Source of the DNA: Candidatus Latescibacterota bacterium
Lineage (GTDB): Bacteria > Latescibacterota > UBA2968 > UBA8231
Reading direction: 5' to 3'
DNA: 64,000 nt
NCBI GenBank assembly: GCA_965208105.1
Contig: OZ242318.1
Location: 2,912,001-2,976,000, forward strand
The position numbers and the translations under genes were made by a program. How positions within the stretch are numbered: the first letter of the stretch is position 1; the number at the start of each line of letters is the position of its first letter. Positions 1 through 64,000 of this stretch are shown one piece after another. Below the pieces are notes generated by a model, which saw only the letters and a program-made list of their open reading frames with translations, searched no databases and was not told the DNA's origin.

Positions 1-262
1 TGTCCAGATTTTCCCTGTCCAGCATTTCCTTCCAATCGGCGTAGGTACGGGCGCCGCCGGATCGCTTTGCAAAACGCTGACGCCTACCCTCGTCGCGGCT
101 ACTGCCGGCCACCAGGTCTATCCGTGGATTTTTGGAAAGAGCCGTAAAATGCGTTCCGCCCAGATCCTCGACCCTCTGACCAAGGGCGTCGCCGGAAACC
201 TGGTCCCCTGCGCCGATGAAACCCAACCCGATTATACCTGCCTTGTAACTTGAATCGACCAT
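1..262 (-). CDS. Gfo/Idh/MocA-family oxidoreductase, N-terminal part (runs off window)
   Basis: Manual translation from ATG at 262 gives MVDSSYKAGIIGLGFIGAG...THFTALSKNPRIDLVAG...TYADWKEMLDRENLD; Rossmann GxGxxG motif; GGGAG RBS upstream. Confidence 0.8.
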   Translation of the reverse strand, partial: MVDSSYKAGIIGLGFIGAGDQVSGDALGQRVEDLGGTHFTALSKNPRIDLVAGSSRDEGRRQRFAKRSGGARTYADWKEMLDRENLD

Positions 263-336
263 ACTATTCACTCCCTAGACCTTCCAACGCCTGCAACTCA
301 AATTTCTCGAGACAGATCGGTGCCAAGGTCAATTCC

Positions 337-1272
337 TCAACCGATCCGGTTCAGTAAATCCGCCTGCGCATTCAGCACCTCTGCTGTCGATACCTCCCCA
401 TCTCCCTTCTTGACGCTGCATTTCATCCCGATAAAGACCGGTTGAGAACTGGACTTCAGCGCCGCGGCGCATGCTTCTGCGTCTCCGGCACTGAACCCAC
501 AATCGGGGTCGAGATGCGAGTTGTGCGTGTCCATGAAGCCGTCCTGCGAGGCGCCGGCACCGGACAAGATCACCCCTTCCAGGGCTACCTTCGATCCCAT
601 AATCTGATCTACAACGCTCAACGGTTCATCTTCATTGATCAGCAAGCGGCCCCAGTTCAGCATCAGAGAAACCGGGAGACCCGGCAGAGCCTCCCGGTTG
701 ACCGCAGCAACCACGTGCATGAGCTCGGACAGATTCAGCGAAGCCTTCTTTGACGCGGGAAAGGCAACGGGATGGTCCAGGGGACGGTTGTCCGTCACCT
801 CCACCGCAAGCCTGCACTTGGGCAGCACCGCAGCCGCTGCCCCGCGTATATCGGCCAGGCTTTGAAAGAAGGCGATGGCATGTGGAATTTTTCCACCACA
901 GCGCTGTCCAGCATGTACCGCGATATTTCGAATGCGGATACCCTGCCTCGACAAAGAGAGGCACTGCTCCAGGACCGAGCAAACGTCCAGTATAGCTTCC
1001 CGCCTCGGTGCTTCCTCTGTCGAAGAAAGCCCATAGGCCGGGGTCTGCTGTCCAGCTATCGCCCACTGCGTCACCATGGTAACCACCAGCGACGAGGAAA
1101 GCCTCGAAAATACTTCAATCAGTTCCGGAGCAAGCGGTTGGCCCGCCATCAAGGGCAATTCAAAGGCATTGATTCCCCAATCCTCATTTGCCTTGCGATA
1201 CTGTTCGGCCTGCTCGGCAGCCGGCATGGTTGCGATTGAAGCATATGCTCCCAAAACTTTCTCAGCAATCAT
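337..1272 (-). CDS. DUF4862-like TIM-barrel protein
   Basis: 311-aa ORF with N-terminal VLGAYA, NWGR and D-x-H motifs; in operon with neighbours. Confidence 0.6.
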   Translation of the reverse strand: MIAEKVLGAYASIATMPAAEQAEQYRKANEDWGINAFELPLMAGQPLAPELIEVFSRLSSSLVVTMVTQWAIAGQQTPAYGLSSTEEAPRREAILDVCSVLEQCLSLSRQGIRIRNIAVHAGQRCGGKIPHAIAFFQSLADIRGAAAAVLPKCRLAVEVTDNRPLDHPVAFPASKKASLNLSELMHVVAAVNREALPGLPVSLMLNWGRLLINEDEPLSVVDQIMGSKVALEGVILSGAGASQDGFMDTHNSHLDPDCGFSAGDAEACAAALKSSSQPVFIGMKCSVKKGDGEVSTAEVLNAQADLLNRIG

Positions 1273-1289
1273 TATTCCATTCCTTTCGG

Positions 1290-2150
1290 CTAGGAAACCT
1301 TCAGCATCTGCTCGCCCAATTCCCGGAACAGCCAGGATTTGCTCCTGGCCTGTCTCGCCACCGGATTTGCCTCAGGATCGAATTCGATGTCTGCCGCAAG
1401 CAGTTGCTCCTTGTGGGTAGCATATGCCAATCGAGGCTCGGGACCCTGACCGTATGGGGAAATGATGCGGCTGTTGTTTACGTACTCGCTCCTGCCGGCA
1501 TTGGCGATGACCAGGTGTACGCCGTTATCCATCGCCCTGGTTCGTTGTGCCGTGCACTTGCCCATATACCTCCGCCTGATATCGATCCCGTCGGGATGAA
1601 AGTAATTCGTCGGCTGAAACAGGATACTCGCACCCTTGGCTACCAGGAGGCGAGCAATTTCCGGAGATCTCATATCGGCACAGATGAATATTCCGATCTT
1701 GCCGTAACGCGTATTGAATACGTCGACTTCGGTGCCGTCCTCAAAAACCCCCTCGGACAAAACCTTTCGATACTTTCCTATATATCCTTCGTCCGGGCCC
1801 ACAAGAAAAGCTGTATTGTAGATTTTGTTTGAGCGTTTTTTCCGTTCCACCACGCCAAAGATAATGTACAAATCATTCTTTTTGGACTTGTCTGCGAATA
1901 CCTCTACCATTGGACCAGGGACTGGCTCGGCGTAGACCTCCTCTTTCGGCCGCTTGTTATGAACCCAGTCGAATCCCGTACTGGCGCACTCGGGAAAACA
2001 CAGAATCTCCACACCTCTTTCAGCAGCCTTGTCGCAATAAGACAACGCCTTCTCGATATTTCCCTCCACATCGCCAACAGTAGAAATCATCTGCGCGGCA
2101 CCTGCGCGCACCTTTATGGTCCGAGCACCTTTCTTCCTGACTTCAGCCAT
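1290..2150 (-). CDS. Carbon-nitrogen hydrolase (nitrilase superfamily)
   Basis: Catalytic E-K-C motifs FPEC, YRKV, ICAD; likely start MAEVRKK at 2150 after GGGAGG. Confidence 0.9.
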   Translation of the reverse strand: MAEVRKKGARTIKVRAGAAQMISTVGDVEGNIEKALSYCDKAAERGVEILCFPECASTGFDWVHNKRPKEEVYAEPVPGPMVEVFADKSKKNDLYIIFGVVERKKRSNKIYNTAFLVGPDEGYIGKYRKVLSEGVFEDGTEVDVFNTRYGKIGIFICADMRSPEIARLLVAKGASILFQPTNYFHPDGIDIRRRYMGKCTAQRTRAMDNGVHLVIANAGRSEYVNNSRIISPYGQGPEPRLAYATHKEQLLAADIEFDPEANPVARQARSKSWLFRELGEQMLKVS

Positions 2151-2166
2151 TCCTCCCACCTCCAAT

Positions 2167-3183
2167 TCAGGACGGCAGCTTCGCATCCAACTCAGCCAAA
2201 AGAGCTACCGCTTTTTTGCGCTTGGCTTCATTGCCATCGCGGGCAATGATCCGCTGCAGGGTGGAACGTGCGTTCTGGTCGCCTCTGGCTGCCATCTCAA
2301 GCCCCATCTGGTCTCGCCTATCGTGATAGCTGTTGTCGTACTCAACTACCTCGAGATCCCAGCGGCGCCAGTAGTACTTCAGCTCGGTGGATGGCCATTC
2401 AGCATAGATTTCTTCCCAGTTTCCGGGCAGGCTGTGCGGTTCGAGGCTGCCGGAAACAATGGGGCCGCTGACCTTCTGATAGCGAGCATCTATCGACATA
2501 CGCAGCTGCTCGCTCGCGTTGGGCAATCCTTTGTGCACCGCCATACTGTGAAAAATGAGCACGTCTCCCTGTTCGAACGGACTACTCACCCAGGTGTCTT
2601 CGAGAGGGTCAATGACTTCCAGGCCTCCCGCTCCAAGGGCGGGACGAAAATCGTACACCCCGCTGCGGTGCGATCCGGAGGCAATCTGCAAACCACCCAT
2701 CTCGGGCGGCGCTGCGCTCAACGGAAACCAGGCCGTATATGTCTCGACCGAGCCCTGAATGGGAATAAAATCCTGATGCGGCGGGGTCGTGTAGGCCTCC
2801 CTCCTCGGAAATATGATCCGGCCGATTATGCGCGGGTGGGGAATCGCAGCCTCTCCCAGCATGCGTTCAAAAAGGCCAATCAGGTTGGGGTGATGCTGTA
2901 TGGCGTGAAACGCCTGGAGCTTGTACAATTGGTGATATACCTGCATGTACTGTGGCTGAGGCTCGACGCAAAAACCGCCGAGATCGGCAAAGGCCTCTTC
3001 CAATGGCCCATCGGCCTTGACCCAACCTACCTCGCGCAGGATTTCGAGCATCTGTATCCGCAGGTCTTCCAGTATTTCCGCCGGCAACAATGCGCGAACG
3101 AAGAGGTATCCATCCCGCTCCATGCGCTCGCGCAACTCTTTTCCATCTCCCAGGACCTCGGTGGAATTGAGAAAAGGTTGCAT
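2167..3183 (-). CDS. Phytanoyl-CoA dioxygenase (PhyH) family Fe(II)/2OG dioxygenase
   Basis: RDGYLFVR, PHQD, WFPL, GSH, GDVLIFHSMAVH and RMSID motifs. Confidence 0.9.
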   Translation of the reverse strand: MQPFLNSTEVLGDGKELRERMERDGYLFVRALLPAEILEDLRIQMLEILREVGWVKADGPLEEAFADLGGFCVEPQPQYMQVYHQLYKLQAFHAIQHHPNLIGLFERMLGEAAIPHPRIIGRIIFPRREAYTTPPHQDFIPIQGSVETYTAWFPLSAAPPEMGGLQIASGSHRSGVYDFRPALGAGGLEVIDPLEDTWVSSPFEQGDVLIFHSMAVHKGLPNASEQLRMSIDARYQKVSGPIVSGSLEPHSLPGNWEEIYAEWPSTELKYYWRRWDLEVVEYDNSYHDRRDQMGLEMAARGDQNARSTLQRIIARDGNEAKRKKAVALLAELDAKLPS

Positions 3184-3279
3184 ACGGCTCCTCCTATTGA
3201 AATCGTTAAGGGCTTGTACCCGCTATACGCGAAGAATCCGGCGGACCCCGCCTGGTCTTCTCCCGCCTTTGACCGCCAC

Positions 3280-3591
3280 CTACCTGCTGGCTTTTCTAGG
3301 CAACTTGACCTGACTGACGCCTTTGCTCCCCCCTGGTCTGGCAACCCGGGATTTGGATTTCTTGCCCTTGCTCCTGCGACGGGTTTCCACATCGGCCTGG
3401 GCTTCTGCCTCCTCATCCCGGGCATCCTCACGCGGCTTCTCCTGCGAGATTTTTGATTGGGCAAGGGCGTTATGAGCCGTCTCCTCGTCCTCCGCCAGGT
3501 GACACCTCTTGTATTTCTTTCCGGAGCCGCAGGGACACAAATCGTTCCTGCCGGTTTCTTTCAGACGCTTCGCATAGTCCATGTTCGCCAT
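3280..3591 (-). CDS. SEC-C metal-binding motif protein
   Basis: GRNDLCPCGSGKKYKRCH followed by a charged, low-complexity tail; start MANMDY at 3591. Confidence 0.8.
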   Translation of the reverse strand: MANMDYAKRLKETGRNDLCPCGSGKKYKRCHLAEDEETAHNALAQSKISQEKPREDARDEEAEAQADVETRRRSKGKKSKSRVARPGGSKGVSQVKLPRKASR

Positions 3592-3660
3592 GCAGCTACC
3601 CTCTTCTGAAAAGGAGATGCGTCCACTTGCCGACACTTCCGGGGAGCGGGGGGCATCCAA

Positions 3661-4674
3661 TCAAGGCGCCAAATCCACCACTACGCGCCCCACCTGCTTC
3701 CCCTGCAGAATTCGTTCGATTTCGCCATCCAGTTCTTCCAGCGAGCACATTGAGAACAGGCGCTCCGGATCATCGACCTTCCACTCTTGGGAAATTTTCT
3801 GCCAGATCTTCAATCGCTCCGGCATCGGGCAACTGGTGGAATCGATGCCGAAAAGGCTGATTCCCCGCAAAATAAACGGAAAAACCGTGACCGGCAGTTC
3901 CGGAGAAGCTACCAGCCCGCAGCAAGCGGCGGCGCCACCAACCTTCATGGACCGGAGCGCCGTAGCCAAAATTGGACCCCCAACCACGTCGACCACTCCA
4001 GCCCAGCGCGTGCTCAAAAGGGGAGACCCTGCTGTATCCTCGTTCAACAGGTCTCTGGGTAAAACCTTTGCGGCACCGAGGCGGGTGAGAAACTCCACCT
4101 GGTCCAACTTTCCGGTCGCGGCAACTACTTCGTAGCCTTCCTGAGCCAGCATGGCGACCGCCATACAGCCAACTCCCCCCGTTGCGCCCGTGACCAGTAT
4201 CTCCCCCATTTCAGGGGAGATTCCCGATCCCTGCAGCTTGAGAAGGGAAAGTGCTGCCGTAAAGCCGGCGGTGCCGTAGACCATGCTCTCCTTCAGCGAA
4301 AGGTTTTCGGGCAGTGGAACCACCCAGGCAGCCGGCACGCGGATGCGCTGTCCAAACCCGCCTGGCGTGTTCGAACCCAGGTCGAACCCCGTGACCACCA
4401 CCTTGTCTCCAGGATTGAATTGGTCGCTCTCACTCTCCTCCACTATTCCCGAAGCATCTATACCGGGGGTGTGGGGGTAATTTTTTGTGACCCCTTTATG
4501 CCCCACGGCCGAGAGTCCGTCCTTGTAGTTGAGCGATGAAAAGCAGACCCGGATCAATACTTCACCAGCTGGCAGATCGTCTGTTGAGCGATCGAGGATC
4601 TGGCGCGAAAATCTACCAACCCCCACCTCCTCTACGACCAGAGCTCTATATGATTTCAGTGTCGACTTGTTCAC
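3661..4674 (-). CDS. YhdH/YhfP-family quinone oxidoreductase (acryloyl-CoA reductase-like, MDR superfamily)
   Basis: SSLNYKD, GTAGFTAAL, VTGATGGVG and PFILRGISLFGIDS motifs. Confidence 0.9.
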   Translation of the reverse strand: MNKSTLKSYRALVVEEVGVGRFSRQILDRSTDDLPAGEVLIRVCFSSLNYKDGLSAVGHKGVTKNYPHTPGIDASGIVEESESDQFNPGDKVVVTGFDLGSNTPGGFGQRIRVPAAWVVPLPENLSLKESMVYGTAGFTAALSLLKLQGSGISPEMGEILVTGATGGVGCMAVAMLAQEGYEVVAATGKLDQVEFLTRLGAAKVLPRDLLNEDTAGSPLLSTRWAGVVDVVGGPILATALRSMKVGGAAACCGLVASPELPVTVFPFILRGISLFGIDSTSCPMPERLKIWQKISQEWKVDDPERLFSMCSLEELDGEIERILQGKQVGRVVVDLAP

Positions 4675-5891
4675 GCTGCCGCTTCTTTCCTATCCTTGCT
4701 CGCCGCCTGCCTTCCCGCCTCGCCAACCCCCCGCGCGTACCCTGGGTCCATCCACAGGGCAACGGCTTCCTTTTCGTAGCCGCCCCTCGTCCTCAAGCCG
4801 CCCACCTGATCCATCGATAACCATTCCGACTGCAATTCACCTGCCCTCAACGGGGACAGGTCCTCCAGGGAATGGGCGAATACCCGGCACAACTGCCCAT
4901 CCTCCGCAAAGTCTCCGATATAGCTCATCCAGGGGACCTCCAGGCCGAGCATCGCTTCGGCGATTTTTTGGGTGGGGCCTACGAGGTTGACCTGTGGTGA
5001 CACCCGGTGCTCGGGAGGGAGAGAGCCGCCAGGCAGCGACCATCTCCCATCCTGGCCGCGCACGAACAGGAACTGCTCATCCCGCTCCAGCAGCAGGCGC
5101 ACCTCGCCGATGAGGCAGTCGCCGTAGTGCGGCAGCAGGGAATTGCCCCTGCACCTGATCTTCTCATGTGCCCGACTGCTGAAAAGGTCGGGGCCGCTGG
5201 CCGGTGGTGCATTGAGGGCGCGGTACTTGTTGTAGATCCCATAGCGCTCCCGCTGCGAGAGGTTCGGCCCTGCCTGGTGCCAGGTAAACATGTTCATCAG
5301 AAGCAGATCTCCCCGCCTGAGCCTGGCGTCTTCCGGTGCGGCGATCTGGTCAGCACGCGACCGCTCAACGCGCCAGACCCGGCCAGCGCGAACCTTGCGG
5401 CTGAATTTGAAGGAACCAGGTGAAACGGCGAGGGCTCCAATCTCTTCGTCCAGGTCCACCAGAGGGGCAATGGAAAAGAGCCAGTTTAGAGAGGACCCGG
5501 CCTGCTGATAGGTCTTGTAATCCTGATGGGCCGTGGGGTGCGATCCTTCGTAGTCTCCCGCTGTACCTCTGGCCCCAGGCGTCTTGAGATAGGCCACACT
5601 CGCCGACAGAGCCACCGGACCGCCCAGTAGACTCTCCGCCGCCGAGACGACAAAAGGATGGGCGGCAATGTAGGCCAGTCCCGGGTCTTCGATGTAGCGA
5701 CCATCGACCGTAAATTGAGTAGCCGGCGCAGGATAAGGCTTTTTGCGAACCTCGATATCAGTGCGCTTAACGGAACGAATCACGCCCTCGGCTATTTGCC
5801 CCAATTCCCCTTCCGAAAAGAGGTTGCGCACTATGACGAAACCTTGTTCTTCGTACTCCCGGATCTGGTCCCGGCTAAGCCCAGGTGCCAT
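4671..5891 (-). CDS. PhyH-family dioxygenase fused to a C-terminal Nudix-like domain
   Basis: EQGFVIVR, AHQD and GDLLLMNMFTWH in the N-terminal part; LFVRGQDGRWSLPGG in the C-terminal part. Confidence 0.7.
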   Translation of the reverse strand: MAPGLSRDQIREYEEQGFVIVRNLFSEGELGQIAEGVIRSVKRTDIEVRKKPYPAPATQFTVDGRYIEDPGLAYIAAHPFVVSAAESLLGGPVALSASVAYLKTPGARGTAGDYEGSHPTAHQDYKTYQQAGSSLNWLFSIAPLVDLDEEIGALAVSPGSFKFSRKVRAGRVWRVERSRADQIAAPEDARLRRGDLLLMNMFTWHQAGPNLSQRERYGIYNKYRALNAPPASGPDLFSSRAHEKIRCRGNSLLPHYGDCLIGEVRLLLERDEQFLFVRGQDGRWSLPGGSLPPEHRVSPQVNLVGPTQKIAEAMLGLEVPWMSYIGDFAEDGQLCRVFAHSLEDLSPLRAGELQSEWLSMDQVGGLRTRGGYEKEAVALWMDPGYARGVGEAGRQAASKDRKEAAA

Positions 5892-5972
5892 CTTTGACTC
5901 CCGTCCTCATTTTTGCAAGTATCCCTTTCTCCCGCGCCCCCCGCGACACTGCCACGTCCCTGCTTTCTACCT

Positions 5973-6665
5973 CTACTTCCCCTCGATCATCCCTAGGACG
6001 AACTCCGCGGTCTTGCTTACCGCCGCTGCCGCCATCGCGCGGCCCTGCTCTGCACTTGCCAGCAGAGGCTCCCTGTCTTCCTGCTCCCGCATGGCGTCGT
6101 GGCGCACGTTCTCGGGGAAAAGGGCAAGGGCGAAGGCCGTCTCATACTCCTGTGCATGTCCAGGCACCGAGCTACTGCAATGCTGCTCTGCAATATCCCG
6201 GCTCAGGTCCCAGTAGGATTGAAACTGCAAATCGATTTCGGGGTCGACGGAATTAAAGTAAAGGTCCCACTGAGGCTTGACCCCTTCCACGGGAGCCACA
6301 TTGCCCCCGTGGCCATTCAGGATCAGGACCTTCCTGATTCCGTGCCGCACCAGGCTTTCCACGGCGTCGAAAAGGACGGCCAGCCAAGACCCCGGCTTGG
6401 CCGTTATGGTGCCCTTTTGGACCATGTGGTGCTCGGATATGCCGACTGCCATGGGTACGCTCACGATCACCTGGGGATAAAGAAGCTTTGCCGCCTCCCT
6501 GGCCACGTAGGTCGAAGAAGCGATATCGTGCTCCATTGCCAGGTGCTCCAGGTGCTGTTCGTTGCTCCCGGTGGGAATAATCGCCGCCTGGAATTTGCCC
6601 TGTTCCAGGGCTTGGCGGAATTCCCGCCGCGTCAACTTGGCCAGCATTACCTCTCGGTTGGTCAT
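5973..6665 (-). CDS. Creatininase/creatinine amidohydrolase family protein
   Basis: GSNEQHLEHL, SEHHM, NGHGGN and GHAQEYET motifs. Confidence 0.9.
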   Translation of the reverse strand: MTNREVMLAKLTRREFRQALEQGKFQAAIIPTGSNEQHLEHLAMEHDIASSTYVAREAAKLLYPQVIVSVPMAVGISEHHMVQKGTITAKPGSWLAVLFDAVESLVRHGIRKVLILNGHGGNVAPVEGVKPQWDLYFNSVDPEIDLQFQSYWDLSRDIAEQHCSSSVPGHAQEYETAFALALFPENVRHDAMREQEDREPLLASAEQGRAMAAAAVSKTAEFVLGMIEGK

Positions 6666-6745
6666 GATTCTCTCCGCCTATCTATTTCTGGGGAAACCGG
6701 AAGAAAATTATATCTTCTGTCCACAGGCCTGTCAAAATCTTCCTC

Positions 6746-9178
6746 TTACGGGCGGGTTGCCGGGGCTAATTTCCCGAAAAGTACAGCCGCGAGCGCGTAT
6801 AGTAAAAGAGCGCCCGTCCCTGCGGCATGCAAGCCCCAGGTCATGGCCACCGCAGTGGCCAGTGGGGGAGCAAGAACCGAGGCAAAGCCATTTACCCCCC
6901 ATGCCCACGGCAAAAGGGCCGGATAGCGGTGCTGCAGGCACCTCAGCGCGAGTGGCATCGGCATACCCATCAAAAACCCCAGAGGTGCAATCGCCAGCAC
7001 TGCGACCAAAATACGCGCTTCCTCCGGGAACAGGCCTGCCCAAGCCACAACCCGTTCCACCATCCATATTTCCACTAATCCCGCCAGGATCAGGCATGTA
7101 AACAGATATCGCACCTTTCCCTCCTGCAACCTTCCCATGGCATGCACTGCCAAACTTCCCGCGCCGGAGAACAGAAGGAATCCCCCAAGGGTCGCCGCTC
7201 CGGCCTGCACCGGATCTCCGATCAGGTGAATCATATGCGAGAGCGTAGAGACCTGGAGGGTCAGGTAGGCCAGGCCAATGGCCGCAAAATAGGCCGCGGT
7301 AATCCACCGTCCTGCCGCCCCGCGAATCTCCGCTACCAGTCCGATGGGCAACAGGGTCATCAGAGCTCCACTCATGGCGGCGGCCGCGATCGCGGCAAAT
7401 ACGAAAATCAACCCCAACTCGGTGCGCGTCAGCCAGAGATTGCCAAAGGTCTCCCGCAATAATCCAATGGAATCCAGTTTGCCGAAATGGGCAAAATACG
7501 GCCGCATATCGGTAGCCGGGCGAATTTCGAAGGGCCACTTCTCGAAAAGCTCCTCTCCCCTGGTGGTAACCAGTTGCCCGATCACGTAATGCAGCCAGTC
7601 TCCGCTGGAGCCCGGAGGCCCTGGCAACTGGTCAGGGCGATTCAGCTCTTCGGGACCAATTCCAGCAAAGTAGACAGGCGTCAATTGCCTCTCGGCGCAC
7701 AGCCGGCGCACCGAGTCGAGCTCTGCAGAAGTCCACGGAGTGGTTTTGACCATAGTACAGGCAGCGAGAAAGTCCCGCACCACGACCAGGTGTCTGCCGG
7801 CCTGATCGACGCCGAGTCGGCGCAAGGCCTCCACCAGAGTCGCCGCCAGCTTTGCATTGTCTCTGGGGGGAAATTGAATGCCGCGGCCCACGGCCAGGAT
7901 CCCATCGGGAGAAAGCCGCCGCAAACAGGCGGCCAGCCCTTCGACCGTAACCAGGTAGTCGTGTCGCAGGCCGCCCACCCCGCCTTGATCAGCAGCCCAC
8001 GACTCCAGCCCCGCCAGCTGAATCAGATCAAACCGAGCCTGGCTGAAGCCAACAAAGTGGCGCGGCTCGACAAAGTTAAGGGAGACCTCGGGCCTGGAGA
8101 AAATTCTACCCCCCTGGCCTTCAAGAGGTCCGCGCAGAAGTTGAATCAAATTCTCGTTCGACTGGACGACCTCGATGGAGGGCGCCTGGTTGCGAACAGC
8201 CAGCCAGATGTTGGCACCGCCCGCCTCGCCCAAGAGCAGCACCCGGGGTCCGGGAGGAAGAAATGCGTAGGGGACCGACATCAGGGTTTGTTCCACGACC
8301 CGAGCCTCCTCCGCATCCGCCACCTGCAGGACAGAGCCGGCCCAGTGACCGTCCACTACCAGAGAGAGCATCGAGGGAGGGCTCTCTCCTGTCGAGAGAA
8401 AAGGCAATTCGTGGAACACAGACCCTCCATAGACCTCCACCTGGCCGCGCGGACCATAGGCTCGGGCTATTCTCTCTGCCTTTCCAGCGGCGCAGAGACG
8501 CTCGACATAGGTCTGATATTTGAACGAATCTACTCTGATCTTCGGTGGGTCCAACCCGAGCCACAACACATTGCCCGCAACACAAAGGATTACGGCGAAG
8601 TGGCCGCGCAGAGAATGCCGGAAGGCCAGGGGAAGCGCTCCCGCCAGTGCCAGTCCTCCCAAACTGGCACCCAGCCATGCCGGCGGCGCATGGTGCATCA
8701 GTAGGGAGGAAAAAATCGCACCCAAGGCACTGCCCGCCAAATTGGTGGCGTAGACTGCGGGCAGACCCTTTCCCGCCATCATCAGCGCCAGTCCAATCGC
8801 CATGGCGCCAAGCAGGAACGGCACAAAGAAAACCGCCCAATAGAGTCCCCATGACAGGATCTGCCGGGCCAATAGCGGGGGTAGAAAGCGTGCCTCCGCA
8901 GGCACGTGCTCCGCCAGTTGCACCGAAGCGGGCATGGACGCAGCTGTAGCTATGACCAGAGAAAAAAAAACAAAATCGCCTCTGGGCAGCACCCAGCGCC
9001 GCAGCAGGCACAGAGCCGTCCCACTGGCGCCAAACCCCAGGAGGGCAATGCTGATTACGAAAAAGGCGAAATGGTGCCAGCTGGCGTAGAGCAGCATGCG
9101 CATGAGCGCGATCTCAAACCCCAGAAGGCTGCAGGAGAGAATCCCCACCGGCCAAAGAAGACGAAAACTGGAGTTCAA
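6746..9178 (-). CDS. Membrane protein with spermidine-synthase-like SAM-methyltransferase domain
   Basis: N- and C-terminal TM clusters (HHFAFFVISIALLGFG; WAWGVNGFASV), central VLLLGEAGG, FDLIQL and PATDMRPYF. Confidence 0.75.
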   Translation of the reverse strand: MNSSFRLLWPVGILSCSLLGFEIALMRMLLYASWHHFAFFVISIALLGFGASGTALCLLRRWVLPRGDFVFFSLVIATAASMPASVQLAEHVPAEARFLPPLLARQILSWGLYWAVFFVPFLLGAMAIGLALMMAGKGLPAVYATNLAGSALGAIFSSLLMHHAPPAWLGASLGGLALAGALPLAFRHSLRGHFAVILCVAGNVLWLGLDPPKIRVDSFKYQTYVERLCAAGKAERIARAYGPRGQVEVYGGSVFHELPFLSTGESPPSMLSLVVDGHWAGSVLQVADAEEARVVEQTLMSVPYAFLPPGPRVLLLGEAGGANIWLAVRNQAPSIEVVQSNENLIQLLRGPLEGQGGRIFSRPEVSLNFVEPRHFVGFSQARFDLIQLAGLESWAADQGGVGGLRHDYLVTVEGLAACLRRLSPDGILAVGRGIQFPPRDNAKLAATLVEALRRLGVDQAGRHLVVVRDFLAACTMVKTTPWTSAELDSVRRLCAERQLTPVYFAGIGPEELNRPDQLPGPPGSSGDWLHYVIGQLVTTRGEELFEKWPFEIRPATDMRPYFAHFGKLDSIGLLRETFGNLWLTRTELGLIFVFAAIAAAAMSGALMTLLPIGLVAEIRGAAGRWITAAYFAAIGLAYLTLQVSTLSHMIHLIGDPVQAGAATLGGFLLFSGAGSLAVHAMGRLQEGKVRYLFTCLILAGLVEIWMVERVVAWAGLFPEEARILVAVLAIAPLGFLMGMPMPLALRCLQHRYPALLPWAWGVNGFASVLAPPLATAVAMTWGLHAAGTGALLLYALAAVLFGKLAPATRP

Positions 9179-9951
9179 TCTCGTAATGCCCGGCCAGTCA
9201 TAGGCACGAAGCGAACCCCCATCACCGAATGCGATTCACGCTTGCCATCCTCTGTCTTCTCCACGACCACCAGCCGCTGAACCGAGTATACGCCCCCGAT
9301 CGGAATGACGATCCGTCCACCTGGCTTCAGTTGTTTCCACAGGGGTGGAGGCAGATGGCCGGCAGCACAGGTCACGATAATAGCATCGAAGGGAGCCTCC
9401 TGGGGCCAGCCGAAGTAGCCATCACCAAACTTCGTTTCAATCCTCTCCCCTCCCTGGGTCCTGAGCACTTCGCTGGCCAGGGCGGCCAGCGGTTCGACAA
9501 TTTCAATGGTGTACACATGAGGTGTCAACTGCGCCAGCACAGCCGCCTGATAGCCCGAGCCGGTCCCGATTTCCAATACCTTGGAGCCTGGGCTGATCTT
9601 CAGCAACTCGGTCATTATGGCAACCATGTACGGCTGCGAGATAGTCTGCCCGTGGCCAATCGGCAAAGGCGTGTCATCATAGGCATTCCGCAGCAGGTCC
9701 TCTGGCACGAATGCATGCCGGGGCACTGAGCGCATCGCCCGCAACACGGCCTCGTCCGATACCGCTGCACGGCTCCAGTCCGGCCCCTCAATCTGGGTGC
9801 GGACCATGTGGTGGCGCTCCCGCACCCATCCAGAGGCGGCCGGCGCTACTGGTGCCTTCCATGCGGTCGTATCCTGCTTCAGGTCCGCCCCGGAATTCTG
9901 CCCGGATAAGAATACTGCGGCCACAAGACACCAGGAATATCTCAGCACCAA
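9175..9951 (-). CDS. pcm: Protein-L-isoaspartate O-methyltransferase with N-terminal signal-like extension
   Basis: VPRHAFVP, GQTISQPYMVA, LEIGTGSGYQAA and VRFVPM motifs. Confidence 0.92.
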   Translation of the reverse strand: MVLRYSWCLVAAVFLSGQNSGADLKQDTTAWKAPVAPAASGWVRERHHMVRTQIEGPDWSRAAVSDEAVLRAMRSVPRHAFVPEDLLRNAYDDTPLPIGHGQTISQPYMVAIMTELLKISPGSKVLEIGTGSGYQAAVLAQLTPHVYTIEIVEPLAALASEVLRTQGGERIETKFGDGYFGWPQEAPFDAIIVTCAAGHLPPPLWKQLKPGGRIVIPIGGVYSVQRLVVVEKTEDGKRESHSVMGVRFVPMTGRALRD

Positions 9952-9962
9952 CTCCTCCCAAG

Positions 9963-11396
9963 CTATGGCGATTCACCAGAGACAGGCTGGACCAGGGGCG
10001 GCCTGTGTGCCGACCAGGGCGCCAGGTCCTCGAACGCGGCGGCTGCGCGCAGCACCGTCAAATCGTCGCGCCAGCGTCCTGCGATCTGCAACCCTACCGG
10101 GAGGCCGCTCCTGGAAAATCCACAGGGAACCGTAGCCGCCGGCTGTCCGGTGACGTTGAAGGGATAGGTAAACTTGGTCCAGCCGAGATATGTGGTGGGT
10201 TGTCCACAAATCTCGGCTGGATGGTCGTCACCGGACGAAAAAGATGTCATGGGAAGAGTTGGGGTCAAAAACAGGTCGTATTTCTGCATAAAAATTCGCC
10301 ACCCCTCGTAGTAGTCGTTTCGACCTGCATACGCGGCGGCCAATTCCGCTGCAGAATAGGCATGCCCCTCTTCGATAACCGCCACGAGACCGGGGTCGAG
10401 GAGGTCGCGAACCTCATCGAAATCGCGAAGGTGAGCCCCTGCAAACGCGGAGGACCAGACCACGCGTACAATTGAATCCCAAGGATCCTCTAGATCGGGG
10501 TGGTCCTCCTCGACCCTACAGCCAAGTTCGTCGAACCGAGCCGCCGCCGCCGCTGCGATCTGGAGCACTTCGGCGTCTACTGGAGCATAACCCAGGTCGG
10601 CAGACCAGGCTACCCGCAGATTTCCGGCCCAACTCTTCAGATCTGCGCCGAAATCAGGACTCGAGGGCAAGGAGATGCGGTCGCGCGGGTCCGCCCCTGC
10701 CATGACGTCGAGAAAAAGGGCAGCATCCCGGACCGTGCGGGCGATAGGCCCCACATGGGAAAACTGCTCCACCAGGCTGGGCGGGTACTGGGGAACGAGA
10801 CCCCAGGACGGCTTCAACCCGAAAACGCCGCAGAAGGAGGACGGAATTCGAACGGAGCCGGCACCGTCAGTTCCCTGAGCCAGAGGACCCATTCCCGCGG
10901 CCACAGCCGCGGCGGCCCCGCCACTCGACCCACCAGCAGTACATCCATGTTTCCAGGGATTGTGGGTAGGCCCTGATACGCGGTTCCCGGAGTCCCCCTT
11001 CCATCCCCGTTCAGGAGTATTGGTCTTGCCCAATAATACCATACCCGCAGCATGGAGACGCTCGACAATGGGCGCGTCAAATTCTGGTACCCAGTCCCTG
11101 GAGAGCAGGGACCCTCGCGTGGTGCGGATGCCCTTGGTCGGAGTGAGATCCTTCAGAGAGACGGGTATGCCAGCCAGTTGGGGCGGGTTCTCTGTATTTC
11201 CGTAGGTCAATTCAGCGGCGCGGGCTTGCTTGAGGGCAATTTCCGGTGTAACCGTGACAAAGGCGTTGATGTTTGGATCGATTTGGTCTATGCGGCTCAA
11301 CACCGCCTTGGTCACTTCGACCGGCGATACCTCGCGGCGCTGGTAAAGTTTCCGTAAATCCCGGGCCGAAAGATAGCATAAATCAAGCGCGTCCAT
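9963..11396 (-). CDS. Amidase (GatA/amidase-signature family)
   Basis: KDL, GKTNTPE, GGSSGG, GTDGAGSVRIP; likely start MDALDL at 11396 (the longer ORF runs into the IS). Confidence 0.9.
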   Translation of the reverse strand: MDALDLCYLSARDLRKLYQRREVSPVEVTKAVLSRIDQIDPNINAFVTVTPEIALKQARAAELTYGNTENPPQLAGIPVSLKDLTPTKGIRTTRGSLLSRDWVPEFDAPIVERLHAAGMVLLGKTNTPERGWKGDSGNRVSGPTHNPWKHGCTAGGSSGGAAAAVAAGMGPLAQGTDGAGSVRIPSSFCGVFGLKPSWGLVPQYPPSLVEQFSHVGPIARTVRDAALFLDVMAGADPRDRISLPSSPDFGADLKSWAGNLRVAWSADLGYAPVDAEVLQIAAAAAARFDELGCRVEEDHPDLEDPWDSIVRVVWSSAFAGAHLRDFDEVRDLLDPGLVAVIEEGHAYSAAELAAAYAGRNDYYEGWRIFMQKYDLFLTPTLPMTSFSSGDDHPAEICGQPTTYLGWTKFTYPFNVTGQPAATVPCGFSRSGLPVGLQIAGRWRDDLTVLRAAAAFEDLAPWSAHRPPLVQPVSGESP

Positions 11397-11532
11397 GTTC
11401 AAAACCGGCTCTATCCTAGACCTTATGTATTGACGGAGATATGAAAGACCTCCTCCGACTCGGTTGTCGGGGGTTATCTTTGGGAAAACGGAGTTCACCC
11501 AAAGACCTATCCCCAGCGAGAAGGAGGGGGCC

Positions 11533-12671
11533 ATGCGTAAATCTACGAAATTCGTCGCCTTGGACATAAATAAAGATTTGATAACCGTTGCGCTTAACTG
11601 CGAGGACCTCCAAGGGCCGGACCTGTATGGAACGATACCGTCTACGGGCGCCGCGTTGTCCAAGCTGGCGGGCCAACTGGCCAGCCCGGAGACGTCGTTG
11701 CGGTTTTGCTACGAGGACGTACCCTGCGGCTACGGCGTCTACCGTCAGCTCCAGACCCTGGGGCACGCCTGCACGGTGGTGGCGCCCTCGCTGATTCCGC
11801 GGCGGCCGGGCGACCGCATCAAAACCGACCGGCGCGATGCGCGGTCTCTGGTGCGGTTTTTCCAACACGGAGAGTTGACCCCCGTGTGGGTGCCCGACGA
11901 AGCGCAGGAGGCGATGCGTGACCTGGAGCGCTGCCGGGAAGACTTCAAGCACGCCGAGCGCCGCGTGCGCCAGCGGCTGAACAGCTTCTTGCAGCGCCAC
12001 GGCCGGATCTACTCCGGGCGCAGTCGCTGGACCCAAGCCCACTTTCGCTGGCTGGAGACCCAGCGCTTCGATCATCCGGCCCAGCAGATCGTCTTTCAGG
12101 AATACGTGGACGCGGTACAGGAAGCCCAAAGTCGGATCCAGGGGTTGGACCAGGCGCTGCAGCAGGCGCTGGAGGGATGGTCTTTGGAAGGGGAGACGCG
12201 GGCTATGAGGGCACTGCGCGGGGTAGACACACTCACCGCGGTTAGACCCTGGCCGAGTTGGGGGACCTCACCCGCTTCGACTCTCCGCGCCAACTGATGG
12301 CCTTCGTCGGTCTGGTCCCCAGCAAGCATTCCAGCGGCTCCCGGCAGCAGCGAGGGGCGATCACCAAGGCGGGCAACGCCCACGTGCGGCGCGTGCTGGT
12401 GGAAGCCGCCTGGTGCTATCGATTTCCCGCCCGCAAGACGGCCGCCTTGCAACGACGCGCCGAACAGACCGCACCCGCCATACAGGCCATCGCCTGGAAG
12501 GCACAGAAATGCCTGTGTGGACGCTATCGGCGGCTGAGTGGGCGAGGGATGCCGAAGAACAAAGTCTGCACCGCGATCAGGTGGGAGCTTTTGGGTTTCA
12601 TCTGGGCCATCGCCTGGAAGCAGAAACGCCCCGGCCGCCTCGTGGCCAGGAGACCTCGGATCGCCGCCTGA
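11533..12671 (+). pseudogene. IS110-family DEDD transposase/recombinase, frameshifted near 12240-12260
   Basis: VALDINK, CYE and KTDRRDA in ORF 11464..12297; GDLTRFDSPRQLMAFVGLVPSKHSSG and GAITKAGN continue in ORF 12258..12671; AAGGAGG RBS before ATG 11533. Confidence 0.9.
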
Positions 12672-12719
12672 TAAGCTCATCGTCTCAGAAGCCGGCATAG
12701 GACCTTTGCTCATGTAAAT

Positions 12720-12895
12720 CGAAACGGGACAGAAGGGACCGGTCAGGAGAATCCTCGAAGACACTATGAGGCGCCTTTTCAGGCTGACCCTCGACCATAG
12801 ACTGAGGCCGCTCCGCGACGCACCCAGGACAGGCGGTAGCCAACCCGCGAATATCAGTCGGATCAACCGTCGCTACAGCGTCCCTTCTGTTGCCG
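12720..12895 (+). ncRNA. Putative bridge/seek RNA of the IS110 element
   Basis: Closing stem ACAGAAGGGAC (12729-12739)/GTCCCTTCTGT (12880-12890); internal loops contain GACACTA (complement of the target) and ATATCAG (identical to the donor end). Confidence 0.65.
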
Positions 12896-12965
12896 AACAA
12901 ACTCATGCAAAGATAACACCCGAAATGACCACCCCGGAGGGGGTTGACAACCGTCAATACATATC

Positions 12966-13131
12966 AGTGTCCCGTCGCAGAGATAGGTTGACGAAATTGG
13001 GCCGCCGAGGCGCCAGGCTCACAAGGCCCCTGAGCGAGTCGTACCAGTGGTGTACGGCGAGTGAAGGCAACGCCGTGAGCCGGGATGGATCGGCGGGAAA
13101 ATGGCGACATATTTCTGCGACGGGACACTAG
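12966..13131. repeat. ~165-bp MITE-like element with terminal inverted repeats
   Basis: AGTGTCCCGTCGCAGAGATA (12966-12985) vs TATTTCTGCGACGGGACACT (13110-13129), 19/20 inverted match; CTAG at the right end, also restored at the left end when the IS is removed. Confidence 0.7.
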
Positions 13132-13245
13132 ATCGGGGTTATGGATCGGGGCAAATGGCACCTGATAATGACCTGGCAGGGGAAGGCAAAGCCTTTCCAA
13201 TTCCTGGGCCCGACTCACCGAAGGGCCACATCCGGTCACCGGTGT

Positions 13246-13860
13246 CTAACGAACAAAGACCTCGAAATCGTAGAAGCGGTTCACCCCTTCGCATCCCGTG
13301 ATACCAGCGTACCTCGCTCGAGGAAGCGTCTCCAACCAGCATCCTGTTTCGCGGTCTCCCACCCGCATCCTCAATTCTCGGCCCTTGCGCTCTACTTCGA
13401 GCACGTGCCGCGTCTTTGGTCTCAGCTCAAACCGCGAATAGGCCGCCCTGACCCAGACCGGCCTTCCTTGCAGGTAGACATGGCGCCAGAGGTTTATCCC
13501 CTGGTCGAAGATGACAACCTCGAAGTGTTCGCGGTACTCGAGCCTCCCCTTGGGGTCGACACCCGGCTCAGCGGCCAGAACGACAAGCGGAGCCATGCGG
13601 TAGTCGAAAGAAGTGGTGACCCGCACGACCACATCCTCGGGCAATTCTTCCCGGCAGAGCATGCTGGCATAAGTTTCGGGTGCGCGCGAGCCGGTGGAAA
13701 TCAGATCCTCAGGACCGGCATCCTTCGGAACCTGGTTGCAGATATGGTCGTCTTGTTGTTCCCAAGACCCCATCCAATCCCAACGCGCACTCTTGACAAG
13801 CATCCAGTCATTCGGGTGCCAGCCTCCGGGAGCAAAGCTGCAGGCTTGGAGGATCCGCAT
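13246..13860 (-). CDS. Hypothetical protein, possible ConA/LamG-like beta-sandwich
   Basis: 204-aa ORF co-oriented with neighbours; beta-rich, ends YAGITGCEGVNRFYDF. Confidence 0.55.
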   Translation of the reverse strand: MRILQACSFAPGGWHPNDWMLVKSARWDWMGSWEQQDDHICNQVPKDAGPEDLISTGSRAPETYASMLCREELPEDVVVRVTTSFDYRMAPLVVLAAEPGVDPKGRLEYREHFEVVIFDQGINLWRHVYLQGRPVWVRAAYSRFELRPKTRHVLEVERKGRELRMRVGDRETGCWLETLPRARYAGITGCEGVNRFYDFEVFVR

Positions 13861-13872
13861 TGCGCCGAAGAC

Positions 13873-14358
13873 TCAACTCTGTTTGCCCGATGAAGAATCA
13901 GGCGAGGGTGTTGGATCGGTTTTACCCCCGAGTATCCCCGGCCAGTTCTCATCCGCCTGGCGGATCATGTTATCTCGGTCTGCTTCCCACCGCGATCGTA
14001 TCTTCAAGTTGAAATTAAGGTACAGTTTTCCATCTGCGATCGACCATGCCTCCGGCCTGATTCCGGCGACGCGGCCGCGGCTTACGGCGTACGCACAATA
14101 GCCGCCGTACTGCGGTGCAAAAGACAGGGGACTTTGCACAAACCGGCTGCGGTTTTCTGCGCTCGCGAAAAACCACTTGGCACCTTTCCACTCGAACTCG
14201 AATTCGGGAGAACCTCGCACTGGTTTGGATTCTGTGAAGTAGGCCACCGGATCATAGCCATCAATGGCCAACCTGGTAGCGAATACAGGATCTATTGCCT
14301 GGGCCATTGTCACATTGAGCATGACAATGGCAACAAATGCAAGAACCATGGACCTCAT
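13873..14358 (-). CDS. Secreted YHS-domain protein
   Basis: Signal peptide; AIDGYDPVAYF, FASAENR, PQYGGYCAY and DGKLYLNF motifs. Confidence 0.88.
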   Translation of the reverse strand: MRSMVLAFVAIVMLNVTMAQAIDPVFATRLAIDGYDPVAYFTESKPVRGSPEFEFEWKGAKWFFASAENRSRFVQSPLSFAPQYGGYCAYAVSRGRVAGIRPEAWSIADGKLYLNFNLKIRSRWEADRDNMIRQADENWPGILGGKTDPTPSPDSSSGKQS

Positions 14359-14528
14359 AGGGAACCCTCCAGAAGAGGAGCGCAGTGTATATTAACGCCG
14401 GGATTGTATTATTCCGGAGCAACAGGCAAAGCCCGCGGCGCATGGGACGTCACCACGCCTGATGGCCTGAAGTGACAATCCGGACTGGACATGGGCGTGC
14501 CTTTTCACGGCGACAATCCCGAACCGGC

Positions 14529-15338
14529 TCACAGGTGGACCTTCTGTCCAGCCAGGTGCTTCTTAATGGGAGCTATATCCTCGCGGCTGGACAGATCCAG
14601 CACTGGAGCAGCAAAACAAAGAGCGCGGAAACTTTGTCCTGTTTCATCTATGCAGTACTGAACCGCATCCGTGATCTCCAACTCACCCCGGGACGAGGGC
14701 GGAACGGCAGCGCACGCGGGAAAGATTTCAGGATCAAATCGCCAGCAGTTCATACTGACCCAGTTGGCTCTGGAGGAATGGTTTAAAAAATTCGGCTCAG
14801 GTTTTTCCCGGATCCGGCTCAAATAGCCATCCGGGTCGATGAGGGCAATGGCGAATTTGGCCAATCTGTCTTCCGAGATATTGCTCATTTCCACCATGCT
14901 GCCGCGGTCGAACACGGCCAGTCCAGGTCCACTCAGTTGGCGCAGAGCTTTGAGGGCTTCGACCGGATAATGGTTGTCGGAGTTGATCGCCAGGAAAGAA
15001 CATCCGTCCACGAACCTTTCTGCAGCAGCAACCGCGTCAGCCGTACCCAGGGGTTCTTCCTGAACTGCAAAATCGATTTCCAGGCGCTCCAGGGCAACCG
15101 TCCGGGAGTAGTAGCGGCGCAGTTCGTCGTGCTCCGGTCCGATGACCAGACATACGCGTCGATATCCGGAATCGGCCAGGCTGCTGAGCACGTAGTCCAG
15201 AAATGGCCGGCCTACGGGCATCAGGGCCTTGATCCCGGCAGCGGCCATCCTTTTCTCTTCCGAGCCTAAATTCAGCCCGGAATCCTCCTTGCGCATGCGC
15301 GTGCCCAATCCCCGGGCTAATATGACGGCCTTGTCCAC
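14529..15338 (-). CDS. Sugar-phosphate nucleotidyltransferase (RmlA-like)
   Basis: AVILARGLGTRM, QEEPLGTADAV, EKP and RGELEITDAV motifs. Confidence 0.85.
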   Translation of the reverse strand: MDKAVILARGLGTRMRKEDSGLNLGSEEKRMAAAGIKALMPVGRPFLDYVLSSLADSGYRRVCLVIGPEHDELRRYYSRTVALERLEIDFAVQEEPLGTADAVAAAERFVDGCSFLAINSDNHYPVEALKALRQLSGPGLAVFDRGSMVEMSNISEDRLAKFAIALIDPDGYLSRIREKPEPNFLNHSSRANWVSMNCWRFDPEIFPACAAVPPSSRGELEITDAVQYCIDETGQSFRALCFAAPVLDLSSREDIAPIKKHLAGQKVHL

Positions 15339-15409
15339 CTTCCTACTTTCGATAGGGAGCGGCCTTCAGATCAATGGAATCTGCAAATCGGTCTTTGGGC
15401 GCGATTGAA

Positions 15410-16099
15410 TCAATCCTGGCGATATCTCTTCGGCGAAATTCCAACCTGCCGGCGGAAGGTTTCACAGAATCGGCGCTGATTCTTGAATCCACACATTTCC
15501 GCAATCTGGTACATTGTCAGGTCGGTAGAGGTAAGCAGGTGCTTGGCTTTCTCTATCCGGTAGTAGTTCAAGCGCCGGCGAAAGGTGGTTCCCATCTGGC
15601 CCTGGAACAGACGAGACGCATATCCCACTGAGATCCGAAAATGCCTGCAGAGTTCCTTCAGGCTCAGTGAGGGTTCGCTGGCGTGTTCCCTCGCAAACAC
15701 GTCCATCCGGCTTGCCAGCACGCTCTGGGTTGGGCGACGGCGGTCCAGAAGCCGGCCAATTGCCCCTACAATCTCCGCTTCGTAAGCAGGTTTGGTTAGA
15801 AAATCCCGGGCGCCAATCTTCATCGCTCTGACGGCCAATTCGACGCTGGCATCTCCGCATAAAATCACCACATCCGTCTGCATTCGTTTCTGTCGCACCC
15901 TCTCGAGTATCTCAATACCGCCGTAGTAGGGCATCTTCACTCCCAGAATGGCTACGTCAAAAGATGATTCATATAGCAATTTCAAAGCCTTGCCACCATC
16001 GCTCGTCGTGGTTACGCGCCAACCTTTTTCTCTCAAAGTCTTGCTCAAAGAGGCACAAATTAATTCGTTTTCATCTGCCAGTAGAATTCGGGAAATCAT
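15410..16099 (-). CDS. Response regulator (REC + AraC HTH) with atypical receiver
   Basis: ILLADEN...GARDFLTKP receiver and RIEKAKHLL...IAEMCGF...FRRQVGISP AraC domain; likely start 16099. Confidence 0.85.
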   Translation of the reverse strand: MISRILLADENELICASLSKTLREKGWRVTTTSDGGKALKLLYESSFDVAILGVKMPYYGGIEILERVRQKRMQTDVVILCGDASVELAVRAMKIGARDFLTKPAYEAEIVGAIGRLLDRRRPTQSVLASRMDVFAREHASEPSLSLKELCRHFRISVGYASRLFQGQMGTTFRRRLNYYRIEKAKHLLTSTDLTMYQIAEMCGFKNQRRFCETFRRQVGISPKRYRQD

Positions 16100-16574
16100 G
16101 CCAAATACTCCATTCTTTAATGAATCTGAAAATATCAAATCCTGTCTTATTTCATGGACCTGGCCATTGGCTACAGACTGCAAATCCCGTACCAAATTGG
16201 CCTGAAATAAACTCCAGAAATTTCGGTCCCGATATGTCTATCTGGAGCCCTGGCAGGGTTGGCGCAGGGGGAAGCAGGACGACAATGTAAAATATGCACA
16301 CTTGAAAGTCAAGGAGAATGTTATTCCCCTCGTGCCTCTGCAAGAACGTCCGATCGCCAACAGAAAACTTCAATTTAACTATCTCATTAATATATACTTA
16401 TAAATAAAATCCGTGACGCTCAACTCCCTTGCCCTAAGCGCCCGTGATGCGTGGGCGAAGTAATTGCAAATTTGAATTTTTTACACTTCGAGCCATGGAG
16501 GTGTATGCATTGCCCTGGGTAGAAGGGGCAGGTGATAATTTGTCGATTTTTTCTTCCACACCACCAAAGAATCC

Positions 16575-17150
16575 GTGATTGTCGAAAAATTGAAGCAAGA
16601 CATAGTGTTTAAAGAAACCCTGCGCGGACACTCGATGGAATTCCACTCGACCTGGGGGCTGTTCAACCCCAGGCACGTGGACGAAGGCTCCCGCCTGCTG
16701 ATCGACCAGCTGACCGTGCGGCCCGACCACCGAAGCCTGGACATCGGTTGCGGCTACGGTCCCATAGGGTTGACCCTTGCCCGACTTTGTCCACAGGGTG
16801 AAGTCCACATGATAGACAAAGACTTCGTGGCGGTAGAGTTCGCCCGGAAAAATGCATCCATCAACCGTATTTTCAATTGCCATGTCTATCTCAGCAACGC
16901 CTTCAGCTGCGTACCCGATATCCGATTCCACAACATCGTCACCAACCTGCCAGCCAACTCAGGCAACGAGATGCTTTCAATTATCCTGCACGACGCCTGG
17001 GCTCACTTGGAGATAGGTGGCCAACTGTACGTGGTCACCATCTCCCGGCTCAAAGGGTTTATAGGACGCAATCTCAGGGTGATATTCGGCAACTACGAGA
17101 AGGTGAAGCAGGGCAGGGATCATACCGTAGCCCGGGCAGTTAAAGAATAA
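16575..17150 (+). CDS. RsmC-like small class I methyltransferase (MTS domain)
   Basis: GLFNPRHVDEGSRLL, LDIGCGYGPIG and IVTNLP motifs. Confidence 0.85.
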   Translation: MIVEKLKQDIVFKETLRGHSMEFHSTWGLFNPRHVDEGSRLLIDQLTVRPDHRSLDIGCGYGPIGLTLARLCPQGEVHMIDKDFVAVEFARKNASINRIFNCHVYLSNAFSCVPDIRFHNIVTNLPANSGNEMLSIILHDAWAHLEIGGQLYVVTISRLKGFIGRNLRVIFGNYEKVKQGRDHTVARAVKE

Positions 17151-17339
17151 GCTTGCAGTTGACTCGATTCATATGCACTTCAATAAATTGTGCCTGGAGT
17201 AGCTGCATGCTAAATTACTTCCCTGTATTTCCCCATTGAACCCTTTCTGTCATTTGGTGGCAGGAAATAGTTGCGCTTGCAGACCCACAATCCACCAGAC
17301 TAATTCAGAATCGAATACACTGGAATTCCGTTACGCATA

Positions 17340-18464
17340 ATGCCGCTTGGGAAAACACTCAAAGCACTTCGCCAGAAACGCGGACTGAATCAGAAAAGCC
17401 TGTCCCTCCTTTCCGGTGTTTCCCAGGCGACCATATCGCGCATAGAAATCGGTCGCGTCCGCCAATTGCGCTCCAGGGCCCTCAAGAGCCTGGCCGACGC
17501 CTTGAATGTCTCCGTCGACTTTCTCATGGGTGATAATGAGGTCTTCGCTTCCAACCCCGATGCTGAGGTCTCGTATTTCATCCCGAAAATAAAAGAGGGC
17601 CGATTCCACCAAATCGCTGATGTCCTCGACCCTTTTGCCATTCTGGAGCATGGCCGTTTTCTCTATGTCAACCAAGCCTTTGCTGACATGGTTGATTTTT
17701 CCCAGGAAGAGCTCCTCGCGAAAAACAGCATTGAGCGAATCATCCTTCCGGAGTCCCGTGCACTTGTTCGGCATATGATCGCCAACAACGCTTCGGAAGT
17801 CTGCGAGGTCCTTCTGATGCGCCGTAATGGCACGAGATTTCCAGTTGAAATCTCGTCGAAAAACATCGCTGGAAACATCCACATCGGCATAGTCCGCGAC
17901 ATCACCGCGCGGCGTTACCAGCAGGCTGTCGGCCGCCTGCAACACGCTGGCCTTGAAATCAAAACGCCTGACGAAATGGGCAAAATGGTCCGCATTATGG
18001 CCGACGAACTTGAAGACACGGGCCTGGTCTTTGAAAGCGTGGGAATCAATGTCATAGATGAAATGGCCGACCGTCTCACAATATTCACCGCATACTCCGA
18101 GTCCGAAGGCTACCAGTCAACTCACAATTCTCTGGATTTGCGCCACGCCTTGGATTCCCAATCTGCCATTCGGGGACTTTTGAGTCACTGGCACCGCGAC
18201 AAGATTTGGGAACGGGAAACGGATGAAGAACCTGATCGGATTCCGGGGATGCTTGTCGACGTGCCCTTTGAACAGGGCACCATACGGCTGGGACTTCCCC
18301 CGGACAGCCCAGCGCGCAACCCCGAACTCACCTCGTTTCTGCTGGAATTATCAAAGCCTGTCTCCTCCACCCTCAAGCGGCTTCAGGAAATCGAGGTGCT
18401 GACCCGGAAGCTTAAACGCGCTCGCGCTGAGATCCAGGGGCTTTACCAAAATTCGCAGGAATAG
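17340..18464 (+). CDS. XRE-family HTH regulator with PAS domain and C-terminal GAF-like region
   Basis: LGKTLKALRQKRGLNQ...VSQATISRIE HTH; YVNQAFADM...RRNGTRFPVEIS...VRDIT PAS domain. Confidence 0.8.
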   Translation: MPLGKTLKALRQKRGLNQKSLSLLSGVSQATISRIEIGRVRQLRSRALKSLADALNVSVDFLMGDNEVFASNPDAEVSYFIPKIKEGRFHQIADVLDPFAILEHGRFLYVNQAFADMVDFSQEELLAKNSIERIILPESRALVRHMIANNASEVCEVLLMRRNGTRFPVEISSKNIAGNIHIGIVRDITARRYQQAVGRLQHAGLEIKTPDEMGKMVRIMADELEDTGLVFESVGINVIDEMADRLTIFTAYSESEGYQSTHNSLDLRHALDSQSAIRGLLSHWHRDKIWERETDEEPDRIPGMLVDVPFEQGTIRLGLPPDSPARNPELTSFLLELSKPVSSTLKRLQEIEVLTRKLKRARAEIQGLYQNSQE

Positions 18465-18524
18465 TTGATCATTTTTACCCTGCCAACCGATCTTCCTGGC
18501 ACTCCAGGCCCGGGTTCATCCTGA

Positions 18525-19916
18525 TCATCCTCCCGGCCCCACCATCTTATCCGGCCTCACGATTTCGTCAAACTTCTCCGCCTCCAGTAGTCCCAGGTCA
18601 ACAGCCGCTTCCCGTAGCGTCTTGTTTTCGCGGAAAGCCTTTTTTGCCACCATGGCCGCATTATCATAGCCAAGGTGGGGATTCAAAGCAGTCACCAGCA
18701 TCAGAGACTCCTCCACGTGCTGCTGGATACGCTGGCGATGAGGCTCAATCCCAGTCGCGCAGTTTTCATTAAAGCTGCAGCAGCCATCCGCCAACAGCCT
18801 TACCGAACTCAATACATTGTGGATCATCACCGGCTTGAATACGTTCAGCTGGAAATTACCCGAAGAGCCGGCAATTCCCACGGCAACATCGTTCCCCATG
18901 ACCTGCACACAGACCATGGTCAGAGCTTCGCACTGGGTGGGATTGACTTTCCCCGGCATGATCGAGGACCCCGGCTCATTTTCGGGGAGGATGATCTCGC
19001 CAATACCACATCGGGGACCCGAAGCCAACCAGCGCACATCGTTGGCGATCTTGATCAGGGAGGCCGCCAGGGTTTTAAGGTGGCCGCTCGCCTCCACCAG
19101 CGCGTCATGGGCGCTGAGTGCTTCGAACTTGTTTGTCGCGGAGTAAAAGGGCATCCGGGTCAGCTCTGCAATCTTTTTGGCCACCTTGTCCGCGTAACCC
19201 CCGGGGCTATTCAGGCCCGTGCCAACCGCTGTGCCCCCCACGGCCAGGGCACAAAGCGGCCCCAGAGCCGACTCCATCCTGCGCTTGCCCTGGCGCAACT
19301 GTTCGGCGTAGCCCGAAAACTCCTGCCCCATGGTCAGGGGCGTGGCGTCCTGCAGGTGCGTGCGGCCAATCTTGATGACCTTCTCAAAGGCGTTGGCCTT
19401 CTCCTCGAAGGTCGTGGTCAGTTCTCCCAGCGCTGGGAGAAGCTGGCGGGCAATGGCCTCCACTGCCGCAACGTACATGGCTGTTGGAAAGACGTCGTTG
19501 GAGGACTGCGAGCAATTGACGTGATCATTGGGATGCACTGGCTGCTTGGACCCCAGCTCGCCGCCGGCGAGTTCGATGGCGCGGTTGGAAATAACTTCGT
19601 TGACATTCATATTGGTCTGAGTGCCGCTACCCGTCTGCCAGACCACCAGGGGGAAATGGTCGTCCCACTTGCCGGAAATCACCTCGTCCGCCGCCATTAC
19701 TATCAGCCGGACGGTCTCAGGATCAAGGACACCCAATTCCCCGTTTACCTGTGCAGCCGCCTTTTTGACCAGACCCAATGCACGAATCATACCTCGTGGA
19801 AAGCGGTCATCCCCAATGCGGAAATTCTCAAGCGACCGCTGGGTCTGAGCTCCGTAGTAGCGATCTGCCGGCACGTCAATCCTGCCCATGCTGTCCGATT
19901 CCGTTCGCATGCCCAT
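18525..19916 (-). CDS. fumC: Class II fumarate hydratase
   Basis: [30 protein letters not shown] and [15 protein letters not shown] signature. Confidence 0.97.
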
Positions 19917-20051
19917 CTCTGGTCTCCTGTTCTATCCCTCACTTTTCGATTGCGAAAGTCCCTTATTTTGCGCCAAGGCCCAGTTGAACCAATCGCCTGA
20001 TCCCGACTCTCCTCGGAAGGATCTCCATCCAAAATCTTGCAGAACCCGGTA

Positions 20052-21398
20052 CTATGGATTCTCCAGGCTGTTGTTGGCAGCGGACTCCAGGTCCTTCAAG
20101 ACCTGATCGATGTTGCCGCCCTCGAGAATTTCTACCACTGCGTCTGCAATCTGGCGCCGCACTTGCGAATATCCTACAACAACCGGCTCAGACTTGCCGT
20201 AAGCCAACAATCCGTAGGCCGTCTCGTAATTCGGATTTTCCGTAAAGTAGTCTCCCAGACCTCTTGCCGTACTTTTTCTCACCGGGAAGTAGTTGCTCGC
20301 CCGCACCCACCTGGCCTGTTGAGCCGGCTCGGTAAACCATTTGACAAAGAGCCAGGCAGCCAGCTGTTGCTCGGGGGTGGTCCGGCAGATGGAAACACTG
20401 GCTCCATATATATTCATCGCCGGGGCTTCCCCTTCAAATGGGGGAGCAGCCACCCTCCAATCAAACCCGATTCCGGATTCAACCGCATTTTTGAAAAAGG
20501 GCATCCCTGAAGAGGAGCGAAGGGCAAACAGCACTTGCCCCACACTAAACTCACTTGTGTCGCCATATGGCTCACCGAGCAAACCCGCAGCCCCTTCCGT
20601 GGTCAGTCCCTGCATAAGAGCCAGCGCCTCCCTGACTTCTTGAGTATCGAGCGTATAAGCACTTCTCTCCTCGTTCATGAAATCGCCTCCTCGACTGAAG
20701 GTCATGGAGGCCAGGCGGCTTGCGTCTGCATCCATCAGAAACCCAAGGCTGCGATCTTTGTTCGGAGACCCGCTGAAGGGCTGGCCGCTGGCATTTCGAC
20801 ACATCTCTGCAAATTGGGACCAATTTCCGGGCGGAGCCTCATAGCCCAGTTCACCGAGCCAGTCGGCATTGTAGTAAAGAATCTCCATGGATCGATTTGG
20901 AGGGAACCCCGTTTGCACCCCCTGAAAATTGTCCTGCTCGATAAATGCCGTGAAGTAATCCTCCCGGACCTCTGCGGGCAGCCCCCATTTGGGCGAGTCC
21001 ATGTATTCGGTGAGATCCAGAATCCCTTCTGCCTGGTAATACGCCTGCGCCTGGTTCTGGTAGGCGACGACAAGCTGGGGCAATGAGCCTGCCTGGAGTG
21101 CTACCAACATCTTGTTGTAGATGTCCTTGTATGGACCGGCGTACTCTCCACGCACCTGTATTCCATAAGGATTCATGCGGTTGAAGTCCGAGATCAGTTC
21201 GAGCAACTTTTCCTCGCGTTGGCGAGTATGCTGATACCAGAAGACAACCTCTTGCCCTGTGGGGTCCAACAGCTCCAGGCTGACGGGGATTTTCGCCTCC
21301 CGTTCTCGTCCGGTGTTGCAGGCCCCCATCAAGACGGAGAACGACAAAACGGCGGCGAATCTGCCACTGCGGGCAATATCTTTCAGCAAAGTTCTCAT
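20052..21398 (-). CDS. Sugar ABC transporter substrate-binding lipoprotein
   Basis: Lipobox LMGAC; ILYYNADW and AAWLFVKWF motifs; downstream of two permeases. Confidence 0.88.
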   Translation of the reverse strand: MRTLLKDIARSGRFAAVLSFSVLMGACNTGREREAKIPVSLELLDPTGQEVVFWYQHTRQREEKLLELISDFNRMNPYGIQVRGEYAGPYKDIYNKMLVALQAGSLPQLVVAYQNQAQAYYQAEGILDLTEYMDSPKWGLPAEVREDYFTAFIEQDNFQGVQTGFPPNRSMEILYYNADWLGELGYEAPPGNWSQFAEMCRNASGQPFSGSPNKDRSLGFLMDADASRLASMTFSRGGDFMNEERSAYTLDTQEVREALALMQGLTTEGAAGLLGEPYGDTSEFSVGQVLFALRSSSGMPFFKNAVESGIGFDWRVAAPPFEGEAPAMNIYGASVSICRTTPEQQLAAWLFVKWFTEPAQQARWVRASNYFPVRKSTARGLGDYFTENPNYETAYGLLAYGKSEPVVVGYSQVRRQIADAVVEILEGGNIDQVLKDLESAANNSLENP

Positions 21399-22240
21399 TC
21401 TTTAATCCCGGAAAAGGAGATGCCGTCTGTGAATTCTCTCTGAACAAAGAAGTAGATCAGAAGTACGGGAATGGTTGCGATTACAGCACCGGCCATCTGC
21501 AAATGCGCCTCGGCGCCGGCCTCGCTGACAAATTGAAGCAATCCCACGGAAATGGGACGCCAGTCTGGTGTATTGGTCACCAACAACGGCCACGCCAATG
21601 CGTTCCAGGCACCAATAAACGCAAACATTCCCACCGTGAGCAAAGGAGCGCGACACAGGGGCAGCGCAATCTGAAATAGAAACCGCAGGTGCCCGGCTCC
21701 GTCAATCTGGGCTGCGTCCCAGAGCTCCCTGGGTATTCCCCTGAGGAACTGGCGCAGCAGGAAGATGCTGAAGGCGCTGGCCATGAAGGGCACCGTCAGA
21801 GATGGCCAGCTGTTCAGCCAGGGGAAAGGACTGTGCCGGTGCAGCCACGAGACAGTGAGAAAGTTGGGCACCAGAGTCACAGTTTCCGGTACCATGAGCA
21901 TTGCCAGAATGGCGGTAAAGACCAGGCCTCGACCAAAAAATCTCATTCGCGCCAGGGAGTAGGCAGCCAGTAAAGAGAAAAGCATGGTTCCAGCCACTTG
22001 CAGACCCGAGATAATCAGGGAATTGGCAAAGTAGAGTCCAAAATCTGCCTCCCTCCAGGCCAAAACATAGTTTTCCCACTGCAGTCTCCCCGGAACGAGA
22101 ACCCGCCGCAAGGTCTCTCCCTGTTCCATAAAAGAGGTCAGCAACATCCACACGAAAGGGAAAACCGCGACCATGCTTCCGGCGACGAGGCCTGCGTAGA
22201 TCAACAACCGCCACTTATCTTTTTGACTTCTAGTCGCCAT
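21395..22240 (-). CDS. Carbohydrate ABC transporter permease
   Basis: EAA-like loop IPRELWDAAQIDGAG; start MATRSQ at 22240. Confidence 0.9.
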   Translation of the reverse strand: MATRSQKDKWRLLIYAGLVAGSMVAVFPFVWMLLTSFMEQGETLRRVLVPGRLQWENYVLAWREADFGLYFANSLIISGLQVAGTMLFSLLAAYSLARMRFFGRGLVFTAILAMLMVPETVTLVPNFLTVSWLHRHSPFPWLNSWPSLTVPFMASAFSIFLLRQFLRGIPRELWDAAQIDGAGHLRFLFQIALPLCRAPLLTVGMFAFIGAWNALAWPLLVTNTPDWRPISVGLLQFVSEAGAEAHLQMAGAVIATIPVLLIYFFVQREFTDGISFSGIKE

Positions 22241-23372
22241 AGAAGACCCTTCTCCCAACCAGCCGGTTCTGTATGAGCGTAAGGGCGAGAATGGCCAAAA
22301 AAAGTAGAATGGCGATCGCCGCAGCATAGCCGGCGTTGTGGTATTCGAAGATCAAGTCAAAGACGACAACACTGAGCACGTCCACGGTATCCCGTGCGCC
22401 CGCGGTGCGCATGATGTAGACGTGGTTGAAAGCCTTGAAGGTGCCAATGACACCGACGATGGACAGAAAGAAGAGTACAGGGGAGAGCAGGGGCAAGGTA
22501 ATGTGGCGGAAAGACTGCCAGGTGCTTGCTCCATCCATCAATGCAACTTCGTAGTAGTGCCGCGGTATGGCGCTAAGCCCGGCCAGGAGAATGACGGTGT
22601 CGTAGCCAATGTAGACCCAGATATTGTAAAGAATGACAGAGACCAGCGCTAGACTGGGGAAATAGCTCTCAATCCACGGCGGATACTCGCTTACGCCCAG
22701 TGCCTGCAACAGCAGAGCGACTACCGAGGTGCTCTCGTAGAGCCAGCGCTGTTCCTCAAATCCAAGCCAACCCCAGAACCTGTTCGCCCAGGAGGAAGGG
22801 TGGGGGCTGAAGATTGTCCGGAACACCACGGCTGTGGCAATGGTCGGAGTAACATAAGGCAGAAAATACAATACCCTGAACAGCCCTTTAAGTTGCAAAC
22901 TCTTGAAAAGCAGGTAGGCCAACCCCAGCGAAATGCACAACTCTGCAGGGATGGTTCCCAACGTATAAAACAAGGTGACCCGGAAACCGTTATAAAGCCT
23001 GGCATCTCCGCTCTCCACCATGCCGCACAAGCCCATCCCAAGGGACAGCCACAGGCCTGCCCCCAGCAGGATCATCCATGAAAGTGGAGGTAGAAAAGCA
23101 GGGCCCATCTTCCTCTCTTCCATGGCACGCCGCAGGCGAAAGGCTCCCCAGACCAGAAGCAGGCCACACAGGAAATATCCCAAATACCCAAGTTGTCCAA
23201 GCGCTCTCAGGTAATGGTCCCATCCGACAAATGCTTCTTGCCTGATCCGCCACTGGTGCAAACTGACGTAGAATGCATAAACGATGGGAAATAGCCCGAA
23301 CGCCACCAGGCCGGTCAAAGCGGGAGCGAGAAACCCCCAGGCCAGGGCCTGTTCCCTGAAACCACTGTTCAT
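22230..23372 (-). CDS. Carbohydrate ABC transporter permease
   Basis: GLSAIPRHYYEVALMDGAS and FRHITLPLL motifs; multiple TM helices. Confidence 0.9.
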   Translation of the reverse strand: MNSGFREQALAWGFLAPALTGLVAFGLFPIVYAFYVSLHQWRIRQEAFVGWDHYLRALGQLGYLGYFLCGLLLVWGAFRLRRAMEERKMGPAFLPPLSWMILLGAGLWLSLGMGLCGMVESGDARLYNGFRVTLFYTLGTIPAELCISLGLAYLLFKSLQLKGLFRVLYFLPYVTPTIATAVVFRTIFSPHPSSWANRFWGWLGFEEQRWLYESTSVVALLLQALGVSEYPPWIESYFPSLALVSVILYNIWVYIGYDTVILLAGLSAIPRHYYEVALMDGASTWQSFRHITLPLLSPVLFFLSIVGVIGTFKAFNHVYIMRTAGARDTVDVLSVVVFDLIFEYHNAGYAAAIAILLFLAILALTLIQNRLVGRRVFYGD

Positions 23373-23520
23373 TCGGCGCAAAGGATTCTGATCTGGATTA
23401 GGTTGGTCGCCAACCGACAGGGGAATTGATGGGGGTCAACTCCGTAATCCTTCGGAAGGAAAAAGGAGGCTGCACTTTTTCCCGTTTGATTTCGTGGGAT
23501 GCCAGGTATGGGCCAAGACG

Positions 23521-23558
23521 AAAAAATTCCTTGAGATCATTGAAATCCCAAGGAATTA
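23521..23558 (-). terminator. Rho-independent terminator after tRNA-Gln
   Basis: Hairpin AATTCCTTG.../...CAAGGAATT with an A-tract on + (U-tract on -). Confidence 0.65.
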
Positions 23559-23570
23559 AGAGGGTAAAGC

Positions 23571-23644
23571 TGGCTGCGCCCCAGGGATTCGAACCCCGAT
23601 AACATGATCCAGAGTCATGTGTCCTGCCATTGAACGAGGGCGCA
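23571..23644 (-). tRNA. tRNA-Gln(CTG)
   Basis: Cloverleaf TGCGCCC...CATGA CT CTG GA TCATG...GGTTCGAATCC...GGGCGCAGCCA. Confidence 0.95.
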
Positions 23645-23655
23645 GCAACTTAAAC

Positions 23656-23747
<92 letters not shown>

Positions 23748-23775
23748 GCATCCATTTGCCGTTGGCTCGATAAAT

Positions 23776-23810
23776 TCCATATTGGCGGAGGGTGAGTCCG
23801 CCAATATGGA
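23776..23810. repeat. att site: duplicated tRNA 3' end within a perfect 14-bp inverted repeat with 7-bp spacer
   Basis: TCCATATTGGCGGA-GGGTGAG-TCCGCCAATATGGA. Confidence 0.85.
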
Positions 23811-23951
23811 GATCCACAACACTCCCTTGCGTTTTTCCTGGTATCTGTTAAATTATTAAAATCAGTGGGTTATATTATCTTTCGATTTCTTTTGGCTTCG
23901 CGCGAGTTCTCGTGGTTCCATGTAAAATAATGATAACAGGAGTGATACCCA

Positions 23952-25061
23952 ATGAATCGTCCAATCAAATTAAGTGCTGCTTTTATTAGGACCGTGAACC
24001 AACCCGGCCGCTACGGTGATGGTCGTGGTGGACATGGATTGTCCCTGCTGGTGAAACCAACCTCTTCGGGTAGGCTCTCGAAAACCTTTTCCCAAAGAAT
24101 AAGAATTAACGGCCATCCGTGCAACATTGGGCTCGGTTCCTTTCCGGTGATCTCTTTGGCTGAGGCTCGCGAAAAGGCCCTGGAAAACCGCCGAGCAGTA
24201 GCGCGAGGTGGCGATCCTCGTGACAGGTCTGGTGGCATTCCGACCTTTGAACAAGCCGTCGAAAAGGTGATTGCGATTCACGAACCGAATTGGAAGGACG
24301 GTGCCCGGTCTGCTGAAATCTGGCGGTCGACTCTCCGAGACTACGCAATGCCGAGACTTGGGCGCAAACCGGTGAACAAAATAACCACTTCGGACGTTTT
24401 GGCTGTGCTGGTTCCCATTTGGACTGAAAAGAGGGAAACCGCCAAGCGAGTCAGGCAGCGGATCGGTGCAATAATGAAATGGGCCATTGCCGAGGGACAC
24501 CGCGAGGACAACCCGGCTGGCGAGGCCATAGGTGCTGCTCTGCCCAACAAAGGCGCTCTCCGGAAGCACCAAAAAGCCCTACCACATGGAGAAGTAGGGG
24601 AGGCCTTGAGGAAAGTGAAGCAATCCAATGCCTGGCCAGCTACCAAACTCGCTTTCGAGTTCCTTGTATTGACCGCAGCGCGCTCGGGTGAGGTAAGGGG
24701 CGCAAGGTGGGAAGAGATCGACCTTGAAGATGGCACATGGACCGTACCGGGCGAACGGATAAAGGCCGGTCGAGAACACCGAGTCCCTCTTTCTCCTCGT
24801 GCGCTTGAAGTATTGACCGAGGCAGAGGAGATGGCAGAGGGTTCAGGCTTGGTATTCCCGTCACCACGAGGAAAGGTGTTGTCGGATATGACTCTGTCGA
24901 AGCTGGTCCGTGAGCTGGGCATCCCAGCCGTTCCGCACGGTTTTCGTTCGAGTTTCCGGGATTGGGCTGCAGGCCCACCCATGAGTCAGGTTATTCCCGG
25001 CTGCTGTTATTTCCGATTGCCAGCCAATCCCGGAATCCCAGCCGGTTGGTGGCCAAGATAA
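23952..25061 (+). pseudogene. P4-type tyrosine integrase, C-terminally truncated
   Basis: Arm-binding N-terminus (YGDGRGGHGLSLLV, GLGSFPVISLAEAR), TAARSGE, HRVPLS, HGFRSSFRDW; then unrelated sequence with no LxH/catalytic-Tyr box. Confidence 0.8.
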
Positions 25062-25142
25062 CCTCCTCCAAATCCTTCGATTCGAGGTAGTAGCTTATTT
25101 TTTTGCGTAACCCCTTGACCGGTAGCGGCAATCCGGTTATTA

Positions 25143-25499
25143 TTGAAAAGCATTGACCCTGTAACCCTGGAGAGCAGAATGCTCAAGGATCCGATTTGTG
25201 TCCTAACCCCCTTTGCCTGTTCCGTACTCTTCAGGCGCTCTGGAGAATCCGTGAGGCGTGCCACTCGCATGGGGTATGTTAAGACTCGGCTTGTGGTAAA
25301 TTTCACAGGCAAACAGGTTCGCCTTATCGATTTGAATGACGCTTCAAAGTACTGGGGAAAGCCGAATGCCGGGCAGATAAAGGAAATGCGGCGCAATGGG
25401 GTTATTCTGGAGGTCCAGGGAAAAAAATATGCTGTTCTACATCCCTTTCCCCTGGTTGCTTCCGAGGGATTGTTGAAAAACTTGAAAGTCGAGGATTAG
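25143..25499 (+). CDS. Hypothetical protein of the island backbone
   Basis: 118-aa ORF between the integrase and AlpA, ending 5 bp before AlpA. Confidence 0.5.
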   Translation: MKSIDPVTLESRMLKDPICVLTPFACSVLFRRSGESVRRATRMGYVKTRLVVNFTGKQVRLIDLNDASKYWGKPNAGQIKEMRRNGVILEVQGKKYAVLHPFPLVASEGLLKNLKVED

Positions 25500-25504
25500 G
25501 CAAA

Positions 25505-25696
25505 ATGGAAGCTAAGAGCATCATCAGACCGTCAGAGCTTGCCGAATTGCTCAGTCTCTCTCGCACAACGATTTGGCGGCGTGTAAGGAGTGGAGATTTC
25601 CCTTCTCCCGTCCGGCTTGGCGGACCGGGGTCCCGAGCAGTCGGTTGGTACCGGACAGCCGTTGAGAATTGGTTGCGTGACCGACCAGTCGCCTGA
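25505..25696 (+). CDS. AlpA-family excisionase/transcriptional regulator
   Basis: LSLSRTTIWRRVRSGDFPSPVRLG...RAVGW...VENWL. Confidence 0.9.
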   Translation: MEAKSIIRPSELAELLSLSRTTIWRRVRSGDFPSPVRLGGPGSRAVGWYRTAVENWLRDRPVA

Positions 25697-26116
25697 GATT
25701 CACCAGCGCGGGACCAGGATTGGCAGAGGGCCAATCAGGCCAATCTCGTAAGGCGAAGGACTATTTCCTGGGCCGAGTGAAGGAGATCACAGCACCAAGG
25801 TTATACCACCGGCGATCAGTCAAGTTTTCAATTGGGGCTGTTTTTATAATTCCTGGCGCTTTGAACAGGTAATTGGCCTGCATTCTGCTTAACCTGGTGT
25901 CCCAATTTTTCATTTTATGAGCCGATATGGACATAGTCGGCGCCCGCTGCCTTTGTAGAGGAGGAGAAGATGGGTTTACAGCAAAATTTCCAGTTCAACT
26001 CAGTTCACTACCAGGTGTTCAGTTTCTGGTGATCTCGGGTCTCGCCCCCATAGCCATAGAGTTTTTACCCATCGTTAAATTTGACCGCCAACAATAAACG
26101 ACGAAGAGGTAGTACG

Positions 26117-28198
26117 ATGGTGACCGAAATTGCAATTCCCAAAACTTCCACAGCAAGCAGCAATGGCTTTCACGACCCTCGCCAGGAAGGCGCCAGACAA
26201 CTGCGCCCAGATCACGAGCAGCAACTTCTAGACTCAGGAATATCAAAGACCGTGATCTATCATAGAGGCTACGAAAGCGTCACGGCTGAAGAATTTGCGC
26301 ACAACCCCAAGCTCGCGAAATTTTCCGTGGCCTCCCGCCTGTCCGGTCTTCTCATTCCCCATTGCAATACTGGCGGCATGCGGTACCAGCTCAAGCCGGA
26401 CAATCCTCTCCAGGATTCTCGCGGCAAGCCCAAAAAGTATCTGTTCGAGCAGGGGTCCAGGAAATTCATCGACACGCTGCATTCCCCTCCGGGGGTCTTG
26501 AATGATCCTTGCCGGCCTATTGTAATAATAGAAGGGATAAAAAAGGGTGACGCCCTGGCTTCGCATCCCTTCGGCCAGGGTCTCTCTATTATCATTTTAG
26601 ACAGCTGCACCAGCGGCCTATCCAGTGGGGAAAAGAAAGAACTTCAGGAACCTCTGCTTAGCATGGTCCTGGAGGGTCGAACTGTATATGTGTGCCTGGA
26701 TGCAGATCTCGCTACAAATAAGAATGTGTGGGATGCTGCCAACAAGCTGCGGGAGAGGCTCCTTGAAAAAAATGCTGCTGTCAGGTTCGTGGAGATTCCC
26801 CCTGGGGAGACAGGGAAAGAGGGGCTTGACGATTATATCGCCGGAAATGGGGACCCCGAGAATCTGTTCAACAAGGCCAAGGCTGCTCTTCCCCCACAAC
26901 CCCCGCCCAAGCCCCGGGGGAGGCCCCCCAACCCACGGCCCAAGATTGACTCTACCGGCTGCGTGTTTATTCCTCATGATTGTGCTTCGGGCTACCGGAG
27001 CTTCAGGGAGGCCCTGAAGGCCCTGGGGTTAGAGGTTCGGCTCAATGAGCGCGGTGCTCTTACTGAATATCGGGCTTTAAGTAAGAGCACTGTACCCGGG
27101 TATCCCTTGGAGGACTGGACCCCGGCCAGCGATCAAATGGAATCTACCATACGCGAAATAATGTGCGAACGGGTCCTGGTGAGGTCGCCAGGAGATGGTG
27201 AGCCGGAGCTTTCTCGCTATCGGATAAGCAAGGGTAATTTTCCCGAGTTTTTGTCGGCGGCCACCGCCCGCAAGAGGGTAGATCCTTTCGAGGATTACGT
27301 CTTATCCCAAAGTTGGGATGGGGAGCCGAGAATAGACCTGGTACTCTGCGACGCCTTTGGATGCGAAGCGACGGAAATTAATAGAACAATCAGCAGCAGG
27401 ATTTTTATTTGGGCCGTCGAGCGCACCCTTTTCCCCGGCACCAAGCAAGATATTATGCCCATCCTGGTGGGCAGGCAGGGCATAGGCAAGTCCACCTTTC
27501 TGCGAAATATCTTTCCCCATCCCTCTTTTTTTACCGATGCGTTCTCGTTCTCTATGCCCTATACGAGGCAAATTGAAGCCACAAATGGAGTTGTGTTGGT
27601 GGAGGTTTCAGAGCTTATCGGGCTTCGCCGTCAGGAGCAGAGTGCATGCAAGGCCTACCTGAGCATGCAGGAGGACAAAACCAGGCCAGCATATGGCAGG
27701 CGGACCGAATCGTATCCGCGCAGGTTTATCATAGTGGGGACGTCCAATGATGACGGGACCGGGGTGTTGCCCGACGACCCTACAGGATCTCGTCGTTATG
27801 CAGTAGTGGTCTGCAAAGATGAGAGTGAAATTGATTTCGGGGTGAGGAGTCAGTGGTGGGCCGAAGCCCTGCAAAGAGTGCAATCGGGTGAAGATACGCG
27901 AATTCCCAGGGAGCTGTATGAGGATCAAGCGGCGGTCAATGCAAAATTCAGGCACCCTCAGACCATCATGGAGGAGAAATTGAGGAAGTTCCTGGGGTCG
28001 GAGCAGAGCAGAAATTTCAGTGGCAAGTCCTGGTCTGAGATCTGGAGGAGGGCCTATGAGGATGAGGAAGTCGGCGGCCAGCCTCTCTCTGATAAAAGGG
28101 TCGCAAACATGGCCTGCCGTGTGCTGCGAAACTGCCAGTGGACAAAGGATCACAGGCGAGACGGGGACATATGGTGGCATCCAGACCCCAGTCACTAA
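26117..28198 (+). CDS. DUF3854/Toprim primase fused to VirE (VapE) P-loop helicase
   Basis: YQLKPDNP, IIEGIKKG, CLDAD and GLDDY (Toprim); WDGEPRID, GRQGIGKST, RPAYGR, GTSND and TGSRRY (VirE); start 26117. Confidence 0.85.
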   Translation: MVTEIAIPKTSTASSNGFHDPRQEGARQLRPDHEQQLLDSGISKTVIYHRGYESVTAEEFAHNPKLAKFSVASRLSGLLIPHCNTGGMRYQLKPDNPLQDSRGKPKKYLFEQGSRKFIDTLHSPPGVLNDPCRPIVIIEGIKKGDALASHPFGQGLSIIILDSCTSGLSSGEKKELQEPLLSMVLEGRTVYVCLDADLATNKNVWDAANKLRERLLEKNAAVRFVEIPPGETGKEGLDDYIAGNGDPENLFNKAKAALPPQPPPKPRGRPPNPRPKIDSTGCVFIPHDCASGYRSFREALKALGLEVRLNERGALTEYRALSKSTVPGYPLEDWTPASDQMESTIREIMCERVLVRSPGDGEPELSRYRISKGNFPEFLSAATARKRVDPFEDYVLSQSWDGEPRIDLVLCDAFGCEATEINRTISSRIFIWAVERTLFPGTKQDIMPILVGRQGIGKSTFLRNIFPHPSFFTDAFSFSMPYTRQIEATNGVVLVEVSELIGLRRQEQSACKAYLSMQEDKTRPAYGRRTESYPRRFIIVGTSNDDGTGVLPDDPTGSRRYAVVVCKDESEIDFGVRSQWWAEALQRVQSGEDTRIPRELYEDQAAVNAKFRHPQTIMEEKLRKFLGSEQSRNFSGKSWSEIWRRAYEDEEVGGQPLSDKRVANMACRVLRNCQWTKDHRRDGDIWWHPDPSH

Positions 28199-28199
28199 G

Positions 28200-28340
28200 G
28201 TGATTGTGATTGACGTGATTATGTTTTTTATGGGAGGAAAGAAAAAAAGAAAATACAGGAAGTTGTTGATTTTCTGTAATTTAATTTATTTTGCCCTCAT
28301 AGAGGAAAAGATGATCACATATTCAGATAATCACACACAT
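28200..28340. repeat. Iteron-like repeats, putative replication origin
   Basis: GTGATT x3 (28200, 28206, 28215), AT-rich spacer, inverted ATCAC copies (28314, 28330) directly after the primase-helicase stop. Confidence 0.5.
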
Positions 28341-29542
28341 AGATCCGCCAGGGCTACCAAGCATTCTTGAAAGGGAAAATTTATGCCATTGAATTTTCCT
28401 TTACTCGAAGGGAAAGGACAGGGTGTAGGTTCTCCGCATACCCTCAAAATACGATGCCCGGTCGGGGAAGTTCACCGCCGTGGTGCGGAGGCAAGCGGCC
28501 AGTGGAACAAGGCTATGAAGAGCATCGAGGATATTGAAATTCATGGACCTGGGCAACATTGCCCGGGGGTGGTCTGCCTTCATCGACGGAAAGCCGAATT
28601 ATCAGTATATGCTGGCAGGCGCCGAGTGGCCGGAGGCGAAGACCAAGAACACAAGGAGGAATTCGGCATCCTGGTATGTCCGTGGTCCAAGGGTCAGTTG
28701 CCCAACCTTCAACTGAGGTCTCGTCTCACTCTACGAGCATGTTTGAAAATTCGGCCATTCCATGATATGGAATGATGGCCTATATTTTCTGCCAAAGAGA
28801 CAGCGTGAAGTACCTTCCAATGGAATTTTCCAAAAATCTTGCCGCCCAAATTGGGCAGGAAGGAGACCCCGCTGCCATACGCAAATTACAACCTAGCATA
28901 TCTCATTTTACCACATGATGAACTCCTTGCCACTGGCTTGGGTAATACACAAAAGGCAGCTTCAAGATTTTTAATTTTTCTCGATTTGAGAAAACGGGAG
29001 CTTAGAAGATTTATTTAACATATTGTAAATAAATAATATAAGGCGAATGATCCGCCAACCAAATAGTGACTGAAATGGGAATTATAAATATTTAACACCA
29101 CTCCGGCGGAAGAGGTGACAGCGGTACCTTTTCTCTGAGGATTTCAAGTGGAACAAATTTTCACCACTCTGCAGTTGTAGCCATCGGTCGAGCCTCCCTG
29201 GTGTGAATGAGATTTATGGATCTGAGGCGTACGCTCCAGCCGAAAATAAAACCGGCCAGACCGAAGAACCGCCAGTACGAGATTGGGGAATGGAGGTCTC
29301 CGAAAAGCTTGTGAAAGCCACCTACAGGCAGGAGGATTTTCAACCAATCCCACAGGGAAATGTCGCTCAGACCTGAACTTCATCGGAACACTTTTCACTG
29401 CACCTGTTTCGTGGTTGGCTCCTTTCTCTAGAACCATTCTCCAAACACAGCGGCGTTGTGCTTTGACGGAATGGGTCCAGGTTTAGGGAACCCCTAGAAA
29501 TTCGCGATCAGTGGACTGCTACGAATAGTACGGACCTGGAAA

Positions 29543-29764
29543 ATGACGACAGATCCTGCGGTTTTTGACTCGAACCTCCCGGCCTGGAAGCAAGGTCAGG
29601 ATACACCCTGGGGCATTCTGCGCCGCACCATTGCTATTCGAAACCTGACCGCTCATCTTTCAGAACCCTCCCTCGATATACTCGATGCCGGAGGCGGGAA
29701 CGCGGGGGATTTTCCCTTTGGCGAAAACCGGCACCGGGTTGACATAGTCGATTACTCTAAGTGA
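29543..29764 (+). pseudogene. Truncated class I SAM methyltransferase (CmoM/SmtA-like N-terminus)
   Basis: TPWGILRR...ILDAGGGN...VDIVDYS, then a stop at 73 aa. Confidence 0.6.
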
Positions 29765-29920
29765 TGAGGTTCCCACCAGCCGGGTCCACTCCACTCAGAA
29801 AAGGAGTGATATCTTTTGTATTCGAAATAAATTCGTGGGTCATTAATCGGAATTGACTGGAATGGTGAAGAGAAATCCTTTACCTATAAATCCCAGGTCC
29901 TCAGGGAGGATGGAAAAACC

Positions 29921-30850
29921 TTGCAACCGGAATCTAGCCGTCTGCCACCAGTCCCATGGGATGAACTGGTAGTTCTGGAATACTGTGACTACTATATTGA
30001 CGTCCAACTCTGGGCACCCCAAGGGAAACTGAGACCCAACCAATGGTTAGACAACTTCACAGATGAGGAAAAACCATTTGCAGTGCAAGTACTTGGGTCG
30101 TTCATCTACTATCCTGAGCAAATGGTTGACCAGATGCTAAAGGCAGCGATCCTTTCGTTGCAAGCTGTGGACCAGTACGGCGGCGACTTCCAAGCATCGG
30201 TAAGGGACTGGCATCGGCTGGTGAACTCATTGATTTTTTGTCCCCTTTCGGGCGAAATTCCGAATCCGTCTGACAGCGGATATGTCTTCGCACGGAAAGC
30301 ACGACAGGTGTTGGGAGCCCCTCAGAACAACATTCTGGAGCCAAAAGATGTGCTTCAGAGAGTTCGATTCTTTGGTGCAGAAAAGGTCGTTTTCCTTGAC
30401 GATTTTGTAGGAACGGGAGATCAATGCAAAATAAATTGGAATCGAGAAATTGACGGCTCTGGGATTTCCTTCGCAGATCTCGCCCAAGGAGGTGACGCTC
30501 AATTTTATTATTGTCCCCTGATTTGCACTGAGGCCGGATATTCTCGAATAAAATCAACCTGCCCCGAGCTTGAGGTCCGTCCCCTTCATCTTTTACCGAA
30601 AAATTATAGTCTTACCTCAACCGATTCGATCTTCTGGCCAGCTAACCTGAGTGAGGACGGCCCAATGGTCTTGCACCAGGCAAGCATGCGTGCCGGACTT
30701 GTCGATTCAGGTGGAAGAGATGTGAATGATTGGCAAGGCTATGGTCAGTTTGGACTTGCGATGGCCTTCTACCACTCAATTCCTGATGCTTGTCTACCTA
30801 TCCTCTATTGGGAGGAAAATGGTTGGATCCCACTGATGAGACGCACTTGA
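29921..30850 (+). CDS. Phosphoribosyltransferase-like conflict-system protein (PRTase-CE type)
   Basis: WLDNF, SDSG, PRPP-loop VVFLDDFVGTGDQ, GYG...FYHSIPD..LPILYW. Confidence 0.8.
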   Translation: MQPESSRLPPVPWDELVVLEYCDYYIDVQLWAPQGKLRPNQWLDNFTDEEKPFAVQVLGSFIYYPEQMVDQMLKAAILSLQAVDQYGGDFQASVRDWHRLVNSLIFCPLSGEIPNPSDSGYVFARKARQVLGAPQNNILEPKDVLQRVRFFGAEKVVFLDDFVGTGDQCKINWNREIDGSGISFADLAQGGDAQFYYCPLICTEAGYSRIKSTCPELEVRPLHLLPKNYSLTSTDSIFWPANLSEDGPMVLHQASMRAGLVDSGGRDVNDWQGYGQFGLAMAFYHSIPDACLPILYWEENGWIPLMRRT

Positions 30851-30861
30851 AGGCTTAAATC

Positions 30862-32751
30862 ATGCAAACGACCTACGAAGAGCAACTGAGCTCACTGTTT
30901 GGTAGTTACAAGGCGGAGTGGCTCCGAGACCAAATCTTCGATCTCTTTGCAGAACCGTCCTATCTGCCTGAATTAGCCACGGCGCGCCCTTGCGTATTAG
31001 TGGGTGGAAGAGGTACCGGTAAAACTACCGTCCTAAGAGGACTTACCTACGAAGGCCAAATGGCCCTTTATGGGGAGGGTCTAAATGACCCGGAAGATCT
31101 TCCTTTCGTGGGTCTTTACTATAGAGTGGAAACTAGCAAGGTCTCCTACTTCAACGGTCCTGAACTGCAGCAAAGGGAGTGGGAGAGACTCTTTGCGCAT
31201 TACCTCAATCTCATTTTCTGCAATCTGATCGCGGACTTTATAGAGTGGTATGGTGAGGCATCTGCAACACCGATTGTTATTTCGGCCGACGAGTGTAAAC
31301 GGGTTGCGGATAGCCTACATTTGGGTCCCGTGAAGAATGTCTCTCAGTTGTGCGATTCTCTAAGAGTGAGGAGCACCAAGTTTGAGGCGGCGGTGAACAA
31401 TGTTGCTGATAGCTCGAATTTGGCCCTGTCCATGCTCGGTGCTCCAGTTGAATACTTCACCTCTGCGCTTCTTGACCTACCTCAATTTTCTGGCAAGCAA
31501 TTCTTCATACTGATTGACGAGTATGAAAACTTCACCGACTACCAACAGCAGGTCTTAAATACCCTTATTAAGCACACCAAACCAGCCTACACGTTCAAAG
31601 TTGGCGTGAGGAGGCTCGGGTGGCGCGTACGTTCAACTTTGAACCAAGAAGAACGACTGATCAGTCCTGCTGACTACGTTGTTGTCGACATTGAAAGTAG
31701 ACTCCAAGGCAATTTCGATACATTCGCAGAATCAGTATGTAACGCCCGCCTGAATCAATTCGAAAAGCAGTCAGGAGAATCTGTCCTGCCCGTGCGAGAT
31801 GCACTGGCTTCCCTTACCGAAGACAGCGAAGCCGAATTGTTGGGGGTAGGTGAAGTGGATTTCGGTCAACAGTTGGCCGACCCCACCGATGAACTAGCGA
31901 GATTTTTCCAAAATCTCACACCCCTTCAGAAGTATTTCCTCTTCTACTGGTCTAGGTGTAAGGGCTCCAGCCTTACAAAATTGACACAGGAAGCATACAA
32001 GGAGCCTAGACGGTTTAAAACTAGATATAACAACTATAAGCATGCAATTCTCTATACGATTCGTCGCGGCAAGTCAGGAGTTCGCAAGTATTATTGCGGA
32101 TGGGAAGTATTTACTAAACTTGCCTCCAACAACATTAGGTATCTTCTTGAGTTGGTAGACCGATCTTACGTGATGCATCTAAAATCGGATGAAACGTTGG
32201 ACGCCAATATTCGCCCTCAAGTCCAGACGCAAATCTGCCAAGAAGTTGCAAGAAAGAACCTACGTGAACTGGAAGGCCTAAGTGTCGATGGGGCGCATTT
32301 GACCAAACTTTTACTTGGACTTGGGAGGATTTTTCAAGTAATGGCGCTGCAGCCGGAAGGACATGCTCCCGAGGTTAACCAGTTTGATTTATCACGCGAG
32401 ACTAGCGACATCGGAGGAAGTGGAAGCTCGGAAAACATCGATGTGGACCGATTACTAAAGGCAGCTGTTATGCATTTAGTGCTTTTGCAATCGCCTGGAA
32501 ATAAGCTGGCTGATGAAGGGGACACAAGGGATTCGGATTACATGATTCATCCAATTTTCAGTCCGTTCTTTGAGTACAGCTACAGGCGCAAGAGAAAGAT
32601 GAAGCTGGCACCTGGGGAACTCGGGGCATTGGTTGCCAATCCCAGGGAGACGATAAGGGCAATACTAAAAAGAATGGGCCGAAATGATAATTCTGGAATG
32701 GAACTCCCACCCCAGCTGATGCTGTTTAGCCCATATTATGAGAGCACCTAG
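30862..32751 (+). CDS. ORC/CDC6-like (STAND-type) P-loop ATPase
   Basis: Walker A GGRGTGKT, Walker B ILIDEYE, NNIRYLLELV; 11-bp gap from the upstream gene. Confidence 0.8.
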   Translation: MQTTYEEQLSSLFGSYKAEWLRDQIFDLFAEPSYLPELATARPCVLVGGRGTGKTTVLRGLTYEGQMALYGEGLNDPEDLPFVGLYYRVETSKVSYFNGPELQQREWERLFAHYLNLIFCNLIADFIEWYGEASATPIVISADECKRVADSLHLGPVKNVSQLCDSLRVRSTKFEAAVNNVADSSNLALSMLGAPVEYFTSALLDLPQFSGKQFFILIDEYENFTDYQQQVLNTLIKHTKPAYTFKVGVRRLGWRVRSTLNQEERLISPADYVVVDIESRLQGNFDTFAESVCNARLNQFEKQSGESVLPVRDALASLTEDSEAELLGVGEVDFGQQLADPTDELARFFQNLTPLQKYFLFYWSRCKGSSLTKLTQEAYKEPRRFKTRYNNYKHAILYTIRRGKSGVRKYYCGWEVFTKLASNNIRYLLELVDRSYVMHLKSDETLDANIRPQVQTQICQEVARKNLRELEGLSVDGAHLTKLLLGLGRIFQVMALQPEGHAPEVNQFDLSRETSDIGGSGSSENIDVDRLLKAAVMHLVLLQSPGNKLADEGDTRDSDYMIHPIFSPFFEYSYRRKRKMKLAPGELGALVANPRETIRAILKRMGRNDNSGMELPPQLMLFSPYYEST

Positions 32752-33691
32752 CAAGTCGCCAACCTTCACAGTCACCTTCTCTGATCAATCCGAATTTTTT
32801 CCAGACGCAGGCAGTGCTTACCTGTATGGCGTGTCGGTAGAGGACCGAAGCACGGTGCCGATGGAACTTGGGGCAAAGGCGAACAGCGTGAAATTTATAC
32901 CGCTTACAGCGGAGGAGGACAAGCCATCTTTTGCGCTAGAGGGATCCTCACCTCCGCGTTCGTTTTCACTCCGGAGCAATACTAGCCTCCGAACGTTCGT
33001 TGATGACTTAGGTACGAATGACTGCTATCTGGACATTAGCGGATTGCGACACCATGTATGGGCACCAGTACTTCGGGGACTGCTAACTGCAGGAGTTCGA
33101 GTTAGAGTCGTGTATGTGGAGCCGGGTGATTATGCCCCATTCGCCATCCAGGCGACAAGTTGGATATACGACCTGGGTGGGGCAGGGATCAGAGGAGTTA
33201 AATCAATTCCGGGTTTCGCGACCCTGTTTCGCGGATCTCATGAAACTTATTGCTTCGTCCCGTTGCTTGGGTTTGAAGGCGCGCGATTTGCCCATATGCT
33301 GGAGCAAGTACAACCTGTTCCGGAAAGAGTGATTCCTATTGTTGGTGTGCCGGGATTTCGACCTGAGTACCCTTATCGTACTTATCAGGGAAATAAGCAG
33401 CCGCTAATCGACTCAAAGAGCTGGCGGAATGTGAGATTTGCCGTCGCAAACTGCCCGTTCGCTGCATACTATGAAATTGAAGAAATTGCAAAAGAGTTTC
33501 CCGATTGCAGGGTGCAGATAGCTCCTATCGGTACCAAACCTCATGCACTCGGAGGCATTCTCTATACTATTTGCCATCCTGAAAGGGCTGAACTGATCTA
33601 TGATCATCCGGTTCGCCAACAGAAGCGAACATCAGGTAAGTACCGCGTCCTGGTTTATGATGTGAGTAAGATTGCCAACAAGTATGTCTGA
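32738..33691 (+). CDS. Hypothetical protein with CARF-like Rossmann motifs
   Basis: LDISGL, VYVEPGDY, LLGFEGAR, IAPIGTKPHALG, LIYDHP; overlaps the ATPase by 14 bp. Confidence 0.6.
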   Translation: MRAPSKSPTFTVTFSDQSEFFPDAGSAYLYGVSVEDRSTVPMELGAKANSVKFIPLTAEEDKPSFALEGSSPPRSFSLRSNTSLRTFVDDLGTNDCYLDISGLRHHVWAPVLRGLLTAGVRVRVVYVEPGDYAPFAIQATSWIYDLGGAGIRGVKSIPGFATLFRGSHETYCFVPLLGFEGARFAHMLEQVQPVPERVIPIVGVPGFRPEYPYRTYQGNKQPLIDSKSWRNVRFAVANCPFAAYYEIEEIAKEFPDCRVQIAPIGTKPHALGGILYTICHPERAELIYDHPVRQQKRTSGKYRVLVYDVSKIANKYV

Positions 33692-34763
33692 GGGACCTAC
33701 CTTTCAGGACAGGCACTACACACCTCGCCCTATCGCGGATCTGATGGTGGCAACGGTGCGAAAACGATCACCCAAGATTGTTGCGGATTTTGCGGCAGGC
33801 CACGGGGAATTGTTGCAGGCAGCAGTAAGGCGGTGGAAGGACGTAATAATTGTAGGGACGGATATTGATGCAGGCGCCATACCTACTCTACGAAAACAGT
33901 TTTCTCATCAGAGATTTGGCAAATGTGATTTCCTGAATCCCCGGTCGAGAGCCCACTGCCATGCGCTCCAGGGCGATACTCCGGATGTCGTTCTTCTCAA
34001 CCCACCCTTCTCTTTCCGAGGAGGTACGAGACACACTATTCAATACGAAGGGGACCTCTTTCGGTGTACCCCCGCCCTATCCTTTCTGGCAATTTCGCTG
34101 TCATACCTTTCTCCCCGAGGCGAGTTGGTGGCGCTGCTTCCAGCGAGTATAGCTACCTCCGAAACTGGTCACGATTTGTGGGAGCTGATTTCAAAGCAGC
34201 ACAGTTTAAAGGTCATTTCAAGACACGATACTAGCGGCTTTCGTGGGTGTCGTGCCCGGACACTATTGGTGCGCCTAAGGCGTGGTGTAGTCAGACATGA
34301 TGAGCCAATTTGCACATTGGTCAAGTGTGAAGATGATATCAATGTACAGGTGGTCCGAGGAGTAGTTCCAGTCCATACTCTCAATGGCGACGGTAGATCT
34401 GGTCGCCCACTGATCCATACAACTGATCTGCAAGACGGCACGATAGGACCCGGTCCCGGACGAACCAATGACCTAAGAAGGTCCTTGTCTGCTCCTGCAG
34501 TCCTTCTTCCAAGAGTTTGTGCCCCCATGATGGGAAAGGTCTGTCTTTACGAAAGTGGTAGAGAAGTTGTTCCATCGGATTGCGTCATCGGCCTCGAATG
34601 TTCACGTGTATGCGATGCGAGAGAGGTATTTGATCGAATTAGGAACAATTGGATTTTGTTTAGCCGAGCGTATGATGGAACGTGTGCGCAATATACGACC
34701 GTGCAGCGGCTACAGACTGCCCTCGGAGATCTTGGAGTCTTATCTATTGCGCGGGTGAGTTGA
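33684..34763 (+). CDS. N6-adenine DNA methyltransferase (gamma-type) with C-terminal TRD-like region
   Basis: HYTP, DFAAGHGELL (motif I), LLNPPF (motif IV); ATG 33684 overlaps the upstream stop. Confidence 0.8.
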   Translation: MSEGPTFQDRHYTPRPIADLMVATVRKRSPKIVADFAAGHGELLQAAVRRWKDVIIVGTDIDAGAIPTLRKQFSHQRFGKCDFLNPRSRAHCHALQGDTPDVVLLNPPFSFRGGTRHTIQYEGDLFRCTPALSFLAISLSYLSPRGELVALLPASIATSETGHDLWELISKQHSLKVISRHDTSGFRGCRARTLLVRLRRGVVRHDEPICTLVKCEDDINVQVVRGVVPVHTLNGDGRSGRPLIHTTDLQDGTIGPGPGRTNDLRRSLSAPAVLLPRVCAPMMGKVCLYESGREVVPSDCVIGLECSRVCDAREVFDRIRNNWILFSRAYDGTCAQYTTVQRLQTALGDLGVLSIARVS

Positions 34764-35059
34764 TTATCACCAACAATTAAATCTGGGCGAGCCTGTGCAT
34801 AGAGAATATTAGGCACCGAAATCGGTACTCTTCAGTTTGCTGAGAACGTACCCAAGGGTCCAGCTGGATCGATGGAGTTACTTCGGTTTGGTGGACAGGC
34901 TGAGCCCGATTGGGTTGAGGCGGACCGATTTTACTGTGGATATAGTAGGCCGTATGAAATCCAGGGTTTCCTTACCCCTCCCCCAATTCGAGCCAACCCC
35001 AGTTGCCTGGGTCAACATGGCCCGCATCGTGCAAGTCCTCGCCTGCCTTTCCCTGAGGC

Positions 35060-35440
35060 TGTCATGGAGCTCAAAGCAACCTGCGTAGGCATTGGTGTAG
35101 CCGAGGCTAAAATGGATATCGCCATCATTCCCTCGAACGACCGATGTGAGATCTCCCGTAACCAGTCAGGAATTCGTAAACTGGCCTCCCACCCGAAGAC
35201 GCTGGATCCCATTCAGGTCATGCTGGAGGATTCAGAGGGCATGGATGTTCCCCTGGTGGCCGCCCGCATGCCCAAGGCAATGACCCATGCTGGTCGCCGG
35301 GAAGATACCCCCCAGAGCTCGGTGGTTTCCTGTCCCTCCACCCATCGAAGCCCTCGTGGCTGCCTGGAGGGGGAGTTGGAAGCCTTGGACCAGAGCCTTC
35401 GGCAGGAGCTCCACCAAAGTCCCCCGTGGCGAGAATAGGA
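35060..35440 (+). pseudogene. Degenerate IS110-family transposase remnant
   Basis: CVGIGVAEAKMDIAI...RNQSGIRKL...VMLEDSEG resembles a decayed DEDD N-terminus. Confidence 0.55.
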
Positions 35441-35917
35441 TGACCTCCTGCTCACCTTCTGAGGCCGACGCGCACTGGTTTGCTCCGCATGGATTCGCAG
35501 ATTCTCAAACCTTGGCAGGGCGATGTCATGGATTTTCTGCAACGGAGACATCGCGAAGTACCTTCACTGGGAATACGGAATGCAGGACAGAAAATTTTTA
35601 ATTTTTCTCAATTTGAGAAATTGGTGGCCGGAGAATGGCTTATCCTGAATTTCCTGGTTAAAAAAAACCAGGCTGTTTTCAGGACAAACAACCTTGTGTC
35701 TGTTTTATATATAGTTGTAATTTATATAGTTATAACGGAAATAAAAGGGCATCACTATTTCGATTCAGGTATGGAGTTTCGCTTTTCTGACCCACATTTA
35801 AGCAGCCTTCCGGATTTCGACCGGAGGAAGGAAGGGTTGCAGGCTTCCTCCAAGTTCCGCGCTCACAGGGGCCTGATCCCAAGTTAAAACAGGAAGTTAG
35901 CCTTCTTTACTTACAAG

Positions 35918-37077
35918 GTGAATCTGGATATCTTTGGTATAATTCCCTTTTCGAAAGTAGGGACTGAAATGAGGTCTGTAGAGAGGAAGTCGGTAAGAAA
36001 ACGATTGAGGGTTTTAAAGCTGGCAGAGAGATTGGGCAACGTTTCCGAAGCGTGCAGGCGCGGGGGCATAAGCCGCACCCGGTTTTACGAGTATAAGAGG
36101 CGCTATCAAATCCACAGCCTGAATGGTCTGGTGGACCGGCCACCCATCCACAAGTCTCACCCTCAAACCACCCCGCCTGAAGTGGTCCGGAAGATCCTGG
36201 ACCTGGCCTTGGCGCATCCTGCCCACGGCTGCCATCGACTGTCCAAGCTTCTCCAATCAAATGGTGTGTCGGTTTCGGGAATTACCATCCGGAAGATTTT
36301 GCACAGGCAGGGGATGGGCGCCCGGCAAGAGCGTCTGCTCAAGCTGGAGAACATCACTGGTGCGCAGGACATGCTGAGCCCGGAGCAGATGGCGGCCATG
36401 GAGAAGGGCAATCCCTGCTTTCGGGAACGGCATGGGGAAAGCGTGTCCCCGGCTGAGTTGTTGTGTCAGAACACCTTTACATGGGTACCTCCCGCCACAT
36501 CGGCCCGGTCTACCTGCAAGCCGTTGTGGATACCTATGGAAGCATTGCCTTCGGGTATCTGCACACCGGCAAATCTCCCGAGCATGCCGTGACCATTCTG
36601 CACCAGCACGTGCTGCCTTTTTACTTGGCCTGGGGTCTGGAGGTGGAGGCTATTCTGACCCATAACGGCGGGATGTATTGTGGGCACCCATCCCACCCTT
36701 TTGAAAACTATCTCAGCCTCAACAACATCGACCACCGTAAAACGAAGGTGGGAAGTCCCAAGCCTCATGGCTTTGTGGAGCGGTTCCACCGTACGGTGAT
36801 GAACGAATTCTTTCGCACGGCCAGCTTCCCGGTGACCTACAAGCAGGTGCTCGACCTGCAGAAGGAGTTGGACGGGTGGGTCGAGCGACACAATTTCGAG
36901 CGGCCTCATAAAGGCTATCGAAATTGGGGCAAGCTACCGGTTGACACGGTCATTCCGTTCAGTAAACCGGTTTGGGAAATGCCTGGGGGTGGAAATCCTG
37001 TGAGGATCTTGCCATTAGGGTTTTTGATCGAAATGTTGAACAGAACAAGACGCAAGTGGCCAAGGACAACGCTATAA
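35918..37077 (+). mobile_element. IS481-family transposase, frameshifted (two ORFs)
   Basis: LKLAERLGNVSEACRRGGISRTRFYEYKRRY HTH; VYLQAVVDTY, ILTHNG, HGFVERFHRT and RPHKGY integrase core in the second frame. Confidence 0.85.
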
Positions 37078-37151
37078 TCAACCTTCCTGAAGTCCAAATC
37101 AATATGACTTTTCCTGGACTCATTTAGAAGGGCAAGGTCAATGGTGACGAA

Positions 37152-37307
37152 ATGCATATCGACACAGAGAACGGGAAACTATACTGGCACCACAGCTGGT
37201 ATGAACTCTTTCGGTCCAACCTCGACGGGACCAACGTGGAAAAGTTAAGGCTCCCGATCAACACCGGCCAAGCAACCGCGATTGTGTTCCCTTGTGACAG
37301 CAATTGA
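37152..37307 (+). pseudogene. Fragment of an LDL-receptor class B (YWTD-like) repeat protein
   Basis: Manual translation IDTENGKLYWHHSWYELFRSNLDGTNVEKL; in-frame stop just upstream. Confidence 0.5.
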
Positions 37308-37534
37308 CAGCCGCCCAGCCGTACAGTGAGATACTTGGACCTTGAGACCAAGCCCCCCTCAGAGGGTCGAGCGCGGTGCCTCGCTGTCCCAATGGTGTTA
37401 CCAGCACCATAGGACGGCGACACAGAATAGACGGTTTCCGTGTCGCAAGGTTCAAATTTCAGGGACAGTTCCGCGTCAATTCGGAGGAGGTCTTTCATAT
37501 ACCCCTCAATACATAAAGTCTAGCCCAATATTTC

Positions 37535-38104
37535 TCAGAGAAAATCATCAAAGGCCAGTCCTAAGGTAAGGCGAAGTCGATTGAATGCGTCCGGATCGTG
37601 GAACACCCTGGTTAAGTCGGCTGCGAGGCGGATGGATGTGGTCTCTGACAGGTGAAAATCAAGGCCCACCCCGGGTTGAATCATATCGGCCGATTTTGAT
37701 CCCGATTCCTCCCTGTAAAAACCGCAATAGCCCGGATTTCTGAGTTTGGCGCAGACCACATTGGCCTTCCATGTGACTTTCTCTCTACCTGCATATAGCC
37801 GGAAAAAGGGCGTGACCGCCTCGTCTGGGTTCGACAGCTGCATGCCTCCCGCAAAGGTGATCAGGCTAGCGCGGAATTTAACAGGCGAGTCAAAAATGGT
37901 TTCCTCCTTAGTATCTGTGCTTCGGTTGAACCCTACCATAAGGTCTACCTTTTCATGGACGGGGAATCCTACGGACAACCAGAATCCAGCCGTAGCGGAG
38001 TCGTTGTTCGTATCGAGGAGATATTGATAGCCAGCCGATCCGATCTGGGCATGAGCAGGAAGAATGCCCGCCAACAAGACGATGAGAAAATACGCAGTGT
38101 GCAA
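37535..38104 (-). CDS. Outer-membrane beta-barrel protein (OmpA-like/Omp_b-brl)
   Basis: Signal peptide; alternating beta strands; VTPFFRLYAG, PGVGLDFHL, terminal LGLAF. Confidence 0.7.
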   Translation of the reverse strand: MHTAYFLIVLLAGILPAHAQIGSAGYQYLLDTNNDSATAGFWLSVGFPVHEKVDLMVGFNRSTDTKEETIFDSPVKFRASLITFAGGMQLSNPDEAVTPFFRLYAGREKVTWKANVVCAKLRNPGYCGFYREESGSKSADMIQPGVGLDFHLSETTSIRLAADLTRVFHDPDAFNRLRLTLGLAFDDFL

Positions 38105-38369
38105 GTGGAGTTACCCCGATTTTGTGGACAGGTTGGATTTGATATTTCAGGAAGTCGGATAATTTCCTGGTGGCTTCAATATACACTTTCGGTGTGATTT
38201 CAAGGTGAAAATCCGCCAAATTATTGTGGTATTTTTATGGAAAATCGTCCTTTCCTTTAATCCTTTAACTCCGACGGCCTGCTTGATGAAGTGAGGCCCC
38301 CGGGGATGTGTTCGGACCGTTTAGCGAAGGAGGGCATCCCAAAAAGCTGCCCCTGACCTGGAGAGGGGA

Positions 38370-38500
38370 ATGAAGTCTGCTGAGGAATTTGAACGAGAGA
38401 AGGAGGTCTTGTGGGAGCTCGTTGCCCGGTTGAGCGAGGCCTGCCAGCGCATCAACCAGAACATCGACTTCGCTATGGTGCTACAAGGAGTTCTGATCCC
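38370..38500 (+). pseudogene. N-terminal fragment of a GAF-containing sensor/regulator
   Basis: LSEACQRINQNIDFAMVLQGVL resembles the helix preceding a GAF domain; downstream sequence does not continue the family. Confidence 0.4.
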
Positions 38501-38729
38501 TGCCCATTCTGTACAACCACACCGCTACTGCGTAGGACCTACGGACGTGGTTGAAGCAGATTCCCTGACTTCCTCGAATCCTTCGATTGGTTCAAGGGAG
38601 AAAATCGAGGAGCTACCCGAGTGCACTGCCGGTGGCAAGGAAATTCCATGGTCAGACTGACGCCGCAAATTCTGCCCACCCTGCACCGCCCGCCGTTGAG
38701 GCCCTTGAGGTCGCGCTTACCTGTGTAGA

Positions 38730-39076
38730 GGTCTCAAATGCGAGTGCGTTTATCTGCACGAATTCGAGGATGGGCGTCAGGCGCGTCAGACCATCGCGAA
38801 CTGGCTGCGGTATTACAACGAAGATCGGCCTCATTCCAGCCTGGCGGGGAACCGGACGCCGATGGGGGCCTACACAGGGCGCAAAGCGGCATGAACGCGG
38901 AAGAAACGCTGTGGATCCTTGGCTCAGGCCAGGTGGTCTATAGCGTCAACCAGCAAAACGGCCAAGTCGGAAAGGAGACCTCCGAGAATCCAGGGAAAAG
39001 CAGGGTACCAAATCAACCAGGATGAATCCACTTCAATCCTGCTGCCAGGCTGTCCAAAGAATGGGATCCACCTCTA
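38730..39076 (+). mobile_element. IS3-family 3' remnant with right inverted repeat
   Basis: LKCECVYLHEFEDGRQARQTIANWLRYYNEDRPHSSL; end CTGTCCAAAGAATGGGATCCACCTC. Confidence 0.7.
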
Positions 39077-39528
39077 CCCCGGGCATGGAACGCCGATCCC
39101 ATGAGTTGCTGAGGATCAAATAATTCAATATGCTTTCAAACTACCGCAGGAAGGAAGGTGACATCTTGGGCAGCTTAACCTAAATTCGCGTTCAAAACTT
39201 CCGCATTCTCGCGCACCTCCAAGCCATCAATCGCGTGCTCGTGACCAGTCTTGAAGAGTGTGAAGGAGGCGTCGAACCAATCCGTAATTCCAAAGGTAAG
39301 CTAAAGAACAGTATCCGGACTTTATGCCTCATATGCTTTCTCGAAAGGAGACGTGTGTTTCCCTGCGGACGATGTGCGCCTGGATGTACCTGGCCATTGG
39401 AGAACCCGCAAGTGACAAATACCAACTCTTGGACGGTTGCTACAACGAAGTAACCAAGTCCAAAATCTGCGCTTTGCCTCCAGCGAGGCCAGAGGTGTTG
39501 GACTAAGAACACTTAATCAGAGATTCCT

Positions 39529-40794
39529 ATGTTTTCGGCCACACCAATACAAGTGGGCAAGTTGACAATGACATCAAAAAGCCACGAGCAGCTAAATCCC
39601 TTCTCGAAACGTCTCGACTCGATCACCGATTCCATTGGGAGGCTTGTCACGAGAGAGGAAGACCTCGTTCGCGACTTGCAATGGTATAATACGACGGACC
39701 GGAAAATCCTTGGAGAAGAATTGCAAGAGAAACGTGCTAAAGCCGAAAGTTTAATCCTCAGTTTAGAAAAAAAAGAAGCGGAAATCGCCGCAAACCAGCG
39801 AGACATCGATACCCTCTCTTCGAGCTTAGGGTCGCCTTTCAATCCCCGTAACTGGATTGACAATGATCAGAGGGAACTACGGCGAAGGCGCCGTTGGTTG
39901 AAATCGGTCGACAAGAAAAGGATAGCAGAATGGCAAGAGATCGAGAAATCTCAACAATCCACACACAAAGATATCGAATCCATCAAGGCAAACATACAAC
40001 GGTACGATTCTTTTGACCCTGAATGTCGACAAGGGGAATTACAAGCACTTCAAGATCAAATTGCTTCGAAAAAGAAGAAGGCAGAACAAATCGCTGATCA
40101 GAAGGCGCGGATCGATCATGCATTAGAGCCATTAAATCACGAACTAAAAGTTCTTGAGTCACGCAGAGAGACCGCAGAATTGAATAGATGTCGGGCTAAG
40201 GATCTGGTCGATCAATTATCGACTGCTCGTAATCCTTATGAACGGGCGAAGATACACGAACAATGTGAAGATGAATTCGGCCAAGATAGCCCAAGGCAGG
40301 TTGCAAAAATCTACGAGAATGAGGCCGGTCAATTAGACCAAGAACTAAGAAAGGTTGAGAAACGGGCGCGGGAGATTGTCGAGAGAACCTCCCGAAAAAT
40401 CGAACGAACATATAAGGAAGGCGGGAGTCTGCAGGTTGCAGTAGATCACCTCAATGCTGCCCGTGCACTTGTTTCGAACGACCCACCTAAGGCTGTCGGC
40501 ATCTGCCGTCTATTAGTAGAGGCCTTGGATAAGGATCTGCAGGATCAAGAGTACGGAAGGATCACCGACTATCTGACGGCATGTACCGACAAAAGACGCG
40601 GCGAGCAGTACGGACGAATTGTAGCCTCCATCAAGCAACTGGCCAATATGAACCACCACGATTATGGCCGGAGAAGCGTGTTCACAAGGGCCGAGGCGCT
40701 GGCTCTGGTGAGAATATGTGAAGCGTTGCTCCTCATGGTGGGTGAGCTGACACGGTCACTGCCCGCAGGTTTGGAAGAGGACGATCAGGGATAG
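39529..40794 (+). CDS. Coiled-coil protein with C-terminal helical (HEPN/Abi_C-like) domain
   Basis: Long heptad-rich region, then AVGICRLLVEAL...ANMNHH...EALALV. Confidence 0.6.
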   Translation: MFSATPIQVGKLTMTSKSHEQLNPFSKRLDSITDSIGRLVTREEDLVRDLQWYNTTDRKILGEELQEKRAKAESLILSLEKKEAEIAANQRDIDTLSSSLGSPFNPRNWIDNDQRELRRRRRWLKSVDKKRIAEWQEIEKSQQSTHKDIESIKANIQRYDSFDPECRQGELQALQDQIASKKKKAEQIADQKARIDHALEPLNHELKVLESRRETAELNRCRAKDLVDQLSTARNPYERAKIHEQCEDEFGQDSPRQVAKIYENEAGQLDQELRKVEKRAREIVERTSRKIERTYKEGGSLQVAVDHLNAARALVSNDPPKAVGICRLLVEALDKDLQDQEYGRITDYLTACTDKRRGEQYGRIVASIKQLANMNHHDYGRRSVFTRAEALALVRICEALLLMVGELTRSLPAGLEEDDQG

Positions 40795-40799
40795 GACGC

Positions 40800-40963
40800 C
40801 TATACTCCCAAACCCGGCAGGCCAAGGTGCATGGCGAAGCCTCGGGAGCGGACCGGTTCGACCATCTATTGGCGGAACTCGGGGGATTGGGAATACGTGA
40901 TTTAGGCATGAGGGGCTCCTTTTCATCAGGTGATAAGGTACCCACCAAACCAGGGCGACTCCA
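40800..40963 (-). mobile_element. IS3-family left-end remnant
   Basis: TGGAGTCGCCCTGGTTTGGTGGGTACC terminus, AAGGAG RBS and decayed OrfA start MPKSRIP. Confidence 0.6.
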
Positions 40964-40967
40964 CTTC

Positions 40968-42137
40968 ATGATGAAATTTGTCTGCAGGGATTGTTTCGGA
41001 GATGAGGGGTTGCGTGAGTTTGTAGAGCTCAATGCTGAATCTACAGAATGTAGTTTCTGTAGACAAATTTCCAAGTTGCCTATTGCTGCGGATATTTGGG
41101 AAGCTAAGAAGCACTTTCGTCAGTGTGTAGAGTTGGAGTACGACGATGCGGCCAATCATCTGGGTTATGAGTCAGCTGAGGGAGGATATTATGGGGCGTG
41201 TAATTGGGATTCGCATGATCTTATTGTAGACGAATTGGAACTTGATTTGCCGAATGATGACTCAGGGGAATTATTTAATGAATTATTAGATTCTTTGGAT
41301 GATATTAGGTGGTGTCGCGCAGACCCATTCAGCTTAAATCCCTATGAGCTAACCAAGTTCAGCTGGGACGAATTCTGCCGTGTTGTTAAACATGAACGTC
41401 GGTTTTTTTTTATGCGTCCCAGGTCTGAACAATCTGAGGAAAATGAAAAGTTGACTCCTGCAAAATTACTTGACAGAATTGTAGAATATTCTAAGCATCA
41501 AGAATTATTTGTTGAGCTAACCCCAGATGTATTACTGTTTCGTTCATTACCAAATGACCCTGGTTCCCCTTTGACTGAACCCAGAGATCTTGGCCCGCCG
41601 CCAGATGAAAAGGCTCAACAGAGTCGCATGAGTCCTGCGGGAATTTCTATGCTTTACGTTAGCGATAATCCATTAACCGCACTGGCCGAGAAACGTGCTG
41701 ATTCCGGGGAATTTTCTGTTGGATGTTTTAGGTTAAAAAGGCCTGCCCTGATTTTGGACTTGAGTAGCATCCCTCCGATTCCCAGTCTTTTTGCTCCAAT
41801 TTCAGATATAGTTGAGTATTTCCCAAGGGAAATCTTGATTTTTCTGCATACATTGCAAGAAGAAATATCTCGATCAATACCGCAAGACAATCTTGTTCAC
41901 CTCGAATATGTACCTACACAAGTAATAACCGAATATTTAAAATGTTTGCCTCCAATATTCGGACGGTCCGTCGAAGGAATTAAATACCCCAGTTCGGTTG
42001 CTTCCGGTCACTGGTCTGCTGCCATTTTCGCTACACAGCGAAATATAGAGGGAATAGAAAGAAAAAGCATTTTTGAGGATGGGAGTGAGAGATGGATTCG
42101 ACTAGAATCGGTGAAGACCTTTGATTTGTCCACATGA
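40968..42137 (+). CDS. RES-domain protein with N-terminal Zn-binding/HEPN-RES-NTD region
   Basis: CRDC...CSFC, YESAEGGY, FRSLP, SRMSPAGISMLYVS, ALAE, YVPTQVITEY, GIKYPSS. Confidence 0.8.
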   Translation: MMKFVCRDCFGDEGLREFVELNAESTECSFCRQISKLPIAADIWEAKKHFRQCVELEYDDAANHLGYESAEGGYYGACNWDSHDLIVDELELDLPNDDSGELFNELLDSLDDIRWCRADPFSLNPYELTKFSWDEFCRVVKHERRFFFMRPRSEQSEENEKLTPAKLLDRIVEYSKHQELFVELTPDVLLFRSLPNDPGSPLTEPRDLGPPPDEKAQQSRMSPAGISMLYVSDNPLTALAEKRADSGEFSVGCFRLKRPALILDLSSIPPIPSLFAPISDIVEYFPREILIFLHTLQEEISRSIPQDNLVHLEYVPTQVITEYLKCLPPIFGRSVEGIKYPSSVASGHWSAAIFATQRNIEGIERKSIFEDGSERWIRLESVKTFDLST

Positions 42138-42182
42138 ATTTAAGAATACTATAGGATTCCAAGCGACATTCTGGTTTTCACA

Positions 42183-42959
42183 TTGTCATACGCCTTAAAG
42201 CTCCAAAGGACAAGACAAAGGTGGACCAATAAATTGCCTGACCAATCATCTCTCGATCAACATTACTTTATAGACGAACATGTCTACAATTGCCCATTTT
42301 GCAACCGTGGACATGTGAGCTATTCAGTTGTCGGTGTTAACCCCTTCGATTGGACGAATAGTAAAAGGTGTTACGCTTATTTCATTCGTTGTCGCTCCTG
42401 TGAAAAAATTTCGATGCACTTGTCATATACTCAAATTCCATATTTTGAAGACAGATACTCCCCAGGCGGCTTTAACCTGTTTGATTTGACCAAAGTTGAT
42501 GGCGACTTAGATAATCAGTTCTTTTATTCTGTTCCAACCTCGTTTTTTGTATTAGATCCGCGTATTCCTCGGAATTTACGTGAGTTACTGACTGAAGCTG
42601 AAGGGTCGCTGAAAAGTAACTTTCTTACTGGAGCTTCTGCCTGTGCTCGGAAGATTGTGTATGAGCTAACTAAGGATACGGAAATCTCAAATTATGAAGA
42701 TCGGATTAAATCCCTGAAGGAAAAACGCCAAGATGTTGATGAATTCTATTTCGATACATTATTGACCATTCAGCAAACCACTAGCTCCAAAGTTCATGAA
42801 AAGGCTTTTGACCGATGGGAAGCAAGGCATTTGCGGGTAATTCTTGCAGCTCTTCGAGAAATTCTACACGTATTGTTTGTGGAGCCTGCGCTTAAAGAGA
42901 ACAGGAGGAAGGGAATTCTGGACCTTAAGAAAGAAGTGCTAGAGGAAGGAGGGAGTTGA
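42183..42959 (+). CDS. Zn-ribbon + DUF4145 (HEPN-like) protein
   Basis: CPFC...CRSC; IPRNLRELLTEAE...GASACARKIVYEL...SSKVHE. Confidence 0.7.
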   Translation: MSYALKLQRTRQRWTNKLPDQSSLDQHYFIDEHVYNCPFCNRGHVSYSVVGVNPFDWTNSKRCYAYFIRCRSCEKISMHLSYTQIPYFEDRYSPGGFNLFDLTKVDGDLDNQFFYSVPTSFFVLDPRIPRNLRELLTEAEGSLKSNFLTGASACARKIVYELTKDTEISNYEDRIKSLKEKRQDVDEFYFDTLLTIQQTTSSKVHEKAFDRWEARHLRVILAALREILHVLFVEPALKENRRKGILDLKKEVLEEGGS

Positions 42960-43328
42960 CCTGTCCTTCTGTTCCGGAGTTCTTCTGAGACCTCCATACT
43001 GACCTACCGGACTCTCGTATTCCTGGAGGCAGGACAGTCCACCCGCCTTTGGCCAATTGTCCACATTGCCTTCCCAGGTAATGCCGCCCTGCTCCGGATG
43101 TAGGCCCCAGGGGCGTCCGGTCAGAGGTGGCAAGCTGGAGTGAGACCGCTCTTCATTGTAAATCCAAAACCGGACCGCGATGAGCTGACCCCTTTCGCTA
43201 AACTGTACAACGCTTACCTTGGCGCCTTATTGCATCCGGTTAGGCGCCAAAATTGAAGGCGTAGAGAAAGGGTACGTACTGCCTGAAATCTCAAGTGGAG
43301 TGCACCACCGGCAACAAAGGGAGCCTCT

Positions 43329-43742
43329 ATGACCAGGAAGTTTGCATTTTTTACCGAGCTTAGCGGGTGCCACTTCGACAACCCCGATGGGACGAGGAGA
43401 CTAAATTTCATCAAGAACTGCCAAGTCGGAGACCCTCTCCTCTTGAAGCCAGACCCCGACAATCCCAATGATGAAGAGGCCATAGGTGTTTGTCATCATC
43501 AGAACGGTCGAGATTGTCAGATCGGATGGGTGCCCAGGGGCAATGATATAAACGCGTTGATCAATGAGCACTTGGATACAGGCGACGAGGTGTCCATCGA
43601 AATCACCGCCCTAGATCTAAAGGAGAACTATACTGGCGTCAGCGTCCTATTCTCCGTGATTACTTCATTCCCGATCACATCTTCTTTGGAGGAGATGATC
43701 GAGGATGAAGAACCCAACGAGAAGGGTGAAATCTGGTTATAA
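43329..43742 (+). CDS. HIRAN-domain protein
   Basis: VGDPLLLKPDPDNPNDEEAIGV...IGWVPR; AAGGGAG RBS. Confidence 0.85.
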   Translation: MTRKFAFFTELSGCHFDNPDGTRRLNFIKNCQVGDPLLLKPDPDNPNDEEAIGVCHHQNGRDCQIGWVPRGNDINALINEHLDTGDEVSIEITALDLKENYTGVSVLFSVITSFPITSSLEEMIEDEEPNEKGEIWL

Positions 43743-43928
43743 TTGGACTTTTGCAAAATGATTTTTTCTGCTGATGAGTCCAGGTATTCGGTAGCAGATA
43801 TGTCGCCCGCATGGACTATATTTGCGAGGCAAGGCCTCCCCCGCCTTGTACGTCCCCTGACGCTGTGAGAGGGGTTCATGCCGGGTATTATCGCCTTTCC
43901 CACCATTCATGCCTAAATCACGTATCCC

Positions 43929-44999
43929 CTATGGCTTTTTGTACTGTTTTTCCATATCGCGGAATATCTCCCCAACTCTATCCAAGTCCAGCTCCATTCC
44001 ACTTTTGTAATACGCCTTGCACGCATGGCCAAACCCATAGGTGACTGAGGCTGCAATTCCGGCTGCTACAGCCATTACTGCGCCTTCACTTATTGGTCCA
44101 CCAAGCCATCCCGCCGCCTTCAAGGCTTGAATTCCAAAACGATAGATTTGTCGTCCAATTCCTCCTGTTACTGTAGCAGCAACCAGTTGCATCACGTCTT
44201 TCTTTGTCACTTCGCGATCATAAATGAAGGCTATTTTCAATCCGAGGCGAACTTGCAATGCTGTCAGTGGGAGCATATCCGCACCGGGGAAAGGAATTGC
44301 ACCGATCCCCGCAGCAGTAATTGCTGTACCTTTTATCCATGTGTCCACTTGTTCGTCCTTAAATTTTGATAATTTCAAGTAGAGTAAGTCTTTTCCTCTG
44401 GATTCTAAAATTTCGACAATATTTCTGTCCAATAGATCGATGTTGATATTATCACGAGCCGAGATTGGCACAATTTTAGCACCGGACTTTTCTTTTATAT
44501 CCCGTTTCATTTGATCTTGTTCATCAGAAGTTAAGATGTCGACCTTATTGAGCACAGGAATGATCGGTTTTCCCAGTGACTGTAATTTTTGATAGGCAGA
44601 AACGACAGACCTTGAAGCTCCGACGCCAGCATTAAAAAAGAATATGATGATGTCGGTATCTTCTTCAACAAACTCTTGCGCTCGGGCACTGTTTTCTTCG
44701 TCGATGTCATCGAGGCCTGGTGTATCGGTTATAAAGACATTTTCCAAAAATTTATATAGCCTAATCTCTTTTGTGTGACCTGCCTCTGCCTGTACGTCAG
44801 CCAGGTTTTTTCCGGTTAGGGCATTAATTGTGGAAGATTTCCCGGAATTCACGGTACCATACAGTGAAATGATTAAATGTTGTTTCTTGATTTCCTCAAA
44901 TTCCCACTCTTCCTTCGAAAATGATTCCTCGAATGCTTTGTTGTAGGCCCCGAAATCGGGTTCAAATCGTGAATCGTCTGAGGATTTATCCTTAGCCAT
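43929..44999 (-). CDS. Era/MMR_HSR1-like GTPase with C-terminal DUF697 (YcjF-like) domain
   Basis: G1 GTVNSGKSS, G3 DTPG, G4 NKVD, G5 SA; AIPFPGADMLPLTALQ membrane-associated C-terminus. Confidence 0.85.
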   Translation of the reverse strand: MAKDKSSDDSRFEPDFGAYNKAFEESFSKEEWEFEEIKKQHLIISLYGTVNSGKSSTINALTGKNLADVQAEAGHTKEIRLYKFLENVFITDTPGLDDIDEENSARAQEFVEEDTDIIIFFFNAGVGASRSVVSAYQKLQSLGKPIIPVLNKVDILTSDEQDQMKRDIKEKSGAKIVPISARDNINIDLLDRNIVEILESRGKDLLYLKLSKFKDEQVDTWIKGTAITAAGIGAIPFPGADMLPLTALQVRLGLKIAFIYDREVTKKDVMQLVAATVTGGIGRQIYRFGIQALKAAGWLGGPISEGAVMAVAAGIAASVTYGFGHACKAYYKSGMELDLDRVGEIFRDMEKQYKKP

Positions 45000-45079
45000 G
45001 ATTTTTCTCCTGGGTGTAATTTGGAGTGAGGGCTTTCGACAATTTTCAAGGGCGTAGGCGGAAAAAAATAAAGCTGAAA

Positions 45080-45340
45080 TTACTCCCTTCTATTCATCAT
45101 TTTGTATTTCTTTCTCAGACGACGAGAGGCAACGTCATTATAAATTAGACCGATTAGCACCACTATCAGGGATATGCCGGTCAAAATGGGAAACGACCGT
45201 ATTACTGCCCATGCAATAACCGGACTACTGCGATGGCCCTCTTCGGTCGGCGACCCTTCAGCTTGTGACTCACTATTTTTGTCACGAGCCCTTTTGCTAA
45301 AAAAAATTGTACTTCCCCTCATTGGATTCCTTTCAAGCAT
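45080..45340 (-). CDS. Small single-TM protein, possibly a gene fragment
   Basis: C-terminal hydrophobic helix plus basic tail; lies between the YaaW-like gene and the GTPase. Confidence 0.4.
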   Translation of the reverse strand: MLERNPMRGSTIFFSKRARDKNSESQAEGSPTEEGHRSSPVIAWAVIRSFPILTGISLIVVLIGLIYNDVASRRLRKKYKMMNRRE

Positions 45341-45520
45341 TCAAATGTCGGATTTGGTTACGAGATCGGGCGCCTTTGGTTTCCGAAATTTTGGCAAGTG
45401 AAGTCAGCGGAACCTGAGGTGGGGCCGTTCCCAGGAGCCGCTACAGGTCTTCCCTCTATCTTCCCCCTGGATCACTCCGCCGCTCCTCCTGACTTTGGGG
45501 CAAATCGATATCTTCGAGAG

Positions 45521-45588
45521 GATCCGTGTGCGAAAAAGCCGCACGTTCGGATCTGTGAGAGTGAAGCCGAATGGCTGAGCTATTCGAC
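45521..45588 (+). ncRNA. Group II intron 3' relic (domain V/VI)
   Basis: GATCCGTGTGCGAAAAAGCCGCACGTTCGGATCTGTGAGAG...CTATTCGAC matches the DV/DVI pattern with a mutated AGC triad. Confidence 0.7.
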
Positions 45589-45628
45589 CAATCCCTTCAA
45601 CCCGAGTGAAAATCAAGAAAATTCCATG

Positions 45629-46291
45629 TTATTCTTTCCCGAATCCAGTCCGAAGCGCTGACAGGTAAAGAATAGCAGGAATGAGTTTTTTGTAATTTGG
45701 ACCAGAGAGTTTCCAAATTGCGAACAATCCTGCCCCGATCCATCCAACCGGCCCGATGATTACGGCAATGGTACTGGACATGGTTGTATAGAGGGCAAAG
45801 GGCAACGCCACGCCCACGGCTCCTGAGAGAAAACCTAATGAGGTAGAGGCAAGCAGATACACGCCAAAGCCTGAAAGCTGAGCGCCGGTCAAGGCAGCAA
45901 AGATCCCCGCACTGGCGACAAACTCCCCGCTTTTATTGAATTTCAGAACAGTTTTCTGCAATTGCTTTTCAAATTCTTCTCTTTGTTCAGGATCCATTTT
46001 CTCCCAAGCCGTTTTTAATACATGTTGACCAATCAGCTTTTCAAGATCTTCAGTCTTCCACCTTTTGGGCACATCAATTTCTAACTTATAAGCGACCTCC
46101 TCGACTATCTGAGAATAGGTCGGCTCTCGTCCCCAGATATATCCAAAAGTAGACTGGCAATTCATCCACAGGGCATCAACTATGGAATCAAGATCAGGCC
46201 TCTGGGCACCAAGCAGATCAGCCAAGGCTTTATGATCCTGGTGAGAGGCATTCTCAAGAATGGAACCAATTTCCTCATAAATTGAACTCAT
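45629..46291 (-). CDS. YaaW/DUF3944-like membrane-associated protein
   Basis: TYSQIVEEVAYKLEI, AWEKMDPEQRE, GFGVYLLAST, IGPVGW, GPNYKKLIPAILYL; start 46291 after GGAGG. Confidence 0.75.
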   Translation of the reverse strand: MSSIYEEIGSILENASHQDHKALADLLGAQRPDLDSIVDALWMNCQSTFGYIWGREPTYSQIVEEVAYKLEIDVPKRWKTEDLEKLIGQHVLKTAWEKMDPEQREEFEKQLQKTVLKFNKSGEFVASAGIFAALTGAQLSGFGVYLLASTSLGFLSGAVGVALPFALYTTMSSTIAVIIGPVGWIGAGLFAIWKLSGPNYKKLIPAILYLSALRTGFGKE

Positions 46292-47046
46292 AGTATCTTC
46301 CCCCTCCATTCCGCATCCATTTCAGGCAGTCTTTGCCCAGGGGAGTAACTGAACAGGCGCAATTATCCCCTGGACAAAAGACCGAGGTTGACAACTGAAG
46401 GCGAGTGCGAAAGCAGCCGCCCTCTGGCATCTCAAATGAGATGCCGGGAGTTGTCAACCTTCGCACATATTGGAATGCGGGAAAGTCTGCTTATTTACCC
46501 GAGAAATTGGAGCTACCAATCTCTCTTTGTGGGCTCTTGTATTTGGCAGACTCCCGACCAAGGCGGGATATATGCACAAAGGTTGACAGGGTGAAATTAG
46601 GGAAAATTTTGAGGAAAGCAAGGGGGAATACAGGGCCGGAACCAATCAGGAGCCATCCCACAGAGATGAATTCCCAGCCTGCCTCCTGGGCAGGACCGCC
46701 TCCGGCCCTCGAAGCCGGTAGGCCAATTCGCTTCCTGGCCGTCTCTGACCTTGTATCAACTCGTATCAGAGGAAAAGGAAGGGAGCGATTTCGCCGAAAA
46801 TCTGGTAAAACATCATAATAAGAAATCTCCATATCCTCTCCTCTTCTTCTGGATATCGGGAATGCCTGCCAATGGTACGGGGAAGAAAAATCATGCATTC
46901 TGGAATAGGCCCTTTCTCGATTTCGGATGGAAATAACAGGCATCCCACATTGCCTTGAGGTGGGAAATGTCTAAGTACAGAAAACGAATGCCCGTGTACA
47001 CCTCCAGAACCCACTACCCCTCGCCTGGCTGAAACAGACTACAGGC

Positions 47047-47083
47047 AAAAAAAGGATAGACGCCGAGAAGGCCGTCCATCCTT
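47047..47083 (-). terminator. Rho-independent terminator after the small peptide gene/radC
   Basis: A7 tract on + followed by hairpin GGATAGACG.../...CGTCCATCC. Confidence 0.6.
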
Positions 47084-47105
47084 CAGGTTGGGATTCCTGC
47101 CGGAA

Positions 47106-47189
47106 TCACTTCGACTTCCAACGATTCAGAATGATCCGAATCACTTCAAGTGCGATCTCCAGCAGTATGTCCAACCCGCGTGTCCTCAT
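47106..47189 (-). CDS. 27-aa amphipathic peptide, type I toxin-like
   Basis: Manual translation MRTRGLDILLEIALEVIRIILNRWKSK; GGAGG SD; terminator follows. Confidence 0.5.
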   Translation of the reverse strand: MRTRGLDILLEIALEVIRIILNRWKSK

Positions 47190-47322
47190 GGAGTACCACC
47201 CCCCTCCATGTTCCAGATGAACCTGCAGTTTCCCTCCCTTTGACAGCCTTGTGCCACAACACCTTTGGTTTTGGGCTTTTCGGGATCTTCCTCATTCGGA
47301 CCCTGCCTCATGGTGAAATCGA

Positions 47323-47763
47323 TCAGAATGCAATTCCGGTTTCCTTCATTGAAAGGTGTCGGTCGGGAGGAGCGACAATGATATGGTCGAGCACCTCAAT
47401 CCCCATAAGGCGGCCTGCTTCGACCAGACGGTGGGTGAGATCGATATCGTCCTTCGACGGTGACGGGTCTCCACTGGGGTGATTGTGGGAAAGTATGAGC
47501 GAACAGGCGCCCTTGAGGATAGCCGACTTGAACACTTCCCGGGGATGTACCTGCGCTGCCGTCTGGCTGCCTATCGAGGTGATTTCGTGGGCCACGACCC
47601 GGTTACGTACATCAAGGTGGAGGACGACAAACATCTCCCGGTCGGCCATTTTGATATCCAAGGTATCGAGATAGATGGCTACGTCGCCTGGGTTCTCAAC
47701 GGGTTCGGAAATGACCTCGTTCCAGACCTGTTTGACCTTGCGTTCGACTACTTCGATTTTCAT
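47323..47763 (-). CDS. RadC-like JAB-domain protein
   Basis: REMFVVLHLD, VHPREVFK, SHNHPSGDPSPSKDD, LDHIIV; start 47763. Confidence 0.92.
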   Translation of the reverse strand: MKIEVVERKVKQVWNEVISEPVENPGDVAIYLDTLDIKMADREMFVVLHLDVRNRVVAHEITSIGSQTAAQVHPREVFKSAILKGACSLILSHNHPSGDPSPSKDDIDLTHRLVEAGRLMGIEVLDHIIVAPPDRHLSMKETGIAF

Positions 47764-48257
47764 GAAGAATCCTTTCTTGTGAAGAAAATGCCTGGTTTTT
47801 GGATTCATTAAATTGGCCGAATTTACATATCCTCTCCCCCCAACCTTTCCTCCTGATTCGATCAAAGGCAGGTAGAGTCCAAGCAGAGGTGGTGGTAGGT
47901 GGTGATTCGCAGCAAAACAGGGTGGATGGAGGTGGGACTAACTTGATGGGATTTGAAAGACCAATCTCAGGAGGCCAGCAGGAACGATGGAGAGCCTTGG
48001 TAGAGCACTCTGGGCAGCAGGCCTCAACAGGGAGGATTGGAAGGGCGGTTGGCGGAAGAAATTTGGGTGGAAGGCCTTAGGCGGAAGTGGCCCAGGTGCT
48101 TTGGAGGGTGTTCGAATACCAGGTTCTGGGGGGCTTATGAGACCCTGGTATTCTTTCCAGGTTGTTTCGGAGAGGAGCTGGAAGAAAAATCTGGATACTC
48201 TCAGATCAATCTTTCGATTGAATAGGCTTTAAAAACCGTTCCAGGGAGACTTCCTAA

Positions 48258-49884
48258 CCTGAATTATTCATAAAAAAGGTAGTTTCCTTGCCCAAGTCAT
48301 TGTGTTATATTATGGTTACGACAAATAACCCAACGACAATAACGTGGAGGAAACTACCGTGTCCGTTCAAGGAACTCATCACAAAGTCTCTTTGGCAAGG
48401 CTTGGCGGCAAACGGGTGGAAGCCGCCTTCGATGGGGGCCTGCTCACCAGCGACAGCGGGGTGATGCTTTTGCGGGAGGTGGATTCCCGCATGGGGATCT
48501 TGGATCGCATCGTCAAGGCGGTAGGCGACCGTCGGCACCCAGGGTATGTAGAGCACCCGTTGGCGGACCTGGTCCATCAGCGCGTGTTTCAAATTGCCTG
48601 CGGGTATGAGGATGCCAACGATTGCCATGCGCTGCGCCAGGATCCTGCCTTCAAGGCGGCGTGTGACCGCTTGCCGGTCACCGGTGCGGCGTTGGCCAGT
48701 CAACCGACGATGAGTCGGTTCGAGAACCGGGTCACAAGAAGCCGCCCCAGGCTATCCTGTTGGATATCGATGACACCGAAGACAAGGTCTATGGATCGCA
48801 GCAGTTGTCGTTGTTCAATGGGTATTTCAAGAGCCATTGCTACCAACCCCTGCACATTTATGAGGGACAAACCGGCAAACTGATCACGACCCTTCTGCGT
48901 CCGGGGGCGCGTCCTTCCGGCCCCCAGATGGTCACCCTGCTCAAGCGCCTGGTGAAATACCTTCGTCAGGCGTGGCCCGACGTGGTCATCTTTTTGCGCG
49001 GCGATGCCCATTTTTCTTGTCCTGAGGTCCACGACTTTTGCGACCGGCACGAGGTGTATTTCGCCCTCGGACAGGCTGGAAATGCCCCGCTTTCCGCATC
49101 GGGACAGCCCTTGATGGCGCAGGCCAAGGCCCTGTATCAGGAAAGCGGACAACCCGTGCAGCTCTTTTCCTGTTTTCCCTACCAAGCCCATACATGGGCC
49201 GGTCCACGACGGATCATCTACAAAGCCGAGGTCACCGCTTCGGGGCAGGCCAATGCGCGCTTCGTCGTCACCAACCTGGACAGCAGCCAGCCCTCATTCA
49301 TCTACCAAACCATCTATTGCGGACGCGGCAGGATGGAAGGCTTCATCAAGAATCACAAGACCTTTCTCCATTCCGACCGCACGTCTTGTCACACCTTCGA
49401 AGCCAACCACTTCCGTCTCTTCCTGCATTCAGCCGCCTATGTCCTTTTGCACGCCCTGACAGAAATCGGATTGGGCGGCACGTCGTGGATGAACGCGCAG
49501 TTCAATACCCTTCAGCATCGGATCCTCAAAGTCGCCGGGAGGGTGTGTGAACTCAACACCATCGTGCGCTTCCATCTGCCGAGTTCATTTCCCTTGAAAC
49601 ACCTCTATGACACCATCCTGTGCAATGTGGCAAAAGCCTGTCCATAGCACCACGTCCCCCTCCATGCTTCATCCCTTTCCGATCGCCCCTGCGTACGTAC
49701 GACCAAGGCATCCGTTGGTGCTTTCCTCACCGAAAACGAGGGCATGGAGACGCCGCGCACCTGCTTGGGCGGTGTACAGACTCGAAAGAGGCGCGCCAGA
49801 GAGGGCAGGCCTCTTTTTTCATCTCTTGAGAACGCTTTCTACTTCCAAAAACACGGATCTGTTCCCATTCATGAATTAATCAGG
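48258..49884 (+). mobile_element. IS1380-family element with internally deleted, frameshifted transposase
   Basis: IRs CCTGAATTATTCATAAA and TTCATGAATTAATCAGG; 4-bp TSD CTAA; FDGGLLTSDSG, GYEDAND, LASQPTMSRFEN, LDIDDT, RGDAHF and YCGRGRME split over ORFs 48344..48883 and 48760..49647. Confidence 0.9.
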
Positions 49885-50139
49885 CTAAGCTGGCAGTGGG
49901 ATAGTTCAGGGAGATATAGAGCACATATGTGGCATGTATAGAAGCGAAGAGACAGGACAAATCCCCATCAGCTCTTACTCATCCTTCATCTCGGGGTGTG
50001 ATGGTCCTCCCAGTCTGCCAGGAATCCGGGGTCGCCTTTGCGTAGAAAGGTGGTTGCCATTTTCACGTACTCAGTGGCAACCAATTCCTTGCTTTCGACA
50101 AATTGTTTGTATCGGTCCAGTCCGCACATTATGGTATCT

Positions 50140-50886
50140 CTATCGTATTTTTGACAGGCTGATAACTACGATCCAGGCTTGCTTTCTTAACCACGGAATT
50201 CGAAACAGGGTTTGGTCTATGGCCTCTAGGGCTTTTCTTGCACCTTTAAACCCTGGGATAGCCCTGAATGCAACACATGCAAGGGACAAAAAATGGAAGT
50301 ATCGAACCTCCATTCGGTCGAAACTTTCCCCAATCCGTTTTAGATCGGCAAGTGTAAGGGGCTTTTCGTCCTGTGATCTCATTTGAGGGGTTAGCTTCCG
50401 GTAAAGATTAATCAAGGGATTGTGCCCTAGGGGTTCGAAAAAGACCGCCCTTCCACCAGACTTTAATACCCGTTTCACTTCTTTGATAGACTTTTGGAGG
50501 TCGAGGTGATGCAGTATACCACTACCGCAAATTATGTCAAATGAATTGTCAGGAAAACTCAAAACCTCTGCATCCATAACCTGGAAGCACGTTTGATCCG
50601 CGACTCCCAATTCTATTGCCCTCTTGGTCGCAAGTTTCGTCCCGGCTTGTGAGATATCGATTCCCCAGACCTTCGCTCCCCGCTTGGCAAGGGTGAATGC
50701 GAAACTTCCCGTCCCGCATCCGTATTCAAGAACTTGTTTCCCGGCACAATCCCTTTCTACAACACGGTGATAGTATTCCTTGCTGGATTGACCAACGACG
50801 TAAAATTTGCTCGCCTTCTGTCTGACATTGCTGGTAAAGGCGTGGTTGTGAAACTGGGCTTCTCTCTTAACTCTTGATTTGCACAT
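50140..50886 (-). CDS. Class I SAM-dependent methyltransferase
   Basis: VLEYGCGTG, GIDIS, FDIICGSGILHHL, EPLGHNPLINLYR. Confidence 0.85.
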   Translation of the reverse strand: MCKSRVKREAQFHNHAFTSNVRQKASKFYVVGQSSKEYYHRVVERDCAGKQVLEYGCGTGSFAFTLAKRGAKVWGIDISQAGTKLATKRAIELGVADQTCFQVMDAEVLSFPDNSFDIICGSGILHHLDLQKSIKEVKRVLKSGGRAVFFEPLGHNPLINLYRKLTPQMRSQDEKPLTLADLKRIGESFDRMEVRYFHFLSLACVAFRAIPGFKGARKALEAIDQTLFRIPWLRKQAWIVVISLSKIR

Positions 50887-50932
50887 TTTGATTAATTCCC
50901 AAAAATTATTTTAACAAACCATCCATTCAAAC

Positions 50933-50970
50933 AAAAAGAGGTCTCTGTGCCATTTGAACACAGAGACCTC
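50933..50970 (-). terminator. Rho-independent terminator
   Basis: Perfect 12-bp stem GAGGTCTCTGTG/CACAGAGACCTC preceded by an A-tract on +. Confidence 0.75.
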
Positions 50971-50991
50971 CTTCGGTGGGGTATCGAGGAG

Positions 50992-52119
50992 CTATCGCAG
51001 CAGAAGCATTTTTCTTGATTGGACAAATTCATCAGCCTCCATTCTGTAAAAATAGACGCCATCCGCTGCCCGCCTTCCGGTATTGTCGGTCCCATCCCAT
51101 TTGAGCAGGTGATACCCGGGTTGCACCTCAGCATTCAACAAGGTTGTAACCAACTGACCCAATTCGTCGTAGATAGCAACTTTGACGGAAATTTGATCCG
51201 GAACATGGAAGGAGATGGTAGTCTCGGGGTTGAATGGGTTAGGATAGTTTGGATTAAGGATATAATTCGTAGGCTGGGCGGCAGCAACTGGCTTATTACT
51301 TACGGCAACACTTTCTGCAATTACGTCGTCAATATAAACGTACTGGGTTTGTGGTGAGGGAAGGCCTCCTCCAATATGATTGTTCACCCAAAGCTCTGTT
51401 ATTTTTGCTTCATTATCATCAATATACCGCATATTCGTTCGATTTACTTTCAATACGTTATTGAGCCATACTCTCAAAATGCCATCGTTATTCCCACCGC
51501 TTGATGTAACAGTATTCACTCTGACGTACATTTTTACATCAAACCAAGTATTTACTTCTACAGTGCCTACATCAATGTTATCACCGCAATCACCGAAGGA
51601 GGAGGGGATGTCATAGTGGTAGACATAAGCAAAGAGCTTATAGTCACCGTTCTCCAACTCCTTATACCCCATCCTAGATGACCACCCTTCGTAACCATTT
51701 GTACCTGGTTGCTTGCAACCCCACCCCCCATTCCTTCTGCCTGCCAATCCGGGCATTTTGCCAGCTTTTCCTACTTGAGCGAGATCAAATCCATCTTGAA
51801 ATTTGAATTTATATTTCAGTGTCACCCAATTGTGTTCTGTTTCCGACTTTAGATAGGAACCCGAATCGTCAACGCCACCGAAATAATGTCTAAGAGACCC
51901 GCCGTAAAAAGAATTTGCCTTGTATTTTACTTTTAATTTTCCATTCTCTAGACTCAAATTTTGTGTTTCACCCCCTCGGTTCCAGCCAGTGGTGCTTGAT
52001 GTATTGTAATTGTTTGAGCCTGGATCTGAGAAGTCTTCAGAGAAGACTATAATGCTAGCTTGTACCTGGGCAACCCAAGCAATCAAGCAAAATAGAATGA
52101 GTGAAAATCTTAGCGCCAT
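50992..52119 (-). CDS. Secreted polysaccharide lyase (PL14-like) with C-terminal FlgD-Ig/Por-type sorting domain
   Basis: Signal peptide; GKMPGLAG, GWSSRMGY, YVYH, DGILRVW; NYPNPFNPETTI...WDGTDNTG...GVYFYRM...KMLLLR; AGGAGG RBS at 52119. Confidence 0.75.
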   Translation of the reverse strand: MALRFSLILFCLIAWVAQVQASIIVFSEDFSDPGSNNYNTSSTTGWNRGGETQNLSLENGKLKVKYKANSFYGGSLRHYFGGVDDSGSYLKSETEHNWVTLKYKFKFQDGFDLAQVGKAGKMPGLAGRRNGGWGCKQPGTNGYEGWSSRMGYKELENGDYKLFAYVYHYDIPSSFGDCGDNIDVGTVEVNTWFDVKMYVRVNTVTSSGGNNDGILRVWLNNVLKVNRTNMRYIDDNEAKITELWVNNHIGGGLPSPQTQYVYIDDVIAESVAVSNKPVAAAQPTNYILNPNYPNPFNPETTISFHVPDQISVKVAIYDELGQLVTTLLNAEVQPGYHLLKWDGTDNTGRRAADGVYFYRMEADEFVQSRKMLLLR

Positions 52120-52865
52120 GATTAATCCTCCTTGTGGAAAGTTAGAAGGATTAACATGGTGATTTAAAACAACCTTGTCAAGTTCTGCAATTTCCGCATC
52201 CTTTGGCAAGCGCAAGAGATATTTTCGAAAGTACACGGGTAACCATTTCTCCTCCAATGATCATCTGGAGGAGGTGATCAGGTGTCTGAGATCGAAACCT
52301 CGATAAGGATCCTGGGAATGATCATTTCTGCAATCCAGGTATAAATGCACACTCTACAAAGGGTTATACCACAATCTGGCAAAAATCGCGTGCTGGGGGC
52401 AGAGAATTACCAAGATGGAGGGTAAGGAAAGGGATGAATGACAATGCAGATTTATCATCAAAATGCGTGCGTTGGGGGTTCGATCCGTCCGAGGGAAGGC
52501 TGCGAGCCAAGTAGCAAGCAGATCGGGCGAACCGAGCAGCCCTACTTTCGGAGGAGACGGGAGGTGGCCTCATATCGCCTTGGCCTGCTGACCCTCGGAA
52601 CCAGATTCGGGCATGATCAACAGGATGGCTGAAAACTCATCCCCTCAGGGTGGCCCCTGTATACTTCCACTTCTACATTATCGACATTCCTCCACCACCC
52701 CGGAAACAATTCCGGTCATTGGGAGGAACAAGGCTTCCTCTACTCTTCTGAAAAGAAGATGCTCCACTGCTGTGAGCAAGAATATCGGTTTTTCGTCACG
52801 ATAAATGAGGAGAGAGAAAACACCGAATACAAACTGCAGATTCCAATCTCCAAGGACGTGTAGGC

Positions 52866-53651
52866 ATGGTTTTCAGCAGATATAGGTGTTTGTTTTTCCT
52901 GATCTTCTGTCTGCTCAATTCTCCCCTTCTGGCAGAAACCTGGATGGGCCTGGAAGTCGAGCAGGAGAACCGGTGCTCTGCCTATAACCGGAGCCGGGAC
53001 TATCCCTATTCCCAATCGCTGGAGCCTGCCATAGCCGCCCGGATGGGGGGCATTCGATGCCGATATACGGGCAAGATCTACCGGAGCTTGCGACAGACCG
53101 ACATCGAGCACGTAGTCGCCTTGAGCGAGGCCCACGACTCAGGCCTGTGCGCAGCTGATTCGGCCACGAAGCGGAGATTCGCCAACGATCTGTTGAATCT
53201 GACCTTATCTGATCCCGCCGTGAATCGCTACCAGAAGGGAGGGAAGGATGCCGGGGAATGGATTTCGAAGATTGATCCACGTGGGTTTGCCGAGACCATA
53301 ATCCGGGTGAAGCTTAAGTATGGCTTGAGCATTGATGAAACTGAGAGGGATGCCCTAGAGAAAGCCTTGGCAGGCGACTCACTCACAGTCCTTCCTGATT
53401 CCCTTGATGCCTTGGCGACTTCCCAGAAGGAGAAGAGTCCTCTCGACCTGTGGGACGATAATGGGAACGGCCAAATTACATGTGCTGAGGCGAGACGGCA
53501 TGGTATCGCTCCGGTTCCTCGAAACCATCCGGCATACGTCTTCATGAAGGATGGTGACGGTTGGGTCTGTGAGTGGTGGAATCGAAACCTCTATGGCGGC
53601 GGTGTTGGGGGTTGGAAATGGAGATTCGGAGGTAGTCCTTCGGATCGCTAA
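52866..53651 (+). CDS. Secreted HNH/DUF1524-like nuclease with Excalibur-like Ca-binding domain
   Basis: Signal peptide; DIEHVVALSEAHDSG, FANDLLNL...VNRYQKGGKD; DDNGNGQITCAEARRHG...DGDG. Confidence 0.75.
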   Translation: MVFSRYRCLFFLIFCLLNSPLLAETWMGLEVEQENRCSAYNRSRDYPYSQSLEPAIAARMGGIRCRYTGKIYRSLRQTDIEHVVALSEAHDSGLCAADSATKRRFANDLLNLTLSDPAVNRYQKGGKDAGEWISKIDPRGFAETIIRVKLKYGLSIDETERDALEKALAGDSLTVLPDSLDALATSQKEKSPLDLWDDNGNGQITCAEARRHGIAPVPRNHPAYVFMKDGDGWVCEWWNRNLYGGGVGGWKWRFGGSPSDR

Positions 53652-54193
53652 TGCCCTTCAATCCCGGTTTCCTGCGGTGAGGGGAGGAGGGGAAAAAATA
53701 CCTTTCTCTTCATAATGTTATACCACATTTGGTGCGGAATTCGCGCGTGGGTATTGTAGAATATTCTTCGGACAAGGGGAGTTTGGATCCGTTGCCGGAA
53801 AGTGCTCTTTTGTACAGTATTGGCGTTTTGACTCGGGCGAGGCTTATATTTCGCCGGTATTCAGTTGCCCACCGAACAATGCCGGAAGGTTTCCCCCGGC
53901 TGACGGTGATTTCGGGATTGTAACATTGGCCCATGGAGGACCTTGTGCAGGGGACCCCCCGGGGACCCCCCTATAAGAAGATAAAACCTCAGATGTCGTG
54001 CCTCCGTTGAGGAGTATAGGAGTCCTCCATCTGAGAGGAAGCCGAATTGCTCCGGGAATCACCCTGAGCAGGGCAACTGGCTAAAGTATTCAGCATCCAA
54101 CAATTGATTCCACATCTTTCCCGGGCACGAAGAGGCAGGCGGAGTGGGGCATTGCTAGCGGCAATGATGATGGGATTCCAGCGAGATAAACTC

Positions 54194-56011
54194 ATGGAGA
54201 ATAATCCATTCCAGACCCGCGAGCCCTCGGTCAGTGACAACCCCCGTCTCCGCACACCCCAGCGGGAGGCATACGCCGAGCTTGCCCGTTTTGCTGGAAA
54301 CCCGGACGAGCAGGAGCGCGAGGTCGGAATCGTCCTGCCAGTCGGCTGCGGGAAATCAGGCTGCATCACGATTGCCCCTTTCGCCTTTCGCGCCACCCGC
54401 ACACTAGTCGTGGCCCCTGGCGTCAAGATTGCCCAGCAGCTTTACGATGACTTCGACCCTGCGCGCCCGGATATGTTTTACATCAAGTGTGGCGTCCTGA
54501 ACCGCCCACCTTATCCCGAGCCGGCGGAAATCCGGGGCGGGACCACAAACCGGACCGATCTGGAAGAAGCAGACGTTGTATTGACCAACATCCAGCAGCT
54601 GCAGGGCGACGAAAACCGCTGGCTCCAGAGTCTGCCGGACGGCTTCTTCGACCTCATCCTGTTCGACGAAGGACACCACAACGTCGCGCAGAGCTGGAGT
54701 ACCCTGAAAGCCAAGTTCAAGCAGGCCCAAATCGTCAATTTCAGCGCCACCCCACTGCGCGCCGACGGCCAACTCATGGCTGGACGCATGCTCTATTCCT
54801 ACCCGGTGTTTCGGGCTATTCAGGAAGGCTACGTCAAGCGCCTCAGGGCTATTGTCCTCAACCCCCAAACCCTCCGATATGTCCGCCGCGAGGACGAACA
54901 GGAGATCGAGGTCAGCCTTGAGGAGGTGCGTCGCCTTGGCGAGGAGGACGCCGATTTCCGACGCAGCATTGTGACCTCGTCCGAGACGCTCAACACGATA
55001 GTTGACGCTTCGATCCGTGAATTGGATAAGCGCCGTCAGGCTGCCGGCGACAACCGGCTCAAGATCATTGCGTCCGCGCTCAACTACGAGCACTGCCGCC
55101 AGATCGTGGAAGCGTATCGCTTCCGTGGCCGCCGCGCCGATTATGTACACTCACGAGAAGACAGCGTCGCCAACGAGCGGGTTCTACAGCGTCTCGAAAA
55201 TCACGACCTAGACGTGATCGTCCAGGTCCGCAAGCTCGGCGAGGGATTTAACCATCCCTTTCTTGCCGTCGCAGCGGTTTTCAGCATCTTCGCCAACCTC
55301 TCACCCTTCGTTCAGTTCGTTGGGCGCATAATGCGCGTCATCGAGGAAAACGCTCCCGACAGCGGCCTCAACCAAGGTAGCGTCGTCTTCCATGCTGGAG
55401 CAAACGTTGCCAGCAAGTGGACCGATTTCCAGGAATACAGCGAAGCCGACCGCGAGTACTTCGATCAGCTTCTCCCCATCGAGGGTCTCGATTTTAGCTC
55501 CGGCGACGAGCTTGAAGTGGAGCCCGCGTCCCGTGACTTCGGCGATGGCGAGCGCATTGACGTGCGCGGCCAGACGGCCATCCGGCTTGAAGAAATCCCC
55601 CTCATCGACGATCCCCAGGCTCTTGCCGCTCTTCAGATCCTTCTAGAGAAGGGCTACTCTTCAGACCAAGTGAAGCAGGCTTACGAGGAGCTTGAGCCTG
55701 TTCCAGTGACCCGCGTCCGGCAACGTCAGGCCATGCGCAGCAGCCTCGACATGCGCGTGCGCACAGAAACCGGACGAATTCTCCAGGAGCGCGGAGTCAG
55801 ACCGGGGGGTACGAATCTGGACAATCAGCGCCTTGGCAGAACCAATTTTGTCGTCCTGAAGGCTGCCATTGACCGGCAGGTGAACGCTGCCGTTGGCCGG
55901 CAGTCAAGGGAGCGTGGCGAGTTCACCCGGACGGAGCTGGACCAGATCGAACGGGATTTTGCGGGTATCGTCGCCCGCGCAGTACAGGAGGTCTTAGGTG
56001 CCGCGAATTAG
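54194..56011 (+). CDS. SF2 (ResIII-like DEAD/DEAH) helicase without recognisable nuclease domain
   Basis: LRTPQREA, LPVGCGKS, DEGHH, SATP, LGEGFN, QFVGRIMR; start MENNP at 54194. Confidence 0.88.
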   Translation: MENNPFQTREPSVSDNPRLRTPQREAYAELARFAGNPDEQEREVGIVLPVGCGKSGCITIAPFAFRATRTLVVAPGVKIAQQLYDDFDPARPDMFYIKCGVLNRPPYPEPAEIRGGTTNRTDLEEADVVLTNIQQLQGDENRWLQSLPDGFFDLILFDEGHHNVAQSWSTLKAKFKQAQIVNFSATPLRADGQLMAGRMLYSYPVFRAIQEGYVKRLRAIVLNPQTLRYVRREDEQEIEVSLEEVRRLGEEDADFRRSIVTSSETLNTIVDASIRELDKRRQAAGDNRLKIIASALNYEHCRQIVEAYRFRGRRADYVHSREDSVANERVLQRLENHDLDVIVQVRKLGEGFNHPFLAVAAVFSIFANLSPFVQFVGRIMRVIEENAPDSGLNQGSVVFHAGANVASKWTDFQEYSEADREYFDQLLPIEGLDFSSGDELEVEPASRDFGDGERIDVRGQTAIRLEEIPLIDDPQALAALQILLEKGYSSDQVKQAYEELEPVPVTRVRQRQAMRSSLDMRVRTETGRILQERGVRPGGTNLDNQRLGRTNFVVLKAAIDRQVNAAVGRQSRERGEFTRTELDQIERDFAGIVARAVQEVLGAAN

Positions 56012-56225
56012 ATCCCTTCTAATCCGAGCCAAGATGGACGAAGCTAAGCAAGCTCACAACTGCCAAGGCAATATCCGGCACCGCATCAAACGAGGTGAAA
56101 AGCGACTCAAGGTTCGCAACGGGAGGAGTTGGGATCACTACTGCCTCGAATGCGCCAAAACGATTGTCCTTCGCAACCTTGGCGAACTTGAAGCACTCGC
56201 TCGCGAACTGGGACTCGACCCGTGA
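55998..56225 (+). CDS. Small putative zinc-finger protein coupled to the helicase
   Basis: HNC-x5-H...HYCLEC; GGAGG RBS; 14-bp overlap with the helicase. Confidence 0.7.
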   Translation: MPRIRSLLIRAKMDEAKQAHNCQGNIRHRIKRGEKRLKVRNGRSWDHYCLECAKTIVLRNLGELEALARELGLDP

Positions 56226-56619
56226 GACAGGGATTCGGCCAGCCTTGCGCGATCCCTTTCACACCTCACGGTGGCGGGATGCCCTCGCCGGAAACCTCGT
56301 AGTTCCCCAGCCGACACCTCAATCCATATTCCCTGAACGACTCAGGCACACCGATCCTGACTTCGAACTCCTGGTCATAACCTGCAGACCCCAGGGGGAT
56401 CATCCTCCCACCGATCAGAGCCAGGAGGTTCCCGCCCCCCGACGCGGATCTGAAATGCTTCCGCAGAGGCTTCGAATTCACCCAAGGAAACCGTCAAAAT
56501 TCCCAAATCAATCTTGTTAAATTTGCTTCGGTGTTTATTCTTGACAATGAACTCTCGTCCGCCTTCCTTAAAACTGCAAACCATTTTGTTGAATTTCTCT
56601 CTCTGGTTACAGAGGTAAT

Positions 56620-57861
56620 TTGCCGTCGGAATACATCATGGCTACATGTAAGGTCCTACCCGATCAAGTATCGGTGTCGCCAGGAAAAATTGGTGCCATT
56701 CCACGCCTCATGGAAATTCCATGGGATTTTCCCAACTCTAACACCGGATATCTCACCCACAATCTTCATCCCTACCCTGCGAAATTTATACCTCAGATTC
56801 CCAGCTCCCTAATTGAGGAATTGTCGTCCCCAGGTGAAACCATCGCTGACATTTTCTGTGGAAGCGGCACCACCCTTCTTGAAACCCTAAGACTTAATCG
56901 AAATGCCATCGGCATAGATGCGAATCCCCTTGCCGTTTTGATCAGCCGGGCGAAGACAACCTCCCTTACCAGGGTTGATTTTCAGCAATTGGCGACTCAC
57001 ATAACGGCCTGCGAGCAACTTTGGCAAAAAGTGTGTCCACCAGTTGGAGACCTTTTCCATAAAGAGAAACCGTTCCGGTCTCTCGGCTGGAGACCATCGC
57101 CCAGTGTTTGCGAATTCTGGTTTACCCCCCACGTAGTTGAAGAACTGGCCGAACTGGGTGATCTGATTGATCGACTGAACACCCCCGCCTCCAAACAGTT
57201 CTGTGCAGTTGTCCTTTCCGCAATCATCGTCTCAGTTTCAAACCAAGATTCCGACACTCGATACGTCCGCCGGAATAAGGGGTTGGCACCTGGGGATACG
57301 GTGCAACGATATCTGGCACAGCTTTCTTCTTCCGTTCAAGCCGCAAAAGAGATGAGCGCCTTAATCAATCGTCAATTTTCCTGCACCGTTCATGATGCCA
57401 ACCTCTTGGACGCCCCAATTACTGAGCCATTTGACCTTGTTGTGACCTCGCCGCCATATCCCAACGCTTATAGCTATCATCTCTACCATCGCACACGCCT
57501 CATTTGGCTCGGGTATGATCCAGAACTGTTAAAGAAGGTGGAGATTGGCAGTCACCGCAAATACAGTGCAAAGGGTCGAAATCGGGCGACTCCGGAGACA
57601 TTCCGCAACGAGTTTCGAAAGGTTTTCCACTGGTTGAGACACCGCCTTCGAACCCGCCGCCATGCCTGTTTCGTCATCGGTGATTCTACCATAAACGGTG
57701 AACTAATCGACAACGCGTCCATACTTTCCGAGACCGGTTCCGGCGCTGGATTTAAGGAGGTCGCACGAATCAAACGAACAATTGCGCCCACCAAGAAGGC
57801 GTTCAACCCCAAGATAGGGAGGATCAAAACGGAGAGTATCCTGATTCTTCAAAAGGAATAG
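56620..57861 (+). CDS. N4-cytosine DNA methyltransferase (alpha-type), M1
   Basis: HPYPAKF, DIFCGSGTT (motif I) before VTSPPY (motif IV). Confidence 0.88.
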   Translation: MPSEYIMATCKVLPDQVSVSPGKIGAIPRLMEIPWDFPNSNTGYLTHNLHPYPAKFIPQIPSSLIEELSSPGETIADIFCGSGTTLLETLRLNRNAIGIDANPLAVLISRAKTTSLTRVDFQQLATHITACEQLWQKVCPPVGDLFHKEKPFRSLGWRPSPSVCEFWFTPHVVEELAELGDLIDRLNTPASKQFCAVVLSAIIVSVSNQDSDTRYVRRNKGLAPGDTVQRYLAQLSSSVQAAKEMSALINRQFSCTVHDANLLDAPITEPFDLVVTSPPYPNAYSYHLYHRTRLIWLGYDPELLKKVEIGSHRKYSAKGRNRATPETFRNEFRKVFHWLRHRLRTRRHACFVIGDSTINGELIDNASILSETGSGAGFKEVARIKRTIAPTKKAFNPKIGRIKTESILILQKE

Positions 57862-57863
57862 AT

Positions 57864-59465
57864 ATGAGCGAACTTGCCTGCCAGATCAAAGAGTACATCC
57901 AGCCGTTTGAGCGCCGGCTAGCGCTTCAAGAGTTGCACGCTTTGACGGATGGCCCCGTTGCCCCGATCAATGGGAGTCAGGCAACCGCAACTGCTTTTTC
58001 CATCCCATCATCGAGCGACGCTGCCATCCTACGAGAGAGACTTGCCTACTGGCACTCAGTTGGCAATGGTTGTAGGGGACTAACCACCCAACTTCGGGTC
58101 GAAGCGACCTTGGGAATTGCTTCCAACGGCATGGCCATTGGCGAACTTCGGGAGACCGTAAGAAGGCTGATACCTTCGAGACTACCAAATAAGCGATGTC
58201 TTCGCTATGCCACCCACGGTTTGCACGAATACAGGGGCAAATTTTTCCCCCAACTTGTCCGAGCGTTCATGAATATTGCAAAGCTACCAAAGGATGCTGT
58301 TGTCCTTGATCCCATGTGCGGTAGCGGTACCACACTAGTCGAAGCAAGACTGTCCGGTCGAAAATGCTACGGGCTCGACATGAACCCCCTTTCAGTGTTC
58401 GTAAGCGATGTCAAGTGTCAAGCTCTCACCTTCCATCCCGAGGCCCTTGCAACTGCCTACGGTGAAATCACTGAGGCACTCAGTGGAAAACATTCGGCAC
58501 ACGAAGACCCCCTACGTTATCTCTCTCTGCCTGATCAAGATCGGGAATATCTTCAACGTTGGTTTCCTCCCCAGACTCTCAACGAGCTTAACTGTATCGA
58601 ATCCGCGATTAGCCGACTGCCCACCATGCCAATTCGGAACTTCTACCGGATTTGCCTGAGCAACATCCTGCGAGCCGTCTCTTGGCAAAAAACCGATGAT
58701 TTGCGAATTCGAAGGGAAAAATTTGAACCTTCAACGGGCGACACAATTGACCGCTTTCTCGATACCGCCGGGCGCTCAACAAGAACTGTCCTGGCGTTTT
58801 TACTTGAACGAGGGAAAAAGGGTGTAGGAACTCACAAAGTACAAGAGGCGGACGCACGCTCAGCGACGAGCGCGCTGCCGGAATTGGTTGACAAAGTAGA
58901 TGCAATAATCACCTCCCCCCCCTACGCGACGGCACTACCCTATATCGATACCGACCGGTTGAGCCTGGTTTATCTCGGCCTGCTACGAAGGGCGGATCAC
59001 CGAGCCCTGGATTCCCTTATGATCGGCAACAGAGAGGTGACGGACCGGATTCGCGCGGCGCAATGGGAGTTTTACGAGGAGAAAAGAACCTTACTCCCTC
59101 GAAACACCCGAACTATGATTGAGCGAATTGACCGCCTAAACAAGGAACGCCCTTCAGGATTTCGGAGGAAAAACCTATCTGCGCTTTTGTCCAAGTACTT
59201 TTTCGACATGCGTGAGGTATTGCAGCAAATGTTCCTTTTATTGCGGCCGGGTGGTGAAATGTTCCTGGTAATTGGGAACAACCGTACGACGGCTGGCGGC
59301 CAGGCAATTCAGATCCGCACAGCAAACCACCTAAAGGAAATTGCTCGCTCTCTTGATTTCCAGGTGGTGGAGGATCTGTCTATGGACATGCTTGTATCCC
59401 GAGATATTTTTAGAAATAATGCAGTCGCCTCGGAGCAGATTATAAGGTTTAAGAAACCTCAATAG
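57864..59465 (+). CDS. N4-cytosine DNA methyltransferase (alpha-type), M2
   Basis: HEYRGKF, DPMCGSGTT, ITSPPY. Confidence 0.88.
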   Translation: MSELACQIKEYIQPFERRLALQELHALTDGPVAPINGSQATATAFSIPSSSDAAILRERLAYWHSVGNGCRGLTTQLRVEATLGIASNGMAIGELRETVRRLIPSRLPNKRCLRYATHGLHEYRGKFFPQLVRAFMNIAKLPKDAVVLDPMCGSGTTLVEARLSGRKCYGLDMNPLSVFVSDVKCQALTFHPEALATAYGEITEALSGKHSAHEDPLRYLSLPDQDREYLQRWFPPQTLNELNCIESAISRLPTMPIRNFYRICLSNILRAVSWQKTDDLRIRREKFEPSTGDTIDRFLDTAGRSTRTVLAFLLERGKKGVGTHKVQEADARSATSALPELVDKVDAIITSPPYATALPYIDTDRLSLVYLGLLRRADHRALDSLMIGNREVTDRIRAAQWEFYEEKRTLLPRNTRTMIERIDRLNKERPSGFRRKNLSALLSKYFFDMREVLQQMFLLLRPGGEMFLVIGNNRTTAGGQAIQIRTANHLKEIARSLDFQVVEDLSMDMLVSRDIFRNNAVASEQIIRFKKPQ

Positions 59466-60661
59466 TAGCCGTACCTTTTTCTTGAATTGCGAACATTCTC
59501 GGTACACAGGGAGAGACAGAAGGGGTATTGGCTCGACTCTTTGGGGATTACCTCAACAATATACTCATGGTTAGCCAGACCCTCTCTTTTTTCCATCCAC
59601 AGAATGTCGCCGATCCTTCCGGCACTGCGAAGTGCCTCGCTTCGCAACCTAAAATCGTGTTTATCAGGCCACGTCATCATATTTACCATGATTGACTTTC
59701 CTCTTAGGAGCATTCGGACATCCCGCCGATCAAATTTGCCGACCCTCTGTGGATCCGGTACGAAGCCTTCGGGCCAATTCCAGAATTCTGGGCTTGCGTT
59801 TCGGGCGCGGAGGGGAATAAATACCTCGGGTGATCGTTTTGAGGTTCCGGCTGAAGTCTGGCCCACGCCAACATCTGTGCGCTGAAGGATCATCACAAAA
59901 CCGGTGTGGCTATAGCCTGTGGATGGTGTTTCAGGAGTCCATGTGAGGCCGTCTCTTGCCACGGACTCCCCTTTACCTGAAGGTCTAAGGATTTGCGGAG
60001 CCCGGTTTTCAGTCCGGGCCTTGAACGGAACGAGCTTGCCTAACGGTGAGCCCTCGCCCTCCTCCGAGTCGACGGGGTCCCTGGCGGCCACCAATTCCAA
60101 GGGGATTAGGCCGATGGCTGTCAGATGATCCAGCAGGCCATGGTCAAGCTGACGAGCGGTACCAGTGGAAAGGTCTGCCCAGCCATCTAACATCTCCTCG
60201 ACCCCATGAAGGACCTTTGCGTGATCCGGGATCCCCAGATCCAATGAGAGGCGGAGTCCGGCTTCGTAGTTGGTGAATAACCCGCCTTCTGTAAGATTTC
60301 CCGACCCGATGATCACATCCGCGTTCGTAGCGGATTTGAAAAGATAGACCTTCGGGTGGAACGTCAAGGGTAGGCGATTATGGAATACAATTACGCGGTT
60401 GTTCGGGGAAAGCGCATCTAGCAAATCCCGTAGTCCCTCTGAAGACGTACCACGGTGATCAATACCGGCTATAATCTCGACCTGGGCACCTCGGGAAAAG
60501 GTCGCGAGCCTTTCCTTAACATGCCGAGTTCCCGAGAGCTTGACGAAGGCGATGGCAGCCCGAAAGTGAGTCCAAGCTCCCTCGAAGTTATTCAGAAGGT
60601 AGTCCCCGAGTCGGTTAGACCCTGATGGTTGATTGATAAATTCCATGAAATCCAAAATCAA
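59459..60661 (-). CDS. PLD-family restriction endonuclease (BfiI/NgoFVII-like)
   Basis: AIAFVKLSG, FHPKVY, IGSGNLT..G..NYE HKD-type site; C-terminal DNA-binding-like region; convergent with two MTases. Confidence 0.8.
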   Translation of the reverse strand: MILDFMEFINQPSGSNRLGDYLLNNFEGAWTHFRAAIAFVKLSGTRHVKERLATFSRGAQVEIIAGIDHRGTSSEGLRDLLDALSPNNRVIVFHNRLPLTFHPKVYLFKSATNADVIIGSGNLTEGGLFTNYEAGLRLSLDLGIPDHAKVLHGVEEMLDGWADLSTGTARQLDHGLLDHLTAIGLIPLELVAARDPVDSEEGEGSPLGKLVPFKARTENRAPQILRPSGKGESVARDGLTWTPETPSTGYSHTGFVMILQRTDVGVGQTSAGTSKRSPEVFIPLRARNASPEFWNWPEGFVPDPQRVGKFDRRDVRMLLRGKSIMVNMMTWPDKHDFRLRSEALRSAGRIGDILWMEKREGLANHEYIVEVIPKESSQYPFCLSLCTENVRNSRKRYGYY

Positions 60662-60711
60662 TATTTAACCCCATTCACCCGTTGGAACCATCGCTTTGCC
60701 AGGGAGGTCAT

Positions 60712-61608
60712 CTACTTTTGCAGGAGCTCGGTTTCCTTTAATGACTGTGGAAGAATTTGAGGTTCGGGGAATCCGACATTCTCGATTAGAAAATCCGACA
60801 CTCCTGAGGACTCCTCTTCGTGATTCGTGCCCTTTGTTAGTTCAACGAAGCGATTACACACGAAGTTATGGTATCCGGCCATCCAACGATATTTCTCGTG
60901 TACTCGGGTCGCGGTTAAGGTTTCTTTGAGACTCTCTTCTACGACCCTTTTGTGATCAGCTAGTAATTGATACCAGATCGACTCATTAGGCCAATCATTG
61001 AATGCAAGGGATAAGTAATCAAGAAATAGTCGGTCATCATTATCCTGCAAAAGATTCCAGTAGTGTGGTGTTTCTTCGATACTCCCCGTGTAAAATCCAA
61101 CTTGCCGTTTTAGCCACTCCATGACAGACGAAGCGAGGACAATCCGTGGTGGGCCGCCAGCCTTTTCCATTTGCACAGCCTTGACCAAGGCATCACCAAA
61201 TGCGAAGTCGTTGTCCATGTAGTGAAGGCCTGCCGCTATACCACCGCGGACGGGAAACCCCTTGCTAGTGAGAAGTGCCTGATACATTCTCATCACCCAA
61301 AGGATCCATCCAAGTTCGGGTTCGCCTGCGTCATAGTCCGGTGCCTGCAACTCTTCCGAGATGACCAAGTTGTCGGTAAAAGTCCGTACCTGATAGGATG
61401 GTGGCAACGGCCCGAAAATCTTCTTCATTTCTTCCTGCCGAACCCACCGGTGTGCGCTGTTGATAGCAGAATACGCTTCCCTGATAAATTCCTCCCCGCG
61501 TCTATCACTGATGGCATTTAGGCTTCGATCACTCCAGCCCAAGATATCTGCGTGGCATACAATTGCCTTCCTCAACATAGGCTTTTCCGCTTCAATTTCC
61601 TTATTCAT
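60712..61608 (-). CDS. Hypothetical protein with class III nucleotide-cyclase-like motifs
   Basis: ADILGW, FTDNLVIS, VRGGIAAG, FGDALVKAVQME, PRIVL; start 61608. Confidence 0.55.
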   Translation of the reverse strand: MNKEIEAEKPMLRKAIVCHADILGWSDRSLNAISDRRGEEFIREAYSAINSAHRWVRQEEMKKIFGPLPPSYQVRTFTDNLVISEELQAPDYDAGEPELGWILWVMRMYQALLTSKGFPVRGGIAAGLHYMDNDFAFGDALVKAVQMEKAGGPPRIVLASSVMEWLKRQVGFYTGSIEETPHYWNLLQDNDDRLFLDYLSLAFNDWPNESIWYQLLADHKRVVEESLKETLTATRVHEKYRWMAGYHNFVCNRFVELTKGTNHEEESSGVSDFLIENVGFPEPQILPQSLKETELLQK

Positions 61609-61736
61609 AAAGACCCCCTGTAAGTCCATTCAGCCGGAATCTAAACTGATGGAGGATATTGGCCACGCCCAGCCATCTGGTAGAGTTACGCGGTTTTTGG
61701 ACAGGTTTGACTTGAAATCTCCAGACATTCCTTCCA

Positions 61737-62093
61737 GTTGAGTAGCTCAGCCATTCGGCTTCGCCCTCACAGGTAGGCTCCGGTGGCAGTTCCACCGATT
61801 TCTCCGTGGGCCTCAGTCCGGCTCCCGGTTTCGGCTCGATGCTGTGCTCCGGTCTCCCTTGCACACCACCCTCATCGTTGACCGGACGATGGACCCATCC
61901 GGGCATCCTGGGTTCCGACGATTACCTTTCATAGAGGATGTAGTCCTCGACCCCGGCGGAGTACGGCCATCTCGCCTGGCGATGGCTGACTTGCTGCACC
62001 TCATATGACCCCTGTCTACGCTTCGGACCCCACGTTACCGTGACGCCCGCAAGACCCGGTCCCGGCCTACCCGCTACGGCTTTGGCCGGGTGC
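61737..62093 (-). ncRNA. ORF-less, internally deleted group II intron relic
   Basis: Domain I-like AAGCCGTAGCGGG...CGGTAACGTGGGGTCCGAAGCGTAGACAGGGG, degenerate DV CCCGGATG...CGTCCGG, 3' end GAAGCCGAATGGCTGAGCTACTCAAC. Confidence 0.7.
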
Positions 62094-62277
62094 TGGCAAA
62101 TGAGTGTTGTACCAACCCTCGAAAAAAGGAAAAGGGCGATGCGAGCCTGTGGGATTGAGAGCGGTGGGGAACTTCGCCAGCTAGCAGCTAAATCGCACGA
62201 GCGTGGTAATATAAGTGATAACCGCAGCCTGCCTTCGGCTGCAAACTAAATTTAAACAAGAAGTTAGGGAAATTACA

Positions 62278-62364
62278 TGGCGGAGGGTGAGGGACTCGAA
62301 CCCTCAAGGGCATGTGCCCGGCGGTTTTCAAGACCGCTGCCTTACCAATTAGGTCTAACCCTCC
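62278..62364 (-). tRNA. tRNA-Ser(TGA), island integration site
   Basis: GGAGGGT...GCGGT CT TGA AA ACCGC, variable arm, GGTTCGAGTCC...CCCTCCGCCA. Confidence 0.95.
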
Positions 62365-62399
62365 ATTGGTAGAGCCTATACCTCAATAGCTGAATAAGC

Positions 62400-64000
62400 T
62401 TATGGGTTTGCTTTCCCATTGTCAAGCCCCTCATCTTCCCCCTGTTCACCCTGAACCATACGCGTCATGCCGATGACCTGATCGCCGTCATCCAGGGTGA
62501 TCACTCGAACTCCCTGGGTGTTGCGGCCAATCAGCGAAATGTCGGCCACCGGCACCCGGATCACGACCCCATTGGCCGTTACGATCATCACCTCGTCTTC
62601 CTCCGAAACTTCCAGGCATGCCACCACCTCTCCGTTCCGTTCAGTGGCCTTAATGTCGATCACCCCCTTACCGCCTCGGTGAATGGCGGAGTACTCTCCG
62701 GCATCCGTACGTTTGCCGTATCCATTTTCGCAAATGGTGAGGAGGGAGGCGTTTTTCTCGATTACCACCATGTCCACTACCTTGTCATCGCGGTGGAGGG
62801 TAACTCCCTTTACGCCGGTGGAGGACCGTCCCATTGGACGCACCTCACTTTCGGCAAAACGCACACTCATTCCCCTCTGAGTCGCCAACACAATGTCGTG
62901 AGTGCCGTCAGTGATGGCTGCCCCGATCAAGGCATCATCCGCCTGGATTTTCAGTGCGAGAATCCCGTCTCGACGGATGTTCTTGTATGCTGAAAGGACG
63001 GTCTTTTTTACAATTCCCTTCTGAGTTGCGGTGAATAAATACATTTCTTCGGAAAAATCCTGCACTGGCACAACCGCCGCGACCTTTTCGTCCTGACCTA
63101 GCTGCAGCAAATTGACCGCAGGCCGGCCGCGGGCCATCCGCTCACCCTCGGGTATCCTGTAGACCTTCAGCCAATGGCAACGGCCGCTGGAGTCCAGGAA
63201 CATGATATAGGAGTGGGTCGATGCCACGAAAAGGTGCTCGACGAAGTCATCCTCCTTGGTCTTCATTCCCGTGACCCCTCGACCACCCCGGCCCTGTACT
63301 CGGTAGGCCCGGGGAGACATGCGCTTGATATACCCTGACCGGGAGATGGTTACCACCATCTCCTCTTTCTGGATCAGGTCTTCAAGGTCGAATTCTTCGG
63401 CCGAATACACGATTTCCGTGCGGCGATCGTCTCCGAACCTCTCCCTGATGTCCTCCACCTCGTCCTTGAAAATTTGTACCTGCATCTGGCGGTTGTTGAG
63501 GACTGAATTCAGATGTTCAATCTCCTTGATCAGGTCCCTGTACTCACTTTCGATCTTGTCTTGTTCGAGAGCGGTCAGGCGCTGAAGCGGCATGCTCAGA
63601 ATCGCTTGGCACTGCAACTCGCTCAACTGGACCTCGCGTTTCGCATTCTCATCCTCGCTCATTTCAAACCGGACCTTCATGAGCTCTTCTTTTGCTTCCT
63701 GGGGGCTGGCTGCAGAGCGAATGATCTTGATAATTTCGTCAATGTTGCCCAGAGCAACGCGCAATCCTTCGAGGATGTGCGCGCGCGCCTGGGCCTTTTC
63801 CAGGTCAAAGCGGGTCCTCCGCAACACCACATCGCGCCGGTGGTCGAGGTAGTATTGAAGCATCTCCCTGAGGTTGAGGATCTTGGGACGACCCTCCACC
63901 AGGGCCAGCAACATCACCCCGAAGGTGGTCTGCAACATACTGTGCGTATACAGCTGGTTGAGGACCACCTCTGCGTGCGCACCTCTCTTTATCTCTACGA
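62400..64000 (-). CDS. gyrA: DNA gyrase subunit A, C-terminal part (5' end outside window)
   Basis: RAHILEGL, LQRLTALE, FGDDRRT, GyrA-box QGRGGRG and C-terminal pinwheel repeats. Confidence 0.97.
   Translation of the reverse strand, partial: VEIKRGAHAEVVLNQLYTHSMLQTTFGVMLLALVEGRPKILNLREMLQYYLDHRRDVVLRRTRFDLEKAQARAHILEGLRVALGNIDEIIKIIRSAASPQEAKEELMKVRFEMSEDENAKREVQLSELQCQAILSMPLQRLTALEQDKIESEYRDLIKEIEHLNSVLNNRQMQVQIFKDEVEDIRERFGDDRRTEIVYSAEEFDLEDLIQKEEMVVTISRSGYIKRMSPRAYRVQGRGGRGVTGMKTKEDDFVEHLFVASTHSYIMFLDSSGRCHWLKVYRIPEGERMARGRPAVNLLQLGQDEKVAAVVPVQDFSEEMYLFTATQKGIVKKTVLSAYKNIRRDGILALKIQADDALIGAAITDGTHDIVLATQRGMSVRFAESEVRPMGRSSTGVKGVTLHRDDKVVDMVVIEKNASLLTICENGYGKRTDAGEYSAIHRGGKGVIDIKATERNGEVVACLEVSEEDEVMIVTANGVVIRVPVADISLIGRNTQGVRVITLDDGDQVIGMTRMVQGEQGEDEGLDNGKANP

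Follow-up and report, generated by a model that had tools for sequence, protein, structure and literature searches.

Introduction

IS4321 and IS5075 are reportedly IS1111-family insertion sequences (ISs) with subterminal inverted repeats (sTIRs) that insert into a transposon TIR in one orientation, and their target is said to be the 38-bp Tn3-family IR carried on enterobacterial plasmids. For IS1111 itself, PMC5896051 places 20 of the 21 copies in Coxiella burnetii within the MITE QMITE2. RNA guidance in IS110/IS1111 elements was published in 2024 (PMC11187229, PMC11208160), and the experiments described in PMC11187229 include the reprogramming of IS1111-type seekRNAs. In the group description given in PMC11187229, IS1111-type elements have sTIRs, terminal extensions of 7 bp and 3 bp, a downstream non-coding region (NCR) and a transposase of 330-350 aa.

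Here we analyze an IS in a 64,000-nt stretch of DNA from a Candidatus Latescibacterota bacterium, referred to below as the window. A preliminary description based on the letters of the window had proposed that this IS is inserted at the end of a MITE, and that loops of an RNA encoded by the IS match that end. We examined the proposal against the other copies of the IS in the same genome and against relatives in other assemblies.

The element and its transposase gene

The IS is about 1.55 kb long (1548 bp counting a single copy of the core) and carries the following features.

11418 to 12967, + strand: IS110-family (IS1111-type) IS, with the AG core drawn at both ends; placed by the genomic copies, the boundaries and family profiles
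11425 to 11436, + strand: left sTIR ATGTATTGACGG, after a 7-bp extension, AGACCTT; read from the sequence
11533 to 12244, + strand: N-terminal, DEDD/RuvC-like portion of the transposase gene before the frameshift; PF01548 (DEDD_Tnp_IS110), E 2.5e-10
12244 to 12245, + strand: site of a 1-bp deletion; the copy alignment shows an intervening C in the 11 other copies
12245 to 12671, + strand: transposase gene, C-terminal part, in frame +1 with respect to the N-terminal portion, with its stop at 12669-12671; PF02371 (Transposase_20), E 5.6e-17
12944 to 12949, + strand: TTGACA, a candidate -35 box just inside the right sTIR, conserved in the alignment of relatives
12951 to 12962, + strand: right sTIR CCGTCAATACAT, followed by a 3-bp extension, ATC, and the core AG (12966-12967)

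Judged by its sequence features, the element is an IS110-family member with IS1111 architecture. An intact sister copy scores 263 bits against the NCBIfam profile NF033542, 'IS110 family RNA-guided transposase', for which the cut-off is 140. The motif GL-P----S(t)G, listed in PMC11187229 as a feature of the IS110-family C-terminal domain, reads GLVPSEHSSG in the intact copy and GLVPSKHSSG in the window copy. The sTIRs of the window copy are perfect over 12 bp, within the approximately 11-13 bp of the IS1111 group, and an sTIR of the ATGTATTGACC type is conserved among relatives. When the core is assigned to the left end, the terminal extensions measure 7 bp on the left and 3 bp on the right, as they do in relatives. 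The non-coding flanks of the transposase gene, 296 nt downstream (12672-12967) versus 115 nt upstream, also fit the IS1111 group. The intact copies encode 379 aa from an ATG, a length outside the 330-350 aa stated for that group.

The preliminary description had called the recombinase frameshifted, and comparison of the copies bears this out: the window copy alone is without the C after 12244 that is present in the 11 other genomic copies, and the deletion splits the reading frame into 11533-12297 and 12258-12671. The missing C is also present in contigs of three of the four sequencing runs examined. The window copy can make no transposase, and with its ends and RNA scaffold intact it could move at most in trans. 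TTGACA at 12944-12949 is a candidate -35 element of a promoter that would be completed at the circle junction; a junction promoter for IS1111-type elements is an idea put forward in PMC11187229.

Boundaries and core

In all 12 copies of the IS in the genome, CT precedes the left AG and TG follows the right ATATC-AG. In the window, the left flank ...TATCCT is followed by AG (11418-11419), and the right end ATATC-AG (12963-12967) is followed by TGTCCCG, the arrangement from which an empty site had been proposed. Removal of the IS at the shared AG restores CTAG-TGTCCCG, which is indeed the sequence of unoccupied MITE ends. The left flanks of the 11 other copies are unrelated and share only the CT before AG, so the boundaries and the 2-bp AG core are fixed and a TATC core is excluded. 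Insertion in the 12 copies is both site-specific and orientation-specific and occurs without a conventional target duplication, only the 2-bp core being common to both junctions. The sTIRs had been described as 12-bp repeats lying 10 nt apart in the predicted circle; their length and spacing (ATC, AG and ACCTT) are right, and the coordinates that had been implied for them are one base off.

Copies of the element in the genome

The genome, a single 4.85-Mb contig, contains 12 copies of the IS, of which 11 are full-length and one carries an in-frame 120-bp deletion. The window copy is the most divergent of them, at 95-96% identity to the rest. Ten copies have an uninterrupted transposase frame, and repair of the window copy is therefore unnecessary. 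Six copies encode transposases that are 100% identical, which suggests recent activity.

Of the 24 sequencing runs listed, each considered as contigs only, four were examined (X15 and X16, from RNA libraries, and X1 and X2). The RNA-library contigs span 12384-12849 and 12675-12776, but DNA can be present in libraries of this kind, so this coverage is not proof of transcription. Neither a right-end-to-left-end (circle) joint nor a clean empty-site joint at this locus occurs in the contigs of the four runs, a result that is uninformative either way, since RNA ends are not visible in contigs.

The MITE and the target site

The target site consists of two parts that are now separated by the IS.

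11416 to 11419, + strand: left half of the target, made up of C, TA (the flanking TA of the MITE) and G, with AG at 11418-11419 as the core common to target and element; CT/AG in 12 of 12 copies
12967 to 13128, no strand assigned: 162-bp MITE (GTGTCCCGTCGCAGA...TCTGCGACGGGACAC), followed by TA-G at 13129-13131, the other TA lying to the left of the IS at 11417-11418; 90 near-full copies

The MITE is short and non-coding, has a TIR of at least 15 bp, and is present in about 90 near-full copies in the genome. Most of these are flanked CTA/G...C/TAG, that is, by TA on both sides within CTAG, and duplication of TA is characteristic of IS630 elements. At free MITE ends the sequence is C-TA-GTGTCCC, and CTAGTGTCCCG occurs 65 times in the genome. 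A resident DDE_3 element, present in nine copies of 1162 bp, is flanked in the same way (CTA/G...C/TAG). This IS630-type element was considered as the partner of the MITE and rejected, its TIRs being different and only CTAGTG being shared with the MITE end. A search of the genome for an autonomous partner, in the form of TIR pairs at IS-like spacing, gave none that was convincing.

The preliminary description had asked whether other copies of the IS sit at MITE ends. We found that 10 of the 12 copies abut the MITE TIR, with the right flank GTGTCCCGTnGCAGA; three lie at one end of the MITE and seven at the other, and the right end of the IS is always the one against the TIR. The use of both MITE ends, in the same orientation relative to the TIR, indicates that the sequence of the TIR tip is recognized and not the MITE as a whole. 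The TA pair of the MITE is split by the IS, with the far TA beyond it, which indicates that the IS arrived after the MITE. The two copies that are not at a MITE lie at CTAG/TGTT, which is the tip of a 117-bp TIR element, and at CTAG/TGGT.

CTAG is strongly avoided in this genome, with 1649 sites. About 11.5 sites combining CTAG and TGTC (CTAGTGTC) would be expected by chance versus the 87 that are present. Since CTAG is very rare in the genome, it is the MITE termini that supply most perfect CTAGTGTC sites, 74 of the 87 lying in MITE-type TIRs. Adding the 10 occupied ends to these 74 free ones gives 84 perfect MITE ends, about 12% of them occupied. The 13 perfect CTAGTGTC sites outside the MITE are all empty, versus about 1.6 expected to be occupied, a difference that is not significant. 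Together with the imperfect sites of two of the 12 copies, these 13 empty sites hint at a possible contribution from bases beyond the 9 guided ones.

A predicted structured RNA in the downstream non-coding region

The NCR downstream of the transposase gene contains the following predicted RNA features.

12725 to 12895, + strand: predicted seekRNA/bridge RNA core, with putative ends; consensus structure from 52 relatives
12729 to 12739, + strand: closing stem, 5' arm ACAGAAGGGAC; helix 1, with compensatory changes in 7 of 7 pairs
12880 to 12890, + strand: closing stem, 3' arm GTCCCTTCTGT, pairing with 12729-12739

The NCR was aligned over 75 loci, comprising three copies from this genome and 72 relatives from many phyla whose transposases are 57-85% identical; the relatives were drawn from 80 of 233 transposase matches. 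Folding and covariation analysis of this alignment, a check that had been suggested at the outset, gave 36 pairs in seven helices, 21 of them with changes on both sides among 52 distinct sequences. In the consensus fold 94.8% of cells are paired, versus 37-47% when the partners are slid by 1-3 columns, and none of 500 shuffles attained any of the five observed measures. The 11-bp closing stem that had been noticed in the window (12729-12739 with 12880-12890) recurs in the relatives, where seven of its pairs are conserved with compensatory changes. The scaffold also has a GGAG/CUCC helix and a CCUCG/UGAGG helix that bounds a hairpin-capped first internal loop, while a second region is bounded by a CGACG/CGUCG helix. 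We conclude that the NCR is predicted to encode a conserved structured RNA with internal loops, that is, a seekRNA or bridge RNA. A scan of 11300-13300 against Rfam at E <= 1 matched no family, and an nhmmer search of the genome with the RNA alignment returned the 12 copies and two fragments, with no free-standing RNA gene.

The target loop covaries with the flanking DNA

The first internal loop carries two strands that can be read against the target.

12758 to 12766, + strand: target loop, 5' strand AAGACACTA, the right-target guide, complement of the top-strand T-AG-TGTC(TT); covariation over 40 guides
12794 to 12802, + strand: target loop, 3' strand ACCAT-AG-AC, the left-target guide, in the same sense as the left flank and core; covariation over 33 guides

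GACACTA, which had been singled out as the reverse complement of the target, lies at 12760-12766 inside the loop bounded by CCTCG and TGAGG. The reverse complement of the full strand AAGACACTA reads T-AG-TGTC-TT, versus T-AG-TGTC-CC in the target. To judge such a match we compared the guides of relatives with their own flanks, using one representative per distinct guide; the shuffled controls do not keep phylogenetic relatedness. Across 40 distinct guides, 170 of 240 right-guide positions matched the flank, versus 68.9 +/- 7.3 after shuffling, and 0 of 10,000 shuffles reached the observed value. Rows L044, L045, L061, L068, L082 and L085, where the alignment failed, and loci with less than 8 nt of flank were dropped from this test.

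The left guide behaves in a similar manner. After removal of rows L068 and L082-L086 and of loci without a left flank, positions -1, -2 and -3 matched the left flank in 33, 28 and 24 of 33 distinct guides (0 of 10,000 shuffles), and positions -4 and -5 in only 10 and 7 of the 33. The pattern of matches indicates that the clade reads about 3 nt on the left, the AG core, and 4-6 nt on the right. It is this covariation in relatives, and not the 7-mer match by itself, that excludes chance, and the finding that these loop positions vary in step with the flanks among differently targeted relatives argues that the match in the window is functional and not accidental. The proposal that the RNA loops are matched to the MITE terminus thus gains support both from covariation on the two strands and from the 10 of 12 copies found at MITE ends.

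CCATAG, which had been pointed out as the second match to the target, does lie in the target loop, at 12795-12800. It is a minority variant, however, found in copies c1 and c2, and it mismatches its own site at position -2: the window left guide reads CAT/AG against CCT/AG at the site, with A in place of C. The left guide is ACTCT-AG-AT (CTCTAG) in eight of the 12 copies and CCCTAG (ACCCT) in two. The mismatch in the window may reflect decay, tolerance of one mismatch, or mobilization by the RNA of another copy.

The donor loop and the ends of the element

The second loop carries two strands that can be compared with the ends of the IS.

12825 to 12830, + strand: donor loop, 5' strand CAGGAC, candidate left-end guide (GACCTT); 4 of 6 positions complementary, a weak match
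12851 to 12857, + strand: donor loop, 3' strand, with the ATATCAG of the right end and core; covariation with the right end

The identity of ATATCAG at 12851-12857 with the right end plus core had been recorded from the window copy and is as described. Across the alignment, the donor loop equals the right end at 69 of 73 loci, and the remaining four disagree. Loop and end have changed together to ATAACAG at one locus (L032) and to ATACCAG at three (L042, L048 and L094). For the left end, 88 of 120 positions matched in 20 distinct pairs of guide and left end, versus 77.0 +/- 2.6 after shuffling, a value attained by 3 of 10,000 shuffles, and CAGGAC as the left-end donor guide is suggestive only. 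The CAGGAC strand did not figure in the preliminary description. According to Durrant et al., in their account of the IS1111 members, donor-binding bases often lie in a multi-loop and not in a simple internal loop.

Relatives at the tips of TIR elements

Members of the clade to which the IS belongs occur in at least five phyla; they share the sTIR ATGTATTGACC and the donor sequence ATATC-AG-ACATC and encode transposases of about 360-380 aa. At 13 of 65 loci, in nine assemblies, the relative lies at the tip of a TIR element, recognized by an inverted copy of the flank downstream; by our own estimate, an inverted 15-mer would occur by chance within about 1.1 kb at about 0.001 per locus. Eleven of these TIR elements are 65-163 bp long, and the other two measure 444 bp and 1178 bp. 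The far TIR is followed by TAG in every one of the 13 cases, so these are TA-flanked elements, and the 1178-bp element encodes HTH and DDE_3 domains and is thus an IS630-family IS. A tblastn search with two DDE_3 proteins against the right flanks of the relatives matched only two loci, L019, where the match is adjacent, and L043, where it lies beyond the MITE on the opposite strand. With so few DDE_3 matches, the IS630 link rests on the TA-flanked TIR elements and the one autonomous case. Relatives with 56% identity occur in Azospirillum, and these may already be listed in the target tables of PMC11187229 or PMC11208160.

These loci raise a broader possibility, which we hold tentatively: the whole clade could be specialized on the junction of TA duplication and TIR tip in IS630/Tc1-mariner-type elements and MITEs. 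T-AG, the near-invariant part of the guide, would then read the TA and the first base of the TIR, and the variable 4-6 nt would be reprogrammed between IS630-type families. If true, this would be a lineage of RNA-guided transposons living on the ends of other transposons.

Discussion

Taken together, the results make it highly probable that the IS in the window is a decayed IS110-family element with the IS1111 layout, and that its family in this genome moves into MITE tips by RNA-guided, site-specific recombination catalyzed by a DEDD recombinase. The RNA of the 3' NCR would read the target with its first loop, AAGACACTA pairing with the top strand T-AG-TGTC and the 3' strand (yCT-AG) with the bottom strand of the left flank and core. 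The second loop would read the joined ends of the element, ATATCAG corresponding to the right end and core and, less surely, CAGGAC to the left end. Recombination at the AG core common to IS and target would place the IS between the flanking TA and the TIR of the 162-bp IS630-like MITE, so that the MITE would in effect be the landing pad of the IS. For the steps of RNA synthesis, binding of the RNA by the transposase, circle formation and strand exchange at AG, we rely by inference on the mechanism published for the family.

A transposase that recognizes the DNA of the MITE TIR by itself, with the NCR matches coincidental or serving another role such as regulation, could account for two observations: the 15-bp TIR is far longer than the approximately 9 guided bases, and 0 of 13 perfect non-MITE CTAGTGTC sites are occupied versus 10 of 84 MITE ends. 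We nevertheless consider recognition by protein alone very improbable, because in relatives whose transposases are still 57-85% identical the loops change with the flanks on both strands, because two copies have inserted outside the MITE or in another repeat, with only CTAG-TG(T) in common, and because the seekRNA work presented in PMC11187229 includes the reprogramming of IS1111-type elements. It is scarcely credible that the MITE inserted beside an IS already in place or that IS and MITE move as one composite unit. The adjacency of the two in 10 of 12 copies is what would be expected of such an arrangement, but about 80 MITE copies are without the IS and two IS copies without the MITE, the IS occurs at either end of the MITE (three and seven copies), the TA pair of the MITE is complete only after the IS is removed, and the left flanks of the IS copies are mutually unrelated.

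The standing of the window copy itself also has to be considered. This copy might be non-autonomous yet mobile, with transposase and RNA supplied in trans by the 10 open-frame copies. It retains intact sTIRs, extensions, core and RNA scaffold, and copy c2 combines the same odd left guide with an open frame. Even so, we regard continued mobility in trans as unlikely, given that the window copy is about 4% diverged and is found at a single fixed position within a 7.2-kb contig from run X2; its divergence and fixed place suggest an old, resident insertion.

The interest of the locus, as a decayed member of an RNA-guided family, is that a genome sequence suffices to read the code linking guide, target and donor in an IS1111-type element, and that about 40 naturally reprogrammed relatives provide a check on it by covariation. 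The guide map of the clade (3 nt on the left, AG, 4-6 nt on the right) could help annotation and the choice of orthologues for engineering. The case also illustrates how an RNA-guided element would find safe places to land when CTAG is avoided in the genome.

We found no paper stating that an IS1111-type clade targets IS630-type termini, in a search that did not cover supplementary target lists, which may include clade members. Both the mechanism and the preference for repeats, MITEs and transposon TIRs as targets have been described before, and the novelty here is modest; the targeting of the termini of small TA-flanked TIR elements across at least nine other assemblies may be new.

Among the described systems, IS4321/IS5075 differ in that their target is reportedly a Tn3-family IR, whereas here it is an IS630-like MITE of an uncultured marine bacterium. 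The IS621 protein and the transposase of the window family show local similarity only (E 2e-5, residues 223-293). IS621 has a CT core, versus AG in the window IS. The bridge RNA of IS621, as presented in PMC11208160 (PDB 8wt6), resembles the predicted RNA in having target and donor loops that each read both strands around a core dinucleotide; it differs, by the same account, in lying in the left end and in the reversed order of its loop strands. Closer are the seekRNAs of ISEc11, ISKpn4 and ISPa11, for which PMC11187229 describes an RNA in the 3' NCR and natural retargeting among relatives, with the complement of the top strand placed 5' of the bottom-strand match and the two overlapping at the insertion point; the matches in the target loop described here follow the same order. 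Those elements have transposases of about 340 aa versus 379 aa here and use other targets, and the RNA here is a predicted one. IS1111, the founder of the architectural group to which the window IS belongs, likewise has a MITE, QMITE2, as its landing site (PMC5896051). Its target is an internal, REP-like GTAG palindrome, whereas the IS described here uses the junction of TA and TIR tip at both MITE ends. The account of IS1111 in the part of PMC5896051 cited here proposes no guide-RNA reading, and for the present family such a reading is the one that we favor.

Fragments of the IS elsewhere in the genome

An nhmmer search of the genome identified two partial copies of the predicted seekRNA/bridge RNA region beyond the full elements:

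G000:C1:4001318-4001391, minus strand, partial RNA-region copy
G000:C1:3931331-3931434, partial RNA-region copy

Because the partial copy at 4001318-4001391 adjoins the opposite end of a MITE already bearing IS copy c4, this MITE seems to have been struck at both ends, with one IS copy apparently truncated afterwards. Matching this truncated copy, one contig of sequencing run X2 carried a 190-nt skip from window 12775 to 12966. A further fragment was located within the window:

Window 37481-37521, minus strand, solo IS left-end fragment of ~41 bp with 90% identity to the same IS family

CT-AG directly precedes this fragment, which breaks off beside a transposase ORF at window 36463-37077 that is, judging by motif, presumably rve-type and IS3/IS481-like. 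The fragment looks like a relic of one more IS copy.

The genome also contains a resident IS630-family element in nine copies:

G000:C1 1133588-1134749 (example copy), IS630-family (DDE_3) element of 1162 bp

The ends of this element read CTAGTGCTCTG..., with CTAG on its flanks, and CTAGTG is common to its end and the MITE end. Two of the nine copies adjoin a MITE copy with CTAG in common, and IS110-type insertions were found at none of the 18 element ends.

Donor-loop pairing and sequences flanking the insertion

In the alignment of the 3′ non-coding region (A1), columns 121 and 151 (window 12829 and 12858), which are a base of the donor-loop 5′ strand and its partner, the post-core base of the 3′ strand, covary as an RNA pair, being U-A in 38 sequences and A-U in the seven of this element's clade. 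The pair covaries, yet in this clade neither base agrees with the left end of the element itself, where A follows AG. This points to selection for base pairing within the RNA, not to a position that reads DNA.

Next to the right sTIR, on its inner side, TTGAC(A) at window 12944-12949 is kept in nearly all aligned relatives and is a candidate -35 box of a promoter that may be completed at the circle junction; the spacing at this box is longer by two extra bases in this clade. At the other side of the insertion (window 11394-11417), a divergent minus-strand ORF begins at 11396, with its start codon ~21 nt from the MITE and IS, which lie upstream. This ORF appears amidase-like from a GGSSGG motif, and the insertion may affect its promoter.

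A shared MITE target across bacterial classes

Near-identical tips, CTAG-GAG(C/G/T)CTGTCGGA(C/T)TT, of MITEs of ~160 bp are targeted by the relatives at loci L043-L046, L025, L031, L034, L042, L055, L065 and L079. These relatives do not come from a single class (Gammaproteobacteria, Desulfobulbaceae, Halomonas and others), and such similarity across classes implies that this MITE family and the IS form a widely spread pair.
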